This document shows, in pieces, positions 1 through 64,000 of a DNA stretch of 64,000 nt (position 1 is the stretch's first letter; every line of letters starts with the position of its first letter). The DNA is taken from positions 11,959 through 75,958 of the forward strand of contig JBJHBW010000002.1 in the NCBI GenBank assembly GCA_050485685.1. Reading direction: 5' to 3'. A model generated the notes under the pieces. It was not told the DNA's origin, did not search any database, and saw only the letters and a program-made list of their open reading frames with translations. The DNA is from Gammaproteobacteria bacterium. GTDB lineage: Bacteria; Pseudomonadota; Gammaproteobacteria; Steroidobacterales; Rariloculaceae. A program made the translations under genes and the position numbers.

Positions 1-246
1 ATCACGTTCATGGCCGAAGCGCTGGCCGGCGTGCCGGAGAATCCTTTCGTGCAGCCACCGGGTATCGTGGAAGCGCGCATCAACCCGCGTACTGGTCTGA
101 TTGCCAGCGATGCCGCCACCGATACGCGGCTTGAGAAGTTCCAGATCGGGCGGCTGCCGGATCGTGAGCGCGCACCGGCATTCACGCCGCCGGGCAGCAC
201 CGGAGGCAGTCAGCCACCGCCGCGGTCGGTCGATCCCCTGTTCTGA
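1..246 (+). CDS. mrcA: Penicillin-binding protein 1A, C-terminal end only (5' part lies upstream of the window)
   Basis: Frame is open from base 1 to the stop at 244-246. Tail 'ALAGVPENPFVQPPGIVEARINPRTGL' plus a Pro/Gly-rich end resembles class A PBP C-termini. Recognised by eye only. Confidence 0.6.
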   Translation: MTFMAEALAGVPENPFVQPPGIVEARINPRTGLIASDAATDTRLEKFQIGRLPDRERAPAFTPPGSTGGSQPPPRSVDPLF

Positions 247-263
247 CCCGGGCCTGCGCCCAT

Positions 264-893
264 ATGTCCCGACGTCGCTCGCGACACCTGAAGCCCTCGG
301 CAACCGGCCTTGCCGGCTTACGCGAACGCCTGGCGCAGGAGGCAGCGCGCCTGATCGTCGAGCACGGCATTGCCGACTACGGGCACGCGAAACGCAAGGC
401 GGCCGAAAGACTGGGCGTCAGCGAGTCCGGGGCACTGCCCAGCAACGCGCATATCGAAGCCAGCGTTGCGGAAAGGCAGCGCATATTCGCACCGTCCGAC
501 CATGACAACCGTCTGGTACAGCTTCGGCAACTGGCCGCAGCCGTGATGGAAAGGCTGGAGCTGTTCCGCCCGCGCCTGGTCGGCGCGGTGCTGCAGGGCA
601 CCGCGACCATCAACTCTTCGGTGGAGCTGCACGTGTTCAGCGACACGCCGGAAGCGGTGGAGGCGGTACTGCGGCAGTACGGCCTCAATGTGCAGGACAC
701 CCAGCGTCGCCTGCGCTTCACTGCCGGTCAGGACCCTGCGCTGATCCCCGGCTACCGATTCGCCGCTGACGGCGAAGAGGTCATTGCGCTGGTATTCCCC
801 GAGCAGGGCCTGCGCCAGGCGCCATTGAGCCCGGTGGACCGCAAACCCATGCGCCGCGCGGCACGCGCCGAGGTACTGGCTCTGCTGGGTTGA
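264..893 (+). CDS. Conserved hypothetical protein with nucleotidyltransferase-fold-like core (S-x-E instead of D-x-D)
   Basis: 209-aa ORF with ATG start and coding-like composition. 'LVGAVLQGTATINSSVELHVF' aligns with the minimal NTase signature G-S-x4-G-x6-S-D-x-D. Confidence 0.6.
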   Translation: MSRRRSRHLKPSATGLAGLRERLAQEAARLIVEHGIADYGHAKRKAAERLGVSESGALPSNAHIEASVAERQRIFAPSDHDNRLVQLRQLAAAVMERLELFRPRLVGAVLQGTATINSSVELHVFSDTPEAVEAVLRQYGLNVQDTQRRLRFTAGQDPALIPGYRFAADGEEVIALVFPEQGLRQAPLSPVDRKPMRRAARAEVLALLG

Positions 894-924
894 CCACAAT
901 CCGGACAGGCCCGAAAGTGTCGCC

Positions 925-1386
925 ATGAAACCGTTTCGCCACATCGCATTGACCTTGCTGTTGCCGCTGGCCGCACTGGCGGTCGGGGACGCGGCGCGTG
1001 CTCAGGCAGCTACGCTGTTTCCTGGACTCGCCACCGCCCCTGAAGAAGACTTCACCTGGGTCTGGGGTAATTTCGACAGGGCCCTGCAGGGCTTCTCCTC
1101 GGATCTGATGATGGAGGGCACGGATCAGGAGTTTGCGTGCCGCATGACGGTACGGCTTGCAACTTCGCACCGACTCACGGACACGGAGCGGGCACAGCTT
1201 GAGCGCGACGTGGAGCGCAGCAGCAGCTTCATCCGCGGTGCTTCAGATGCGATCAATTTCCTGCATCAGCGCCGCGATGTGGACTGGGCACGCCTGGATT
1301 GTGCCCGTGATGAAGCGGCCGACGCGCGTCAGCGCGATTCCATCATCGACCAGCGGCTGCAGCGCCGGGTCCGGCCGATACGTTAG
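925..1386 (+). CDS. Secreted hypothetical protein
   Basis: 153-aa ORF with a Sec-type signal peptide 'MKPFRHIALTLLLPLAALAVGDAARAQA'. No recognisable domain. Confidence 0.5.
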   Translation: MKPFRHIALTLLLPLAALAVGDAARAQAATLFPGLATAPEEDFTWVWGNFDRALQGFSSDLMMEGTDQEFACRMTVRLATSHRLTDTERAQLERDVERSSSFIRGASDAINFLHQRRDVDWARLDCARDEAADARQRDSIIDQRLQRRVRPIR

Positions 1387-1470
1387 CTGGACGCTGGCGA
1401 CTGGCAGACGGGCGTATCGCCCGGGACCACCGGATGCTCTGGTGATCGTTACGCCAGCCCGCCATGCTTC

Positions 1471-1884
1471 TCACCAGCAACCATTGGCGCCCAGAGAGCC
1501 GGTAGCGCCGCGGGTGCCGTTCTGCGTCAGCGACAGCGTGCCGCATCGGGAGTCCCCGGCTTGTGGCCCCTGCGGCGTTGCCGTCAGTGTATAGGCGGTG
1601 GCAGTCTGCGCTGTGGCCGCAATGGCATAGAAACCATCGGGCGACGTGGCCGGGAACACACACCCCACATAGGTGTTGTTCTGCGTATAGCAGCGCTCCA
1701 GCCGTTGCGAAGCGTCGAGCAATGCGCTCTGACCGTCCGCACGCCGCGTACGTTCGACGTACTGCGTGTAGGACGGATAGGCGATCGCCGCCAGCAGCGC
1801 GATGATCACGACGACGATCATCAGCTCGATCAGCGTGATGCCACGCTGCCCCCGGTAGACCGTCCAGCCATCCGCCTGCTGCAT
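1471..1884 (-). CDS. pilE: Type IV pilin-like protein PilE
   Basis: Prepilin N-terminus '[28 protein letters not shown]' with Glu+5, and C-terminal Cys pair. Start taken at ATG 1884, just downstream of the pilY1 stop; the longer track ORF to 1947 overlaps pilY1. Last gene of the minor-pilin operon. Confidence 0.8.
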
Positions 1885-1922
1885 CGGGCTGCCACCGCCG
1901 CTTGTCTGTAAGCGGCCAATCA

Positions 1923-4900
1923 TTACTGGGGCACCAGATCGATCCACGACCGGCGTCCGGGCTGGTAGTTCGGGCCCAGCGACGGCAGCAGGTCGCGTTC
2001 GATGTCAATGACTTCAACCGGCGTACCGTCGACCAGCTCAGTTCCCACGCCACCGCGGTCGATTGCTATCAGGTGATGCTCCTGAAGCTGACGGGAATTC
2101 GGCACGTAATGACGCAACCGATGGTAGGTGGCGATATTGGGATGCTCCAGGAACATCGCGGCTAGTGCCTCAAGGGCAGCTTCGACGATTTCCATATTGT
2201 CCGAGCGCAACTCCTGTAGCAGGCGCACATACTCCTGCTGAAGTTCATCGGTAAAGTTCGATGTGAGCTGCTGGTAGGCGCCCGGAGTAAACCAATCGGT
2301 TTCAAACATCAAAGCGGGTCCGGTGTAGTTGCCGGCGCCATAACAGGCCGAAGTGACCGGGTTACCGCCACCCTGCTGCTGGAAGCGGGTCATGTCACCC
2401 CAATGCCAGAACATGCTCAGCTCGTACAACATCCCGCTCAGTGCTGTGGCCGGTTGCGTCAGCCCGTCATGCAGCGGTACCACGGTCTGATTATTGCCAG
2501 AACCTGTGATTGTAAAGGCACGGGCATACGCACCGCCCCAGCCCGGATCCTGTCCCTCAATGCCGCTGCCCCGAGGCAGCTGGGCTTCCGGCTGCAGCTC
2601 GAATGCCGGATCGTTGTTCGAATCGACAGCAAGAATCTGTACCGTCAAAGCGCCATTTCGCCATCGATAGCCCTGACCTTCACGGTTTCGCGTCACATGG
2701 GGATCAGTGGCGTAGAGACCCACCGGATTGCCGAGATTATTCTTGCGTGTGAGGTGCGCATTCGGCGGACCGGCCTGATAGCGATCGGTATTGTTGACGC
2801 AGCCGGGCAGCGTTGCCACGGTCGCGTCCAAGGTTCCGACACGCTCGGTCGGCGTGATCCTGATCGTGCTCGGCAGCCCGGAATCCGGACAGATCGACGA
2901 TCCACTGGCCGGTCGGATCGGGTTGTAGCTGCCGTCCAGCGTAAAAATCAGCTGTTCGGCCTCCAATGCCGCTTTCGCCTGCGCGGGCGATTGACGCAGG
3001 ATCTGCATCATCATGGTCTGGTATTCGTACACAGGCCAGCTGCGGCAGCCAATCTGTATGACGTTTTCGCGCGAGAGATCGGCATTGGTAAGCATGACGA
3101 TAAAGCGCTGCCCGGAGCCGATTCCCACTTCCGTTACCCGATTCAGCTCCTGACGCGATTCCCAATCAACTGCAGGGCCTAGCTGCGGGTAGCTGTTGGC
3201 ACCAGCCCTGTATACCGAGCCTATATCCAGTCGAAGGGCACCACGCTGCGGCTCCAGATCAATCAGATCGACGTAATTCACGCCATGATGATGGTTGTAA
3301 GCATACGAGTGGCCATCCACGCGATGGCCGAGGCCGTCCGCGCGTACCAGCGGTTTGGTCGGTCCACTGGCTTCTGGAAACTGGCGATTGCCAAACGGTT
3401 CCCGCCAGGGCTCATTCCAAGCCTCGCTGGCTGGTGATGCGTACGGCGTACCATACGAAGAACCGAAGGCGCTGTCTGTCATCACATCGATCGGTCCATG
3501 TGCAGGCTCCGAGGGCGGATCGATCAGCGGCAGCTGAAGGGCATTGATGTATACGCCATCGACAACCGAACGCAGCGCCTGCGTGAATCGCACGCGCGCA
3601 AATGCCGGCTGCGCGATATGAAACGCACCGAGATTGACGCCAATCGGAAACGTACCGGCAGGAATCGTATTGCCACCGACAATCAACTCGGCCGGCGCGC
3701 CATCGTTGTCGTCGAGGATGCAATTCCGGTTCATGTCAAACAAGGACACGGGCCTACTGGCATTCCCGCCGCTGGCCAGATCCAGCTGCAGAATCCAGCT
3801 ACCGGCCTGAGGCTCCATGATGCGGTCAAGATCAGACATGTCATACGGATTCGTAGTCACGAACTGAACACGCCCGGCACGAACCTGTGGATGGCCGATC
3901 AGCCTCTCGCCCGCTCTCGGCAGATTGACACGCCAACCGAGATTTGGCGTGCTGCCGGACCAAACGGGTGTCTGCGGATCGGCGACGAAACGCACCGTGG
4001 ATTCTGCCGTTTCTGACTCCACGGCGGCACAGTAATTGACGGCTTCCGGAGGAACGGGCCAGGACACGGTTGCCGACACCAGTGACTGAACCACCAGCCT
4101 GTCGTCGGTAATTGTGGCGCCGTCACCGCGATCCCACAGGCCGTATACGGCCTGTGTCGCCGTGTTCTGAATATCGGCACCGCTCAACAGACTCCCGGTG
4201 CCGAAAAAGACCATGAATCCCTGCTGCGTGTCCGGATGGCGGGCGACGTCGGGCTCGACGGTAATCGGGCGATTCGTGCCCGCCGAAAACAGTCTCGTGA
4301 CGGAGTTGTCGCTGAGATTGAATCTCCAGAGGTTGCCTTGCAGGTCACCCGCGTAGGCGACATCGGCAACGCCATTCCCGGTGGTATCGACCAGTGATGG
4401 CGCTGAAAGTCCGTTTTCTGTAGTGCCATCGGTCGGAATAAATTGTGGTGCACTGCCGTCAAGCGGAATAACCACCAGCTGCGCGGTGCCGGCGTCGCTG
4501 GCGTAGCCATTGCCTGTGATCACGGCCCAACGTGAGTTATTCGTGCCGTCCGGAACACGAGCTATCGTCGGCCGTCCACGAATGTGGCCAATTCGAGAAT
4601 CGTAGCTGCCGCCGATATAATCATCGTTGCTGCCCGCCAGCTCGCGCAACACGGATGGGTTGTCAGGCGTTGTGACGTCAAGCACGAACAGACCCTTGCC
4701 ACCGGCACCCAATCCACCGGTGACGATGTGCTGCGGAGTTGACGTCGTACCGATATCACGATGTCGCAGTTCCCCATCCACAAAATGTGTGGGCTGATAC
4801 GGAGAAATTCGCAGCAGCCCCACGCGCCCCATCAGCATGGACGGCACGTAGCCGAAGACTTCGGTGCCATCTGCCGCGCTGAAACCGTGCAGCATGCCGT

Positions 4901-5642
4901 CGTTGGCGCCCACGACAACGAGTCCGTCGGATCCGGCCGGCACATATACCGGCAGCGAATTCACGATCGCGCCGAGCACACTGAACCGCCAGCGATAGAT
5001 GCCAGCGTTCTTGCAGCGCTCAAGACTTCGATCGCCGCGGATGAAGTTCAGGATCGGGCTATCCCATGCATCCGGGTCATCTTCGTCTGCCCACGGTGTT
5101 GCCGCGTCCAGCGTCTGACGCTGCGATTCGGATAGTTCATCCCACTGGAACGGTACCTTCTGCCCGCCGGACATCGTAAAGATATTGCGTCCCTGCCAGA
5201 AAAGCGGGTCCTCTTCTGTGCATTCCCAACCTTCCGCCATTTCCTCGGTCAGGTCGTACCATTGATAATCGGGAAACGAATACCGTGCGCTCCACAGGTC
5301 CTGACTTCCGCGCCAGTTTTCGCCGTCCCGAGGATACAGACCTATGTCACCGCGGGTCAGACGCACGCCGTCACTGGTTATCTCGTATTCGATCAGATCG
5401 CCGGTCCAGGACCCGCTTTCGAACCAGGGACGATAGGCACGTGTGCCACCCTGCTCGTTGCCGACCCGCGGCTCGAGGTTTGAACTCTGCAGCGTGTACG
5501 GGGCCAGCGTCATGAACGGCTCGGTGGTCGGGTTGACCGTGGCCTGGCCAAAAGCAACCGTGGTGAAGGCTGCCGCCGACAACACCGTCATGACACGGGT
5601 GCAGAGCGCGGAGTTTTTCATCTGAAAAGTTCTTTTCATCAT
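1923..5642 (-). CDS. pilY1: Type IV pilus tip-associated adhesin/biogenesis factor PilY1
   Basis: 1239-aa ORF with signal peptide '...[14 protein letters not shown]'. Conserved '[10 protein letters not shown]' and PilY1 propeller signature '[20 protein letters not shown]'. Located between pilX and pilE. Confidence 0.85.
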
Positions 5643-5653
5643 TCACCTCCGGC

Positions 5654-6166
5654 CTACATGTCAGGCGCGGCCAGCGTCACATAAAGGGATTGCACGATGC
5701 GCAGCCCGCCACGGTCGTCATCGTCCCGCTCCTCGCGGGCAGACACGCGAAAAATGTGCATCAGGCTGTCTTCGAATCCGCCGCCCTCGGCAACCGACTC
5801 GCCCGGCACCAGAAACTCGCCCATGTACTCGATTACGAAAGCGTTCGGCCAGACCTGATCGAAGTCGGCGGCCGGAAACTCGTCATCGGGATCGGCATCC
5901 AGATTGAAGTAGTAGTTACGGGTGCCAACACCGCCAGCGACCAGTGCTTCGACGTCGAACTCTCCGGCCAGCAGCTGGTTCTCCGCCTCCGCAAGAATTG
6001 CGGTCTGCTGCTGATAGCTGGCCGACATCAGACCCTGCATGATCGAAGAATTCACGACGGTGACGCCGATCACGGTGAGCACCATGAGCAGAATCAGCGA
6101 AACCACCAGCACCATGCCACGCGAGCGGCGCGGGAGAGAGGGGCTGATATCGTAATGATTGCTCAT
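5654..6166 (-). CDS. pilX: Type IV minor pilin/assembly protein PilX
   Basis: 170 aa with N-terminal hydrophobic segment 'GMVLVVSLILLMVLTVIGVTVVNSS' typical of the PilX N-domain. Position between pilW and pilY1. Confidence 0.7.
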   Translation of the reverse strand: MSNHYDISPSLPRRSRGMVLVVSLILLMVLTVIGVTVVNSSIMQGLMSASYQQQTAILAEAENQLLAGEFDVEALVAGGVGTRNYYFNLDADPDDEFPAADFDQVWPNAFVIEYMGEFLVPGESVAEGGGFEDSLMHIFRVSAREERDDDDRGGLRIVQSLYVTLAAPDM

Positions 6167-6171
6167 GCGCG

Positions 6172-7152
6172 TTACCTGACAATGTTGTTACGCAGCATCA
6201 CGGTGCTGACATACAGCTGACGGCGGAAATCCGGTGCGGCCGGCACGGTCACATCGCCCATCGTGTAAGTCGCATCGTTGCCGAGACCAAATTCCGGGCA
6301 CTCGCCGCGCATGAGCAGCCAGACGCGCACCGCCGAGACGTTCGGCCAGTCCGCCGCAGCAACGGCATTGGCATCCACGTAGGTGTCGTTGAGCAGATAA
6401 CGAACCTGCAACTGTTCTGCACCAGAGACCAGCTCCTCGGAGACCGGGTTGCCGGTATCGGGGTTGAGCCGGACCCTGAACAAGGCGGGGATTGCATCGC
6501 CGGACTGGCACACGCGCCCGCTGTCGCCTATGTAATAGGCATTGGAGACCAGCGGACGGACTACCGGTTGCAGATGATCGGCAGCGTTCAGTATCTCGGC
6601 AGGGGGCGTGTTACCGGGCTGGTTCTGCGCAGAGCCTGTCATCACCCAGCCGACGAACATGGTGCCGCGAAGATAGAGACCGCCGTTGTTCGGTACCGCG
6701 CCGGTCAGTGCCGGCCCCGAGTAGCGGACAGTGAGAATGTCTGAGCCCGCCTGATAGCCCGGTACGCAGGCCACGTATCCTGCATTGGTGTTGTTCAGGC
6801 CGGATACACGCCAGTCGATCATCCGTCCCCAGGTGTTGTTGTTGGCACAGTTCAGCGCAGGCACTGCCGGGCCCGGATCGCCAACGTGGGTCGCCAGATC
6901 CGCATTACCGCCCCAGTAGCCGGCACGGCGCAGATCCGTGGTGATGATGTCCATCGCGATCCGGCCGCCTTCCTGCATGCGCGCCAGCCTGTCCTGCGCG
7001 TCAAAGGACTGCTTGCTGCTCAGATACACCTGAATCACACCACCGAGCAGCAGCAGAGCAACGACAATCGCAACCATCAGTTCAATAAGCGAGAAACCGC
7101 CCGCTCGGGCGGCGTCTGCAATGTTGCGCCGTGTTGTTGTGCGTCCGGTCAT
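6172..7152 (-). CDS. pilW: Type IV minor pilin PilW
   Basis: Prepilin motif 'AGG/FSLIELMVAIVVALLLLGG' then 'QSFDAQDRLARMQEGGRIAMDII' typical of PilW. 326 aa. Confidence 0.8.
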   Translation of the reverse strand: MTGRTTTRRNIADAARAGGFSLIELMVAIVVALLLLGGVIQVYLSSKQSFDAQDRLARMQEGGRIAMDIITTDLRRAGYWGGNADLATHVGDPGPAVPALNCANNNTWGRMIDWRVSGLNNTNAGYVACVPGYQAGSDILTVRYSGPALTGAVPNNGGLYLRGTMFVGWVMTGSAQNQPGNTPPAEILNAADHLQPVVRPLVSNAYYIGDSGRVCQSGDAIPALFRVRLNPDTGNPVSEELVSGAEQLQVRYLLNDTYVDANAVAAADWPNVSAVRVWLLMRGECPEFGLGNDATYTMGDVTVPAAPDFRRQLYVSTVMLRNNIVR

Positions 7153-7616
7153 CAGATCTCTATGTTGAGCACGAAGGTCCAGGGGTCGTCAGGGTCCGCG
7201 GTCTGCGTATCCAGCCATTCGATCGTGATCGTGTAACGCTCCACCGCACCGTTGACGACGCGTGCAATGCGACCGACGCCACCGGGCAGCAGGGTCTCGA
7301 TCGAACACGACCATTCTCCGAGATCCGCATCCTCCAGCGGCGTGGTGGGAACAGGGTCCGGGCAGTCGGTAACGAATCCCGCATACGTGGCACCGGCATC
7401 CGGATTCGCTCGGATTCGGTCCGCCATGTCATACGCGAGCATGCTGGCCTGTGACGTCAGCGATGCGCCATGCGTGCTGCGCAGTCCTATGCTCTGCAGA
7501 CCCGCCAACCCAAGCAGACCGATGGACAGCACGAGCAGCGCGATCAACACCTCCAGCAGCGTGAAACCGCGCTGCAGATGCTGACGTAGGCTATGTGACT
7601 GAATGTTCCGAGGCAT
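7152..7616 (-). CDS. pilV: Type IV minor pilin PilV
   Basis: Prepilin motif 'QRG/FTLLEVLIALLVLSIGLLGLAGLQ'. 154 aa. 1-nt stop/start overlap with pilW. Confidence 0.8.
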   Translation of the reverse strand: MPRNIQSHSLRQHLQRGFTLLEVLIALLVLSIGLLGLAGLQSIGLRSTHGASLTSQASMLAYDMADRIRANPDAGATYAGFVTDCPDPVPTTPLEDADLGEWSCSIETLLPGGVGRIARVVNGAVERYTITIEWLDTQTADPDDPWTFVLNIEI

Positions 7617-7633
7617 GGTGCAATCCGCGCGAC

Positions 7634-8119
7634 TCAGGCGCAGGCCTCGCGTGTGGTAACTACCTGACCGGCGGCAGTCACCTGCACTCGGCGACGCTGT
7701 GTCCCCGTGCAGTTTGAATAAGGCTGCAGATCGAATGTCGCAACGCCAGCTGGCGCGCCGTTCGCACCGAACGTCACCGTGACATCATCCATCAGCGTGA
7801 CGTTGCTGGCCGGTCGCTGTATCACGCGCAACTCGTTACCGCCCACCGTCACCGTGGCAGCCCAGCCGTTACCGGACTCCGTCACCGCAACAGCAACATT
7901 ACGGCCACGCTTTATGGCTTCGGATCGCGCGAGGTTGATCGCGGTGACGAGTTCATTGGTCTGCGCCGTGACGCGATTGTTACGGACGATCTCGGTAAAC
8001 CCGGGAACGCCGACCGTGACCAGCACACCGGCCACCGCCAGCGTCACCATCAGCTCGAGTACGGTGAAGCCGCGGTTCGAACGGCTGTCGAGACGGTTGA
8101 TGGTGTTGCGGGGAATCAA
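7634..8119 (-). CDS. fimT: GspH/FimT-family type IV minor pilin (FimT/FimU)
   Basis: Prepilin motif 'NRG/FTVLELMVTLAVAGVL' followed by 'PGFTEIVRNNRVTAQTNELVTAINLARSEAIKR' (GspH/FimT-like). First gene of the operon. Confidence 0.75.
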   Translation of the reverse strand: MIPRNTINRLDSRSNRGFTVLELMVTLAVAGVLVTVGVPGFTEIVRNNRVTAQTNELVTAINLARSEAIKRGRNVAVAVTESGNGWAATVTVGGNELRVIQRPASNVTLMDDVTVTFGANGAPAGVATFDLQPYSNCTGTQRRRVQVTAAGQVVTTREACA

Positions 8120-8158
8120 AGTCGTCTGCCTCAGCGTAAGCCCGTGCCACAGCGAAAT

Positions 8159-8195
8159 CCGCAGGGCGCACGCTTGTTACTTTAAGCCCCTGCGG
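8159..8195 (-). terminator. Hairpin between gltA 3' end and fimT start (possible gltA terminator)
   Basis: 'CCGCAGGGC'...18-nt loop...'GCCCCTGCGG' about 90 nt downstream of the gltA stop, with a short TTT run after it on the minus strand. Function not proven. Confidence 0.3.
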
Positions 8196-8283
8196 CTCAA
8201 TGTACAGAGGCTAGGCTTCGCTCAGACCCAGGTCGTTGAACTGGATCACAGATTCCTCGCGCTCAAGCGGTTATGGAAAACTG

Positions 8284-9603
8284 TCAGGCCTTCCCGGCCG
8301 CGCCGGAACGCCCATCTATGCTTACATAATCCCGCTTGCCCGGGCCCACATAGAGCTGCCGCGGACGGCCGATGCGTGAAGAGGGATCGGCGACCATTTC
8401 TCGCCAGTGCGTGACCCAGCCGACACAGCGCGCGATCGCGAACATCACCGTGAACATGGATTTCGGAATCCCCAGCGCGCGATAGATGATGCCGGAATAG
8501 AAATCGACATTGGGATAGAGATTCTTCTCAATGAAGTATTCGTCCTTGAGTGCGAACTCTTCGAGCCTCAACGCGAGCTCAAACAACGGCGAGTCGTTGG
8601 CGTGGCCCAGACTCTCCAGCACTTCATGACACGTCTTGCGGATGATGGTCGCGCGCGGATCGTAGCTCTTGTAAACGCGATGCCCGAAACCCATCAGCCG
8701 GAACGGGTCGTTCTTGTCCTTGGCCCGCGCCACGAACTTGCCGATATTCTCCGGCTTGCCTATGGCTTCCAGCATGTTGATCACCGCCTCGTTGGCACCG
8801 CCGTGTGCGGGACCCCAGAGCGCCGACATGCCGGCCGCAATGGCCGAATACGGGTTGGTGCCGGAACTGCCGGCCAGCCGTACCGTGGAGGTGCTGCAGT
8901 TCTGTTCGTGGTCGGCATGCAGGATGAACAGCAGATCCAGCGCGCGCGCCGCTACAGGCTCGACCACATACGGGTCGGACGGAACCGCGAAGAACATGTG
9001 CAGCAGGTTGCTGCAGTAATCCAGACGGTTACGCGGATAGACGAACGGCTGTCCCAGTGAATGCTTGTAGGCGGCCGCGGCGATCGTCGGCAACTTGGCA
9101 ATGATGCGATGCGCGAAAATGTCACGATCTTCAGGATCGCGGATGTCGGTGCTGTCGTGATAAAACGCCGACATCGATGCCACGACACCGCACACCATCG
9201 CCATCGGGTGAGCGTTGTGGTGAAAACCGTTGAAAAAACGCAGCAACGATTCGTTGATCATCGTATGCGTGCGTATGGAATGGTCGAAGCTGTCCAGCTG
9301 CTCGCTGTTCGGCAGTTCGCCATGCAGCAGCAGATAGGCCACCTCGATGAAGCTGGACTGCTCGGCCAGCTGTTCTATCGGATAACCGCGATACAGCAGC
9401 ACACCGGATTCACCATCGATATAGGTGATCGTGCTCGAGCAGCTGGCCGTGGCCGCAAATCCGGGATCGAAGGTGAATACGCCTTTGCCGGCATACAGTC
9501 CGGTGACATCGACAACGCCTGGACCCAGTGTGGGCTCCCGCAGTGGCAGCTCCATTGATTCGCCCGATTGCGAATCCATCAAGGTATAGCGCTTGTCAGT
9601 CAT
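8284..9603 (-). CDS. gltA: Citrate synthase
   Basis: Motifs '[14 protein letters not shown]', '[12 protein letters not shown]' and 'GPAHGGANE'. Start set to ATG 9603 ('[10 protein letters not shown]...'); the 38 upstream codons in the track ORF look non-coding. Confidence 0.9.
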
Positions 9604-9816
9604 GCATCGCACCTGGCATCTGAAGTCACTCGTTCTTGGCTCCGCCCGCGGACACGAACGGAACGTGGGTACGGCGTGGCGCCCGACCGCGACGTTCAGT
9701 CGACGGAAAAGACGCAAGTCACGGCATTATAGCAACGCGCTGGAGCCGTCCAAGCCTTCAGATCAGCGCGCGGGCGATCGGACCCGCGCCAACCGCCACA
9801 ATGACTGTAACCAGGG

Positions 9817-10029
9817 TTACTTGGCGGCCGACATACCGTAACGGCGGCGGAACTTGTCCACCCGGCCACCAGTGTCGACGATCTTCTGTTTGCCCGTATA
9901 GAACGGGTGGCAGGAAGAACAGACTTCAACCTGCAGGTCCTCGCCCAGCGTCGAGCGCGTGGAAAACTCGTTCCCGCAGCTGCACGAGATCTTGATTTCG
10001 CTGTATGTGGGGTGAATCTCGGGTTTCAT
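9817..10029 (-). CDS. rpmE: 50S ribosomal protein L31
   Basis: 70 aa 'MKPEIHPTY...CSCG...[13 protein letters not shown]', a zinc-ribbon type L31. Confidence 0.95.
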
Positions 10030-10146
10030 GGTTCTTGCCGCCAGATCGGCGCGTGAATCGGCGCGTGAGGATAATCGCGCGGCCGGTCAAACACAAGCCG
10101 GTGACGGAGTTACCACGCCGCAGGGTGGCCGCATCGTCACTGAACC

Positions 10147-10167
10147 TGTGGATAACTCTGTGGAAAG
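10147..10167. promoter_or_regulatory. Pair of DnaA-box-like 9-mers upstream of rpmE
   Basis: 'TGTGGATAA' (10147-10155) is a perfect complement of the consensus TTATCCACA. 'TGTGGAAAG' (10159-10167) has one mismatch, in the same orientation 3 nt later. An AT-rich tract follows at about 10240-10290. Confidence 0.4.
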
Positions 10168-10357
10168 CCTCACGCTGCGCAAAGAACGCGCGGACCGTTT
10201 ACGCAGCCTCGCGGATGCGCGCAGGCACGCCGATTCTCAAATAATTTTTTATAAAACAATCGCTTGTTATTTCTTCTTGAACTGAGAGAACAGAAAAGGT
10301 CATCAACCGGGTCAATTATCAGCCGTGCGGCCGTGCTGTGCATAATCGGGCTGCGGT

Positions 10358-10984
10358 TCAGCGCGCCGTCACCCGCCCCCCGGCAGCCGCGAACCGCGGC
10401 CAGGCCTCGGCCAGGCTGGCGCTGGCTGCGGCGCGATGACTGACGCGATTCTTCTGCTCAGATGTCAGCTCTGCCGCGGTCATGCCCAGCACAGGATCCA
10501 GGAACACCGGGTCGTAACCGAACCCGCCCTGTCCGCGGGGTGCCGTCGCAATGCGCCCATGCCAGCGCCCTTCGACGATAAGCGGCGCCGGATCGTCTGC
10601 CGTATGCAGTGCGACGATTACGCAATGGAAAGCCGCCGCCCTTTCGGTTTCGGGCACGCCGTCCATTGTCGCCAGCAGCTTCGCGATATTGTCAGCGTCG
10701 CTGGCTCGGTCACCGGCATAGCGGGCCGAGCGCACACCGGGCGCGCCGTCCAGCCTGGCCACACATAAACCGGAATCGTCGGCGAGAGCCGGCAGCCCGG
10801 TCTCGCGTGCCGCGTGGCGGGCTTTCAGCAGCGCATTCTCGACGAATGTGACTGCATCCTCGGGCGGCCCGCTGACGCCAAGTTCGCCCTGCGGTATCAG
10901 CTCGCAGCCGGTGGTGCCCAGCAATCGGCCAAGTTCGGCAAGCTTGCCGGCGTTGCCACTGGCCAGCACCCAGCGTCCGGTCAC
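10358..10984 (-). CDS. rdgB: dITP/XTP pyrophosphatase (RdgB/HAM1 family)
   Basis: '[16 protein letters not shown]' and 'GGFGYDPVF' motifs. 4-nt overlap with the rph stop. Confidence 0.9.
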
Positions 10985-11697
10985 GGGGCGATCGCCGCCG
11001 CCTGGGCTGCAACCAGTTCACGTATGCCGCCGGCGGCCAGATCCAGAAGCCGATCCAGTTCGCCACGCTGGAAAGCGTGACCTTCCGCCGTGCCCTGAAC
11101 CTCGACGAAGCCGCCGCCGTCATTCATGACCACGTTCATATCGGTTTCCGCTTCCGCATCCTCGGCGTAGTCCAGATCCAGCACCGGCAGGCCCTGATAG
11201 ATGCCTACCGACACCGCGGCGACCTGCCCGTGCAGCGGGTTGCGGCTGAAAGTCCGCCGTCGCGCCAGCCGTTCTATCGCCAGCGCCATCGCGACATATC
11301 CGCCGGAAATGGCCGCCGTGCGGGTGCCGCCGTCGGCCTGAAGCACGTCGCAGTCCACGGTGATCGTGTGTTCACCCAGCGCCACCCTGTCCACGACCGC
11401 GCGCAGGCTGCGCCCGATCAGGCGCTGGATCTCGACGGTGCGGCCGGTCTGTTTGCCACGCGCGGCCTCCCGCGACGTGCGGGTATGCGTGGCGCCGGGC
11501 AGCATGCCGTACTCCGCCGTCACCCATCCCTCCTGCCGGCCCTTGAGAAAAGGCGGCACCCTGGCTTCCACGGATGCGGTGCAGAGCACGCGGGTATCGC
11601 CAACGCTGACCAGCACGGAGCCGTCCGCATGTCGTGTGTAGCCGGTCTGGAAACTCACCGGCCGCATCTGGTCGGCATTACGTCCACTGGGGCGCAT
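10981..11697 (-). CDS. rph: Ribonuclease PH
   Basis: '[44 protein letters not shown]' and '[18 protein letters not shown]'. Confidence 0.95.
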
Positions 11698-11729
11698 AGG
11701 GCAACTCCTGGTCTGTCGGGCGGGTGGGT

Positions 11730-12554
11730 TCAGGGCGCCAGCCAGCGCACCGCCGCGTACGAGGTATTGTCGCTGTGCGGCGCGTTGCGCGCGACCGCCT
11801 TGCGGGCAAGATCGAGCAGCGCCTGTCCGAGTTCGCCGCGGTCGCTTGCCGTAACGCCGGCGATCTCTGCATCCTGAAGACCCGACCAGAATCCGTCCGT
11901 GCAGGCGAGCAGCACATCGCCCGGCTGCACGGGGAAACTGCCGCTGACGGTCATGTCCGGCAGTATGTCGTCACCGCCCAGACAGCACTCGACGAAATTG
12001 CGCATGGGATGCGTGCGCATCTCGTGTTCGCGAATCACGCCTTCACGCAACAGCAGTTCCACATGGCTGTGATCCCGCGTTCGCGCCTGAATGGCCTGAT
12101 TGCGCAGCTGATAGATTCTGCTGTCACCGACATGCGCAAAGAACGCCATGGATTCCTGCACCAGGCATACCGCGCCCGTAGCCCTGGGCTTGTGATCCAG
12201 CGCCAGAGCGTCACCCAGCGCCACGACACGATCGTGTGCAAGCGCCAGTGTCATGGTCAGGAATCCCTGCGGATCCAGCACCGGATGACGCAGTTCATGA
12301 AAACGCTCGCGCAGCGCATCCACGGTCACCTGCGCCGCCTGCGCACCTTCGGCGTGACCGCCCATGCCGTCCACGACGATGATCAGTGCCGCCGACTCGG
12401 AACACGCGACATGCACCCTGTCCTGATTCTCGTGACGGTTACCGGAAAGACTGAGCTCTTCGCACTCCACTAGCACGGCATACAACTCGTGTCGCTGACT
12501 GGCATAACTTAGACTTGTGGCCCGAACGCCCGCGCATTCTACAGACGGATACAA
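11730..12554 (-). CDS. PP2C-family Ser/Thr protein phosphatase
   Basis: 'HENQDRV', '[11 protein letters not shown]', 'HVGDSRIY' and 'LLACTDGFW' PP2C motifs. The exact start is uncertain. Confidence 0.75.
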
Positions 12555-12558
12555 GCAG

Positions 12559-13425
12559 ATGCCTTACAGCATGACAGGTTTCTCATCGGCGACAGCCGAA
12601 TCCGGCCCGTTCAGCCTGGTCTGGGAACTGCGCAGCGTCAATCACCGCTTCCTGGACACCAGCTTCCGGCTGCCCGATGAACTGAAGTCGCTGGAAGCAC
12701 GCTGTCGTGAAGCCGTCAGTGCACGACTTGCGCGCGGCAAGGTGGATTGCACACTGCGCATCACGCGACTGGCCGCGGCCGACTCCGGCGGTGAAGTGGT
12801 AGCGGAGAAACTGGCGGCGCTGCGCACGCTCGCGGACCGCGTCAGTGCCGAATTCCCTGATGCAAGCCCGCTGACTCTATCGGAAATCCTGCGCTGGCCG
12901 GGCGTGCTGCAGGAAGCGCGTGAGTCGGCAGAGTCGCTGGCGGAACCTGTGACAGCAACGCTGAACGAGGCACTTCAGGGGCTGCAGGACGCAAGGCGCC
13001 GCGAAGGCGAGCGCACGGCGGCGCTGCTCACGCAGCGTACCGATGCGATAGATGCACTGGTGAACGCAATCAGGCCGCGGCTGCCGGGCCTGGAGCAATC
13101 CTACCGGGCGAAGCTGCACGAGCGCCTGCAGAAACTGGACATCACAGCCAATCCGGAAAGGCTGGAGCAGGAGCTGGTGCTGATCGCGCAGCGACTGGAT
13201 ATCAGCGAGGAAGTCGACCGCCTGACGGGCCATGTCGCCGAGGTGCGTGACGTGCTGCAGCGTGATGAACCGGTGGGCAGACGCCTGGATTTTCTGATCC
13301 AGGAACTCAACCGCGAAGCCAACACTCTGGCGTCCAAATCTCAGGACGAGGAACTCACTCGCGCTGCGGTGGACATCAAGGTGCTGATCGAGCAGATGCG
13401 CGAACAGGTACAGAACCTGGAGTGA
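12559..13425 (+). CDS. yicC: YicC-family stress-induced protein
   Basis: 'MPYSMTGFSS...WELRSVNHRFLD' and C-terminal 'DFLIQELNREANTLASKS'. Start moved to ATG 12559 to match the family N-terminus. Confidence 0.85.
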   Translation: MPYSMTGFSSATAESGPFSLVWELRSVNHRFLDTSFRLPDELKSLEARCREAVSARLARGKVDCTLRITRLAAADSGGEVVAEKLAALRTLADRVSAEFPDASPLTLSEILRWPGVLQEARESAESLAEPVTATLNEALQGLQDARRREGERTAALLTQRTDAIDALVNAIRPRLPGLEQSYRAKLHERLQKLDITANPERLEQELVLIAQRLDISEEVDRLTGHVAEVRDVLQRDEPVGRRLDFLIQELNREANTLASKSQDEELTRAAVDIKVLIEQMREQVQNLE

Positions 13426-14054
13426 ACGCACACAGCCACAAGCCATCGCGAGGTCGGCTGATCGTGCTGTCGGCACCATCCGGCGCCGGCAAGACCACGA
13501 TCGCGCACAATCTGATGGCGCGTGATCCTGCGGTACGGTTCTCGATTTCGTATACGACGCGTCCGCCGCGCGGCGCCGAGCGGCACGGCCGCGATTACTT
13601 CTTTGTCGAACCGGACCAGTTCGACCGCATGGTCGCCGACGATGCGTTCCTCGAGCATGCCGAGGTTTTCGGCCACCGTTACGGCACCGGGCGCGACCAT
13701 GTGGAATCCATGCTCGCAGCCGGCAATTCGGTGCTGCTGGATATCGACTGGCAGGGCGCACGCCAGGTTGCGGCCCGGGCGCCGGACGCCATCACTGTAT
13801 TCGTGTTCCCGCCATCCATGAAGGAACTGGAACGACGGCTGCGCGAACGCGGCACCGATGCGGCCGACGAGATCGCCCGGCGCATGCACGCCGCGCGCGC
13901 GGAAATGAGTCACTGGGACGAATTCGCCTATCTGCTGGTCAATGACGATGTGGACATGGCCACCGACCGCCTGGCGGATATCGTCGCCGGGCGCGGCGCC
14001 GAGTGGCGCGGCAGTGCGCAGGCCACCGTGGCACGGGCCATACTGGCCTCCTGA
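13422..14054 (+). CDS. gmk: Guanylate kinase
   Basis: P-loop '[10 protein letters not shown]' and '[20 protein letters not shown]'. GTG start overlaps the yicC stop. Confidence 0.9.
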
Positions 14055-14221
14055 ATCGCCGGGATTTGCCGGCACCCGGCGTTGCAGTACACTGGCAAGG
14101 CCTGCCGCGGCTGATGATTGGCATGGCAGCGGAAAGCCTGTGCACATCAGCCCCGGATATGCAGTGCCTGGTCATCCAGTGCATCTGTTCCAGCAACCGT
14201 TTTGCGCAAGGAGGCCGGACC

Positions 14222-14515
14222 ATGGCCAGAATTACTGTCGAAGACTGTACTGACAAGATCCCGAACATGTTCCAGCTGGTGCTGGTGGCATCGCGGCGTG
14301 CGCGCCAGCTCGCGAACGGCGCCGAAGCCATGGTCGACTGGGAGAACGACAAGCCCACCGTGGTCGCGCTGCGGGAGATCGCCGAAGGCTATATAGACGA
14401 GAGCATTCTCCTGGAGCGGGAGCGGCCCGCAGACGAGCTGCTGGACTTTGACACAGGCGCCGCGTCGCTGCCGGACGATCTGCTGGCGGTACGCCCCGGC
14501 GCACTGGACGAGTGA
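14222..14515 (+). CDS. rpoZ: DNA-directed RNA polymerase subunit omega
   Basis: '[30 protein letters not shown]'. Start at ATG 14222; the upstream part of the track ORF was discarded. Confidence 0.9.
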
Positions 14516-14556
14516 CCGTCCGGCGTCGGCGATAAGCCGGCGCACGGTCAGACGAC

Positions 14557-16716
14557 ATGGATTACGGGGCAGCCATTCGCGAACGACGGCTGCCCGCCGT
14601 CTGGCGGACCGACGCGTTCGCCCAGCTGCTGTCGCGACTGCAGACCTACCTGCCGCCGGAAGATCTGGCATCCATCGCCCAGGCCTACGAATTCGGGGCC
14701 GAGATGCATCGCGGCCAGAAGCGACGCACCGGTGACCCCTACATCACCCACCCGGTAGCCGTCGCCGAAATCCTCGCGGGCCTGCACCTGGACGCCGGCT
14801 CCATCAAGGCGGCACTGCTGCACGACGTGCTCGAGGATACGCCGGCCACCCGCGAGCAGATTCGCGATCTGTTCGGCGAGGATGTGGCGTTGCTGGTGGA
14901 TGGCGTCAGCAAGCTGGACCAGCTGCACTTCGACAGCGCCGCGGAGGCGCAGGCCGAGAGCTTCCGCAAGATGCTGCTGGCCATGGTTCAGGATCTGCGC
15001 GTGATTCTGGTCAAACTGGCCGACCGCACGCACAACATGCGCACCATAGACGCACTGCCGGCGGAAAAACGCCGCCGCATCGCCCGTGAAACGCTGGACA
15101 TCTACGCGCCTATCGCAAACCGGCTCGGCATCTACAGCATCAAGATAGAGCTCGAGGATCTCGGCTTTCGCACATTCCATCCGTTCCGCTACCGGGTGCT
15201 GGAGCGGGCGCTGCGCCGCGCCAAGGGCAATCAGCGGCACTTCCTGCGCAAGATAGAAGCACGGTTCCGCCAGGGGCTGGAAAACGCCGGAGTTCTCGCA
15301 CGCGTCAACGCGCGCGAGAAGCACCTGTACAGCATCTATATGAAGATGCTGCGCAAGAACCTGCATCTGTCCGAAATCGTGGACGTGTATGGCGTGCGCA
15401 TCATCGTGCCGGATGTCGACACCTGCTACCGCGTGATCGGCCTTGCGCATCAGCTGTTCAAGCCCATGCCCGGGCGCTTCAAGGACTACATCGCCATCCC
15501 GCGCGTGAACGGCTACCAGTCGCTGCACACCACACTGTTCGGCCCCAACGGTCTGCCGCTGGAAGTTCAGATCCGCACCGAGGAGATGGACAAGGTCGCC
15601 GAGCGCGGCATCGCCGCGCACTGGCAGTACAAGGCGATAGACAAGCAGACCTATTCGACCGAGGAACGCGTGCGGCAATGGCTGTCCGGCCTGATGGAGA
15701 TGCAGCATGCGGCAAACTCCGAGGAGTTCCTCGAGACCGTCAAGGTCGATCTTTTCCCGGACAAGGTCTACGTATTCACCCCCAAGGGCGAGATCCTGCG
15801 ACTGCCGCGCGGGGCGACCGCCGTGGACTTCGCCTATTCGGTACATACCGACGTCGGCAATCACTGCGTGGCGGCCAAGATCGATCGCAAGCCGGTGCCG
15901 CTGAAAACGGTGCTGCACAACGGCGAAACCGTGGAGATCATCACCGCGCGAAACGCCAGACCCAATCCCAACTGGATGAACTTCGTCGTCACCGCCAAGG
16001 CACGCAATGCGGTGCGCGCCTACCTGCGCAATCTGCAACGCGACGAAGCGCGCGAGTTCGGCAGACGACTGCTGGCCCAGGCGCTGCGGCCGTACTCGAT
16101 CAATCCGCGCCGACTGTCCAAACCGCAGGTGGAATCGCTGCTGAAGGAACTGGAGATCGAGGACATGGACACGCTGCATGAGCAGCTTGGCCTGGGTGAG
16201 CGACTGGCGCCAGTGGTCGCGGGCCTGCTCGCACAACAGGGCAGCGGCGAAGATTCCGACGCGGCCGCCAGACGTGCGCCGCTGGATATCGCCGGCACCG
16301 AGGGCATGGTGGTCAGCTATGCGCGCTGCTGCTACCCGATACCCGGTGACGAGATCGTCGGCTTCATGTCCAGCGGACGCGGCATCGTGATCCACCGTAC
16401 CCAGTGCCGCAACATCGCCGAGTATCGCAAACAGCCGTCGAAATGGATTCCGGTCAACTGGAAACGCAACGTCAAGGGCGAGTTTCTGACCGAGATTCAG
16501 GTGCGCACATTCGATAGGGTAGGATTGCTCGCCGAAGTTGCCGGGCGCATATCCGCATCCGGCAGCAACATCGCGCAGGTGCGCGTTGAAACGGAAGGCG
16601 ACGCGTCCACGCTGTTGTTCGGAATCAAGGTGCGCAGCCGCTCTCAGCTCGCGCATGTGATTCGCAGCCTGCGTACGATTCCCGGCGTGGTACGCGTCAG
16701 TCGCAGCACCGGTTGA
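14557..16716 (+). CDS. spoT: Bifunctional (p)ppGpp synthetase/hydrolase
   Basis: HD domain '[15 protein letters not shown]...LLHDVLEDT', synthetase core 'YQSLHTTL', and TGS and ACT-like C-terminus. Follows rpoZ as in the gmk-rpoZ-spoT block. Confidence 0.9.
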
Positions 16717-16748
16717 ACACCGGCTCCAGACAATCAGCAGGAGTATTC

Positions 16749-17135
16749 GTGAGCACAAAGTTCGAGGCGATTCACTCGTCGGCCGCACCGGCCGCGATCG
16801 GCACCTACAGTCAGGCCATCAGGGCCGGCAACACGGTCTACCTTTCGGGCCAGATTCCGCTCGATCCGGAGCGCATGGAGCTCGTGGGCGGCGGTGCAAG
16901 GGAGCAGATCCGGCAGGTGCTGGACAACCTGTCCGAAGTCGCAAAGGCGGCCGGCGGTTCGCTCGCGAATATCGCCAAACTCAATGTCTTCCTGACGGAC
17001 CTCACCGATTTTCCGCTGGTCAACGAAGTGATGTCAGAGTACTTCAGCGAGCCCTATCCGGCTCGCGCTGCGATCGGTGTGGCTGCACTGCCCAAGAACG
17101 CCACCGTGGAAATGGACGCGATCCTCGTGCTCTAG
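16749..17135 (+). CDS. ridA: RidA/YjgF-family reactive intermediate deaminase
   Basis: '[26 protein letters not shown]' and '[20 protein letters not shown]'. GTG 16749 is preceded by AGGAG. Confidence 0.85.
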
Positions 17136-17143
17136 AGGCCACC

Positions 17144-19282
17144 GTGCCCGTATCCGAGCAGCCCGCAGGCAACTCGCAGCGCGCCCGCCGGCGTCCGGAT
17201 TCCAGCCGGCCGGCAGCGCCCGTAGCGCGGCTCGATGCTTCTGTCGCCGGCCTGCGCGGCGTGGGCGCAGCCGTCGGTGGACGGCTCGCACGACTGGGCG
17301 TTGAGCGCATCGCCGATCTGTTGTGGCTGCTGCCGGTACGCTACGAAAACCGCACCGAGCTGCGCGCTCTGGGTTCGCTGCGTGCCGGGGAAAAGGCGCT
17401 GGTGCAGGGTCGACTGGAACTGGTCGAAGTCACGATGCGGCGGCGCCGTTCCCTGCTGTGCCGGATAGCGGACGGCACCGGCGCCATCACGTTGCGCTTC
17501 TTTCATTTTTCCGCCGCACAGCACGACGCATTGCAGCGCGGCATTCATCTGCGCTGCTACGGCGAGGTCCGCGCCGGTCCCACCGGCCTTGAGATGGTAC
17601 ACCCGGAATACCGCAGCGTGAGCGGCGACGAGCCGCCCGAACGCACGCTGACGCCGGTGTATCCGTCCACCGAAGGGCTGCATCAGCAGCGCATACGCGC
17701 ACTGGTTCATCAGGCGCTGGAACTGCTCAGCGAACAGCCACTGGATGACTTTGTTGCCCCGTGGCTGCCGCGCGACTGGCCAGGACTGACGGCCGCACTG
17801 CTGCACATTCATCGCCCACCCGCGGGCACGGAGCCTGATGCGCTGATCACCGGACGCGACCGTCACCTGAAGCGCCTGGCGCTGGAGGAGCTGGTCGCGC
17901 ACCGGCTCAGCCTCAAGCGCAACAGCATGCTGGCCACCGGTTCTTCGGCGCTGGCACTGGTGCCGGAAGATGACGCCATCGACCGCCTGCGTGCATCGCT
18001 GCCGTTCACGATGACCGGCGCGCAGCAGCGGGCTATTGCCGAGGTGATCGCGGATCTCGCCTCCACGACGCCGATGCAGCGACTGCTGCAGGGCGATGTG
18101 GGATCCGGCAAGACCGTGGTCGCTGCTGCCGCCGCCGTCGCCACTGCAGCGGCCGGTGCCCAGACCGCGGTGATGGCGCCGACGGAACTGCTTGCCGAGC
18201 AGCACCTGGCGAACCTGTCGCAGTGGCTTGAACCGCTGGGCATCACCGTCGCGGGTCTGACCGGATCCACGACTGCCAAGGCGCGAGCCAGAATAGAGTC
18301 TGAAGTGGCGGAAGGCCGCATAGCGGTCGTGACCGGCACCCATGCCCTGTTCCAGAGCAGAATGCGCTTTCAGCGTCTGGGACTCGTGATCGTGGATGAA
18401 CAGCATCGCTTTGGCGTGGAGCAGCGGCTGGAACTCACGCGCAAGAGCGGGTCCGCCCACGCACCGCATCAGCTGATCATGACCGCGACACCGATTCCGC
18501 GCACACTGGCCATGACCGCCTATGCCGACCTTGCCTGCTCGGTCATGGACGAGCTGCCACCCGGCCGGGAACCGGTGCGCACGGTGGTCATCCCGGAAGC
18601 CCGCCGCCCGGAGCTGGTGCAGCGGGTGGCCGTGCATTGTCGCAGCGGGCAACAGGCCTACTGGGTGTGTCCGTTGATCGAGGAGTCCGAGCAGCTCGAT
18701 TCCAGCGCCGCCGAACAGCTGCTGCGCGACCTTGAGGCCGCGCTGCCCGACCTGTCGCTGGGCCTTGTGCACGGTCGCATGAAAGCCGCGGCGAAAGATG
18801 CCGCGATGCGCGCATTCAAATCCGGCGCCACGCAACTGCTGGTCGCCACCACGGTGATAGAGGTCGGCGTGGACGTACCGAATGCCACGCTGATGATCAT
18901 AGAGAATGCCGAACGCATGGGACTGGCTCAGCTGCATCAGTTGCGCGGTCGCGTGGGGCGCGGAGCAAAGGCTTCATCCTGTGTGCTGATCTACAAGCCG
19001 CCGCTGTCGCAGGTGGCCCGCGAACGGTTGCGTGTGCTGCGCGAGACCACCGACGGGTTTGTCGTCGCCGAGCAGGATCTCAAGCTTCGTGGCCCCGGGG
19101 AGGTGCTGGGCACACGACAGACCGGCGTGATGGCGCTGCGCATTGCGGACCTCATCCGTGACGCTGCCCTGCTGCCGCAGGTGGTGCGCGTGTCGGAAGC
19201 GCTGGCAGCGGAGAATCCCGCCGCCGTTCCGCCACTGCTCAAGCGCTGGATACATGGCGCAACCGAATACGCCAGGGTATGA
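17144..19282 (+). CDS. recG: ATP-dependent DNA helicase RecG
   Basis: 'LLQGDVGSGKT', 'DEQHRFGV' and 'LHQLRGRVGRG'. 712 aa. Confidence 0.9.
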   Translation: MPVSEQPAGNSQRARRRPDSSRPAAPVARLDASVAGLRGVGAAVGGRLARLGVERIADLLWLLPVRYENRTELRALGSLRAGEKALVQGRLELVEVTMRRRRSLLCRIADGTGAITLRFFHFSAAQHDALQRGIHLRCYGEVRAGPTGLEMVHPEYRSVSGDEPPERTLTPVYPSTEGLHQQRIRALVHQALELLSEQPLDDFVAPWLPRDWPGLTAALLHIHRPPAGTEPDALITGRDRHLKRLALEELVAHRLSLKRNSMLATGSSALALVPEDDAIDRLRASLPFTMTGAQQRAIAEVIADLASTTPMQRLLQGDVGSGKTVVAAAAAVATAAAGAQTAVMAPTELLAEQHLANLSQWLEPLGITVAGLTGSTTAKARARIESEVAEGRIAVVTGTHALFQSRMRFQRLGLVIVDEQHRFGVEQRLELTRKSGSAHAPHQLIMTATPIPRTLAMTAYADLACSVMDELPPGREPVRTVVIPEARRPELVQRVAVHCRSGQQAYWVCPLIEESEQLDSSAAEQLLRDLEAALPDLSLGLVHGRMKAAAKDAAMRAFKSGATQLLVATTVIEVGVDVPNATLMIIENAERMGLAQLHQLRGRVGRGAKASSCVLIYKPPLSQVARERLRVLRETTDGFVVAEQDLKLRGPGEVLGTRQTGVMALRIADLIRDAALLPQVVRVSEALAAENPAAVPPLLKRWIHGATEYARV

Positions 19283-20265
19283 AGCGGGGTTCATCCATGC
19301 CGGGCAGAAAGAAGGCATCCGACACCAGCACGCGCCTGAAGCTTGCGCGCTACCGCACGCGCGTGCGGCTGGCACAGCTGTCCGAGCAGGTCGTCGCGTT
19401 GCTGCAGCGCTGTTCGGGCTATGCGCGACTGATGCGACTGGACAGACCTGTGGGCATCTGGCTGCTGCTGTGGCCAACGCTATGGGCATTATGGATCGCC
19501 GGCGATGGTCGACCGGATCCGCAGGTGTTCATCGTATTCGTGGTCGGCACGGTGCTGCTGCGTTCCGCCGGCTGCGTGTTCAACGACTTCGCGGATCGCA
19601 ACATCGACCCCCATGTCCGACGTACGCGTGACAGGCCGCTGGCGACCGGCGAAGTCAGCGTGCCCGAAGCGCTGGCGCTGGCGGGGGGACTGATGCTGAT
19701 CGCGCTCGGTCTGGTGCTGACCATGAACCGCCTGACCATACAGCTGGCATTGATCGGCGCCGTGCTGGCTGTCGCCTATCCGTTTGCCAAACGCGTGATC
19801 GCGACGCCGCAGCTGGTGCTGGGCCTTGCATTCGCCTGGGGCGTGCCGATGGCATTCGCCGCACAGCTGGGCGAGATACCGCGGCTGGGCTGGCTGCTGT
19901 TCCTGGTGGCGCTGGTCTGGGTCGTGGTCTACGACACGCAGTACGCGATGGTGGATCGCGACGACGATGTCGAACTGGGCGTGAAATCCACCGCAATCTT
20001 CTTTGGCGAGATGGACCGCATGGTGATCGGTGGTCTGCAGCTGGTGGTGCTGGCTGGGCTTGCGCTGGTCGGACACGGCGCGGGGCTGGGCCTTTGGTTC
20101 GGCGCCGGGCTGGTGGCCGCAGCGGTGTTCTTTGCATGGCAGACCTGGCTGATCCGCGACCGCGCACCGCAGCCATGCTTGCGCGCGTTCCTGAACAACG
20201 CCTGGTTCGGTGCGGCGGTATTCGCGGGCATTGTGCTCGACTACATCTTCCGCGCCGGAACCTGA
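19279..20265 (+). CDS. ubiA: 4-hydroxybenzoate polyprenyltransferase
   Basis: 'RLDRPVGIWLLLWPTLWAL', 'NDFADRNIDPHVRRT' and 'YDTQYAMVDRDDD'. ATGA overlap with the recG stop; an internal start is possible. Confidence 0.85.
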   Translation: MKRGSSMPGRKKASDTSTRLKLARYRTRVRLAQLSEQVVALLQRCSGYARLMRLDRPVGIWLLLWPTLWALWIAGDGRPDPQVFIVFVVGTVLLRSAGCVFNDFADRNIDPHVRRTRDRPLATGEVSVPEALALAGGLMLIALGLVLTMNRLTIQLALIGAVLAVAYPFAKRVIATPQLVLGLAFAWGVPMAFAAQLGEIPRLGWLLFLVALVWVVVYDTQYAMVDRDDDVELGVKSTAIFFGEMDRMVIGGLQLVVLAGLALVGHGAGLGLWFGAGLVAAAVFFAWQTWLIRDRAPQPCLRAFLNNAWFGAAVFAGIVLDYIFRAGT

Positions 20266-21002
20266 TTCCGCGCCGGCGGCCGATCGCGGTCTCCGGGCAA
20301 AGTGCGCGCCACCGCCCATGCGACCACGGTAGTCGCACCGGCCGCGCGCAGGGCCGCCGCGGCCGCATTGACCGTTGCGCCGGTGGTGATGACGTCATCC
20401 ACCAGCGCCAGACGCCGGCCCGCCTGTGCCGTTGCGCACGCGAAGGCACCGGTCATGTTGTCGAGTCGCCCCGCGCCGCGCAGACCGGTCTGCGGCGTCG
20501 TCGCGTAGCGTCGTGTCAGGCCTGCACCTGACACGGGCAGACGCAGGGCGCCGGCCGTCGCCCGCGCAATCTCGAACGCCTGGTTGTAGCCACGCTCGAT
20601 CAGTCGTCGGCGATGCAGGGGCACGGCCACCACCGTATCGATGTTCTGCTGTGCACCGCCCGCCGCCACCGCATCGGCCAGCAGCAGACCCAGCGCCCGT
20701 CCCAGCCGCCGTGCGCCCCCGAACTTCAGGGCGAGCAGATAATCTGCCGCGGGCCTTGCGTACCGCAGCGGCGCAACAATGCCATCCAGCTGCCAGCCTT
20801 CCGGATCCGCCGGACACCGGACAACCGGCTTCGGCAATGCGCAGCCGGGACAGGGTGCGGCCACTCTCAGCAGTTCCTCTCCGCATCCCTGACACAGCCC
20901 GCGCAAGCTGTTCCCGGTACACACCGGACAGCGTTCCGGCGGCAGAAGATAACGCAGCCAATGTCCGATCATGCTCACCGCTCCGCGTTGACACTGCGAC
21001 AA
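20241..21002 (-). CDS. comF: ComF-family protein (phosphoribosyltransferase domain)
   Basis: N-terminal Cys pairs 'CPVCTG...CQGCGEE' and C-terminal PRT motif 'LALVDDVITTGATV'. Divergent from bioB. Confidence 0.75.
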   Translation of the reverse strand: MSQCQRGAVSMIGHWLRYLLPPERCPVCTGNSLRGLCQGCGEELLRVAAPCPGCALPKPVVRCPADPEGWQLDGIVAPLRYARPAADYLLALKFGGARRLGRALGLLLADAVAAGGAQQNIDTVVAVPLHRRRLIERGYNQAFEIARATAGALRLPVSGAGLTRRYATTPQTGLRGAGRLDNMTGAFACATAQAGRRLALVDDVITTGATVNAAAAALRAAGATTVVAWAVARTLPGDRDRPPARNQVPARKM

Positions 21003-21093
21003 CGCCTACTGATACTGCGGACCGCGCTGCCTGACATCACCCCGCGCCAGCGTCCCGTACTGGCCCCGAATCAGCGAGCGGAGAATCTGCACA

Positions 21094-22089
21094 GTGACAG
21101 TTGAATTGCAGTTGGACGGTCTGAGAATCACCTCCGAACCGCGCCGGGACTGGACGTCCGACGAAGTGGAACGGCTTCTGGATCTGCCGCTGGCCGATCT
21201 GCTGTTCGCTGCGCAGAACGTGCACAGGGCGCACTTCGACCCGAACAGCGTGCAGGTCTCCACGCTGCTGTCCATCAAGACCGGCGCGTGCCCGGAGGAC
21301 TGCGCCTACTGCCCGCAGAGCGTGCGTTTCGACACGGGTCTGGAACGCCAGGAACTGATGTCACTGGACGAAGTGAAGGCAGCGGCGAAACGGGCGCGGG
21401 ACGCCGGTGCCACCCGATTCTGCATGGGCGCCGCGTATCGCAGCCCCAAGGACCGCCACCTCGTGCCGATTGCCGAGATGATTCGCGAGGTCAAGAGTCT
21501 GGGACTTGAGACCTGCGCAACGCTGGGCATGCTCACCGAAGAGCAGGCCGCGACGCTCGCCGAGGCCGGTCTGGATTACTACAACCACAATCTCGACACA
21601 TCGGAAGCGTATTACCCGAAGATCATTTCCACCCGCACCTACGACGACCGTCTGCGCACGCTGGCGAACGTACGCACCGCGGGCCTGAAGGTCTGCTGCG
21701 GCGGCATCCTGGGCATGGGCGAAACGCGTACAGACCGCGCTGCGATGCTGGCCACGCTGGCGGGTCTTGATCCGCAGCCGGAAAGCGTACCGGTGAATCG
21801 TCTCGTCGCCGTGCCCGGCACCCCGCTGGCGGACGCCGCGCCGCTGGATGACTTCGAGTTCGTGCGCACGATCGCCGCCACGCGCATACTGATGCCGCGC
21901 GCGCATGTGCGCCTGTCGGCAGGGCGCACCGATTTCAGCGATGCCATGCAGGCGCTGTGCTTTCTGGCCGGTGCCAACTCCATTTTCTACGGCGATCGCC
22001 TGCTGACCACCGACAATCCCGACGAGCAGGACGATCACGCGCTGTTTGCGCGCCTCGGGCTGAAGCCGGAGCCCGCCACCGCCGCCTGA
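21094..22089 (+). CDS. bioB: Biotin synthase
   Basis: Radical-SAM '[11 protein letters not shown]' and 'YNHNLDTS'. GTG start. Confidence 0.95.
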
Positions 22090-22120
22090 ACCGGCTGGGG
22101 CACCTGGGGGTCCCGGGCAC

Positions 22121-23062
22121 ATGGCCACATCGCATTCCCTGAATGCCGTGCTGCCGGATCGCGCCGGCATGCTGCACGCATTCGCCAGAGCCAGTCGCAC
22201 CTTCGACAAGGCCAGCGTGATTCATGACGAAGCCCGCGAGCGCCTGCTGGAACGACTGGACTTCATGCGTCTGTCCGCAGACCGGGTACTGGATCTGGGA
22301 TGCGGCACCGGGCGCGGCAGTGTCGCACTGCATGAACGCTATCCGCATGCCAGGGTGATCGCAGCGGACACGCATCCGTCGATGCTGGCGACAACAGCCC
22401 GGCTGACCGCCAACCTTGCGCAATGCGCTTCGCCGGGCCGTATCGAGGTCCTCGGCACCGACGCCGGCCGGCTGCCGCTGCCTGACGGCAGCGTGGATGT
22501 CATCTTCGCCAATCTGCTGCTGCCGTGGTGTGATCCCGCCAGTGTGTTCACCGAGGCGGCCCGCACCCTGCGCGAGGGCGGCGTATTCGCATTCTCAAGT
22601 TTCGGCCCCGATACGCTGGCGGAACTGCGCTCCGCATGGGCGCGGGTCGACGACCGCATTCACGTGCACGCCTTTGTGGACATGCACGATCTGGGGGATC
22701 TGGCTGTTCGGTCAGGGCTGGCCGAGCCGGTCATGAACGTGGAGCGACTGCAGGTGACCTACCGGGATGTGAAGTCGCTGGTGGAGGATCTGCGCGCCTG
22801 CGGGGCGGTCAATGTGGCCGGAGGACGGCGACGCACCCTGACCGGACGCGCCCGCTGGGCCGGCTTCGAGCAGCAGCTGCTGGCGCGGCGCAGCGATGAT
22901 CGCTTCGCGGTCACGGTGGAACTGATCTTCGGTCATGCCTGGTGCCGTCGCGCTGCCGGCACCGCTGGCGACGGGCCTGCTCGCAGCACAGGCAGCGAAG
23001 CAGTGATCGCGGCGGATCAGATTCCGGTACGCAGGCGGCGCGGCCCGCCAGATGGCAACTGA
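22121..23062 (+). CDS. bioC: Malonyl-ACP O-methyltransferase
   Basis: SAM motif 'VLDLGCGTGRGS', 'DVIFANLLLPW' and '...ELIFGHAW'. Directly follows bioB. Confidence 0.8.
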   Translation: MATSHSLNAVLPDRAGMLHAFARASRTFDKASVIHDEARERLLERLDFMRLSADRVLDLGCGTGRGSVALHERYPHARVIAADTHPSMLATTARLTANLAQCASPGRIEVLGTDAGRLPLPDGSVDVIFANLLLPWCDPASVFTEAARTLREGGVFAFSSFGPDTLAELRSAWARVDDRIHVHAFVDMHDLGDLAVRSGLAEPVMNVERLQVTYRDVKSLVEDLRACGAVNVAGGRRRTLTGRARWAGFEQQLLARRSDDRFAVTVELIFGHAWCRRAAGTAGDGPARSTGSEAVIAADQIPVRRRRGPPDGN

Positions 23063-23205
23063 CACGCTGACTGATCGCAGCGCCATGCCGGGCCAGGCAC
23101 AATTGCGGGATACCGTAGGCCCGATCCGGCCAAGCTCTGCTAGAATTGCGCACCTGCCTGCCTCCGCGCCGGCGGGTGCAAGAGGCTCACTACCCGGGAT
23201 TCCTG

Positions 23206-24027
23206 ATGAACAGACTTGCGAGCGGTTTGAAAGCCGCATTCACCTTGCTGGCCACTGTACTGATTGCGCCGGCCGCCCTGGCCAACAACTGGCAGCTGAA
23301 CATGCCGGTAGGCGTGACCACCAGCAGCGTGGAAATCTACGAGCTGCACATGCGCATCCTGTGGATCTGCGTCGTGATCGGCGTGGGTGTCTACGGCGCG
23401 ATGATCTACGCGATGGTCAAGTTCCGTAAGTCCAAGGGCGCGGTGGCTGCGAAGTTTTCGCATAACACCAAGGCCGAAGTGCTGTGGACCGTTATTCCGG
23501 CGGTGATTCTGATCGCCATGGCGATTCCGGCCACCGAGACCATGATCCGCCTCGAAGACACCCGCGACTCGGACGTCACGATCGTCGTAACCGGCTATCA
23601 GTGGCGCTGGCATTACGAGTACATGGATGAAAACGTTCAGTTTTTCAGCTCCCTGGACCGCGCCAGCAATGAAGCAAGACGCATTGGCTCCACGCTGAGT
23701 CCGCGTGAGGTTGAGAACTACCTGCTCGAGGTCGACGAACCCGTGGTCGTGCCGGTCAATGCCAAGGTGCGCCTGCTGATCACCGCCGCCGACGTGCTGC
23801 ACGCGTGGTGGGTGCCCGACTTCGGCGTGAAGCGCGACGCGATTCCCGGATTCATCAACGAAACCTGGTTCCGTGCCACCGAAGAAGGCATTTTCCGCGG
23901 CCAGTGTGCGGAACTGTGCGGCATGGATCACGGATTCATGCCCATTGTCGTCGAGGTCAGGAGCCAGGCCGAGTATGAGCGCTGGCTGACCGAGAGGGCG
24001 GCCGCGACCGTAACCCAGGCCAACTGA
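23206..24027 (+). CDS. coxB: Cytochrome c oxidase subunit II
   Basis: Signal/TM N-terminus and CuA site 'HAWWVPDFG...GQCAELCGMDHGFM'. Start at ATG 23206. Confidence 0.9.
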   Translation: MNRLASGLKAAFTLLATVLIAPAALANNWQLNMPVGVTTSSVEIYELHMRILWICVVIGVGVYGAMIYAMVKFRKSKGAVAAKFSHNTKAEVLWTVIPAVILIAMAIPATETMIRLEDTRDSDVTIVVTGYQWRWHYEYMDENVQFFSSLDRASNEARRIGSTLSPREVENYLLEVDEPVVVPVNAKVRLLITAADVLHAWWVPDFGVKRDAIPGFINETWFRATEEGIFRGQCAELCGMDHGFMPIVVEVRSQAEYERWLTERAAATVTQAN

Positions 24028-24116
24028 ACTTCGCACCGATCCCGAACGGCGCCAGACAGAACGCTGAACCCAGACAGCTGAGCCTAGATAGCTGAACAGA
24101 TAGCGAGCAACCGTAC

Positions 24117-25709
24117 ATGAGCACTGTAGTAGACACTCACGCCGACTCCCACGATCACCATCACGGTCCGGCGCGTACCGGCATCATGCGCTGGATCACG
24201 ACGACCAATCACAAGGACATCGGCACGCTGTACCTGATTTTTGGTCTGGCGATGTTCTTCATCGGCGGCGCGATGGCGCTCATCATCCGCCTGGAGCTGT
24301 TCCAGCCCGGCCTGCAGTTCGTCAATCCGCATTTCTTCAATCAGATGACGACCATGCATGCGCTGATCATGGTATTCGGCATGATCATGCCGGTGTTCGC
24401 CGGGTTCGCGAACTGGCTGATCCCGCTGCAGATCGGCGCGCCGGACATGGCGTTCCCGCGCATGAACAACTGGTCGTTCTGGATCCTGCCGTTCGCCGGC
24501 GGCATGCTGCTGCTGACGCTGTTCATGCCCGGCGGCGCGCCCGCTTCGGGCTGGACCATGTATCCGCCGCTGGTGCTGCAGACCGGCGATGCGTTGCCCT
24601 TCCTGATTTTCTCGGTCCACCTGCTCGGCATCTCGTCGATCCTGGCGTCCATCAACATCATCGTCACGATCCTGAACATGCGCGCACCCGGCATGACGCT
24701 GCTGAAGATGCCGATGTTCACGTGGAGCTGGCTGATCACCGCCTACCTGCTGCTGCTGGCCATGCCGGTGCTGGCCGGTGCCGTGACCATGCTGCTGACC
24801 GACCAGTTCTTCGGCACCAGCTTCTTCGATGCGGCCGGCGGCGGTGACCCGGTGCTGTTCCAGCACATCTTCTGGTTCTTCGGGCACCCTGAGGTCTACA
24901 TCATCATCCTGCCGGCTTTCGGCATCATTTCGCAGGTGATTCCGACGTTTTCGCGCAAGCCGCTGTTCGGCTACGCGGCCATGGTCTACGCCACGGCCAG
25001 CATCGCGTTCCTGTCGCTGATCGTCTGGGCCCACCACATGTTCACGGTCGGTATGCCGCTGGCCGGCCAGCTGTTCTTCATGCTGACGACGATGATCATC
25101 GCCGTGCCCACCGGCGTGAAGATCTTCAACTGGACGGCCACGATGTGGCGCGGCTCGCTGACGTTCGAGACGCCGATGCTGTTTGCGATCGCGTTCCTGT
25201 TCCTGTTCACGATGGGCGGCTTCTCCGGGCTGATGCTCGCGATCGCGCCGGCTGACATCCAGTATCACGACAGCTATTTCGTCGTCGCCCACTTCCATTA
25301 CGTGCTGGTGCCGGGCGCCGTGTTCGGCGCAATGGCCGGCGCCTACTACTGGCTGCCGAAGATGACCGGCGTCATGTACGACGAGAAGCTCGGCAAGCTG
25401 CACTTCTGGCTGACGACGATCTTCGTCAACGTCACGTTCTTCCCGCAGCACTTCCTGGGTCTGGCCGGCATGCCACGCCGTATCCCGGACTACGCGCTGC
25501 AGTTCACGAACTTCAACATGATCTCCAGCATAGGCGCATTCGGCTTCGGCATGGCCCAGCTGATCTTCCTGTGGGTGATCATCAAGGCCATTCGCGGCCA
25601 GGGTGTGAAAGCCACCGACAAGGTCTGGGATGAACCCGAGGGCCTCGAGTGGACGGTCGCATCGCCAGCGCCGCATCACACGTTCTCGACGCCACCGGTA
25701 GTCAAATGA
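24117..25709 (+). CDS. ctaD: Cytochrome c oxidase subunit I
   Basis: '[15 protein letters not shown]', '[10 protein letters not shown]' and 'HFHYVL'. 530 aa. Confidence 0.95.
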
Positions 25710-25840
25710 CAGCCATGTCAGACGACAAGCGATCCGAACGCCGGGCGCGGTCCATACGGATCGCGCTCGCGCACGTCGCTGTCATCCTGCTGATCTATTT
25801 CGGCTTCATTCTGAAGAACATCTTCTTCGGGGGTGATTGA
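25706..25840 (+). CDS. Small single-pass membrane protein (44 aa) coupled to ctaD
   Basis: ATG 25706 overlaps the ctaD TGA (ATGA). Basic N-terminus, then TM '[23 protein letters not shown]'. No family recognised. Confidence 0.4.
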
Positions 25841-25843
25841 CGG

Positions 25844-26353
25844 ATGGAACACCGTTCGCTGGCATTCAAACTTGCGATTGGCGCCGTGGCCATGTTCGGC
25901 TTCGGCTTCGCAATGGTGCCGCTGTATGACGTGTTCTGCGAGATTACGGGCCTTGGCGGGCGCACCGCGGATGGCCCCCAGGTCGTTGCCGAAGCCGTGG
26001 ATCCCGACCGCAAGGTGCGTGTCGAGTTCGTGGCCACCCGCGGCCGACTCGCCAACTGGGAGTTCGGGCCCGAGACCAGCCACATGTATGTGCACCCCGG
26101 GCAGCTCTACCAGACCAGCTACATCGCCCGTAATGCCACATCACTGGAGCGTTCGGCGCATGCGGTACCGAGCGTGACGCCGGGCAGTGCCGCACAGCAC
26201 ATGAAGAAGACGCAGTGTTTCTGCTTCGAGACGCAGCATTTCGAACCCAATGAGACGAAGGAAATGCCGGTGGTGTTCATGATTGCACCGGACCTGCCGG
26301 CGCATATCGAGACGCTGACGCTGGCATACTCGTTTTTCGACACCACCAACTAG
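25844..26353 (+). CDS. ctaG: Cytochrome c oxidase assembly protein CtaG/Cox11
   Basis: 'VPLYDVFCEITGLGG' and copper-binding 'CFCF' ('TQCFCFETQ'). Confidence 0.9.
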   Translation: MEHRSLAFKLAIGAVAMFGFGFAMVPLYDVFCEITGLGGRTADGPQVVAEAVDPDRKVRVEFVATRGRLANWEFGPETSHMYVHPGQLYQTSYIARNATSLERSAHAVPSVTPGSAAQHMKKTQCFCFETQHFEPNETKEMPVVFMIAPDLPAHIETLTLAYSFFDTTN

Positions 26354-26384
26354 AACACACACTCAGCCGAACGGATAACTGGCG

Positions 26385-27257
26385 ATGGATCACGCAAGTC
26401 AAGCAAGCCCCTTCCCTGAACTACCGCATTCCACGCACTGGCCCATCGTCGGGGCGATCGCGCTGTTTGCGATGACCTTCGGCTTCGCGCTGTGGCTGAA
26501 CGCGACCGCGGGCGGCGGACTGCTGATGCTGATCGGCTTTGCGGCGCTGATGGTGATGCTGTTCGGCTGGTTCGGTGAAGTGATCGTCGAAAACATGAAC
26601 CGCCCGTTCCACGGCACGATAGACCGTTCCTATCGGCAGGGCATGGCCTGGTTCATCTTCACCGAGGTGATGTTCTTTGCCGTGTTCTTCGGCGTGCTGC
26701 TGTATACGCGCACTCTGACCATTCCGTGGCTTTCCGGCGAGGGTAACAACGCCTACACCCACCTGCTGCTGTGGCCAGGCTTCGAGGCCACGTGGCCCAC
26801 TGCCGGCCCCGCCGCGACCCAGGCACTTGAAGTCATTGGCGCCTGGGGCATACCGGCGCTGAACACCGCGATCCTGCTGCTCAGCGGCGTGACACTGACG
26901 ATCGCCCATCATGCCCTGCTCTCCAATCACCGCCGTACGGTTGTGATCTGGCTGGGCATCACCATCGTGCTGGGCTTCATCTTCCTGGGCTTCCAGGCGT
27001 ATGAGTACGTGCATGCCTACCGGGATCTGGATCTGCGCTTCGACTCCGGCATCTACGGCAACATTTTCTTCATGCTGACCGGTTTCCACGGTCTGCATGT
27101 GACCCTGGGTGCGATCATGCTGCTGGTGATCTGGCTGCGGGTCGTGCGCGGGCATTTCAGTTCGGACCGCCACTTCGCGTTCGAGGCGGTCGCCTGGTAC
27201 TGGCACTTTGTCGACGTGGTGTGGCTGGGCCTGTTCATTTTCGTGTACTGGTTGTAA
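26385..27257 (+). CDS. coxC: Cytochrome c oxidase subunit III
   Basis: Seven-TM protein with 'FMLTGFHGLHVTLG' and 'WYWHFVDVVWL'. Confidence 0.9.
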   Translation: MDHASQASPFPELPHSTHWPIVGAIALFAMTFGFALWLNATAGGGLLMLIGFAALMVMLFGWFGEVIVENMNRPFHGTIDRSYRQGMAWFIFTEVMFFAVFFGVLLYTRTLTIPWLSGEGNNAYTHLLLWPGFEATWPTAGPAATQALEVIGAWGIPALNTAILLLSGVTLTIAHHALLSNHRRTVVIWLGITIVLGFIFLGFQAYEYVHAYRDLDLRFDSGIYGNIFFMLTGFHGLHVTLGAIMLLVIWLRVVRGHFSSDRHFAFEAVAWYWHFVDVVWLGLFIFVYWL

Positions 27258-27276
27258 AGGTCGGCAGCGATCTGAG

Positions 27277-27307
27277 CCGGGGAACGAGCCTTAACGGCGT
27301 TCCCCGG
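27277..27307. terminator. Bidirectional hairpin between convergent coxC and the small twin-TM gene
   Basis: 10-bp stem 'CCGGGGAACG'/'CGTTCCCCGG' with an 11-nt loop. No clear U-tract. Confidence 0.4.
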
Positions 27308-27328
27308 TAATTCGGACCTCGGGAACGC

Positions 27329-27532
27329 TCAGGGCAGGATTCCGTGAGGTTCCAGCAGGCCGGCGGCCCAGCCGGCCAGCAGCAGCACGAACAGCAGGAC
27401 GGACAGCGAAATCCGGACGGTGAGCGCGCGCGCCATGCGCTTCGGATCGCCATCGCGGCGCACCAGGGCAAGGGCTGCGGACACCATACTCGCGATGATG
27501 CCGATGAACAGCAGCAGGATGACAAGTCTCAA
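27329..27532 (-). CDS. Twin-transmembrane-helix small protein (DUF2909-like) of cox clusters
   Basis: Only the last 68 codons of the 304-aa track ORF look real: 'LRLVILLLFIGIIASMVSAALALV...RMARALTVRISLSVLLFVLLLAGW'. TTG start at 27532. This family typically sits beside SURF1. Confidence 0.55.
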   Translation of the reverse strand: MRLVILLLFIGIIASMVSAALALVRRDGDPKRMARALTVRISLSVLLFVLLLAGWAAGLLEPHGILP

Positions 27533-27571
27533 CTGGGGACTCCGGAAGGGGCGTTCGACCCCTATTGTAAC

Positions 27572-28321
27572 GTGGACCCGGTAACCCCCCGCACCCGTGG
27601 CATACCGCATGGGGATCAGATCGCGGCGGCGGGCCTGCTGATTCTCGCCGCGATATTCTTCGGATTGTCTTCCTGGCAGTGGCAGCGCGCCGGCGAGGCG
27701 CGTGCCGTGCATGAGCGATACGAAGGCGCGGGCGACATGCCCGTACTCACTGCCCTGCCGCGCGAATTCGACATCGAGCAGTTCCGCGACCAGACGCTGC
27801 AGCTGAGCGGGCGCTATCGGCCAGGGGTGCAGTTCCTGATCGACAACATGACCCGTCAGGGCGCCGTTGGCTACCATGTGCTGACACCCTTCGTGCCTGA
27901 CGGCGGCGTGGATACGGTCATCGTGAACCGGGGCTGGGTGGCCGGACATGTCGATCGCACGATACTGCCCGACGTGCAGATCGCGGATAATGCGCGCACC
28001 GTGCGGGGCCGGATCTCGACGCTGCCGCGACCCGGCCTGCGACTTACGGCACCGCCATCGGTAACCGACGGCACCGCGGTTCAGGTGGTGTCGTTTCCGA
28101 CCATGCCCGAACTCGAGGACCGGCTGGATACACCGCTGGCGTCGTTCCAGCTGCTGCTGGATCCGGACGACACGGACGGGTTCGTCCGCGACTGGCGGCC
28201 CGCCGCGCTGCCGCCGGAACGGCACATAGGCTACGCGGTGCAATGGTTCGGGCTGGCACTTCTGGTGGGCGGTGCGGGCACCGTAGTCGTGGTTCGCAAT
28301 TTCATGGAGCGAAAGAAATGA
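27572..28321 (+). CDS. SURF1-family cytochrome oxidase assembly protein
   Basis: 'LSSWQWQRAGE', 'GYHVLTPF', 'VNRGWV' and C-terminal 'HIGYAVQWFGLAL'. GTG 27572 chosen as start. Confidence 0.8.
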   Translation: MDPVTPRTRGIPHGDQIAAAGLLILAAIFFGLSSWQWQRAGEARAVHERYEGAGDMPVLTALPREFDIEQFRDQTLQLSGRYRPGVQFLIDNMTRQGAVGYHVLTPFVPDGGVDTVIVNRGWVAGHVDRTILPDVQIADNARTVRGRISTLPRPGLRLTAPPSVTDGTAVQVVSFPTMPELEDRLDTPLASFQLLLDPDDTDGFVRDWRPAALPPERHIGYAVQWFGLALLVGGAGTVVVVRNFMERKK

Positions 28322-28908
28322 GTCTGCTGCGAAAGCCCGAACCGTGGCTGATCACGCTGCTGTTTGCGGTGCCGTTCTCGCTCGCCATCCTGGCCTATTT
28401 CGGCGACTGGGCCCCATCCATGCTGGGCCAGACCGAAAACCCCGAACGCACCCTGGTCGATCCGGCCGTGCCGCTGAATCTCAACGCCCTGGGCGCGGAC
28501 GGCGAACGCCTGTACAACCGCTGGGCCCTCGTCTATGCGCGCACCGGCGCGTGCGATCAGGCCTGTGCCAGCCACCTGATCCGCCTGCTCGCCGTACACA
28601 TCTCGCTGGGGCGTCACGGTGAACGCGTGAAATGGGTTTACCTGAACGTACCGCCTGCCGGGGCTTCCGTCGCAGGCCCCGCGAACGTGCCTGAACTGCC
28701 CGATGACAGGGAACTCATCGTGCTGCCCGCCGGCGCCTCGCAACGCGATGTGCTGCACAATCTTGTCGAGCCCGAATCGCTGCGGGGAGGTCGCGTGCTG
28801 TTCATCGATCCGCGCGGCAATCTGGTCGCGATCTACCCGGCCGAACCCACGCAGCGCTCGCTGCTGCGCGACATGCGACGGCTGCTGGACACCTCCAGGA
28901 GCGGCTGA
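28318..28908 (+). CDS. Membrane-anchored Sco/SenC-like thioredoxin-fold protein (CxxxC present, His ligand not evident)
   Basis: ATGA overlap with the SURF1 stop. N-terminal TM, 'WALVYARTGACDQACASHL' (Sco-like CxxxC context) and C-terminal 'VLFIDPRGNLVAIYP...LLRDMRRLL' (Sco-like). Confidence 0.55.
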   Translation: MSLLRKPEPWLITLLFAVPFSLAILAYFGDWAPSMLGQTENPERTLVDPAVPLNLNALGADGERLYNRWALVYARTGACDQACASHLIRLLAVHISLGRHGERVKWVYLNVPPAGASVAGPANVPELPDDRELIVLPAGASQRDVLHNLVEPESLRGGRVLFIDPRGNLVAIYPAEPTQRSLLRDMRRLLDTSRSG

Positions 28909-28909
28909 C

Positions 28910-29872
28910 ATGCGCCGGACTTTCCTCAGACTGGCGCGACTCGCGACCATCCTGACCTTCATCGTCGTGGTGGCCGGCGCCTGGGTGCGTCTGACCGATG
29001 CGGGTCTTGGTTGCCCGGACTGGCCGGGCTGCTACGGACGTCTGATTCCGTCGGAAACCCGGATCGGTGAAGACGTCGCTGAAGCTTTCGGTCGCCCGCT
29101 GGACGTGGGCGCGGCCTGGCGGGAGATGATCCACCGCTACCTGGCCAGCACGCTGGGCCTGATCATCATCGCGATGGCGGTGCTGGGCTGGATGAACCGC
29201 CGCGATCCGGAGCAGCCCGTGATTCTGCCGTTCGTGCTGCTGGGTGTCGTGATTTTTCAGGGCATTCTCGGCATGTGGACGGTCACGCTGCTGCTCAAAC
29301 CGCTGGTCGTCGTTGCCCATCTGTTCGGCGGATTCACGACCCTGGCGCTGCTGTTCTGGCTGAGTCGCTGGCGCGTGAGTCCAGTGGCGGCCACCACGCG
29401 CCTGAAAGTGCTGGGTATCGCCGCAGCCTTCATGCTGATCGCGCAGATCGGCCTTGGCGGCTGGACCAGCGCGAACTATGCGGCGCTGGCCTGCCCGGAC
29501 TTTCCGACCTGTCAGACCCAGTGGTGGCCGGAGATCGCCGATTTCTCCGAAGGCTTCATCCTGTGGCGCGGGCTGGGCGTGGACTATGAATTCGGTGTGC
29601 TCGATCACCCGGCGCGCGTCGCGATTCACTTCGCGCACCGTCTGGGCGCGATATTCGCGTCGCTGCTGCTGATCGCGTTTGCGATCGCGCTGCTGCGCAC
29701 CCGGGGACTCACCGCCAACGGCACCGCCGTGCTCGCGGTGCTGGCAGCGCAAGTTGTCATTGGTATCAGTATCATACTGTTCGGCGTGCCGCTGTCGGTG
29801 GCCGTCGCCCACAACGGTTTTGCCGCCCTTCTGCTGCTAACGGTGCTGCATGCTCACCAAAGAATTTGGTAA
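28910..29872 (+). CDS. ctaA: Heme A synthase (COX15/CtaA)
   Basis: '[18 protein letters not shown]', and His-containing TM helices 'HRYLAS' and 'HFAHRLGA'. Start at ATG 28910. Confidence 0.85.
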
Positions 29873-30761
29873 CGCCGCGGCACGCCAGCGTCCAGTCTGG
29901 CGTGACTACTACCAGCTCACCAAGCCGGGCGTGGTGCAGTTGCTGGTGTTCACGGCCATCGTCGGCATGTTCCTGTCCACGCCCGGCATGGTGCCGCTGG
30001 GTGCGCTGATTTTTGGCAGTCTGGGTATCGGCCTTGCTGCCGCGAGCGCCGCGGTCGTCAATCAGCTGCTGGATCAGCGCATAGACGCGCAGATGGCGCG
30101 CACCCGCCAGCGCCCGCTGCCCACCGGTCGCATCAGCGAACGCGATGCGCTGACGTTCGCGCTGGGGCTGGGGCTTGCGGGGCTGGGCATACTCGCGCTG
30201 CTGGTCAATCCGCTGACCGCCGTGCTCACCTTCTTCTCGCTGATCGGTTATGCGGTGATCTATACCGTGTACCTGAAGCGCGCGACCCCGCAGAACATCG
30301 TCATCGGCGGTGCCGCCGGCGCCGCTCCGCCGGTGCTGGGCTGGACCGCGGTCACCAATGAAGTCAGCGGCTATGCGCTGCTGCTGTTCCTGATCATCTT
30401 CACCTGGACGCCGCCGCACTTCTGGGCGCTGGCGATTGCACGTCGCGCCGACTACGAGCAGGCGAAGATCCCGATGCTGCCGGTCACGCATGGCGTGGAG
30501 TTCACGAAGAACTTCGTGCTCTACTACACGATCCTGCTGTTCATCATCACGCTGCTGCCCTACCTGACCGGCATGAGCGGCCCGCTGTACCTGATCAGCG
30601 CCGTGCTGCTGGGCGGCGGCTTTCTGTACTATGCGCTGCTGCTGAAGATCGATGGCGATCGCGACACGGCGATGAAGACATTCTCGTATTCGATCAGCTA
30701 CCTGGTCGCGTTGTTCAGTTTCCTGCTGGTCGACCACTACCTGCCGCTGTTCTGGCCCTGA
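29850..30761 (+). CDS. cyoE: Protoheme IX farnesyltransferase (heme O synthase)
   Basis: UbiA-superfamily motifs '[20 protein letters not shown]' and 'TPPHFWALA'. Last gene of the cox cluster. Confidence 0.9.
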
Positions 30762-30852
30762 CAGCGCGCGGATTCAAGTCCCCAATCCGTGCGCATCCAT
30801 CCTGAATCGGCCTGATCGAACGTCAACCGAACTGCCAGACTGGAAGGCGCAA

Positions 30853-33054
30853 GTGGACGTTACCGACATCATCAACCCGCTCAACGACGCACAGCGCGAG
30901 GCGGTCACCGCCGAGGACCACCCGATGCTGGTGCTGGCCGGCGCCGGCAGCGGCAAGACGCGCGTGCTGGTGCACCGTATCGCCTGGCTGATTCGTGTCG
31001 GGGGACTGGCGCCACAACAGATACTTGCGGTCACGTTCACGAACAAGGCGGCCGCGGAGATGCGCCACCGCATCGAAGCGCTGCTCGGCCTGCCCACCCG
31101 CCATCTGTGGATAGGCACCTTCCACGGCCTCGCGCACCGGCTGCTGCGCGTGCACGCGCGCGAGGCGGGACTGAGCGAAACCTTCCAGATCATGGACTCG
31201 GAGGATCAGCTGCGCAGCATACGCCGGCTGCTGAAATCCATGGAACTGGATGAGAACGAATGGGTGCCGCGCGAGGTGCAGTGGTTCATCAACGCGCAGA
31301 AGGACGAAGGCCTGCGGCCGGCGCATCTGAAGGATGAAGGCAATGCCGGCCGGCGCATGATGATAGAGCTTTACGCACGCTATCAGCGTGCCTGCGATGA
31401 GGCCTCGGTCGTCGACTTCGGCGAACTGCTGCTGCGTGTGCTGGAGCTGTTCCGCGACATCCCGGCGATCGTGTCGCAGTACCGCGAGCGCTTCCGCCAT
31501 CTGCTCGTGGACGAATTTCAGGACACCAACGCGATCCAGTACCGCTGGCTGACCATGCTGGGCAGCGGCGGTGGCACACCGTTCGTGGTCGGCGATGACG
31601 ATCAGTCCATCTATCGCTGGCGCGGTGCGCGGGTGGAGAACCTGCAACGCTTCCAGCGCGATTTCCCCGGCACACGCATCGTGCGGCTGGAACAGAATTA
31701 TCGATCCACCGAAACCATTCTGAACGCCGCCAACGCCATCATTGCGAACAACAGCGGGCGGCTGGGCAAGAACCTGTGGACCGAAGGCGGGCGCGGCGAA
31801 CTGCTGCGGCTTTATGGCGCCTTCAACGAGCGCGACGAAGCCGATTTCGTCGTGGCCAGGATAGAGGACTACATCGCGCGCGGACACCAGCGCTCCGAGG
31901 TTGCGGTGCTGTACCGTTCCAACGCGCAGTCGCGCGTGTTTGAAGAAGCGCTGCTGGCCGCCGGCGTTCCGTACCGTGTCTATGGCGGCCTGCGCTTTTT
32001 CGAGCGCGCTGAAATCAAGGATGCGCTCGCCTACCTGCGCCTGATCGCCAACCGTGACGACGACCCCTCCTTCGAACGTGTCGTGAACACGCCCACACGC
32101 GGCATCGGTGCACGCACCATGGACGTGGTGCGCGCACGTGCGCGCGACGCCGGCACCAGCCTGTGGCGCGCCGCCGCCGCCGTGATCGCCGAGGAGGCGC
32201 TGGCGGCCAGGGCAGCGAAAGCGCTGTGGGCCTTCCTGCAGCTGATCGAGACACTGGACCGTGAAACCGCAGGTCTCGCGCTGCACGAGCAGGTGGATCG
32301 CGTCATCAAGGCCAGCGGTCTGATCGCGCACTACAGCAAGGACACGGGCATCGGACCCGACGCCGAGAACCCGCGCGTGGAAAACCTCGAGGAACTGGTC
32401 AACGCGGCGCGCGACGTGTTCAGCAGGGACATGATCGGCGGCAGCGAGGAAGAGGAACTGCCACCGCTGGCCGAGTTCCTGTCCTATGCGGTGCTGGAGT
32501 CCGGCGACGCCCAGGCGGATGAATACCAGGACAGCGTGCAGCTGATGACGCTGCACTCGGCCAAGGGACTGGAGTTCCCGGTCGTGTTTCTTTGCGGTCT
32601 GGAGGACGGGCTGTTTCCGCATCAGCGCTCGCTGCGCGACCCGGATGGCCTGGAAGAGGAACGACGGCTCTGCTACGTGGGTCTGACGCGGGCGATGAAG
32701 GATCTGTACCTGACCTATGCCGAGCAGCGCCGCCTGCACGGTCAGGACAATTACGGCACGCCATCGCGATTCCTGCGCGAGATTCCGCCGGAACTGATCG
32801 AGGAGGTGCGTCCGGCGCTGTCGGTATCGCGCCCCGTGTACCGCCCTTCCACGCCATCCCCGGCGAGTCGCGCGACGGGCATGGGGATGCCGGCCGGAAT
32901 ACGTCTGGGACAGCGCGTGCGGCACGGCAAGTTCGGCGAAGGCGTGGTCCTGAACTGCGAGGGCAGCGGCGCCCACGCCCGCGTGCAGGTGAATTTCGAG
33001 AACGCCGGCCCCAAATGGCTGGTGCTGGCCTATGCCAGACTCGAACTCATGTAA
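30853..33054 (+). CDS. uvrD: DNA helicase II
   Basis: 'LNDAQREAV...VLAGAGSGKTRVL', 'VDEFQDTN', 'QNYRST' and 'MTLHSAKGLEFPVVFL'. GTG start. Confidence 0.9.
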   Translation: MDVTDIINPLNDAQREAVTAEDHPMLVLAGAGSGKTRVLVHRIAWLIRVGGLAPQQILAVTFTNKAAAEMRHRIEALLGLPTRHLWIGTFHGLAHRLLRVHAREAGLSETFQIMDSEDQLRSIRRLLKSMELDENEWVPREVQWFINAQKDEGLRPAHLKDEGNAGRRMMIELYARYQRACDEASVVDFGELLLRVLELFRDIPAIVSQYRERFRHLLVDEFQDTNAIQYRWLTMLGSGGGTPFVVGDDDQSIYRWRGARVENLQRFQRDFPGTRIVRLEQNYRSTETILNAANAIIANNSGRLGKNLWTEGGRGELLRLYGAFNERDEADFVVARIEDYIARGHQRSEVAVLYRSNAQSRVFEEALLAAGVPYRVYGGLRFFERAEIKDALAYLRLIANRDDDPSFERVVNTPTRGIGARTMDVVRARARDAGTSLWRAAAAVIAEEALAARAAKALWAFLQLIETLDRETAGLALHEQVDRVIKASGLIAHYSKDTGIGPDAENPRVENLEELVNAARDVFSRDMIGGSEEEELPPLAEFLSYAVLESGDAQADEYQDSVQLMTLHSAKGLEFPVVFLCGLEDGLFPHQRSLRDPDGLEEERRLCYVGLTRAMKDLYLTYAEQRRLHGQDNYGTPSRFLREIPPELIEEVRPALSVSRPVYRPSTPSPASRATGMGMPAGIRLGQRVRHGKFGEGVVLNCEGSGAHARVQVNFENAGPKWLVLAYARLELM

Positions 33055-33084
33055 AATGGCGGCCGGTTTCAGGCGTACCCGGCT

Positions 33085-34461
33085 ATGAAGATTCTGATTC
33101 TCGGCGCAGGGCAGGTGGGCTCAACGGCCGCCTACAGCCTGGCGCGTGAGGAAGCCAACGACGTCACCATCGTCGACCGCAATGCCGACGTGCTGCGTGA
33201 ACTGCAGGACCGGCTGGACGTGCGTACCGTGGTCGGCAACGCCGCGTACCCCAGCGTACTCGAACGCGCCGGTGCCAACGATGCCGACATGATCATCGCG
33301 CTGACCAACAGCGACGAAATCAACATGGTCGCATGCCAGATCGCCTACACGCTGTTCCGCACACCGACCAAGATCGCCCGCATACGCGCCGGCGAGTACA
33401 CCAAGTACGAAAACCTGTTCGGCCAGCAGGCGCTGCCAGTGGACGTGATGATCAGCCCCGAAGAACTGGTCACCGAACATATAGAACAGCTGATTCACCT
33501 GCCCGGTGCCCTGCAGGTGCTGGAATTCGCCGACGACCGCATACGCATGGTCGCCGCGCGTGCGCACCGCGGTGGGGCGCTGCTGGGCCAGCCGCTGAGC
33601 GAACTGCCGCACCACATTCCCAATGTTGAGTGCCGAGTCGTTGCGATCTATCGCGGCGGCCGCAACATCAATTCCGATGGCAACACGATCGTGGAAGAAG
33701 GCGACGAAGTGTTCTTCATCGCCGCGCGCAACGACGTGCGCTCGGTGCTCAGCGAGATGCGCAAACTCGACGAACCGGTACGCCGGGTCGTGATCGCCGG
33801 TGGCGGCAACATCGGCTTCCGCCTGGCACGCGCGCTGGAAGCGACGAACAACGTCAAGATCATAGAACGCGGCTACGAGCGCGCCCGGGAAATCTCGGAG
33901 CGTCTCGACAAGGCCATCGTGCTGCACGGCGATGCGGCTGATGAGGAGATGCTGCTGGAGGAAAACATAGACAGCACCGATGTCTTCGTTGCCGTCACCA
34001 ATGCCGAAGAGGCCAATATCCTCTCGGCCATGCTCGCCAAACGGCTGGGAGCGCACAAGGTCATGGCGCTGATCAACAAACCCGCCTATGCGGAACTGGT
34101 CGAAGCCGGCACCATAGACGTCGCGATATCGCCGCAGCAGATCACACTGGGTTCGCTGCTCGCGCACGTGCGACGCGGCGATGTAGTCAAGGTTCATGCG
34201 TTGCGCCGCGGTGCCGCCGAGGCGATAGAGGCGATAGCGCATGGCGATGCACGCGAGTCACGCGTGGTCGGCCGCACCGTGGACCAGATCCGGCTGCCGC
34301 GCGGCGCGACCATCAGCGCCATCGTCAGGGGCGAGGAAGTGCTGATGGCGCATCACGACACTGTCATCCAGGCCGACGATCATGTGATCCTGTTCCTCGC
34401 AGACAGACGTCAGATCGACGAGGTTGAGCGCCTGTTCGAAGTGGGTGTCACCTTCGTCTGA
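33085..34461 (+). CDS. trkA: Trk potassium uptake system NAD-binding protein TrkA
   Basis: Two Rossmann motifs 'ILGAGQVGS' and 'IAGGGNIGF', each followed by a TrkA-C domain. 458 aa. Confidence 0.9.
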   Translation: MKILILGAGQVGSTAAYSLAREEANDVTIVDRNADVLRELQDRLDVRTVVGNAAYPSVLERAGANDADMIIALTNSDEINMVACQIAYTLFRTPTKIARIRAGEYTKYENLFGQQALPVDVMISPEELVTEHIEQLIHLPGALQVLEFADDRIRMVAARAHRGGALLGQPLSELPHHIPNVECRVVAIYRGGRNINSDGNTIVEEGDEVFFIAARNDVRSVLSEMRKLDEPVRRVVIAGGGNIGFRLARALEATNNVKIIERGYERAREISERLDKAIVLHGDAADEEMLLEENIDSTDVFVAVTNAEEANILSAMLAKRLGAHKVMALINKPAYAELVEAGTIDVAISPQQITLGSLLAHVRRGDVVKVHALRRGAAEAIEAIAHGDARESRVVGRTVDQIRLPRGATISAIVRGEEVLMAHHDTVIQADDHVILFLADRRQIDEVERLFEVGVTFV

Positions 34462-34546
34462 TCGGCGACCGGTGGCGCTTCCGAAAGTTGGTCCCTGACG
34501 TCGCTCCCTGAGGATAGTTCCGGACAGTGTTCCCTGAAGGTACTTC

Positions 34547-34867
34547 ATGAACATGACGGCAAACCTGGAGGCCATGCTGGCGCGCGGGCAGGACAACCCG
34601 GCGCTGCGACTTGCGCTGGCAGCACGGTATTTCGATCAGGGTGACATGACGCGTGCCTGCGAGCACGCCGCCGCCGCGACCAAACAGGACGCCGACTACT
34701 CGGCCGCATGGAAACTGCTGGGGCGGGCCCAGGCCGCGGCCGGGCAGACGGAGGCCGCTGCCGCCACATTCAGACAGGGCATGGCGGTGGCATCACGGCG
34801 CGGCGACCAGCAGGCGGCGCGCGAGATGCAGGTATTTCTGAAGCGCCTTGAGAAGAGCAGTTCATGA
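34547..34867 (+). CDS. Small TPR-like protein
   Basis: 106 aa, helical Ala-rich repeats ('[16 protein letters not shown]', '[14 protein letters not shown]'). Overlaps the dtd start. Confidence 0.55.
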
Positions 34868-35325
34868 TCGGTCTGCTGCAGCGCGTCACCCGCGCCGACG
34901 TGACCGTGGACGGCGAGACCATCGCACAGATCGGGCACGGCCTGCTGGTGCTGGTCGGCGTGGAACGGGGCGACACGCCTGCCGTCGCCGACCGGCTGGC
35001 GGAAAGGCTGCTGAACTACCGTGTGTTCGCCGACTCTGAGGGACGCATGAACCTGAACGTCGCGGATGCCGGCGGCAGCGTGCTGGCGGTCCCGCAGTTC
35101 ACCCTGGCGGCGGACACCACGCGTGGCAATCGGCCCGGTTTTTCCGGTGCCGCGGAGCCGGATTCCGGCCAGCGCCTGTTCCAGCGCCTGCTGGAGAGCC
35201 TGTCGACCGGCCCCGTGCCGGTGGCCAGCGGCCGTTTCGGCGCCGATATGCAGGTGGGGCTGGTCAACAGCGGGCCGGTCACGTTCTGGCTGCGGGTCGC
35301 GCCGGCCGGCGAGTCCGACAGGTGA
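34864..35325 (+). CDS. dtd: D-aminoacyl-tRNA deacylase
   Basis: '[18 protein letters not shown]...[14 protein letters not shown]' and '[10 protein letters not shown]'. Confidence 0.9.
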
Positions 35326-35375
35326 CCCCTGCTTTTCGCGTATCATGTGTTTTTTGACCCTTCTGGAGAGTTGAC

Positions 35376-35627
35376 ATGGGACTGGGCGGCATCAGCATCT
35401 GGCAGCTGCTAATCGTGCTGCTGATCGTCGTGCTGATCTTCGGGACCAAGCGTCTGAAGACCATCGGGGGTGACCTGGGCGGAGCATTGAAGAGCTTCCG
35501 CAAGGCCATGAACCACGATGACGACGACAAGGACAAGGAAGACGGGAACAACGAAACCAAGCGGCTGGAGAGCGAGAAGCCCGACGCCGAGTTCGCTGAA
35601 CACAAAGACAAGGCCGGCCACGGCTGA
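35376..35627 (+). CDS. tatA: Twin-arginine translocase protein TatA
   Basis: '[40 protein letters not shown]'. Confidence 0.9.
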
Positions 35628-35650
35628 AGAGCGAGTGACGGACCACTACG

Positions 35651-36118
35651 ATGTTCGACGTCGGATTTGTGGAGCTGCTGGTCATTTTCGTGCTCGGGCT
35701 GCTGATTCTGGGCCCGGAGCGGCTTCCGCGCGTGGTCTCGAAACTCGGCCGCTGGATAGGCAAGGCACGTCGCACAGCCTCTGACCTGCGACGCCAGCTG
35801 GAGCGCGAGATAGAGCTCGAGGAATTCTCGAAGTCCAACCGCAAACCACCACGGCCGCCACAGCGACCGTCACCATTTCCGCCACCGGATGAAGCACAGG
35901 CACAGGGAACCGAAAACGCCGATTCATCTGACTCATATGATTCATCCGAGCCGTCCGCCGGCAGCATCTGGCCTCCGCAGGATGCACCCTCGGCCGAGAG
36001 TCCGGCTTCGACTGCCGATGGCGATACCAAGCCAGACATGAACACTGGCAGCGACGCCGGCCACAGTGACGGCATGGACAGCGACCAGCGTGCCGACAAC
36101 GCCGCAGCCGGGCGATGA
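35651..36118 (+). CDS. tatB: Twin-arginine translocase protein TatB
   Basis: 'MFDVGFVELLVIFVLGLLILGPERLP' and an acidic C-terminal tail. Confidence 0.85.
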   Translation: MFDVGFVELLVIFVLGLLILGPERLPRVVSKLGRWIGKARRTASDLRRQLEREIELEEFSKSNRKPPRPPQRPSPFPPPDEAQAQGTENADSSDSYDSSEPSAGSIWPPQDAPSAESPASTADGDTKPDMNTGSDAGHSDGMDSDQRADNAAAGR

Positions 36119-36906
36119 ACACACACGATCCACATCACGAGCCTGAGCAGCTGGCTGAGGGAACGCTGGTCTCTCACCTCGTTGAGCTGCGCTCCCGACT
36201 GATGAAATGCATGCTGGCGGTGGCGGTGATCTTCGTAGCCCTCGTGCCGTTCGCGCAGCAGACCTACACCGCAATAGCCAATCCGCTGCAGGCGCGGCTG
36301 GAAGATGCCGGCTGGTCCATGATCACGATCGACCCGGCGGCACCGTTTCTCGTGCCATTCAAGACAACGCTTTTCGTGGCACTGTTTCTGGCCATGCCGG
36401 TGGTGCTCTATCAGATCTGGCAGTTCGTTGCTCCCGGCCTGTACCGCAACGAACGGCGCTTCGCGTTTCCTCTGCTGGTATCCAGCATTCTGCTGTTCTA
36501 CGCCGGCATGGCATTCGCCTATTACGTGGTTTTTCCGCTGATGTTCGCTTTCTTCATCGCCTTCACGCCGGAAGGCGTGATGATGTACACGGACATCAAT
36601 TCCTACCTGAGTTTCGTGCTGACAATCTTCTTCGCTTTCGGTATCGCGTTTGAGGTGCCGATTGCCACCGTGATCCTGGTATGGAGCGGTCTGACCACCG
36701 TGAAAGCCATGTCGCGCGCCAGGCCCTACGTGTTTCTGGGCGCCTTCGTGATCGGCATGTTCCTCACGCCGCCGGACATGATCTCGCAGACCCTGCTCGC
36801 GGTTCCTATCTACATCCTCTACGAGAGCGGCCTGCTGCTGTGTCGGATCATGCTGCCGGAGAAGGTGGCTGCGGAAACGGCGGAACAGTCGCCTGGCGAG
36901 ACCTGA
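36115..36906 (+). CDS. tatC: Twin-arginine translocase subunit TatC
   Basis: 'LVSHLVELRSRL' and a six-TM pattern with 'FVAPGLYRNERR'. Overlaps the tatB stop. Confidence 0.9.
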   Translation: MNTHDPHHEPEQLAEGTLVSHLVELRSRLMKCMLAVAVIFVALVPFAQQTYTAIANPLQARLEDAGWSMITIDPAAPFLVPFKTTLFVALFLAMPVVLYQIWQFVAPGLYRNERRFAFPLLVSSILLFYAGMAFAYYVVFPLMFAFFIAFTPEGVMMYTDINSYLSFVLTIFFAFGIAFEVPIATVILVWSGLTTVKAMSRARPYVFLGAFVIGMFLTPPDMISQTLLAVPIYILYESGLLLCRIMLPEKVAAETAEQSPGET

Positions 36907-36977
36907 ACCCGCGCCGGCAGCGCAATGCCGACGGCAATCAGCGGTCTGGCAATCAGCACCACAGGTTACTTATCCTG

Positions 36978-38123
36978 ATGCAGATGGACAGCAAGCTGCC
37001 CGGTGTCGGGACAACGATCTTCTCCGTGATGAGCGCGCTTGCCGAACAGCACGGAGCGATCAACCTTTCGCAGGGGTTCCCCGACTTTCAACCGCCGCCG
37101 GAGCTGGTCGAGCGTCTGCACCATCACACGCAACGCGGACGCAACCAGTATGCGCCGATGGCCGGGGTGCCGGCACTTCGCGAGGCCATTGCCGGGCACC
37201 TGAGCGAAACCTGTGAAGTCGCCGCCGATCCGGAGGCCGAGATCACGGTGACGGCCGGCGCCACGGAGGCGCTGTTCTGCGCGATACAGGCCGTCGTACA
37301 TCCCGGCGACGAAGTCATCGTGTTCGATCCGGCCTACGATTCCTATGAACCGGCAGTGACGCTGGCCAGCGGACACACCGTGCATGTACCGCTGACGCTG
37401 CCGGAATTCGCCGTGGACTGGGACCGTGTTGCAGCTGCAATCAGCGAGCGTACACGGCTGCTGATCATCAACTCACCGCATAATCCCACCGGCGCACTGC
37501 TGACGCGTGAGGATCTGGACAGCCTGGCACGCCTGCTGGCGCCGACGAACTGCATGGTGCTCAGCGATGAAGTCTATGACGGCATGGTCTTCGATGGTCG
37601 CCGGCACGCCAGTGTGCTGGCGCATGCGGAGCTGCGTAAGCGCAGTCTTGCAGTGTTCTCTTTCGGAAAGTCCTGTCATGCCACCGGCTGGAAGACCGGC
37701 TACGCGGTGGCACCTGCGCAACTGACCACGGAGCTGCGCAGGGTGCATCAGTATGTGACGTTCGCGGTCAACACGCCGGTGCAGCATGCGCTGGCCGACC
37801 ACCTGCGTGAGCATCGTGAGCACTATCGCACGCTCTCCACGTTCTATCAGGCCAGGCGCGACGAGTTTCGCCGCCTGCTGGCCGGCAGCCGGCTCAGGCT
37901 GCTGCCCTCGCATGGCACCTACTTTCAGCTCGCCGATTACAGTGCGATATCGGATCTCGCCGATACGGAATTTGCGCGCTGGCTCACAGTGGAACACGGT
38001 GTGGCGACCATCCCGATCTCGGTCTTTTTCGCTTCGCCACCGGATACGCGGCTGGTCCGCTTCTGCTTTGCAAAGACGTCAGCAACTCTGAAGCAGGCTG
38101 CCGAACGGCTCTGCGCGGTCTGA
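36978..38123 (+). CDS. PLP-dependent aminotransferase, class I (YbdL/methionine aminotransferase-like)
   Basis: 'INLSQGFPDF', 'NSPHNPTG' and PLP-Lys context 'SFGKSCHATGWKTGY'. Start at ATG 36978; the upstream part of the track ORF overlaps tatC. Confidence 0.8.
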   Translation: MQMDSKLPGVGTTIFSVMSALAEQHGAINLSQGFPDFQPPPELVERLHHHTQRGRNQYAPMAGVPALREAIAGHLSETCEVAADPEAEITVTAGATEALFCAIQAVVHPGDEVIVFDPAYDSYEPAVTLASGHTVHVPLTLPEFAVDWDRVAAAISERTRLLIINSPHNPTGALLTREDLDSLARLLAPTNCMVLSDEVYDGMVFDGRRHASVLAHAELRKRSLAVFSFGKSCHATGWKTGYAVAPAQLTTELRRVHQYVTFAVNTPVQHALADHLREHREHYRTLSTFYQARRDEFRRLLAGSRLRLLPSHGTYFQLADYSAISDLADTEFARWLTVEHGVATIPISVFFASPPDTRLVRFCFAKTSATLKQAAERLCAV

Positions 38124-38139
38124 ACAGCCGCCTGCTGCG

Positions 38140-38913
38140 TCAGTTACGCAGCGATTCGCGCGTGAACAGCTCGGCCACCAGCTGCGCCGTCGCCTCCCGG
38201 CCCCCGGCCATGTCCACCGTAGTGACGTAACGTCCATTCACGACCACGGCCGGCGCAGACGACACCCGATAGCGACGCGCCAGATCCGCGGCCCGGCGAA
38301 CGTCCGCCGTGATGCGCGTGGAGTGGAACAGTTCGTCGAAGGCCTGGGCGGTGACACCGGTTCGGGTGAACAGGGCGCGCAGTTCATCTTCGCTGTCCAG
38401 CGCGCGACCGGCGTCCAGCACCTCGCGGTACATGGCAGCGTGCAGTTCGTCGACCCGGCCCAGCGCGACTGCCGTGTACCAGGCCCGAGCCCACAGCACG
38501 CCGGTATCCCCAGCCACCAGCGGAATACGCACCAGGCTGTGGCGGGCAGTGCGCCCGGCCGGCGGGTAACTTCGCGCCAGATCGGCCTCCAGTGTTCGAC
38601 AGGGTGTGCAGCCATACGAGAACAGCATCGCGACCTCGACCTGATCCGGTCCGGACGAGGTGGGCTGGGTCGGCGACAGGCGTCGATAGTGGCGGCTCTG
38701 TTGAAACTGCGATGACGCAAGTTCCGCTACATCTGCCGGGAGTGGCTCTACCTCCTCGGACAGAGGTTCCGCCGGGAATCCGACGGCGTTGCCGGCGTCG
38801 GGATCAAGGAACAGATCGGACTCAAGGGCAGGATCCGATTCCTCGGCCGGCATGCACGCAGCCACCAGGAGCAGCGCTGCCACCGTCATCAGGTAGCGCG
38901 TGAATCGCTTCAT
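38140..38913 (-). CDS. dsbA: DsbA-family thiol:disulfide oxidoreductase (lipoprotein-type signal)
   Basis: Lipobox 'LLVAAC', active site 'FSYGCTPC', and C-terminal 'SAPAVVVNGRY'. Downstream of cytochrome c4 as in Pseudomonas. Confidence 0.75.
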   Translation of the reverse strand: MKRFTRYLMTVAALLLVAACMPAEESDPALESDLFLDPDAGNAVGFPAEPLSEEVEPLPADVAELASSQFQQSRHYRRLSPTQPTSSGPDQVEVAMLFSYGCTPCRTLEADLARSYPPAGRTARHSLVRIPLVAGDTGVLWARAWYTAVALGRVDELHAAMYREVLDAGRALDSEDELRALFTRTGVTAQAFDELFHSTRITADVRRAADLARRYRVSSAPAVVVNGRYVTTVDMAGGREATAQLVAELFTRESLRN

Positions 38914-38961
38914 GGCAATGCCTCCGAGTCAGGTTCGCAAGGCATCGCGCCTGACGCCCGA

Positions 38962-39573
38962 CTATTGCAGTCCCTGCATGTAACTGGCGACGGCGCGCAT
39001 TTCGTCTTCGCGCAGCGCTGCAGCGATGTCGCGCATGACCTGGCCCAGGGCCTGGTCGGAACGTCGCTCACCGGCCGCGTACTGACGCAGCGTGTTGAAC
39101 GCATAGGTGGCATGCTGGCCGCTGATCACCGGATACGGCGTCAGCGGATTGCCCTGACCGGAAGGGCCATGGCAGGCGATACAGGCAGCGACACCGCGCT
39201 CGGCAATGCCGCCACGGTAGATGCGCTCACCGAGGGAGACGAGTTCCGGATCCGCACCGCGGGGAACCGGAGTCTGCGCCTCGTAGAAGGCGGCGAGATC
39301 GGCAATGTCCTGCTCGGAAAGGCCCACGGCAAACGGCGTCATCGTCACTTCTTCGCGTTCACCGGTCTGGAATGCGCGCAGCTGTTGGGCGATATAGCGC
39401 GCGTGCTGGCCGGCCAGGCTGGGCCATTCGGCGGCCGGGCTGTTGCCGTCCGCACCGTGACAGGCCGCGCAGGTGGCGGACTTGTCGCGCCCGGCTTCGA
39501 CGGAACCGGTGACCGTCGTGGTCTGGGCGAAGAGGTTTGAGGACACCAGCATGCAGCCGAATACGGCAAGCAT
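38962..39573 (-). CDS. Dihaem cytochrome c4
   Basis: Two haem motifs 'CAACHG' and 'CIACHG', each with a downstream Met-containing segment. Signal peptide 'MLAVFGCMLVSSNLFAQ'. Start could instead be GTG 39636. Confidence 0.85.
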   Translation of the reverse strand: MLAVFGCMLVSSNLFAQTTTVTGSVEAGRDKSATCAACHGADGNSPAAEWPSLAGQHARYIAQQLRAFQTGEREEVTMTPFAVGLSEQDIADLAAFYEAQTPVPRGADPELVSLGERIYRGGIAERGVAACIACHGPSGQGNPLTPYPVISGQHATYAFNTLRQYAAGERRSDQALGQVMRDIAAALREDEMRAVASYMQGLQ

Positions 39574-39724
39574 GCCGGCAGCGAACCGTATGGCAGGGCG
39601 GCTGCTCGCGCCCGCGTAATCAGTCGTTCCGTGCACCGATGCGAATCCCTGTGTACCTTGGCCAGTCAGCGGGCGCCGATTGTACACTAATCGACCCCGC
39701 CCCAGCAGTGGACACGCCCCCGCC

Positions 39725-40324
39725 ATGCCCGCCGAATTCATGAAAAGCGCCACCCGCCGGCGAGAGTTTCCGCCCGACAGCGGCCGGGAAGTAGCCTTCG
39801 CCGGACGCTCCAATTCCGGCAAGTCCAGCGCCATCAACGCGATCCTTGGCACACGCAAGCTGGCCCGCACCAGCAAGACGCCCGGTCGCACGCAGCTGAT
39901 CAATTTCTTCGCGGTCGGACCGGCACAGCACGAGCAGGAACAGCGGGTCGTGGATCTGCCCGGTTACGGCTTCGCCCGCGTGCCGCCGGAGGTACAGCGA
40001 ACCTGGCAGCGCATGCTGGAGGACTACTTTCAATCGCGAGCCTCGCTGGCCGGGGTGCTGATCACGGTGGACATACGCCGCGGCCTGACGCCGCTGGACC
40101 GTGACATGCTGGGCTGGACCCTGCCGCTGGGTGTGCCGGTGGGCCTGCTGCTGACGAAGGCCGACAAGCTCAGCCGCGGCGCGGCACTCGCCCAGCGCCG
40201 TGCCATCGCGGCCGAGGCCGGTGACGAGGTGGCCTCGCTGACGCTGTTTTCAGCGCTCAAGGGGCAGGGCGTGCCCGAGGTGCGGGATCAGCTGCAGGCG
40301 TGGCTGGGGGGCGTTCAGGCATAA
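39725..40324 (+). CDS. engB: Ribosome biogenesis GTPase EngB/YihA
   Basis: 'EVAFAGRSNSGKSSAINAIL', 'VDLPGYGFA' and 'LLTKADKL'. Start ATG 39725 or nearby. Confidence 0.9.
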   Translation: MPAEFMKSATRRREFPPDSGREVAFAGRSNSGKSSAINAILGTRKLARTSKTPGRTQLINFFAVGPAQHEQEQRVVDLPGYGFARVPPEVQRTWQRMLEDYFQSRASLAGVLITVDIRRGLTPLDRDMLGWTLPLGVPVGLLLTKADKLSRGAALAQRRAIAAEAGDEVASLTLFSALKGQGVPEVRDQLQAWLGGVQA

Positions 40325-40363
40325 AGAAACCCCGGGTGCGGGATTCAGGGGACACACCCGGGG
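40322..40363 (-). terminator. Rho-independent terminator oriented for minus-strand transcripts
   Basis: 9-bp GC stem 'CCCCGGGTG'/'CACCCGGGG' (40330-40363). On the minus strand it is followed by 'TTTCTTTAT'. The U-tract exists only in the minus orientation. Confidence 0.55.
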
Positions 40364-40530
40364 TTGAGTATCCCGGTTGGGGTTACCGGGAACAGCCCGC
40401 TTAGGGAGGATAGCGGGAGGGCATTCGCAAACGCCCTGATCACTTAGGCTAAGACCCTGTCTAAAAGTTCCGCGTCGAGGTGCCGGCCAGGGCCACCGTT
40501 TCGAACCCGCAGCCGGAGCCTGGCACCATT
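40322..40530 (-). ncRNA. Candidate structured sRNA or long polA 3'UTR in the polA-engB spacer
   Basis: 300-nt non-coding spacer. Four consecutive stem-loops at 40330-40440 end in the minus-strand terminator. A-T-rich 'TAATATTAT' -10-like element lies at about 40536-40544. This is the same locus that holds spf (E. coli) and ErsA (Pseudomonas). No sequence similarity to either was recognised. Confidence 0.3.
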
Positions 40531-40623
40531 AGACATAATATTACGATTCGGGCTGGCAGGGGGCCAGTCCGACAGGAACTTACTGAACCTGCGTCAGACT
40601 GAACGTGCTTCAGACTGATCGGT

Positions 40624-43509
40624 TCAGTGCGCCTCGTCCCAGTTCGCGCCGATTCCGGTATCGACCTGCAGCGGCACGGAAAGCTCCGCGGCCTGCTCCA
40701 TGAGCTCGCTCGCGCGGGCCGCCAGCGCCTGGGCCTGATCGGCACGCACCTCGAACACCAGCTCGTCATGCACCTGCATCAGCAGCCGTGCATCGAAGTC
40801 GCTGTCGTACAGCCAGGCGTCCACGCGAATCATCGCGCGCTTGATGATGTCGGCCGCGGTGCCCTGCATGGGCGCGTTGATTGCACTGCGCTCAGCATAC
40901 TGGCGTCGCTGTGCATTCGGTGCGTTGATTTCCGGCAGATACAGGCGCCGGCCGAACACGGTCTCCACATAGCCCTGCTCGTGCGCCAGCGCACGGGTCT
41001 GATCCATGTAACGCTTCACGCCCGGATAGCGTTCGAAATACAGATCCACATAGGCCTGCGCCTGGCCCCGCTCTATGCCCAGCTGGCGACCCAGACCAAA
41101 CGCCGACATGCCGTAGATGAGTCCGAAGTTTATGGCTTTGGCGGAGCGACGCTGCTCGTCGGTCACGGTCTCGGGTGTCGCGCCGAACACTTCGGCGGCC
41201 GTTGCGCGATGAATGTCCTGACCGGCCGCAAACGCCTTGAGCAACCCGTCATCGCCGGACAGATGCGCCATGATGCGCAGCTCGATCTGCGAGTAGTCGG
41301 CCGCAACCAGCAGGTGGTCCGGCGGTGCGATGAACGCCTGGCGTATGCGCCGGCCTTCGGCGCGACGGATCGGAATGTTCTGCAGGTTCGGTTCGGTGGA
41401 CGACAAACGACCTGTCGCCGCAACGGCCTGATGGTAGGACGTGTGTATGCGCCCGGTGCGCTCGTTGATATCGCGCGGCAGCCGGTCGGTATAGGTGGAC
41501 TTCAGCTTGCTCAGTGCACGGTGCTCCAGTACCAGCTTGGGCAGTTCGTAATCAGCAGCCAGTTCCTGCAGCACACTCTCGGCCGTGGACGGCTGACCCT
41601 TGGGCGTCTTGCCCAGCACCGGCAGTCCGAGCCGGTCGTAGAGAATTTCCTGCAGCTGCTTGGGCGAACCGAGGTTGAAAGGTCCGCCGGCCTCGCTGTA
41701 GGCGGCCTCCTCGGTGCGCGCCATCTGCTCGGCCAGCTCCTGACTCTGGCGGCGCAGCAGCTTCGCGTCGACCAGCACGCCGTTGCGTTCCATGCGCTGC
41801 AGCACCGGCACCAGCGGCTGCTCGATCTCGCGATACAGCTTCGCGAGCGCAGGCACCGCCTCGAGCTTCGGCCACAGCGCCTGATGCAGGCGCAGCGTGA
41901 TGTCCGCATCCTCGGCGGCGTAGTGCGCCGCGGTTGGAATGTCGACTTCGTCGAAGCCGATCTGCTTCGCGCCCTTGCCGGCCACTTGCTCGTACTTGAT
42001 CGGCTGCATGCCCAGATACCGGAACGCCACCGAATCCATGTCATGCCGCGTCGCGGTGGAGTTCAGCACGTAGGATTCGAGCATGGAATCGAACGCGATG
42101 CCGGCCAGCCGCACACCGTGGTTCTCGAAGATATGCGCATCGAATTTCAGATGATGACCGAGCTTGGGTGCATCCGACTCCAGCCAGGGGCGCAGACGTT
42201 CCAGCACCGCATCGCGGTCCAGCTGGTCGGGGCCGCCCGGGTGACGATGCGCGAGCGGAATGTAGGCCGCGTGCATGGGCTCGACTGCGAGCGAGATGCC
42301 GACGATCTGCGCTTCCATGTAGTTCAGGCCGGTGGTCTCGGTGTCCAGTGCGACGAGGTCGGCGTTTTCAATACGCGCCAGCCATGCGTCGAGCTGCTCG
42401 TCGGTAAGGATGGTTTCGTAGCTGGCATCGCCTGATGGATCGCCGGCCTGGTTGCCCGTGGCCACGGCACCACCCGTGGCACTGCCAGGCACCTTGCCGA
42501 GCGATCCGGTTGCGTCCTTCGCCGCTTCGCCTTTGCCTCCGGCCGCTGTCGACGCGGCTTCGTCAGTCGATCGGCCGTCCGCGTCAGCGCCTGACCCGGA
42601 TCCGGCACCGTTTCCGGAATCGGAGCCGGAGGCATTCGCTGCATCACGCGACAATGCCGTGCCGAGACGGCGCTTCATCAGCGAGCCGAACTCCAGCCGT
42701 TGATACAGCGCGCGCAGTTGATCGGTGTCCGGCTCCGCGGGCTTCAGATCGTCGAGCGAAACCGGCAGAGCCACGTCGCGCACGATCGTGACCAGCTGTT
42801 TGTACAGCGGCAAGTCTTCTATCGTCTCGCGCAACCGTTCACCGGCCTTGCCCTTGATGTCAGCGGCCGCGGCGATCAGGCCATCGAGATCGCCGTGCTC
42901 TTCCAGCCACTTCACCGCGGTCTTCGGACCGACACCGGCGACACCGGGCACATTGTCGGACTTGTCGCCGATCAGCGTGAGATAGTCGACGATGCGTTCC
43001 GGCGGCACACCGAACTTGGCCTTCACGCCGTCAGCGTCCAGCGTCGTGCTGTCCATGGTGTTGACCAGCGTGACGTGCTCGCCGACCAGCTGCGCCATGT
43101 CCTTGTCGGAGGTCGAGATCACGGTCTCCATGCCGGCCTCGGCCGCCTGCGACGCCAGTGTGCCGATCACATCGTCGGCCTCAACGTCGGCGATGCGCAG
43201 CAGCGGCAGACCCATGGCTTTCACGGCCTCGTGCAACGGCTCTATCTGCGCGCGCAGGTCATCGGGCATGGGCGGACGATTGGCCTTGTACTCGGTGTAC
43301 AGGTCGTCGCGGAATGTCTTGCCCGGCGCATCGAACACCACGGCAACACGCTCCGGGCCGTACTCGTCCAGCAGCCGGTACAGCATGTTCAGCACGCCAA
43401 GGATTGCACCGGTGGGTTCGCCGCTGGCCGTCGTCAGCTGCGGCAGCGCGTGATACGCGCGGTACAGATAGGAGGAACCGTCAACGAGTACGAGCGGTTT
43501 ACCGCTCAT
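40624..43509 (-). CDS. polA: DNA polymerase I
   Basis: 'LVLVDGSSYLYRAYHA' (5' nuclease), 'DTETTGL' (3'-5' exo), and 'DYSQIELRIMAHLS', 'RRSAKAINFGLIYG' and 'QVHDELVFE' (pol). Start set to ATG 43509. Confidence 0.95.
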   Translation of the reverse strand: MSGKPLVLVDGSSYLYRAYHALPQLTTASGEPTGAILGVLNMLYRLLDEYGPERVAVVFDAPGKTFRDDLYTEYKANRPPMPDDLRAQIEPLHEAVKAMGLPLLRIADVEADDVIGTLASQAAEAGMETVISTSDKDMAQLVGEHVTLVNTMDSTTLDADGVKAKFGVPPERIVDYLTLIGDKSDNVPGVAGVGPKTAVKWLEEHGDLDGLIAAAADIKGKAGERLRETIEDLPLYKQLVTIVRDVALPVSLDDLKPAEPDTDQLRALYQRLEFGSLMKRRLGTALSRDAANASGSDSGNGAGSGSGADADGRSTDEAASTAAGGKGEAAKDATGSLGKVPGSATGGAVATGNQAGDPSGDASYETILTDEQLDAWLARIENADLVALDTETTGLNYMEAQIVGISLAVEPMHAAYIPLAHRHPGGPDQLDRDAVLERLRPWLESDAPKLGHHLKFDAHIFENHGVRLAGIAFDSMLESYVLNSTATRHDMDSVAFRYLGMQPIKYEQVAGKGAKQIGFDEVDIPTAAHYAAEDADITLRLHQALWPKLEAVPALAKLYREIEQPLVPVLQRMERNGVLVDAKLLRRQSQELAEQMARTEEAAYSEAGGPFNLGSPKQLQEILYDRLGLPVLGKTPKGQPSTAESVLQELAADYELPKLVLEHRALSKLKSTYTDRLPRDINERTGRIHTSYHQAVAATGRLSSTEPNLQNIPIRRAEGRRIRQAFIAPPDHLLVAADYSQIELRIMAHLSGDDGLLKAFAAGQDIHRATAAEVFGATPETVTDEQRRSAKAINFGLIYGMSAFGLGRQLGIERGQAQAYVDLYFERYPGVKRYMDQTRALAHEQGYVETVFGRRLYLPEINAPNAQRRQYAERSAINAPMQGTAADIIKRAMIRVDAWLYDSDFDARLLMQVHDELVFEVRADQAQALAARASELMEQAAELSVPLQVDTGIGANWDEAH

Positions 43510-43702
43510 CTGCGCTCCCGGATTGCGTGCTCCCGAATTGCGAAGGGCGATTGTTGTCGCCTTCGTCATCGTCGTTGTCTTCACTGGCCGGCTGCTGTGT
43601 CTGAGCCTGTCCCTGTGCAGCGGGCGACGTGGCGCCGGGTTCGCCCGGCAGCATCAGCGGACCCTTCTGGCCGCAACCGGCCAGCAGCAGGGCGGCGATC
43701 AT
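43499..43702 (-). CDS. lptM: Small lipoprotein, LptM/YifL-like
   Basis: 'MIAALLLAGCGQKGPLMLP' matches the YifL-type lipobox plus 'GCGxKGPLxLP'. Acidic low-complexity tail. Only the last 67 codons of the track ORF are used. Overlaps the polA start by 11 nt. Confidence 0.55.
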   Translation of the reverse strand: MIAALLLAGCGQKGPLMLPGEPGATSPAAQGQAQTQQPASEDNDDDEGDNNRPSQFGSTQSGSADER

Positions 43703-43844
43703 GATCGGCAGCGTGGCCGCCAACCCGGCCGTCGAAGGTGCAGGGCGTGCAACCCGACCCGGTTGCCGCGAGGCACTCGGCTGAGTCGCCGTCGCTGCGG
43801 GGGCCGCGCGCGGCACGAGCACGCTGTTACTTTCGTTCACGATG

Positions 43845-45035
43845 TCACTTCTTTCCGGCCAGTTCCGCCGCGACGCGACGGTAGGCCTCGCGAAACGAGA
43901 TGCCTTCATTCAATACCAGTTCGTTGGCGCGCTCGGCTGCACGCAGCGAATCGGGCAGATGAATGTTCTCGGGCCTGAACTTCACGCCGGCCAGCGCGTG
44001 GGCGGCAATGGCCAGGCAGTCGGCGGCGAGATCCAGCGTGCGGAACAGCGGCGCCTTGATGCGCTGCAGATCGCGGTGATAGCCCGACGTGAGCTTGCCG
44101 GTAATCGCCAGCAATTCCACCAGCGCGCCGTTCGCAGTCGCGTGCGCGCCGCGCAACAGTTCGAACACATCCGGATTGCGTTTCTGCGGCATGATCGAGC
44201 TACCCGTGGTCATCTCATCGGGCAGCGCGACGAATGCGAACTCTTCCGTGTAGAACAGCAGCAGATCGGCCGCGAGACGTCCGAGATCGCCAAGCAGCAG
44301 TGCGACCTCGAACACAATGGTCGCCTCGGCCTTGCCACGGCTGAGCTGCACCGCGGTGACCGGTTCGTGATTGCGCGCAAAGCCGAGCGCCTCGCGTGTT
44401 GCGTTGCGATCCAGCGGCAGATTGGCCACGCCGTAACCGGCCGCCGAACCCAGCGGGTTGGCATCCGCACGGCGACGCGCGGCCAGCAACCCTTCGCGAT
44501 CATCGGCAATCTCGGTCGCGAATCCCCCGGCCCACAACGCGACGGAACTCGGCATCGCCGGCTGCATGTGTGTGTAGCCGGGCAGCGCAATCTCACCCTG
44601 CTCGATCGCCAGGCGGTTCAGCGACGCAACGACTTCGTCGGCGCCGGCCGCGAGCTGTTCGACCGCATCTTTCATGTAAAGGCGCAGCGCCACCAGCACC
44701 TGATCGTTGCGCGAGCGCCCTAGATGCACGCGCGCGCCGGCCTCGCCTATGCGTGCGGTGAGGTGGCGCTCCAGCGCGCTGTGTACGTCCTCGTCCTCAA
44801 GCGTGATGGCCCATTCGCCGGCCACATGCGATGCGGCCAGCGCATCCAGACCGTCGCAGATCGCATCGGCATCGGCGCCGGACAGCAGGCCCTGTGCGGC
44901 GAGCATGCGTGCATGGGCTTTCGACGCCTGCACGTCATACGGCACCAGGCGCGCATCCAGCAGGTGATCCTCACCGGCCGTGAAGCGCAGGATGCGCTGA
45001 TCCAGCGGCTGCCCTTTCTCCCAGAGTCTGGCCAT
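43845..45035 (-). CDS. argH: Argininosuccinate lyase (short Xanthomonas/Bacteroides-type)
   Basis: 'LWEKGQPLDQRILRFTAGEDHLLD', 'GRSRNDQV' and 'GSSIMPQKRNPD'. 396 aa. Confidence 0.85.
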   Translation of the reverse strand: MARLWEKGQPLDQRILRFTAGEDHLLDARLVPYDVQASKAHARMLAAQGLLSGADADAICDGLDALAASHVAGEWAITLEDEDVHSALERHLTARIGEAGARVHLGRSRNDQVLVALRLYMKDAVEQLAAGADEVVASLNRLAIEQGEIALPGYTHMQPAMPSSVALWAGGFATEIADDREGLLAARRRADANPLGSAAGYGVANLPLDRNATREALGFARNHEPVTAVQLSRGKAEATIVFEVALLLGDLGRLAADLLLFYTEEFAFVALPDEMTTGSSIMPQKRNPDVFELLRGAHATANGALVELLAITGKLTSGYHRDLQRIKAPLFRTLDLAADCLAIAAHALAGVKFRPENIHLPDSLRAAERANELVLNEGISFREAYRRVAAELAGKK

Positions 45036-45062
45036 CAGTAATCCGTCGTCAGTAATCCGAAA

Positions 45063-46007
45063 TCAGTCCTGGGAGGACTGCTCTTCCGGCGTCAGCTGCT
45101 TGATGTCGTTGACGACCAGCGTGCCGCCGCCCTCGTTCGTGAAGATCTCCAGCAGCAGGCTGTCGGACAGCGCATAGGAAATCACGTGCACACGCGGCAC
45201 ACCGCCGGCCAGTGCCTTCTCGATCGCCGCAACCTTGGGCAGCATGCCGTCCTGCAGGCGACCTTCATCGCGCAGACGCTGCAGCCCGGCGCGATCTATA
45301 TATGAGATCAGCGAGCGCGGATCTTCCAGCGACTCCAGAATGCCCGGCGCGCCGGTGGCCAGCATCAGTTTTTCCGCGCCCAGCGAACAGGCGATTGCGG
45401 CCGCCACCGTATCGGCATTGATGTTCAGCAGCGTGCCGGATTCATCTGCCGACAGCGGGCTGACCACCGGCACCAGGCCGTTGTCCAGCTGCGTCAGCAG
45501 CACGGCCGGATCCACCGACTGGATATCGCCGACGAATCCGTAGTCCACCGAGCCGCGCTTGCCTTCGCGTGTCACGGGCGGGCGCTTGCGCGCGCGGATC
45601 AGGCCCGCATCCACACCGCTGATGCCGACGGCCGGCACATCCAGATCGCGGCACGCGGCGAGGATGCGTGTATTGATGTCACCGTTCAGCACCATCGTCG
45701 CAACTTCCAGCGCGCGCTCGTCGGTGACGCGACGACCATCGACGAACTCGGTCTGAAGGCCCAGCTTCTCGGCCAGCGCCGTCGACTGCGGGCCACCGCC
45801 GTGCACGAGCACGACGCGTATGCCCACCTGATGCAGGATGCCGATCTGCTCGACGAACTGCCGCGTGCGCTCGGGCGTCGCGAACGCCTCGCCGCCGGCC
45901 TTCAGCACGAAGACCTTGCGCTTGTACATGCGGATGTAAGGCACCGCGTGCCGGAGCGCGGTCACGACGATCGCGCGTTCACTACCTGTCAGTCGGGTCA
46001 TTGCCAT
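45063..46007 (-). CDS. argB: N-acyl-glutamate kinase (amino-acid kinase domain only)
   Basis: 'FVLKAGGEAF', 'VLVHGGGPQ' and 'LNINADTVAAAIA'. 314 aa with no acetyltransferase domain appended. Confidence 0.9.
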   Translation of the reverse strand: MAMTRLTGSERAIVVTALRHAVPYIRMYKRKVFVLKAGGEAFATPERTRQFVEQIGILHQVGIRVVLVHGGGPQSTALAEKLGLQTEFVDGRRVTDERALEVATMVLNGDINTRILAACRDLDVPAVGISGVDAGLIRARKRPPVTREGKRGSVDYGFVGDIQSVDPAVLLTQLDNGLVPVVSPLSADESGTLLNINADTVAAAIACSLGAEKLMLATGAPGILESLEDPRSLISYIDRAGLQRLRDEGRLQDGMLPKVAAIEKALAGGVPRVHVISYALSDSLLLEIFTNEGGGTLVVNDIKQLTPEEQSSQD

Positions 46008-47008
46008 CAGCCTTTCAACATTCTGTAGAGCACGGCCATCTGCACCAGCATGCGGTTGCGTGCTTCCTGTATCACGACACTGCGCGGGCCGTCGAGAATC
46101 CGGTCCGCAACCACCACGCCACGACGCACCGGCAGGCAGTGCATGAAGCGTGCATCGGGGCGCGCGTTCTCAAACCAGGGTTCGTCCACGCACCAGGGCA
46201 CCAGCGGTTCGCGCAGCGCCTGGTCGGCGAGGCGGTCACCATAGTGACGCGTCGACGACCATGACTTCGCGTAGATCACATGCGCGCCTTCCATCGCCTC
46301 GCGCCTATCGGTGGTCTCGGTGATCGTCCCGCCACTGACCGCGGCGGCGGCGCGCGCCTTGTCCATGATCGGATCGGGCAGTTCGAAGCCTTCCGGACGC
46401 AACACCGTGACATCCATGCCACGCATGGCCGCCATCTGCAGCGTGGAAGCCGGCACGGCCAGCGGCAGCGCCTTCGGGTGATAGGCCCAGGACAGGACGA
46501 AACGCCCGCCGTTGGCAGGAATGCCGAGTTCATCCAGCGTCTTCCAGTCGGCCAGGCTCTGGCACGGATGATGAATTGCCGATTCCATGTTGATGAACGG
46601 CTTGTCGACCAGTGCCGCGAGCTGGTTGAACTCGTTGTCGGCGATGTCATCGGCCAGGCTGCGGCGACCTGCGAACGCGCGTATGCCCACTGCATCGCCG
46701 TAGGAGGCGATCACCGGCACCGCTTCGCTGATGTGTTCGGCGGCCGCACCATCCATGACGATGCCATGGCGGGTTTCCAGTCCGTGTATGGACATGTCCG
46801 GAGAAATCACGAACGCACCGCCGCCGAGACGGATCATCGCCGCCTGAAACGACGACATGGTGCGCAGCGAGGGACTGAGGAAAAGCAGCGACAGCACCTT
46901 GCCTGCCAGCGCCTGCGGCTCCGGATGCTCATCCAGCCGTGCCGCCAGTTCGATCAGATCGGCAATCTGGTCGGCAGTGAAATCGGCAAGGTCGTTAAAG
47001 CGATTCAT
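46007..47008 (-). CDS. argF': N-acyl-L-ornithine carbamoyltransferase (AOTCase/SOTCase family, ArgF')
   Basis: 'SPSLRTMSSF', 'VMDGAAAEHI', 'INMESAIHHPCQ', 'WAYHPKALPLAV', 'YAKSW' and 'HCLPVRR'. This pattern fits the acyl-ornithine branch rather than classical OTCase (no SMG loop). Start ATG 47008. Confidence 0.8.
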   Translation of the reverse strand: MNRFNDLADFTADQIADLIELAARLDEHPEPQALAGKVLSLLFLSPSLRTMSSFQAAMIRLGGGAFVISPDMSIHGLETRHGIVMDGAAAEHISEAVPVIASYGDAVGIRAFAGRRSLADDIADNEFNQLAALVDKPFINMESAIHHPCQSLADWKTLDELGIPANGGRFVLSWAYHPKALPLAVPASTLQMAAMRGMDVTVLRPEGFELPDPIMDKARAAAAVSGGTITETTDRREAMEGAHVIYAKSWSSTRHYGDRLADQALREPLVPWCVDEPWFENARPDARFMHCLPVRRGVVVADRILDGPRSVVIQEARNRMLVQMAVLYRMLKG

Positions 47009-48206
47009 CGGCGAGGTCCTCCAGTGCCGTGGCGAGCAGGTCAATGTGTTCGGGTTGCAGAATCAGCGGCGGCAGCAGACGCACGATGTGCGGATCGGCG
47101 CTGGTGCCGGTCAGTATGTCACGCGCGAGCAGCGCATCGCGCACCGCGGCAGCACGCGGCCCGGTACGCAGGCCCAGCAGCAGGCCTTCGCCCTGAATCG
47201 CCGTGACGGGGCCTTTCACGCACCGCTCGCGGATCAGTGCCGACATCGCTCGTGCGTTGGCGACAAGATCATCTTCGATCATGGCTTCCAGCGTGGCCTT
47301 GATCGCAGCACTCGCGAGCGGGCCGCCGCCGAAAGTCGTGCCCAGCTGACCGGGACCGAGCTCGGCCGCGATGGCCTGGGTCATGATCGTCGCGCCGCAC
47401 GGAAAGCCGGCCGCCAACGCCTTGGCCACGGTGAGAATATCGGGCGTGACTTCATACAGCGTGGCACCGAAGTTCGCGCCCAGCCGGCCCACGCCGGTCT
47501 GCACTTCATCGAGAATCAGCAGCGCGCCGGCACGGTCACAGGCCTCGCGCGCGGCCTGCAGGAAATCACGGCCCACCTCATACGCGCCGGCCTGACCCTG
47601 CACCGGCTCGGCAATCACCGCCGCGGTGCGCTGATCCACGGCCGCCTGCAGTGCCGCCACATCGCCGCGCGGCACGAACTGCACTTCCATGGGCGTGGTC
47701 GGAAAACCATACCAGCTCTTGCGTGCCCCCCAGGTCACCGCCGCGGCAGCTGCCGTGCGGCCGTGGAACGAATTCTCCAGCGCGACAACCTTGGGTCGCC
47801 CGGTGAGCGCCAGCGCCAGCTTCAATGCGTTCTCGTTGGCTTCGGCGCCGCTGTTCACAAAGAACACACGCGACAGACCTTCGGGCGCGAACGCGGCCAC
47901 GGCCTCGGCTGCCTCGTCACGAATCTTCATCGGCACGACATTGCTCTGGAAATGCAGCTGCTGTGCCTGCGCGGCGATCGCCGCGGTCAGTTTCGGGTGC
48001 GCATAGCCCAGCGAGGCGACCGCATGGCCGCCATAGAAATCAAGAACGCGACGACCTGCCTCATCGAACAGGAACACGCCTTCGCCACGCAGCGGTTCGA
48101 ACGGCAGCATCGGATACACCTCGGTGAGATTCGCGGGGGGACGCTTGCCCGCAGCGGTGCTCGCGGCGCCGGGTGCAGTCGGGCTGTTGTCGGTTGATGT
48201 CGTCAT
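46995..48206 (-). CDS. argD: Acyl-ornithine aminotransferase
   Basis: Class III aminotransferase: 'DFYGGHAVASLGYAHP', 'ILDEVQTGVGRLG' and PLP-Lys 'ILTVAKALAAGFP'. Confidence 0.85.
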   Translation of the reverse strand: MTTSTDNSPTAPGAASTAAGKRPPANLTEVYPMLPFEPLRGEGVFLFDEAGRRVLDFYGGHAVASLGYAHPKLTAAIAAQAQQLHFQSNVVPMKIRDEAAEAVAAFAPEGLSRVFFVNSGAEANENALKLALALTGRPKVVALENSFHGRTAAAAAVTWGARKSWYGFPTTPMEVQFVPRGDVAALQAAVDQRTAAVIAEPVQGQAGAYEVGRDFLQAAREACDRAGALLILDEVQTGVGRLGANFGATLYEVTPDILTVAKALAAGFPCGATIMTQAIAAELGPGQLGTTFGGGPLASAAIKATLEAMIEDDLVANARAMSALIRERCVKGPVTAIQGEGLLLGLRTGPRAAAVRDALLARDILTGTSADPHIVRLLPPLILQPEHIDLLATALEDLADESL

Positions 48207-48221
48207 GGTTTCCCGTCGCCT

Positions 48222-49292
48222 CTAGATCCAGGCCGCGGCCGGCTGCAACAGGCCCGCGTTCTCAGGCAGGTCCAGCAGGCGGTTCGCCCACTGCACGGAT
48301 CCGCCGGCGGCGCCCTTGAGCAGGTTGTCGATCACGGACAGCATCACGATGCTGTCAGCGTCCATCTTGGCATTGAGCGCGGCGAAGTTGCTGGCCGCGA
48401 CGTCTTTCACGCGCGGCGGTGCATCCAGCACCTGCACGAACGGGGAAGCGCGGTAGTACTCACGCGTCGCATCCAGCACATCGCTGAGCTTCACACCGGC
48501 ACGCGGACGCGCGAACACGGTCGCGTGAATGCCGCGCGCGAAGGAACCCGAGTGCGGTACGAAATGCAGATTGATGTCGCGGCCGGTGGCCTCGCCGGCC
48601 AGCGCCGTGACTTCCGGCGCATGCCGGTGCACCAGTGCCTGATACGCGAACAGGTTGCTCTGACGCACCGGGTGGTGGGTGGTCTCGCGCGGCGTGCGGC
48701 CGGCGCCGGTGCTGCCAGTCACAGCGCTGACGAAGAACTCCGGCTCTGCAAGATCGGCGGCGACCAGCGGCACGATGGCCAGCAGCATCGCGGTGGCAAA
48801 GCAGCCCGGATGGGCCGCGTGCGGCCGGACCGTTTCGGGTGCTGCCTGCTCCGGCACCGCGCACGCGAACTCGGCATTCAGCGCCGGTTCCGGATGCGCA
48901 TGACCATACACTTTCGCGTACAGATCCAGATCACGGAAGCGGTAGTCGGCGGAGGCATCGACGACCGTGAGTTGCACACCGGCCTGGGAGGCCGCGGCCA
49001 GCAGCGTGGCCACCAGCGAGGCCGATGCGCCATGCGGCGCCGCGGACAGCACCAGCCAGTGTGGGGCCTGACCGATCTTTTCCAGTGTGGTTTCCAGCGT
49101 CACGAAGGTCGTGTTGCCATACACCGGCGCCAGGTGCGCGAACACGGACGCGATGGTCTCACCGCCCTGACTGGTGGACACCGCCGCGCCCAGTGTCAGG
49201 TTCGGATGTGCCGCCACCAGACGCAGCATCTCGCCGGCCACATAGCCGGAGCCGCCGAGTACGATGACCGGATAGGTGGTGTTGTCGCTCAT
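48222..49292 (-). CDS. argC: N-acyl-gamma-glutamyl-phosphate reductase
   Basis: 'VLGGSGYVAGEMLRLV' and active-site Cys 'HPGCFATA'. 356 aa. Confidence 0.9.
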   Translation of the reverse strand: MSDNTTYPVIVLGGSGYVAGEMLRLVAAHPNLTLGAAVSTSQGGETIASVFAHLAPVYGNTTFVTLETTLEKIGQAPHWLVLSAAPHGASASLVATLLAAASQAGVQLTVVDASADYRFRDLDLYAKVYGHAHPEPALNAEFACAVPEQAAPETVRPHAAHPGCFATAMLLAIVPLVAADLAEPEFFVSAVTGSTGAGRTPRETTHHPVRQSNLFAYQALVHRHAPEVTALAGEATGRDINLHFVPHSGSFARGIHATVFARPRAGVKLSDVLDATREYYRASPFVQVLDAPPRVKDVAASNFAALNAKMDADSIVMLSVIDNLLKGAAGGSVQWANRLLDLPENAGLLQPAAAWI

Positions 49293-50371
49293 GCCGACTC
49301 CGTCGCCGGTGCGATCCGATCACCCAGGCCTATCGCTTTCTGCAGCAGGTCCGCGAGATCGGCACCCGACGTGATCGCGTTCAGTGCCGGCACGTTGGAG
49401 CGATCACGGATGATCTCCACGCCGACCTTGTTGTCGGTGGCAGGTCCCGTTACGACGGTGGGTTCCACGCCGAACTCCTCGCGCAGCAGTCGCACGCCGC
49501 CCCAGGCCGCAACCGGATCGTTCGCACACAGCACCAGCGCCGAGAGCTGATCGCGTATCACTGCATCGCGCAGGATCGCTTCCACGCCATACGCGCCCAG
49601 CAGTCCGTCGCCGAGCTCGAACACGATCACATCGGCGCGCTGCTGGCCGAGCAGCGACATCAGCTTGCGTGTCAGTGCCGGCGCATTGCGGGACGTGGTT
49701 GCGACCACGCCAAGATCAGTGAAAATCGCCGTCGCGCGCGCGCCGGCATCTTCCATTGCGAGAATGTCGCGGCGCAGCGCAACGCCGGTGGACTTGAACG
49801 CATCGACGGTGAGGCCGTTGTGACGGAAGCGGCTGATGATCGCACTGGCCGCCGCGGTCTTGCCCGAATCCATACACGTACCGGCGATGGCGATCACCGG
49901 CGTGCCGTTCAGGTTGACCGGCTCATCGTCGCGCAGCGGCTCGCGGCCGATCCTGGCCGGAACGCCAACACGTTCGCCCAGATACGGAAACTGCAGCACC
50001 ACGCCGAGCACGCGACAGTCGTACGGCGCCCCATGTTCGGGGTTGATGGAATCGCAGATGCCCATCACGCCGCCCAGGTTCAGCAGCTGAATGACGTCGC
50101 CGGGTTTGAGCGCCGTGGGCAGATGACCGGAATAGCCGAACAGCGCCTTGCGATGACCCAGCGCGCCGACGATCACGTCGCCGCGGCGCACCTTGGCCAT
50201 GCGGCCACTGGTCAGTTCCAGCGTGTTGTACGAGGACTTGTTGGTCAGCACCTCGACCGCGACCAGCACGCCTTCCTCGCAGGGAATGTCATCACTGACC
50301 CTGATCTCCCTGCCCAGATCCGCATCGATGGCCACGGACGCAATCTTGTCGACAATGACGGGACGCATCAC
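49289..50371 (-). CDS. Uncharacterised protein X: beta-rich N-domain plus BioD/CobQ-like P-loop domain, embedded in the arg operon
   Basis: 360-aa ORF. Stop/start overlaps with argG (GTGATG at 50366-50371) and argC (ATGA at 49289-49292). Motifs 'VIAIAGTCMDSGKTAAAS' and 'DVIVFELGDGLLG'. No similarity to ArgA/ArgJ/ArgE that I can recognise. Confidence 0.8.
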   Translation of the reverse strand: MMRPVIVDKIASVAIDADLGREIRVSDDIPCEEGVLVAVEVLTNKSSYNTLELTSGRMAKVRRGDVIVGALGHRKALFGYSGHLPTALKPGDVIQLLNLGGVMGICDSINPEHGAPYDCRVLGVVLQFPYLGERVGVPARIGREPLRDDEPVNLNGTPVIAIAGTCMDSGKTAAASAIISRFRHNGLTVDAFKSTGVALRRDILAMEDAGARATAIFTDLGVVATTSRNAPALTRKLMSLLGQQRADVIVFELGDGLLGAYGVEAILRDAVIRDQLSALVLCANDPVAAWGGVRLLREEFGVEPTVVTGPATDNKVGVEIIRDRSNVPALNAITSGADLADLLQKAIGLGDRIAPATESA

Positions 50372-51630
50372 TTTTTTCCTCCGGCACGGGTATGCAGCAT
50401 GCCCGGCAAAGAAAGAATCCTCGAGAAACCGACCGCATCAGCCGGGGTCCACTCACCGGCAGCCTCGCCATACTTGCCACGACTGGCCGCCATCAGCGAG
50501 TGCGGCGACGTGACACCGACCACAAACGCGTGCCCGGGCCGCAGTGACAGGCGCACTTCGCCGGTCACCCGGGCCTGCGAGGACTCCAGCAGCGCTTCTA
50601 TGTCGCGGCACACGGGATCGAGCACCTTGCCTTCATGCACGAAGTCGCCGTAAGCCAGCGAGACCTGTTCCTTGATGCGCATCTGCAGCTGCGTCAGCGT
50701 GAGCTTTTCCAGTTCACGATGCGCGGTCAGCAGCAGTTCGGCGGACGGGGCCTCGAACGCAACGCGACCCTTGGTGCCGAGAATCGTGTCGCCAAGATGA
50801 ATGCCGCGGCCGATTGCGTACTCGGCGCCGATCTGCTCCAGCCGCTCGATCAGCGAGACCGGATCCAGCGCCTCACCGTCCACACTGACCGGCACGCCGC
50901 GCTGGAAACCTATGCTCAGCTCACGCGGTGCGCGATTGGCTTCGAAGGCGCCGCTGGAAAGCACCCATGCGGACTCGGGAATCGTGCCGGCCGAATCCAG
51001 CGTCTCGGTGCCGCCTATGGTCACGCCCCACAGACCGCGATTGATCGAATAGGCCGAACCACGCGACGGCACCGGCATGCTGCGCTGCTCCAGGAACGCG
51101 ACCTGATCGGCACGCGGCCAGGCATGATCGCGCACCGGTGCGAGCACGGTGAGGTCCGGCGCAAGCGCCTTGAGGATGACCTCGAAACGGATCTGGTCGT
51201 TGCCCGCTGCCGTGCAGCCATGGGCGACAACAGAAGCGCCCATCTGCCGCGCCGTCGTGGCCAGATGCCTGGCCTGCACGCCGCGCTCGGCGCCGACGCA
51301 CAGCGGATACAGCGCTCCGCGCTTCACGTTGCCGATGATCAGGTACTTCAGCACCTGATCGAAGAACTCACCGCGCGCTTCGACCAGCACGTGATCGGCA
51401 GCGCCGAGCTTGCGCGCATGGGCATCAAGGTGCGCCTCGGCGGCCGCATCCAGACCACCGGTGTTCACGGTCACGGTCACGACCGGGCGGTTGTAGGTTT
51501 CGGCCAGCCACGGCACGCAGAATGAGGTATCCAGCCCGCCGGAGTAGGCAAGGACAATGGGACTGTTCGCGTCCCCGGGCAGGGGCTGTGTGGCGGCGGC
51601 GTCGGATTGGCGCCCTGTAGTCGTGGTCAT
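50368..51630 (-). CDS. argG: Argininosuccinate synthase
   Basis: 'VLAYSGGLDTS', 'HGCTAAGNDQIRFE' and 'SINRGLWG'. Start at ATG 51630 (ATGA overlap with the argR stop). Confidence 0.9.
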   Translation of the reverse strand: MTTTTGRQSDAAATQPLPGDANSPIVLAYSGGLDTSFCVPWLAETYNRPVVTVTVNTGGLDAAAEAHLDAHARKLGAADHVLVEARGEFFDQVLKYLIIGNVKRGALYPLCVGAERGVQARHLATTARQMGASVVAHGCTAAGNDQIRFEVILKALAPDLTVLAPVRDHAWPRADQVAFLEQRSMPVPSRGSAYSINRGLWGVTIGGTETLDSAGTIPESAWVLSSGAFEANRAPRELSIGFQRGVPVSVDGEALDPVSLIERLEQIGAEYAIGRGIHLGDTILGTKGRVAFEAPSAELLLTAHRELEKLTLTQLQMRIKEQVSLAYGDFVHEGKVLDPVCRDIEALLESSQARVTGEVRLSLRPGHAFVVGVTSPHSLMAASRGKYGEAAGEWTPADAVGFSRILSLPGMLHTRAGGKK

Positions 51631-52091
51631 GGTACTTCGATTCCCAGGCTTTCCCTTAAACGCGCTCGCAGACGACGCTGCTGGGCAGCGCCTGCGGTCG
51701 CAACAAAAATCGTGTCGTCGCCGGACAGCGTGCCGACGATCTCCGGCCATTGCGTGCGGTCCAGCGTCACGGCCACGCGCTGTGCGGCGCCGATCGCGGT
51801 CGTCACCACCAGCAGGTGCGGACCCGCGGTGCGCAGCTCGCGCACGAGCTCGGCCACATTGGCCAGTGCCCCGTCCTCGCCGGTCGCGCTCGCCTCCGGC
51901 AGGCTGTAGCCTTCACCCAGCTTGGCGGCGCCCAGATGCCTGAGGTCACGGCTGACGCTGGACTGCGTGGCCGGATACCCTTGCGCACGCAGCAGCTCCA
52001 CCAGCTCGGACTGACGGCGAATGGTTCTGGAGCGGATCAGCTGCGCGAGAACGCGCCGCCGCTCCTGCTGCTGTGCGGTGGCAACGGGCAT
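51627..52091 (-). CDS. argR: Arginine repressor (ArgR/AhrC family)
   Basis: wHTH 'IRRQSELVELLRAQGYPATQSSVSRDLRHLG' and C-terminal oligomerisation domain 'GTLSGDDTIFV'. First gene of the operon. Confidence 0.85.
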   Translation of the reverse strand: MPVATAQQQERRRVLAQLIRSRTIRRQSELVELLRAQGYPATQSSVSRDLRHLGAAKLGEGYSLPEASATGEDGALANVAELVRELRTAGPHLLVVTTAIGAAQRVAVTLDRTQWPEIVGTLSGDDTIFVATAGAAQQRRLRARLRESLGIEVP

Positions 52092-52136
52092 GGGGGCTCT
52101 GCAAAAGGGCTGTTGGACGCGTGCGTGAACGGGCTA

Positions 52137-52184
52137 TGTGAATAAATTTGCGCATAGGATATGGATTATGTGCAAAAATGCAAG
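52137..52184. promoter_or_regulatory. Putative ARG-box operator region upstream of argR
   Basis: AT-rich island containing 'TGTGAATAAATTTGCGCA' (52137-52154) and 'TATGTGCAAAAATGCAAG' (52167-52184). Each resembles TNTGAATWWWWATTCANW. The box spacing is not the canonical 21 bp. Confidence 0.35.
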
Positions 52185-52316
52185 CCCCTTTTCCGACAGC
52201 GGCGCGGACGGACGAACGGACGCGGCAGCGTGACGGGGGACGTCGACCATGCCATAAGCGGCAGTCGGACGGAATCGACACAATGACCGCGAACCAGGGA
52301 AGATAGAAGGAGCACC

Positions 52317-53015
52317 ATGACGGGGACGAATACTGCCGGGCCGTTGTTACAGACGGTGGAGATCAACACCGGCGACTCGCCGGAGCTTTGCGTGATCTGG
52401 CTGCACGGCCTGGGCGCGGACGGCCACGATTTCGAACCGCTGGTCCCCGAACTGCGGCTGCCCTTTCCGGCCCGCTTCGTGTTTCCGCATGCGCCGGTAC
52501 GCGCGGTCACGATCAATGGCGGCATGCGCATGCGCGCGTGGTTCGACATCACGGCGCTGGAAGTAGGCGCCGATGAGGATGAGGCCGGGCTACGCGAAAG
52601 CGCCGCGGCCGTGGAGGCGCTGATCGCACGTGAGATCGAGGCCGGCGTACCGCCCGAGCGCATCGTGCTGGCCGGCTTCTCGCAGGGTGGCGCGGTCGCG
52701 CTGCACGTCGCGCTGCGCTACCCGCACAGGCTCGCCGGCGTACTGGCGCTGTCCACATTCCTGATGGCGGCGGACACGCTGGAACGGGAGCGTTCGGAAG
52801 CGAATGCCGCGATTCCGATCTTTCTCGCACACGGCAGTTACGATCCGATCGTCGCGCCGGCCTATGGCGAGTGGTCCAGACAATTGCTCGACGAAGCAGG
52901 GTACCGCCCGGACTGGCGGCTATATCCCATGCAGCATTCGGTGTGTGCGCAGGAAGTGGTGGACATAAGTCAGTGGCTGAAGAAAATCGCCACCGCGCAG
53001 GGCATCTGCAGATGA
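52317..53015 (+). CDS. Carboxylesterase/phospholipase-family alpha/beta hydrolase
   Basis: 'CVIWLHGLGADGHDF', nucleophile elbow 'GFSQGGA', 'FLAHGSYDPIV' and 'MQHSV'. Confidence 0.8.
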   Translation: MTGTNTAGPLLQTVEINTGDSPELCVIWLHGLGADGHDFEPLVPELRLPFPARFVFPHAPVRAVTINGGMRMRAWFDITALEVGADEDEAGLRESAAAVEALIAREIEAGVPPERIVLAGFSQGGAVALHVALRYPHRLAGVLALSTFLMAADTLERERSEANAAIPIFLAHGSYDPIVAPAYGEWSRQLLDEAGYRPDWRLYPMQHSVCAQEVVDISQWLKKIATAQGICR

Positions 53016-53186
53016 GCCGTAGCGCATTGTTGAGCCACCCGTATCTGACTGCTACGCTCCGACGTCACAATGTCGCGAATCTGTTCGCGCCATAACAAGA
53101 ACTCGCCGCGACAGTAAGTTACGGCAAAAAAACACCACTGGCGCCGGGACCGCACCCTGTTCGGTCCGTCCACAGGAAGTGTCCTC

Positions 53187-53828
53187 ATGGGGGATGTCAC
53201 TGTTCTGCTTGGCAATGCCGCGAGCGATCCGGCCGCGCAGTCGGCGCTGTTCGAGGCGATCTATCCCGAGCTGACCGCCATCGCCACACGCCACCTCGCG
53301 CGCGAGTCCCACGAGATCGAACTGGAACCCCATGCACTGGTGCATGAGGCGTACCTGCGCATGCTGGAACTGGAGCGCATCACCTGGCAGGACCGGTCGC
53401 ATTTTCTGGCGGCAGCGGCCGGTACGATGCGCCGCGTGCTGATCGACTCGGCGCGACGGCGCGGCTCGCACAAGCGTGATGGCGGCCTGCGTATCACGCT
53501 CACCGGTCTGTCCCTGCGCGGCAACACACAAACCACGGACATGCAGTCGCTGCATGAGGCACTGGGAAGACTCGCCGAGGTGCACCCCGAACATGCAAGG
53601 CTGGTCGAGCTGCGCTACTTCGGTGGCCTGTCGCTGGAGGAACTGGCCGACGTGCTGGACAAGTCGCCGGCAACCGTGAAGCGCAGCTGGAGCGTGGCCC
53701 GTGCGTGGTTGTATCGCGCGCTGCTGGAACCGGAATCGCAAGACAGCACGACGCCGGACCAGGGGTCATGCGATGGGAATGCCCGTCACACCCGAACGGG
53801 TGAACCTGACAGACAGGCCGGACCGTGA
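53187..53828 (+). CDS. ECF-type sigma-70 factor (TIGR02999-like, kinase-associated group)
   Basis: 'ALVHEAYLRMLE' (region 2) and 'ARLVELRYFGGLSLEELADVLDKSPATVKRSWSVARAWL' (region 4). RBS AGGAAG before the ATG. Confidence 0.85.
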   Translation: MGDVTVLLGNAASDPAAQSALFEAIYPELTAIATRHLARESHEIELEPHALVHEAYLRMLELERITWQDRSHFLAAAAGTMRRVLIDSARRRGSHKRDGGLRITLTGLSLRGNTQTTDMQSLHEALGRLAEVHPEHARLVELRYFGGLSLEELADVLDKSPATVKRSWSVARAWLYRALLEPESQDSTTPDQGSCDGNARHTRTGEPDRQAGP

Positions 53829-56302
53829 ACACCGCGGACACCGAGCGGCGCGCGCTGGAACTGTGCGAAGCCGCGCTGACGCTTGGCTCCGAAGCACGCA
53901 CGCATTTCCTGGCCGCACAGTGCGGCGATGATGCTGCGCTGCTGGATTGCGTACAAGCACTGCTGCGGGCGGTAGACGACAGCGAGGGGTTTCTCGAACC
54001 TGAACCGCCGCATGGATTCGACGCGTTCGGGGCCGGCGCAACGCAAGGCTACGAACCCTGGGTCGACATCCCCGGCACGAACCCGGCCCGGGCCCGTGCC
54101 CCGCGCATGGGCACACGCATCGGGCGCTATACCGTCATCGAACCGCTGGGCGACGGCGGCATGGGTTCCGTGTATCTGGCCGAGCACCGTGATGGCGACT
54201 ACCTGCAGCGCGTCGCGATCAAGGTGCTGCGCGCCGCGCTCAATACCCGCGAGGGACTGGAACGCTTCGAAGCCGAAAGACGCGTGCTGGCGCGACTCAA
54301 TCATCCCTACATCGCGGGCCTCATCGATTCGGGCACCACCGACGACGGCCTGCCGTATCTGGTCATGGAGTATGTGCAGGGCCTGCCCATAGATCGCTTC
54401 TGTGACGAGCAGGGTCTGGACCTGCGCGCGCGCATACGGCTGCTGGTCAAGGTCATGCTCGCAGTGCAGGCCGCGCATCAGAACCTCGTCATTCATCGCG
54501 ACCTCAAGCCCTCCAACGTGCTGATCACGCCCGACGGCCTGCCCAAGCTGCTGGACTTCGGCATCGCCAAGCTCCTGGTCGCGGCCGACGAGGCGGGCGC
54601 GGCCGGGGAACTGACGCAGGTGTGGGGCCAGGCATTGACGCCGAACTACGCCAGCCCCGAACAGATACTGGAAGGGCGCGCGACCACCGTCAGCGATGTG
54701 TATTCACTGGGCGTGCTCGCGTATCAGCTGCTGTGCGGCGAACTGCCCTATCGCATCGATGGCCACGCGCAGCGTGCACTGGTGAGCCGATTCGAGACAC
54801 TCACCGTGCCGCGGCCCAGCACGCGCCTGGCGCGCATGAACGATGCAGCGCTGGCCGACGCGCTGGCACGACGGCGCGGCCTGAACGTGCGCCGGCACGC
54901 GGCGGCACTGCGCGGCGATCTCGACAACATCCTGCTGATGGCGCTGCGCCTGGAACCGGAACGACGCTACGGCTCCGTCGCGCAGTTCGCCGAGGACCTG
55001 CAACGCTTTCTCGACGGCCATCCGGTAGCCGCGCGACACGATACGCTGGCCTACCGTTGCGGCAAGTTCCTGCGCCGCCACTGGCTGCCGGCTGCCGCGA
55101 CCGGCGTGCTGCTGCTGTCGCTGGTCGGCGGCGTGCTCGGCTTCGCGTGGCAGGCCGAACAGGCGCGTGCCGAGCGCGATCGCACGCTGCTCGTCAATGA
55201 CTTCCTGCAGAGCATCCTGATCGAGGCCGACCCGTACGAAGCCGGCGCCGATGCGACGATACGCGACGTGCTCGCGCGCGCCGACGGCATGATCGCCGAG
55301 CGCTTCACCGACATGCCGGATCTTGAAGCCTCGCTGCGCCGCACCGTGGGCTACACACAGCTGGGCCTGCTGGAACTGGATGCCGCCGCTGCGAACCTCG
55401 GTCGCGCACACGAGCTGAACGTGCGCCTGTATGGCGAGGCCGATCAACGCAGCCTGCAGACATGGACGGATCTGGCGTGGACAGAGTTTCGCCGCGGCGA
55501 TCTGGAGGCAGCCAAGTCCGGCTATCGCCAGGCGATTGCGATGATGACAGACACCCTGGCGGAGCCGTTCCGCATGAAACTGCTGAACGACTTCGCGGTG
55601 GTGCTGATGGACACCGGCGATCCGGAAGACCTCGAGGAAGCGGTGACGCTGCTGGAGCAGGTAAGCACGCTGCAGGCCAATGTGGAAACCGACCCGAGCG
55701 AAGATGCGACGATGTTGAACAACCTCGCCGCCGCGCTGCACGATCTCGGCGAACTGGATGAGGCCGAGACACGTTACCGGGAGAGCATCGCGATCGGGCA
55801 GAGCCAGCCCAACGCGCACATGGATCCGAACCTTGCGATCCATATGAACAATCTCGCCGTGCTGCTGCTGCAGCTAGAACGGCCCGACGAGGCGCTGACC
55901 TGGCTGCGCGAGTCGCTGGACATCCGCCTCACCGCACTGGGCCCGGAACACGGGTTCACCGGACTTGCGCATCTTCAGGTGGGCCGCGTGCTGTTCGACG
56001 GCGGCGACATCGAGGCGGCCAGACCGCACATAGTCAGCGCGCTCGCAATCTCCACCGCGGTGCTGCCGGAGGGCAACGCCCAGCTGCTGCTGGCCAGGGC
56101 ACTGGCGGCGCGTCTGCAGTCCACTGACGGTGATCCCCACGGCGGAGCAGCCGCACTGGCCGCGATCGCCAATGACATGGATGAACTGGGCATGGTCGAC
56201 CTCAAGGGCCTGGTCGATCGCTGGCTTGCCGACGCAGAAAGCCAGCTGGACTCTCAACCGGCTGCTGAGCCGTTTTCCGCCGTGATTGCGCCTAACCAGT
56301 AA
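53825..56302 (+). CDS. Transmembrane Ser/Thr protein kinase with C-terminal TPR domain
   Basis: 'LGDGGMGSVYLAEH...VAIKVL', 'HRDLKPSNVLI', 'DFGIAK' and 'YASPEQ'. TM 'LPAAATGVLLLSLVGGVLGFAW', then TPR-like repeats. GTGA overlap with the sigma gene stop. Confidence 0.9.
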   Translation: MNTADTERRALELCEAALTLGSEARTHFLAAQCGDDAALLDCVQALLRAVDDSEGFLEPEPPHGFDAFGAGATQGYEPWVDIPGTNPARARAPRMGTRIGRYTVIEPLGDGGMGSVYLAEHRDGDYLQRVAIKVLRAALNTREGLERFEAERRVLARLNHPYIAGLIDSGTTDDGLPYLVMEYVQGLPIDRFCDEQGLDLRARIRLLVKVMLAVQAAHQNLVIHRDLKPSNVLITPDGLPKLLDFGIAKLLVAADEAGAAGELTQVWGQALTPNYASPEQILEGRATTVSDVYSLGVLAYQLLCGELPYRIDGHAQRALVSRFETLTVPRPSTRLARMNDAALADALARRRGLNVRRHAAALRGDLDNILLMALRLEPERRYGSVAQFAEDLQRFLDGHPVAARHDTLAYRCGKFLRRHWLPAAATGVLLLSLVGGVLGFAWQAEQARAERDRTLLVNDFLQSILIEADPYEAGADATIRDVLARADGMIAERFTDMPDLEASLRRTVGYTQLGLLELDAAAANLGRAHELNVRLYGEADQRSLQTWTDLAWTEFRRGDLEAAKSGYRQAIAMMTDTLAEPFRMKLLNDFAVVLMDTGDPEDLEEAVTLLEQVSTLQANVETDPSEDATMLNNLAAALHDLGELDEAETRYRESIAIGQSQPNAHMDPNLAIHMNNLAVLLLQLERPDEALTWLRESLDIRLTALGPEHGFTGLAHLQVGRVLFDGGDIEAARPHIVSALAISTAVLPEGNAQLLLARALAARLQSTDGDPHGGAAALAAIANDMDELGMVDLKGLVDRWLADAESQLDSQPAAEPFSAVIAPNQ

Positions 56303-56330
56303 CCACCACGTTACTGGCAAGGACAACGAC

Positions 56331-59111
56331 ATGAAGGCGATTGCGGGATCCGGCCTGGGGCTGCTCGGGGCATTGTTCATTCTGGCTGGCTGCAGCAGCG
56401 GCAGCAGCGGCGGGTCGTCGCCGCAACCCACGCCGCCTCCTCCGCCACCGCCTCCGCCGCCGCCACCACCCCCTGCGCCCACGTTCCAGGTCGGCGGCGA
56501 AGTGGACGGCCTTGCCGGCACCGGGCTGGTGCTGCAGATCAATGGCGGCAACGACCTGGCGATCGCAGCCGACGGCGATTTCACATTCCCGGTCGAACTC
56601 GATGATGGAGACAGCTACACGGTCACCGTGCTCACGCAGCCGGTCGCACCCGCGCAGGTGTGTACCGCGCAGAACGGTGCGGCAAGCGTGGCCGGCGCCG
56701 ACGTCACCGATGTGCAGATCACCTGCGACACGGTGCCGGTGCTCAGCGCCACACCCGACATCATGCAGCTGCATCTGACCTGGGCCGGTCAGGACACCGT
56801 GGACGTGCTCTATTCCTCCGACGCTTACTGCGACTGGAACAACGTGCTCACCTGCGACGGTTCCGGCGTGCTGCCCGGTGTGAGCGGCGGTGCGCTGACG
56901 CTGGGTGCCATAGAGCACGGACTGGACTCCGATCACGGCTGGTACTTCGTCGTGGAGTCCGGCGCACTGCGCTCCAACCAGGCGGGCGCGCGCGCGTTGC
57001 CACCGGCGTTCAACAACAATGTGCTGGCGTCGGCTATCGGCGGCGATCGGCTGTACCTGGGCGGCCCGTTCACACGTGTCACGACGCGCACCGGCGGCGG
57101 TGTGACGCTGTCCCTGAACGACGCGGCACTGACAGGGGCCGTACCGGTGGTTGAAGGCGACGTGAATGCGGTGGTCGCCGATGGCGTCGGCGGCTGGTAC
57201 ATAGGCGGAGCGTTCACGAGCGTCGGCGGCGTGGCGAAGCAGAACCTGGCGCGCATCCGCGCCGATGGCAGCGTCGATACCGAGTGGACACCGGATACCC
57301 CCAGCGGCGCGGTGTGGGCGCTGGCCCTGGCCGGCGATCGCGTGATTGCCGGCGGTACCTTTGTTGCGATCGGCGCGCAGTCGCGTGAGCGCATAGCCGC
57401 ATTCGACGCCACGACCGGCGAGCTGGATCCTGACTGGAACCCGGGCGCGAATAATGAGGTTCGCGCGCTGGCAGTGCTGGGCGACACGATATACGCAGGC
57501 GGTGGATTCACCGAAGCCGGCGGCGAGGCGCGCGGCTATGTTGCTGCCTTCGATGCCGGCACCGGCACGATCGATCCGGACTGGGATCCTTCGCTGAACG
57601 GCTGGGTCATGGCCATGACCGCGGCAGACGACACCATATATATAGGCGGCTACTTCACGACCGTTGGCGGCGAGATGCATGGCGGTCGGCTGATCGCCGT
57701 GGACACCGACGGCGGCTACGACCTTGCCTGGAATCCGGCACTCAATGGCGAAGTGCTGAGCCTGACACTGGCTGGCAACCGGCTGTATGCCGGCGGCGCC
57801 TTCACCGCGGCAGGTGTTGAACCGCGCCTGCATCTGGCGGCGTTCGACAGGGTCACCGGCGCGCTGGACGACGACTGGACGCCGGTCGTGAGCCCTTTGC
57901 TGGGCAACGACCCCGTCGTACGCAGCCTGGGTACCGCCAACGGCAACGTCTATGCCGGCGGCTTCTACTTCCTGCATTCGTTCGATGCACAGACCGGCGA
58001 CACGGATACCGCCTGGACACCGTATCTCGACGGCACGGTTCGCACCTTGGCCATTGCCGACGAACGCATGTTTGCCGGCGGTCTGTTTCCGACCGCCGGA
58101 GGCATGTTGCGCACACGGCTGGCGGCGTTCGATATGCACACCGGAATCCCGGTAGCCGACTGGAACCCGGGTGCGAATGCGCCGGTGACCGCGATTGCCG
58201 TCGCCGGTGACACCGTGTACGCCGGCGGCCAGTTCACCGAAGCTGGCGGCGAGGCGCGCTCGCGTCTTGCGGCATTCAATGCCGACAGCGGCGCGCTGGA
58301 TGCGATCTGGAACCCCGGCGCCGACGCCCAGGTGGAAGCGCTGGCTGTTGCCAACGGCCGCGTGTATGCCGGCGGTCAGTTCTCGGAGGCGGGTGGTCAG
58401 GCGCGTTCGCGGCTGGCAGCGTTCGATGCCGTCAGCGGGCTGCTGGACAGCGTGCCGACACCCGGCGCGTCCGGCGATCCTGCGCCGGGGTCAGGTCTGC
58501 CGGAATCGATGGTGACCTCGCTGCAGGTGGCCAACGGTCGCGTGTATGTGGGCGGACGCTTCACAGACTTCGGTGGCGAGGCACGTACCAGCGTGGCGGC
58601 GTTCTTCGCAGACACCGGGGCCGTGGACACGGACTTCGATGCCACCCTGGCCGGCTTCTCGGTAACGGTGTGGACGCTGCTGGCGGCTGACGACAGCGTA
58701 TACATCGGCGGCGCATTCGCAACCGTGGACGGCGAAGCACTGGCGAGTCTGGCAGCGCTGGATGCGACCACAGGCACCGTCGATACCGGCTGGAATCCGG
58801 GCGGCACCAACAACTCGGTGTACACGCTGGGCGTGATCGGCAACCGGCTGTATGCCGGCGGCGCGTTCTCGACGATTGCGGGTGAGCCCCGCGCCGCGCT
58901 GGCGGCACTCGACCGCGTCACTGCTGCGCTGGATGAAGACTGGTTGCCGGTCAGCGCCACCTCGGTGTTCTCGATGTCCGCCAGTGACAACACTGTGTAC
59001 ACCGGATCGGGCAGTTTCACTGGTGCGATCAACACGCTCACGGACACCGCCAACAACCGGCGCGTGGGTTTCGGGGCGCTGGATTCGGAAACGGGTGCGT
59101 TCGTCTGGTAA
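56331..59111 (+). CDS. Large lipoprotein: poly-Pro linker, Ig/FN3-like modules, about 13-repeat beta-propeller (delta-60/DUF5122-like repeats)
   Basis: Lipobox 'LFILAGC', 14 consecutive Pro, 'GLAGTGLVLQINGGNDL...VQITC' module, then repeats of the form 'RLAAFDxxTGxxDxxWNP...V.ALA..G..vYAGGxF'. Starts 29 nt after the kinase stop. Confidence 0.8.
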   Translation: MKAIAGSGLGLLGALFILAGCSSGSSGGSSPQPTPPPPPPPPPPPPPPAPTFQVGGEVDGLAGTGLVLQINGGNDLAIAADGDFTFPVELDDGDSYTVTVLTQPVAPAQVCTAQNGAASVAGADVTDVQITCDTVPVLSATPDIMQLHLTWAGQDTVDVLYSSDAYCDWNNVLTCDGSGVLPGVSGGALTLGAIEHGLDSDHGWYFVVESGALRSNQAGARALPPAFNNNVLASAIGGDRLYLGGPFTRVTTRTGGGVTLSLNDAALTGAVPVVEGDVNAVVADGVGGWYIGGAFTSVGGVAKQNLARIRADGSVDTEWTPDTPSGAVWALALAGDRVIAGGTFVAIGAQSRERIAAFDATTGELDPDWNPGANNEVRALAVLGDTIYAGGGFTEAGGEARGYVAAFDAGTGTIDPDWDPSLNGWVMAMTAADDTIYIGGYFTTVGGEMHGGRLIAVDTDGGYDLAWNPALNGEVLSLTLAGNRLYAGGAFTAAGVEPRLHLAAFDRVTGALDDDWTPVVSPLLGNDPVVRSLGTANGNVYAGGFYFLHSFDAQTGDTDTAWTPYLDGTVRTLAIADERMFAGGLFPTAGGMLRTRLAAFDMHTGIPVADWNPGANAPVTAIAVAGDTVYAGGQFTEAGGEARSRLAAFNADSGALDAIWNPGADAQVEALAVANGRVYAGGQFSEAGGQARSRLAAFDAVSGLLDSVPTPGASGDPAPGSGLPESMVTSLQVANGRVYVGGRFTDFGGEARTSVAAFFADTGAVDTDFDATLAGFSVTVWTLLAADDSVYIGGAFATVDGEALASLAALDATTGTVDTGWNPGGTNNSVYTLGVIGNRLYAGGAFSTIAGEPRAALAALDRVTAALDEDWLPVSATSVFSMSASDNTVYTGSGSFTGAINTLTDTANNRRVGFGALDSETGAFVW
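57018..59108 (+). repeat. Tandem intragenic repeats of about 55-60 codons (about 13 copies)
   Basis: Recurrent '(A/L)A(A/L)FD..(T/S)G..D..W(N/T)P' every 55-60 aa, with partly conserved DNA (for example around 58210-58290 vs 58370-58440). Confidence 0.7.
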
Positions 59112-59119
59112 GCGTTGCT

Positions 59120-59152
59120 CAGGTGATCGTTCGCATTGCGAGCGGTCACCTG
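59120..59152 (+). terminator. Hairpin after the propeller lipoprotein gene
   Basis: 'CAGGTGATCG'...13-nt loop...'CGGTCACCTG' (10-bp stem with one G-U pair), 9 nt after the stop. No U-tract. Confidence 0.35.
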
Positions 59153-59259
59153 GTCAGCATGGGTGTGTGGTGAGTGGGGCGCCGGCTGTTGGTCGTCGTA
59201 TACGGCTGGCGCCGGCGCTTCCACTTTGCCTGAGGTCCAGGCTACAGCCAGAGCCCGGG

Positions 59260-60036
59260 TTACTGCCGGAACTTCTCCAGTTCCTCCAGCCACAGCCCTT
59301 CGGTGCAGGCGTACTCGGCCGTGGCGGTATCGGACATGCGCTGATAGTAGGCGATGCGCCGTTGCGGTCCGTCGTAGTAGAAAGGATCGGTGATCGTGAT
59401 GTCGAACACGAGCACGTCGTCGTTGATCGGCGCCTCGACGGTGGCGATGAAACCCGTGGGTCGCGCCGTGATGTCGTCGAGTTTGGTGAGATAGACACGC
59501 TCGACGATGCGCGTGTCTTCAGTGCGTGGCCAGGTGCGCAGCGGCCACTCCTGAAGCAGTGCCGTCTCGATGACCAGCGTGTCGCCGTCCCAGCTGCCGA
59601 CGGAGTGACCGGTATGGGCGGGCAGGTAATCATCCGGATGATCACGGCCGTCGAGAAACACGCGACGGCGCTGCATCTCCAGTTCCGCCAGCATCGCCAG
59701 ACGTGATTCCGTCTGCACGATCTCGATCGGATAGGACACGGTGGACAGCATCACGCTCGGCATGCCGGTGCCGAAGCAGAACGCGCCCATGTCCGGAATC
59801 TCGCTGAACTGCGCGCGGTAGGCGTCGAGCGCCGCCAGACCCTGCTCGGAATAGCGAGGCTGATTGCCACCGCCGTCCGGGTTTTGAACCGCGAACGCCA
59901 TCCACACGCCCGAGAGGTCGGGCACATCGGGTGTCGCGGCGGCAACAGCTTCGCCGGGCGCCGGGGAATCACTGCATGCACCGACCAGCAGGCCAAGTGC
60001 GAGGCAGGCGGGTATCAATGCAGCTGAGTGTTTCAT
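59260..60036 (-). CDS. Hypothetical lipoprotein
   Basis: 'MKHSAALIPACLALGLLVGAC' lipobox. 258 aa with no recognised domain. Start at ATG 60036. Confidence 0.6.
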   Translation of the reverse strand: MKHSAALIPACLALGLLVGACSDSPAPGEAVAAATPDVPDLSGVWMAFAVQNPDGGGNQPRYSEQGLAALDAYRAQFSEIPDMGAFCFGTGMPSVMLSTVSYPIEIVQTESRLAMLAELEMQRRRVFLDGRDHPDDYLPAHTGHSVGSWDGDTLVIETALLQEWPLRTWPRTEDTRIVERVYLTKLDDITARPTGFIATVEAPINDDVLVFDITITDPFYYDGPQRRIAYYQRMSDTATAEYACTEGLWLEELEKFRQ

Positions 60037-60208
60037 GGCCCAACTGTAGCAGCGTTGCGGGGTGGAGGGGAGTGGGGAGGAATCCGGGCCGGTCCTTCGA
60101 CTGTGTGACACCCGTCTCTCGATGCACTGGCGAAGGCGTCATACACTACCTGCATATTGAAGACGCTCGCTGCGTCTACATCCTGCCCGCGATTCACTGG
60201 AGTCGTCT

Positions 60209-61912
60209 TTGCTGTCGACATTGTCCCGACGCCTGCGACCGCGCTACGTATCGATCCCGCTGATCTATGCGTCACTGTCGTTTGCCTACATCGTCCTGTC
60301 CAGCCTCTGGTTCGGCGATCTGCTCGAGTACACCCCCGAGATCATGCGGGTGGAGATCAGCAAGGGGCTGGCGTTCGTTGCGATCACGACGGCGATCCTG
60401 TGGTTCGCGCTGTATCGCGAGTACCGCGCCGGCCGCGTCGGTGAAACGACCTTCCGCGGACTGGTCGAGCATCTGCCGGACGCGGTGTTTCTGGTGAGAC
60501 TGCCCGAGCGCACGGTCTTCTATGTGAACCCGGCGGCCGAGCGGATATTCGGCTATCCCGCCTCACAGCTGATCGGTTCGAACATCGAAAAGCTGCATGC
60601 CAGTGCCGCGCATTTCGAGGAATTCCATCAGCGCAGCAAGAGCGTAGCGGCCGATCAGCCGTACCTGGGCGAGTTCGAGATGCGCCGCAGCAACGGCGAG
60701 GTTTTCCCCACCAGTCACCTGGTCGAGCTTTTCAGCGATGAGCGTGGCCGGCAGTTCGTGGTCAGCGTCGTGCGTGACGAGTCCGAGAGCAGGCGCATGG
60801 AGCGCGAACTGCGCGAGAGCGAGACGCGGCTGCGGCAGATCGCGGAGAACCTGCGCGAGGTGCTGTGGATCACGGATGCGGAAAAGAAGACGATGCTCTA
60901 CGTCAGCCCCGCCTATGAGCAGGTGTGGGGCCGGCCGGTCAGCGAGCTTTATCAGTCTCCGGATTCGTTCCTGGATTCGGTGCACCCTGACGACCGGTCG
61001 CAGGTCGCGGCGAAGGTGGCGCGTCAGGCGGTGGACGAATACGACGTGCAGTACCGCATCGTGCGCCCGGATGGCCAGGAGCGGTGGATCTGGGATCGCG
61101 CCGTGCCGCTGCGCGATGCTGAGGGCCAGGTCACGCGCATCGTCGGCATCGCCGACGACATCACCGTGTTGAGGCAGCGCGAGGAAGAGTTGCGGCAGGC
61201 GCAGAAAATGGACGCGATAGGTCAGCTCACCGGCGGGATTGCGCACGACTTCAACAATCTGCTCACGGTGATACTCGGCCGCGCCGAGATGCTCGCGAGT
61301 GAGGTCGGTGAAGAATCTCCGCTGCATGAGGAACTGGAGGCTATCGTTCAGGCCAGCGAGCGTGCCGCGCTGCTGACCCGGCGTCTGCTTGCGTTCTCGC
61401 GGCGACAGCGCCTGCACAGCGAACGCGTGGATCTCAACACACTGATCGGCGACACGGTTCAGCTGCTGGCACGCACGCTCGGCAACCACGTGGCGATCAG
61501 CAAGCACCCTGCCGAGAACCTTTGGCCGGTGGAGCTCGATCGCGAACAGTTCGAAACCAGTCTGCTGAACCTCGCCATCAATGCACGCGATGCAATGCCG
61601 GATGGCGGGGAGCTTCGTTTTACCACGGCGAACGTTCGTATAGACGCGGACTCTGCACTACCGGCGGCGGATCTGGAGCCGGGCGACTATGTGCGGCTGA
61701 CGGTCGAAGACACGGGATCGGGTATGCCCGGCGAAGTCGCCGCGCGTGCGTTCGAGCCGTTCTTCACGACCAAGGAACAGGGCAAGGGCACGGGCCTCGG
61801 GCTCAGCATGGTTTACGGGTTCGTGAAGCAGTCCGGCGGGGTGATTCAGCTGGATACCGCGCCGGGGAAAGGGACGCGGTTCGGGATTTATCTGCCGCGG
61901 GCGGGGGATTGA
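60209..61912 (+). CDS. PAS-domain sensor histidine kinase
   Basis: Two N-terminal TM helices, two PAS-like segments, H-box '[14 protein letters not shown]', N-box '[10 protein letters not shown]' and G-boxes 'DTGSGM' and 'GTGLGLS'. TTG start. No adjacent response regulator. Confidence 0.85.
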
Positions 61913-62080
61913 GGGTTTCGGCGGGGGGTTCTGAACCCCCGGGCAAAGGGAGGCACGACAGCTGGCCGAGCCGTGCCCTGTGCTGCCGGCTCGCAGAAAT
62001 ACCAGGTGAGAGCTTGCTCCATATTATTTGCAGGCAATAATTTGCGTCCCATTTCCTCGCATGTAATCGACAACCGATCA

Positions 62081-62384
62081 TATGAGGCCAGGAACAGCTG
62101 CAACTGCCGGACGGGCCGGCCGCTGATCACATTTCTGCTCGCTGAGCGCGGCGTGCTGCACAAGCCCGTGCTTTACCTGTCGCATTATCTGAAGTGCAAT
62201 CGGCAGGAGTACTACGACCGTCTACAGTCGATACGCGACGACGGCGATTGGGAAGGCTGGCTCGGGTTCTTCCTGCGTGGCGTTGTTGAAGTGAGTACGG
62301 AGGCCACCGACACCACACGCCGCGTGCTGATGCTGCGCGAGCAGCATCGTATGGACATCACCGCGGGTCTCGGACGTGCGGCTG
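62081..62384 (+). pseudogene. Fic-family gene remnant (about 100 core codons, both ends missing, catalytic motif degenerate)
   Basis: 'RTGRPLITFLLAERGVLHKPVLYLSHYLKCNRQEYYDRLQSIRDDGDWEGWLGFFLRGV' matches the region after the Fic HPFxxGNGRxxR motif. The motif itself reads 'YEARNSCNCRTGR'. No N-terminal domain or C-terminal wHTH. Confidence 0.65.
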
Positions 62385-62483
62385 TTTACGGACGAGCCGG
62401 AGGAAGAGGCGTAGACGACGGGGAGAGGCGGCTCATCTCTCGCAGCTTTCGTCGGCGAGAAACCGCATCGATGCCGAGTGCGG

Positions 62484-62726
62484 CTAGACGCGGCGCTCGC
62501 GGGGTGGCATTTGCTCTTCGGCTACCGTATTGGCGGCATAGGCGATGGCCGCCCTGATGTCCTCGGAAACGAGATGCGGATAGGCATCGATCAGCTCGGC
62601 TTGTGTCATGCCTTCTGCCAGCTTGCGCAGAAGCAGCTCGACCGTGATACGCGTGCCTCGTATCACCGGCTTCCCGAGCATCACGTCCAGGTCGATCTCG
62701 ATGCGATCATGTACGGTCTTATTCAT
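62484..62726 (-). CDS. DUF433-family antitoxin-like protein (no partner toxin gene)
   Basis: 'IEIDLDVMLGKPVIRGTRITVELLLRKLAEGMTQAELIDAYPHLVSEDIRAAIAYA' is the typical DUF433 core. ATG 62726. Confidence 0.75.
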   Translation of the reverse strand: MNKTVHDRIEIDLDVMLGKPVIRGTRITVELLLRKLAEGMTQAELIDAYPHLVSEDIRAAIAYAANTVAEEQMPPRERRV

Positions 62727-62842
62727 CCTGGCTCCAGTATATCGCTGCGTCTGGTTGTGGGCACGGCGCAGGGGCATCGACCTTGGGCCGGGCGCGATTG
62801 AGCGGGCCGTGGCGCTGCAGACGGGGCCAGTGTTGGCGAGAA

Positions 62843-63307
62843 TCAGCGTGGCTCGGTGGCACCTGCCGACAGGCCCGGATGTTTGCGAAGAATGTCGTCG
62901 AGCAGGTCCTGCGCGCCGGCGATTGCGGCCTCGACCTGGCTCGCCGGTACCTCCACTACGTCGCCGTAGTCGAAACGATTACGAAATCGATGCAGGTCGT
63001 CCAGCCTGCGCCATCGGCTGGCGTCCCACTCCAGCGTCATTGCCAATGTCTGGAAGAGGATCGTGCGATGGCCTTCGGATCCTGCCATACGATACCCGCT
63101 GGCTTCGAGGGCCACGCGGGCGAGCCAGAAGGCCGCACTGTACGCAGCCGCAAATCGAGTTATCAGGCTGTTCCTTGTCGAGCGAGCGTCACTGAGAGCG
63201 TCCCTCGCACGCTGCACCAGCCCGAGCAGCACATCCGTGTCGGGATCTGCGGCGTGCAGCACTGGCCGCACGCCTCTGGTCAGATTGTCGAGGTTTTCCG
63301 TTTTCAA
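62843..63307 (-). CDS. HEPN-domain protein (putative toxin partner of the upstream nucleotidyltransferase)
   Basis: 154 aa, helical. '...AYSAAFWLARVALEASGY...H' and 'LHRFRNRFDYGD...VEAAIAGAQDLL' fit the HEPN (PF05168-like) layout. TTG start 14 nt after the MNT stop. Confidence 0.6.
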   Translation of the reverse strand: MKTENLDNLTRGVRPVLHAADPDTDVLLGLVQRARDALSDARSTRNSLITRFAAAYSAAFWLARVALEASGYRMAGSEGHRTILFQTLAMTLEWDASRWRRLDDLHRFRNRFDYGDVVEVPASQVEAAIAGAQDLLDDILRKHPGLSAGATEPR

Positions 63308-63320
63308 ACGTTGTCGCCAT

Positions 63321-63926
63321 CTATCGGACGCTCGCTTTCAGCATGGTCTCGTCGCCGATCACGAAGATTTTCGGGCCTCGCATGATCGGCCTCATCGCCG
63401 GTTTGCGCAGCGATGACCGATCCTCCCCGGAATTCAGGTCGAAGTAGAGAACCTGCACGTGGCGTCCAAGGCGATCTTCCACCGCGCGGGTGCGCTCCGT
63501 CACGACCGAATATCCGGCTGAACCGACAACAAACAGATCCAGATCGCTGTGCTCACGTTCGGTGCCTTTGGCCACCGAGCCGAAGATGAAGGCGACCGGA
63601 ATCGCGTCCTCGATGTCCTGCAGCGCCTCGCGTAGCACGAAGCCTGCCCCGGAGCATTTGGAGATCAGCGATTTGATGTCCCCGTAGAGTGGCGAGTCCT
63701 GGTCGGCCGCGAGAAAGCGCTGGTTTCCCTCCCGCGCCTCGGTTACGAGCCCGGCTTCGATCAGCACCTTGAGCTCGCGGGAGACGGCGCCCGCACCTGA
63801 GCGCACACGGCGAACCAGCTCGTTGAAGGAGACCCGGCGATCGACGTTGAGGAGTAGCTCGCGCAGTATCGCGGCGCGAGTCTTTCCGAGGAGAATGGTG
63901 TCCAGCAACGGGTGCTCCCAATCCAA
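63321..63926 (-). CDS. wHTH-fused minimal nucleotidyltransferase (MNT antitoxin-like)
   Basis: N-terminal wHTH 'AAILRELLLNVDRRVSFNELVRRVRSGAGAVSRELKVLIEAGLV' plus NTase signature 'IFGSVAKGTEREHSDLDLFVVG'. TTG start preceded by GGGAG. Confidence 0.8.
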   Translation of the reverse strand: MDWEHPLLDTILLGKTRAAILRELLLNVDRRVSFNELVRRVRSGAGAVSRELKVLIEAGLVTEAREGNQRFLAADQDSPLYGDIKSLISKCSGAGFVLREALQDIEDAIPVAFIFGSVAKGTEREHSDLDLFVVGSAGYSVVTERTRAVEDRLGRHVQVLYFDLNSGEDRSSLRKPAMRPIMRGPKIFVIGDETMLKASVR

Positions 63927-63932
63927 GAGTGA

Positions 63933-63953
63933 TCACTCCCATTCTGGGAGTGA
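63933..63953. promoter_or_regulatory. Perfect 9-3-9 palindrome over the MNT gene RBS (candidate operator)
   Basis: 'TCACTCCCA TTC TGGGAGTGA', 7-27 nt upstream of the TTG start. Includes the GGGAG Shine-Dalgarno. Confidence 0.45.
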
Positions 63954-64000
63954 CTATGGGATTGTCAAGATCCGAAGCTGAATTCCTGCGGCTCTGCGAG

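Follow-up and report, generated by a model that had tools for sequence, protein, structure and literature searches.

Organization of the arginine operon

The window, a 64-kb stretch of DNA, carries on its minus strand an arginine gene cluster in the order argR-argG-X-argC-argD-argF'-argB-argH. The first gene of the cluster, argR (51627..52091), encodes the arginine repressor. It is followed by argG (50368..51750), encoding argininosuccinate synthase, the true start of which is probably M41, near 51630, in an ATGA overlap with the argR stop. Gene X (49289..50371) is an open reading frame of 360 amino acids (aa). Downstream lie argC (48222..49292), argD (N-acylornithine aminotransferase, 46995..48206), argF' (a knotted acylornithine transcarbamylase, 46007..47044), argB (N-acylglutamate kinase, 45063..46007) and argH, encoding a 396-aa short form of argininosuccinate lyase (43845..45035). 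The NCBIfam name attached to the ArgF' protein of the window is N-acetylornithine carbamoyltransferase.

A preliminary description of this DNA had gene X overlapping both of its neighbours, argG at its stop and argC at its start, and the two junctions were confirmed on the minus strand. At the argG-X junction (50366..50390; GGAGGAAAAAAGTGATG on the minus strand), a GGAGGA Shine-Dalgarno sequence located 5–8 nt upstream of the X start is followed by GTGATG. Since the argG TGA stop lies within this hexamer, X starts either at the GTG, overlapping by 4 nt, or at the ATG that follows (50368), with a 1-nt overlap and a product of 359 aa. The ATG is favoured because homologues of X open with M(K/R)xxxxDK. 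At the other end of the gene, the stop of X and the start of argC overlap in ATGA (49289..49292). X is a translationally coupled member of the operon.

The same description had pointed to a missing first step, to a kinase-only ArgB and to an alanine-type ArgF', and all three features were recovered. Neither a first-step enzyme nor a deacylase was seen in the operon, and no GNAT, ArgA, ArgJ or M20 gene was present among the 30 other genes scanned in the window. ArgB (314 aa) consists of the amino-acid-kinase (AAK) domain only, without a GNAT domain. The operon is without a synthase and without an N-succinylcitrulline desuccinylase, two roles that gene context alone cannot fully separate for X.

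ArgF' of the window has the signature A102/P194/V311, with an alanine at the position of Glu92 in the X. campestris AOTCase. All ArgF' proteins encoded beside X (61/61) carry A, S or I, then P, then a residue other than Lys at the positions of AOTCase E92, N185 and K302, a pattern described as an N-succinylornithine signature (PMC4581275). In view of the A/P/V residues of ArgF' at these three discriminating positions, the acyl group used in the pathway is most likely succinyl.

Domain structure and conserved residues of X

X passed none of the Pfam or NCBIfam cut-offs and had no match in the PDB in a single-sequence search. AlphaFold (AF2) models with pLDDT values of 96 and 94 show an N-terminal all-beta domain of about residues 1–150 (49922..50371, minus strand). 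Residues 1–127 are all-beta in the high-confidence model with pLDDT 96, in agreement with the beta-rich N-terminus noticed earlier. Conserved residues of this domain include S12, G34, E52, R74, P85, G101 and G104. When the domain alone was compared with the PDB using Foldseek, no structural relative was found (best E 2.2, TM ≤0.33).

The C-terminal domain (about residues 151–360; 49292..49921, minus strand) is a SIMIBI-class P-loop NTPase-like domain according to Foldseek and to sub-threshold Pfam matches. Foldseek probabilities reached 1.0 with SRP/FtsY GTPases, BioD (3of5), DUF1611 (2obn) and HypB, the best target-normalised TM (0.61) being obtained with 3of5. Sub-threshold Pfam matches to MobB, CbiA, DUF1611_C and AAA_26 occurred in 11–34 of 50 family members, and the PDB profile searches, whether run with the whole protein or the C-domain, returned BioD, MobB and SRP P-loop matches only. 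Structure and profile searches agree in this respect with the BioD/CobQ-like P-loop domain of the preliminary description, within a class that comprises BioD, CobQ, MobB and DUF1611-like proteins.

The P-loop (Walker A) is GTCMDSGKT, residues 164–172 (49856..49882, minus strand as for all motifs below), with G170 and K171 invariant and position 172 always T or S. Lys193 (49793..49795), which closes strand beta-2 in an FK-x-TG motif, is conserved in 50/50 members; in a profile alignment with M. tuberculosis BioD it falls on the Lys of the KP-x-x-TG motif. The Walker-B-like motif ELGDG, residues 252–256 (49604..49618), lies within DVIVFELGDGLLG, residues 247–259 of X; it is comparable to the EGAGG of BioD, and E252 and G254 are invariant in the family. 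A further motif, CAND (residues 282–285; 49517..49528), terminates a beta strand, contains the invariant Asp285, and corresponds by position only to the place where GTPases carry the NKxD base-recognition motif. K171, T/S172, K193, D/E202, E252 and D285 are conserved in all 50 members, which span 28–66% identity. As expected of this class, X has the SIMIBI fold together with the Walker A consensus GxxxxGK[ST] and an acidic residue at Walker B. Judged from the alignments, it also appears to possess the BioD catalytic residue set: the P-loop Lys/Thr (T or S in the family), the beta-2 Lys and the Walker-B Glu.

The best Foldseek matches of X being SRP/FtsY and HypB-type GTPases, and its G4-like CAxD motif having an invariant Asp, X could be a non-catalytic, NTP-dependent accessory protein, such as an assembly, chaperone or regulatory factor of the SIMIBI GTPase type that serves an arg enzyme or metabolon. 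Alternatively, it could produce another N-protecting group, or a side product. We consider this improbable. The N-terminus is large, conserved and substrate-domain-like, with an invariant Arg, and the operon has no metalloenzyme client. Moreover, the family follows the biosynthetic genes through many rearrangements (see below), and a required step would otherwise be unfilled in an organism capable of growth on minimal medium.

X is retained in arginine gene clusters

X has more than 6,400 homologues, which form 1,444 clusters at 50% identity. The order argR-argG-X-argC-argD-argF'-argB-argH, or a close variant of it, was found across 80 species-level genomes of Steroidobacterales, Rariloculaceae and related Gammaproteobacteria. 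The number of homologues and clusters and this kept gene order indicate that the open reading frame is more than a chance occurrence. Almost all bacterial homologues examined lie inside arg operons, which answers in the affirmative the question of arg linkage raised earlier. The conserved neighbours of the operon in the 80 loci are housekeeping genes (polA, an Abhydrolase_2 esterase, tamAB, a Nudix gene and an ABC transporter), and none of them is a deacylase or a GNAT gene. A GNAT domain was likewise found neither in X nor in 50 relatives.

When the operon breaks up, X stays with argC and argB. The trio X-argC-argB alone is retained at seven or more loci, and in one of them (L053) it directly follows tamB. 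Distant relatives of X are still linked to arg genes. The arrangement is argG-X-argF'-argH for P0209 (32% identity to X; L081), argG-X-argC for P0142 (40%; L082), OTCase-X for P0174 (39%; L090) and argG-X-argC-argD-argF' for P0126 (48%; L091). At L094, the relative P0272 belongs to argR-X-argC-argD-argF'-argB, with argG and argH divergent.

We also identified a 673-aa open reading frame in which X is fused to an ArgB-like amino-acid kinase, with an identical sequence in four metagenomes. This organization parallels that of classical NAGS and NAGS/K, with their AAK+GNAT architecture. No X-AAK fusion beyond this single cluster was retrieved when the fusion protein served as query. An apparent X-ArgC fusion (P0167) was dismissed as an artefact, the same contig also fusing argR to argG and argF' to argB, and the argR-argG fusion of L093 was attributed to an assembly error. 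An apparent X-ArgC fusion of 721 aa (P0284) is located on a 4x long-read contig.

No arg genes accompany the archaeal relatives of X. Those of DPANN archaea are coupled, in a module, to two RimK-type alpha-L-glutamate ligases. The X-argC-argB mini-operons, the natural fusion of X with an ArgB-like protein and this DPANN module are the supporting evidence newly provided here.

The Steroidobacter denitrificans orthologue

X is 64% identical to A0A127FCT3 of S. denitrificans over 354 of 360 aa (E 6e-176; UniRef100_A0A127FCT3, P0368 in our numbering). In S. denitrificans DSM 18526 the gene has the locus tag ACG33_RS14135. The S. denitrificans cluster has an order identical to that of the window, argR-argG-X-argC-argD-argF'-argB-argH, and its ArgF' carries the same succinyl-type signature. 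Nothing essential distinguishes the two proteins; the DNA of the window is that of an uncultured relative. Price et al. predict that A0A127FCT3 is an alternative enzyme for the first (ArgA) step, its function being listed as predicted (bioRxiv 10.1101/2024.10.14.618325). According to the same authors, S. denitrificans grows on minimal medium and lacks any ArgA, and genomes with a homologue of A0A127FCT3 never have one of ArgA as well (bioRxiv 10.1101/2024.10.14.618325). Given the 64% identity to a protein with a published prediction, our reading of the window is a rediscovery. The role of X is an already published prediction (2024–2026 preprint), and credit for it belongs to Price et al.

X might alternatively be the missing N-succinylcitrulline (or N-succinylornithine) desuccinylase, a functional counterpart of ArgE. 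The argE gene of Xanthomonas-type clusters presumably sits roughly at the place of X, and at L094 X is grouped with genes acting on acylated intermediates. A recognisable ArgE is missing from the operon and, as reported by Price et al., from the S. denitrificans genome as well (bioRxiv 10.1101/2024.10.14.618325). However, X has the fold of a P-loop NTPase and an invariant nucleotide site, which do not make a hydrolase scaffold, and candidate argE genes adjoin some homologues of A0A127FCT3 (Price et al., bioRxiv 10.1101/2024.10.14.618325). The X-argC-argB mini-operons and the fusion with an ArgB-like protein tie X to the early steps of the pathway, and the archaeal relatives without arg genes also speak against this alternative, which we regard as very improbable.

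Proposed role of X

We propose, with a probability that we estimate at about 60%, that X is an N-succinyl-L-glutamate synthase catalysing the first committed step of a succinylated arginine pathway. That X is a candidate non-orthologous enzyme forming an N-acylglutamate was already the suggestion of the preliminary description; among the possible readings, it is the one that the comparative genomics supports best, and Price et al. independently arrived at this role for the S. denitrificans orthologue. In the pathway that we envisage, X would convert glutamate into N-succinylglutamate, which would then be processed by ArgB, ArgC, ArgD and ArgF', the latter acting as a succinylornithine transcarbamylase; desuccinylation would follow, and the pathway would end with ArgG and ArgH. 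X, an unrelated two-domain protein, would replace the GNAT-type ArgA. Its P-loop C-domain would bind a nucleotide-bearing co-substrate, and the cleft facing the beta domain, with the invariant Arg74, Glu52 and Ser12, may bind glutamate and/or succinate.

The place predicted for X in the pathway is that of the classical ArgA (AAK + GNAT), of NAGS/K and of BT3761 / Cabys_1732. The GNAT-type proteins BT3761 / Cabys_1732 have been proposed as the N-succinylglutamate synthase of Bacteroidetes, where the pathway intermediates are succinylated. In contrast, the fold of X is unrelated to that of GNAT synthases, and its acyl donor is possibly different. The amino group of glutamate is also protected, in an ATP-dependent manner, by ArgX/LysX, the RimK-family ATP-grasp enzymes of the LysW carrier route, and the archaeal relatives of X cluster with ligases of this RimK family. 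However, the ArgX/LysX fold is unrelated to that of X, no gene for a LysW-like carrier accompanies X, and the substrate of ArgF' is a small N-acyl-ornithine.

The acyl donor

The scientifically new part of the question is the donor chemistry, succinyl-CoA versus succinate plus ATP. We slightly favour, as a tentative choice, free succinate, which may be ligated in an ATP- (or GTP-) dependent manner via succinyl-phosphate, by analogy with BioD and CobB/CobQ. The reason for this preference is that the full set of phosphoryl-transfer residues is invariant, and with it the BioD-type Lys that closes beta-2. BioD, to which CobB/CobQ and the amidoligase domain of CTP synthase are related, shares with X the GT-x4-GKT P-loop, the Lys at the end of beta-2 and the Walker-B Glu in E-x-G-x-G; its chemistry consists of the phosphorylation of a carboxyl or carbamate oxygen, followed by C-N bond formation. 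The sequence alignment between X and BioD nevertheless spans about 50 residues only (E about 2e-4). The BioD family model (AAA_26 / TIGR00347) did not match the whole domain, AAA_26 matches being sub-threshold and present in 11/50 relatives. BioD is furthermore a single-domain protein of about 225 aa, whereas X has an extra domain of 150 aa and different predicted substrates.

As a variant nested within the synthase reading, X could be a succinyl-CoA:L-glutamate N-succinyltransferase, in which the P-loop would hold the CoA phosphates and no nucleotide would be hydrolysed. To our knowledge, every characterised ArgA-type enzyme uses acyl-CoA, and succinyl-CoA is abundant in aerobes. A precedent for the N-acylation of glutamate is DgcN, presented as a D-glutamate N-acetyltransferase of the DUF1611 family (Yu et al. 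2023, as cited in bioRxiv 10.1101/2024.10.14.618325), for which transfer of this type has been reported. Price et al. obtained a weak Foldseek match between the model of the orthologue and DgcN (PDB 7XRJ, E 1.4e-7, rmsd 5.6 Å; bioRxiv 10.1101/2024.10.14.618325). In our searches, Foldseek retrieved the DUF1611 structure 2obn (E 1e-5 over 238 columns), and sub-threshold DUF1611_C matches were present in 29/50 members. DUF1611 proteins (PF07755 + PF17396; 7XRJ, 2OBN) indeed have, like X, a SIMIBI-like P-loop C-domain with a GTxxxxGK[TS] motif and, at Walker B, an acidic residue ahead of Gly-rich ones.

However, X does not match PF07755 or PF17396 at Pfam thresholds, and the DUF1611_C matches are confined to about 40 residues at the P-loop. 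DgcN and DUF1611 entries are absent from the PDB profile searches that gave BioD and MobB. The N-domain of X, all-beta and without a structural relative, does not resemble the Rossmann-like DUF1611_N. DgcN also differs from X, as predicted here, in the enantiomer of its substrate and in the acyl group. The strictly invariant Mg-ligand Thr/Ser, Walker-B Glu and beta-2 Lys would seem to exceed what is needed to anchor CoA phosphates. Transfer from succinyl-CoA is in our opinion rather unlikely. As for the kinship with DUF1611 and DgcN mentioned in the preliminary description, the fold class holds, but the link is not a specific one: the structural tie to DgcN/DUF1611, the one glutamate N-acyltransferase known to be characterised in this fold class, is no better than those to SRP GTPases, BioD and HypB. 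Since the Pfam thresholds and the N-domain comparison both failed to support it, we did not retain the DUF1611 label, and the UniRef name of A0A127FCT3, 'DUF1611 domain-containing protein', is not accepted here as a family assignment.

A broader version of the succinate ligation can be imagined. X may represent a new enzyme class, a CoA-independent, ATP/GTP-dependent succinate:L-glutamate ligase combining a BioD-like P-loop with a previously unseen beta domain. RimK-type glutamate ligases use as acceptor an N-blocked Glu with a free alpha-carboxylate, and the general task of the family might be to provide N-blocked glutamate, which would prime the RimK-type ligases in DPANN archaea. We regard this extension as speculative and its correctness as doubtful.

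If X is indeed the N-succinylglutamate synthase, a sizeable group of Gammaproteobacteria from soil and sediment, with more than 6,000 sequences in public data, would open its arginine synthesis with an enzyme that has no kinship to any known N-acylglutamate synthase. Pathway prediction, in which these organisms otherwise resemble arginine auxotrophs, would have one gap fewer. The succinyl-type arginine route would extend beyond Bacteroidetes, and a protein family with a novel domain would receive its first function.

Organisation of the arginine operon

The compact arg cluster of the window runs on the minus strand from 52091 to 43845, in the order argR, argG, X, argC, argD, argF', argB, argH. 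Gene X (49289..50371, minus strand), an ORF of 360 codons, had been described as overlapping both neighbours, and the minus-strand sequence confirms both junctions. At the argG-X junction, GGAGGAAAAAAGTGATG, GTGATG contains the TGA stop of argG and has a strong Shine-Dalgarno sequence ahead, and the X stop and argC start share ATGA. The neighbouring junctions are equally tight, argF' and argB overlapping by TGATG. Since homologues of X begin M(K/R)xxxxDK, the true start may be the second codon, an ATG at 50368. The argG ORF as listed carries 40 surplus N-terminal codons over the end of argR (51627-51750, minus strand); ArgG likely starts at M41, its ATG overlapping the argR TGA stop as ATGA.

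ArgB (314 aa) consists of an amino-acid-kinase domain alone, and neither the operon nor the 30 other scanned window genes encode a GNAT protein, ArgJ or an M20 deacylase. The kinase-only ArgB and the absent first step of the preliminary description are thus both upheld.

Other features of the region were recorded. The window ArgH (43845-45035, minus strand) is short, at 396 aa; its match to the TIGR00838 model spans 11-386 of 455 positions, and ASL_C2 was not detected in it; ArgH has 401 aa in Steroidobacter denitrificans, and 467 aa with ASL_C2 in a more distant X-containing cluster (L094). An Abhydrolase_2 (phospholipase/carboxylesterase) gene (52317-53015, plus strand) is divergent from argR, and occupies the same position in 24/80 related loci. 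Directly past it (53187-56302, plus strand) lie an ECF sigma factor gene and an overlapping gene for an 825-aa Ser/Thr-kinase-like protein with a long C-terminal repeat region.

A probable succinyl-type transcarbamylase

The acylornithine transcarbamylase ArgF' (46007-47044, minus strand) aligns best with 3L02, the E92A mutant of X. campestris N-acetylornithine transcarbamylase. According to a family review, the acetyl enzyme is distinguished by Glu92, Asn185 and Lys302, and A/S/P/V/Q, P and V/I/E occupy these positions in the succinyl enzyme (PMC4581275). The window protein carries A102, P194 and V311, the N-succinylornithine transcarbamylase signature; A102 stands at the position of Glu92, in agreement with the Ala-type assignment made earlier. 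In each of the 61 ArgF' proteins encoded beside X in the surveyed loci, the three positions hold A/S/I, P and a residue other than Lys. The arginine pathway of these loci thus probably proceeds by way of succinylated compounds. NCBIfam scores the window ArgF' above cut-off as N-acetylornithine carbamoyltransferase; because of the succinyl-type residues this name is probably wrong on the acyl group, and systematic misannotation across the clade is likely. The Bacteroidetes succinyl pathway begins with the GNAT-type BT3761 and relies on an M20 enzyme for desuccinylation (PMC7311316). Both are absent from the X operon and the scanned window genes.

A published prediction and the genomic context of X

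The finding is a rediscovery of a published prediction. Price et al. ('GapMind 2026', bioRxiv 10.1101/2024.10.14.618325, latest version July 2026) noted that S. denitrificans grows in minimal medium and has no ArgA, that its hypothetical protein ACG33_RS14135 (UniProt A0A127FCT3) is nearly always encoded within arg operons, that homologues of this protein and of ArgA never occur together, that some of the former adjoin candidate argE genes, and that the ArgF' proteins next to them belong to the succinyl type. The preprint gives its role, an alternative first enzyme of arginine synthesis by the succinyl route, as a prediction. This protein (UniRef100_A0A127FCT3, our P0368) shares 64% identity with window X across 354 residues and is encoded in the same operon (CP011971.1), which makes the two orthologous.

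We found X embedded in the same arg cluster in 80 species-level genomes, comprising Steroidobacterales, 'Rariloculaceae' and other gammaproteobacterial MAGs as well as the cultured Steroidobacter flavus. In at least 7 Steroidobacteraceae loci X-argC-argB alone is kept and the remaining arg genes lie elsewhere; the trio immediately follows tamB in L053. A further locus, L069, reads argR-X-argC-argB. Distant relatives keep the arg link in differing gene orders: argG-X-argF'-argH (P0209, 32% to X; L081), argG-X-argC (P0142, 40%; L082), OTCase-X (P0174, 39%; L090), argG-X-argC-argD-argF' (P0126, 48%; L091) and argR-X-argC-argD-argF'-argB with argG and argH divergent (P0272; L094).

Three other recurrent neighbours of X-containing arg clusters may be relevant to the missing desuccinylase or to how acyl-CoA is handled: a Peptidase_C92 amidase gene beside argG (L094 1827-2435, minus strand), a 4HBT thioesterase gene after argH in S. 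denitrificans (L095 16980-17465, plus strand) and an arginase-family gene near an X-containing cluster (L093 3552-4466, plus strand).

In a 673-aa ORF found with identical sequence in four metagenomes (L083 9860-11881, also L084-L086), a complete X is fused to an ArgB-like amino-acid-kinase domain. The ORF lies away from other arg genes, adjoined by a divergent arginase-family gene, and resembles classical N-acetylglutamate synthases in pairing a kinase domain with a catalytic domain. As KIAD replaces the K-x-GG of ArgB, its kinase domain may be non-catalytic. Our search for such fusions found just this one cluster; two other apparent cases, on error-prone long-read contigs, were discounted or left open. 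Apparent argR-argG, argF'-argB and X-argC fusions on the long-read metagenome contigs L087, L092 and L093 are probably frameshift artefacts, and protein-database entries of this kind should not be taken as Rosetta-stone evidence. Both the X-argC-argB mini-operons and the fusion to the ArgB-like domain place X with the first steps, not with late deacylation, and a role of X as the desuccinylase is very improbable.

Protein family and predicted fold

X has no match above threshold in Pfam or NCBIfam, its sole match being a sub-threshold MobB P-loop, and none in the PDB by sequence. More than 6,400 homologues, all labelled 'hypothetical', lie within reach of one search; clustering at 50% identity divides the family into 1,444 groups, and its full-length members reach as low as ~28% identity. 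An alignment of 50 diverse members served for the AlphaFold model (mean pLDDT 96), which has two domains, and for the conservation counts.

The N-terminal domain (residues 1 to ~150) is all-beta, with pLDDT 94 when modelled alone, and Foldseek found nothing for it in the PDB (best E 2.2, TM 0.33 or less), in keeping with the beta-rich region without a recognised motif described previously. G34, P85 and G101 are invariant, and S12, E52, R74 (49/50) and G104 nearly so. The C-terminal domain (residues ~151 to 360) adopts a SIMIBI-class P-loop NTPase fold in the model. Foldseek matched it to SRP/FtsY GTPases, BioD (target-normalised TM 0.61), the DUF1611 structure 2OBN and HypB at E ~1e-6 to 1e-5; only sub-threshold Pfam matches were obtained for the 50 members (MobB 34, CbiA 30, DUF1611_C 29, AAA_26 11), and PDB profile searches recovered only the first ~50 residues of BioD and MobB. 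The structural comparison thus bears out the proposed BioD/CobQ-like P-loop domain, with DUF1611 also matched, but leaves the N-terminal domain without a counterpart. A purely accessory NTPase function, or some other role, seems unlikely.

Both motifs quoted previously are present: the Walker A GTCMDSGKT (residues 164-172) and DVIVFELGDGLLG (residues 247-259). G170, K171 and T/S172 of Walker A, K193 at the end of strand 2, D/E202, E252 and G254 (ELGDG), D285 (CAxD) and G309 are conserved in 50/50 members; in alignment with BioD, K193 falls on the lysine of its KP-x-x-TG motif.

Proposed role of X

Family-wide arg linkage, the succinyl-type ArgF', the mini-operons and the fusion support X as a non-orthologous N-acylglutamate-forming enzyme. 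We propose, with a probability of roughly 0.6, that X forms N-succinyl-L-glutamate for ArgB. We infer the reaction, its acyl donor and nucleotide, and the part that the N-terminal domain would take. In one tentative route, free succinate would be ligated in an ATP/GTP-dependent reaction with succinyl phosphate as intermediate, by BioD/CobQ-type chemistry. Succinyl-CoA-dependent transfer of the DgcN type is a slightly more doubtful route, suggested by the weak likeness of the A0A127FCT3 model to the D-glutamate acetyltransferase DgcN, PDB 7XRJ (bioRxiv 10.1101/2024.10.14.618325). However, the DgcN/DUF1611 resemblance of X is one common to the whole fold class: BioD and the SRP GTPases resemble X at least as strongly, and the likeness is gone at profile level. 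The UniRef label 'DUF1611 domain-containing' was rejected as a family assignment because X stays below the Pfam thresholds and its N-terminal domain is not DUF1611_N. Ligation stays alive beside transfer because the phosphoryl-transfer residue set, including the BioD-type beta-2 lysine, is complete and invariant in the family.

The archaeal branch

Arg linkage almost always holds in bacterial relatives, but the family extends beyond arginine operons, and the DPANN-archaeal loci of the X module contain no arg genes. In 18/22 of these loci, from an Aenigmatarchaeota MAG and hypersaline or soda-lake contigs, X lies in convergent orientation to two genes for proteins resembling RimK-family ATP-grasp alpha-L-glutamate ligases and to one for an MscS-like/C39-like membrane protein of ~520 aa (L088 8001-13260; L096-L116, e.g. 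L099 8001-12213; relatives 38-77% identical to the family member P0193). Some loci have a third RimK-like gene coupled directly to X, and the flanking genes of the module differ between two lineages. The glutamate that RimK-type ligases extend already has its amino group bound as an amide, which would make an enzyme forming N-acyl-glutamate their logical partner.

The finding is therefore real, and the interpretation in the preliminary description is supported, though already known as a prediction. Beyond the preprint, our analysis adds the mini-operons, the X-ArgB-like fusion, the generic nature of the DgcN likeness, the invariant residue set and the archaeal module. What remains of interest is the proposed chemistry of X, its N-terminal domain without structural match and the RimK-linked branch in archaea.
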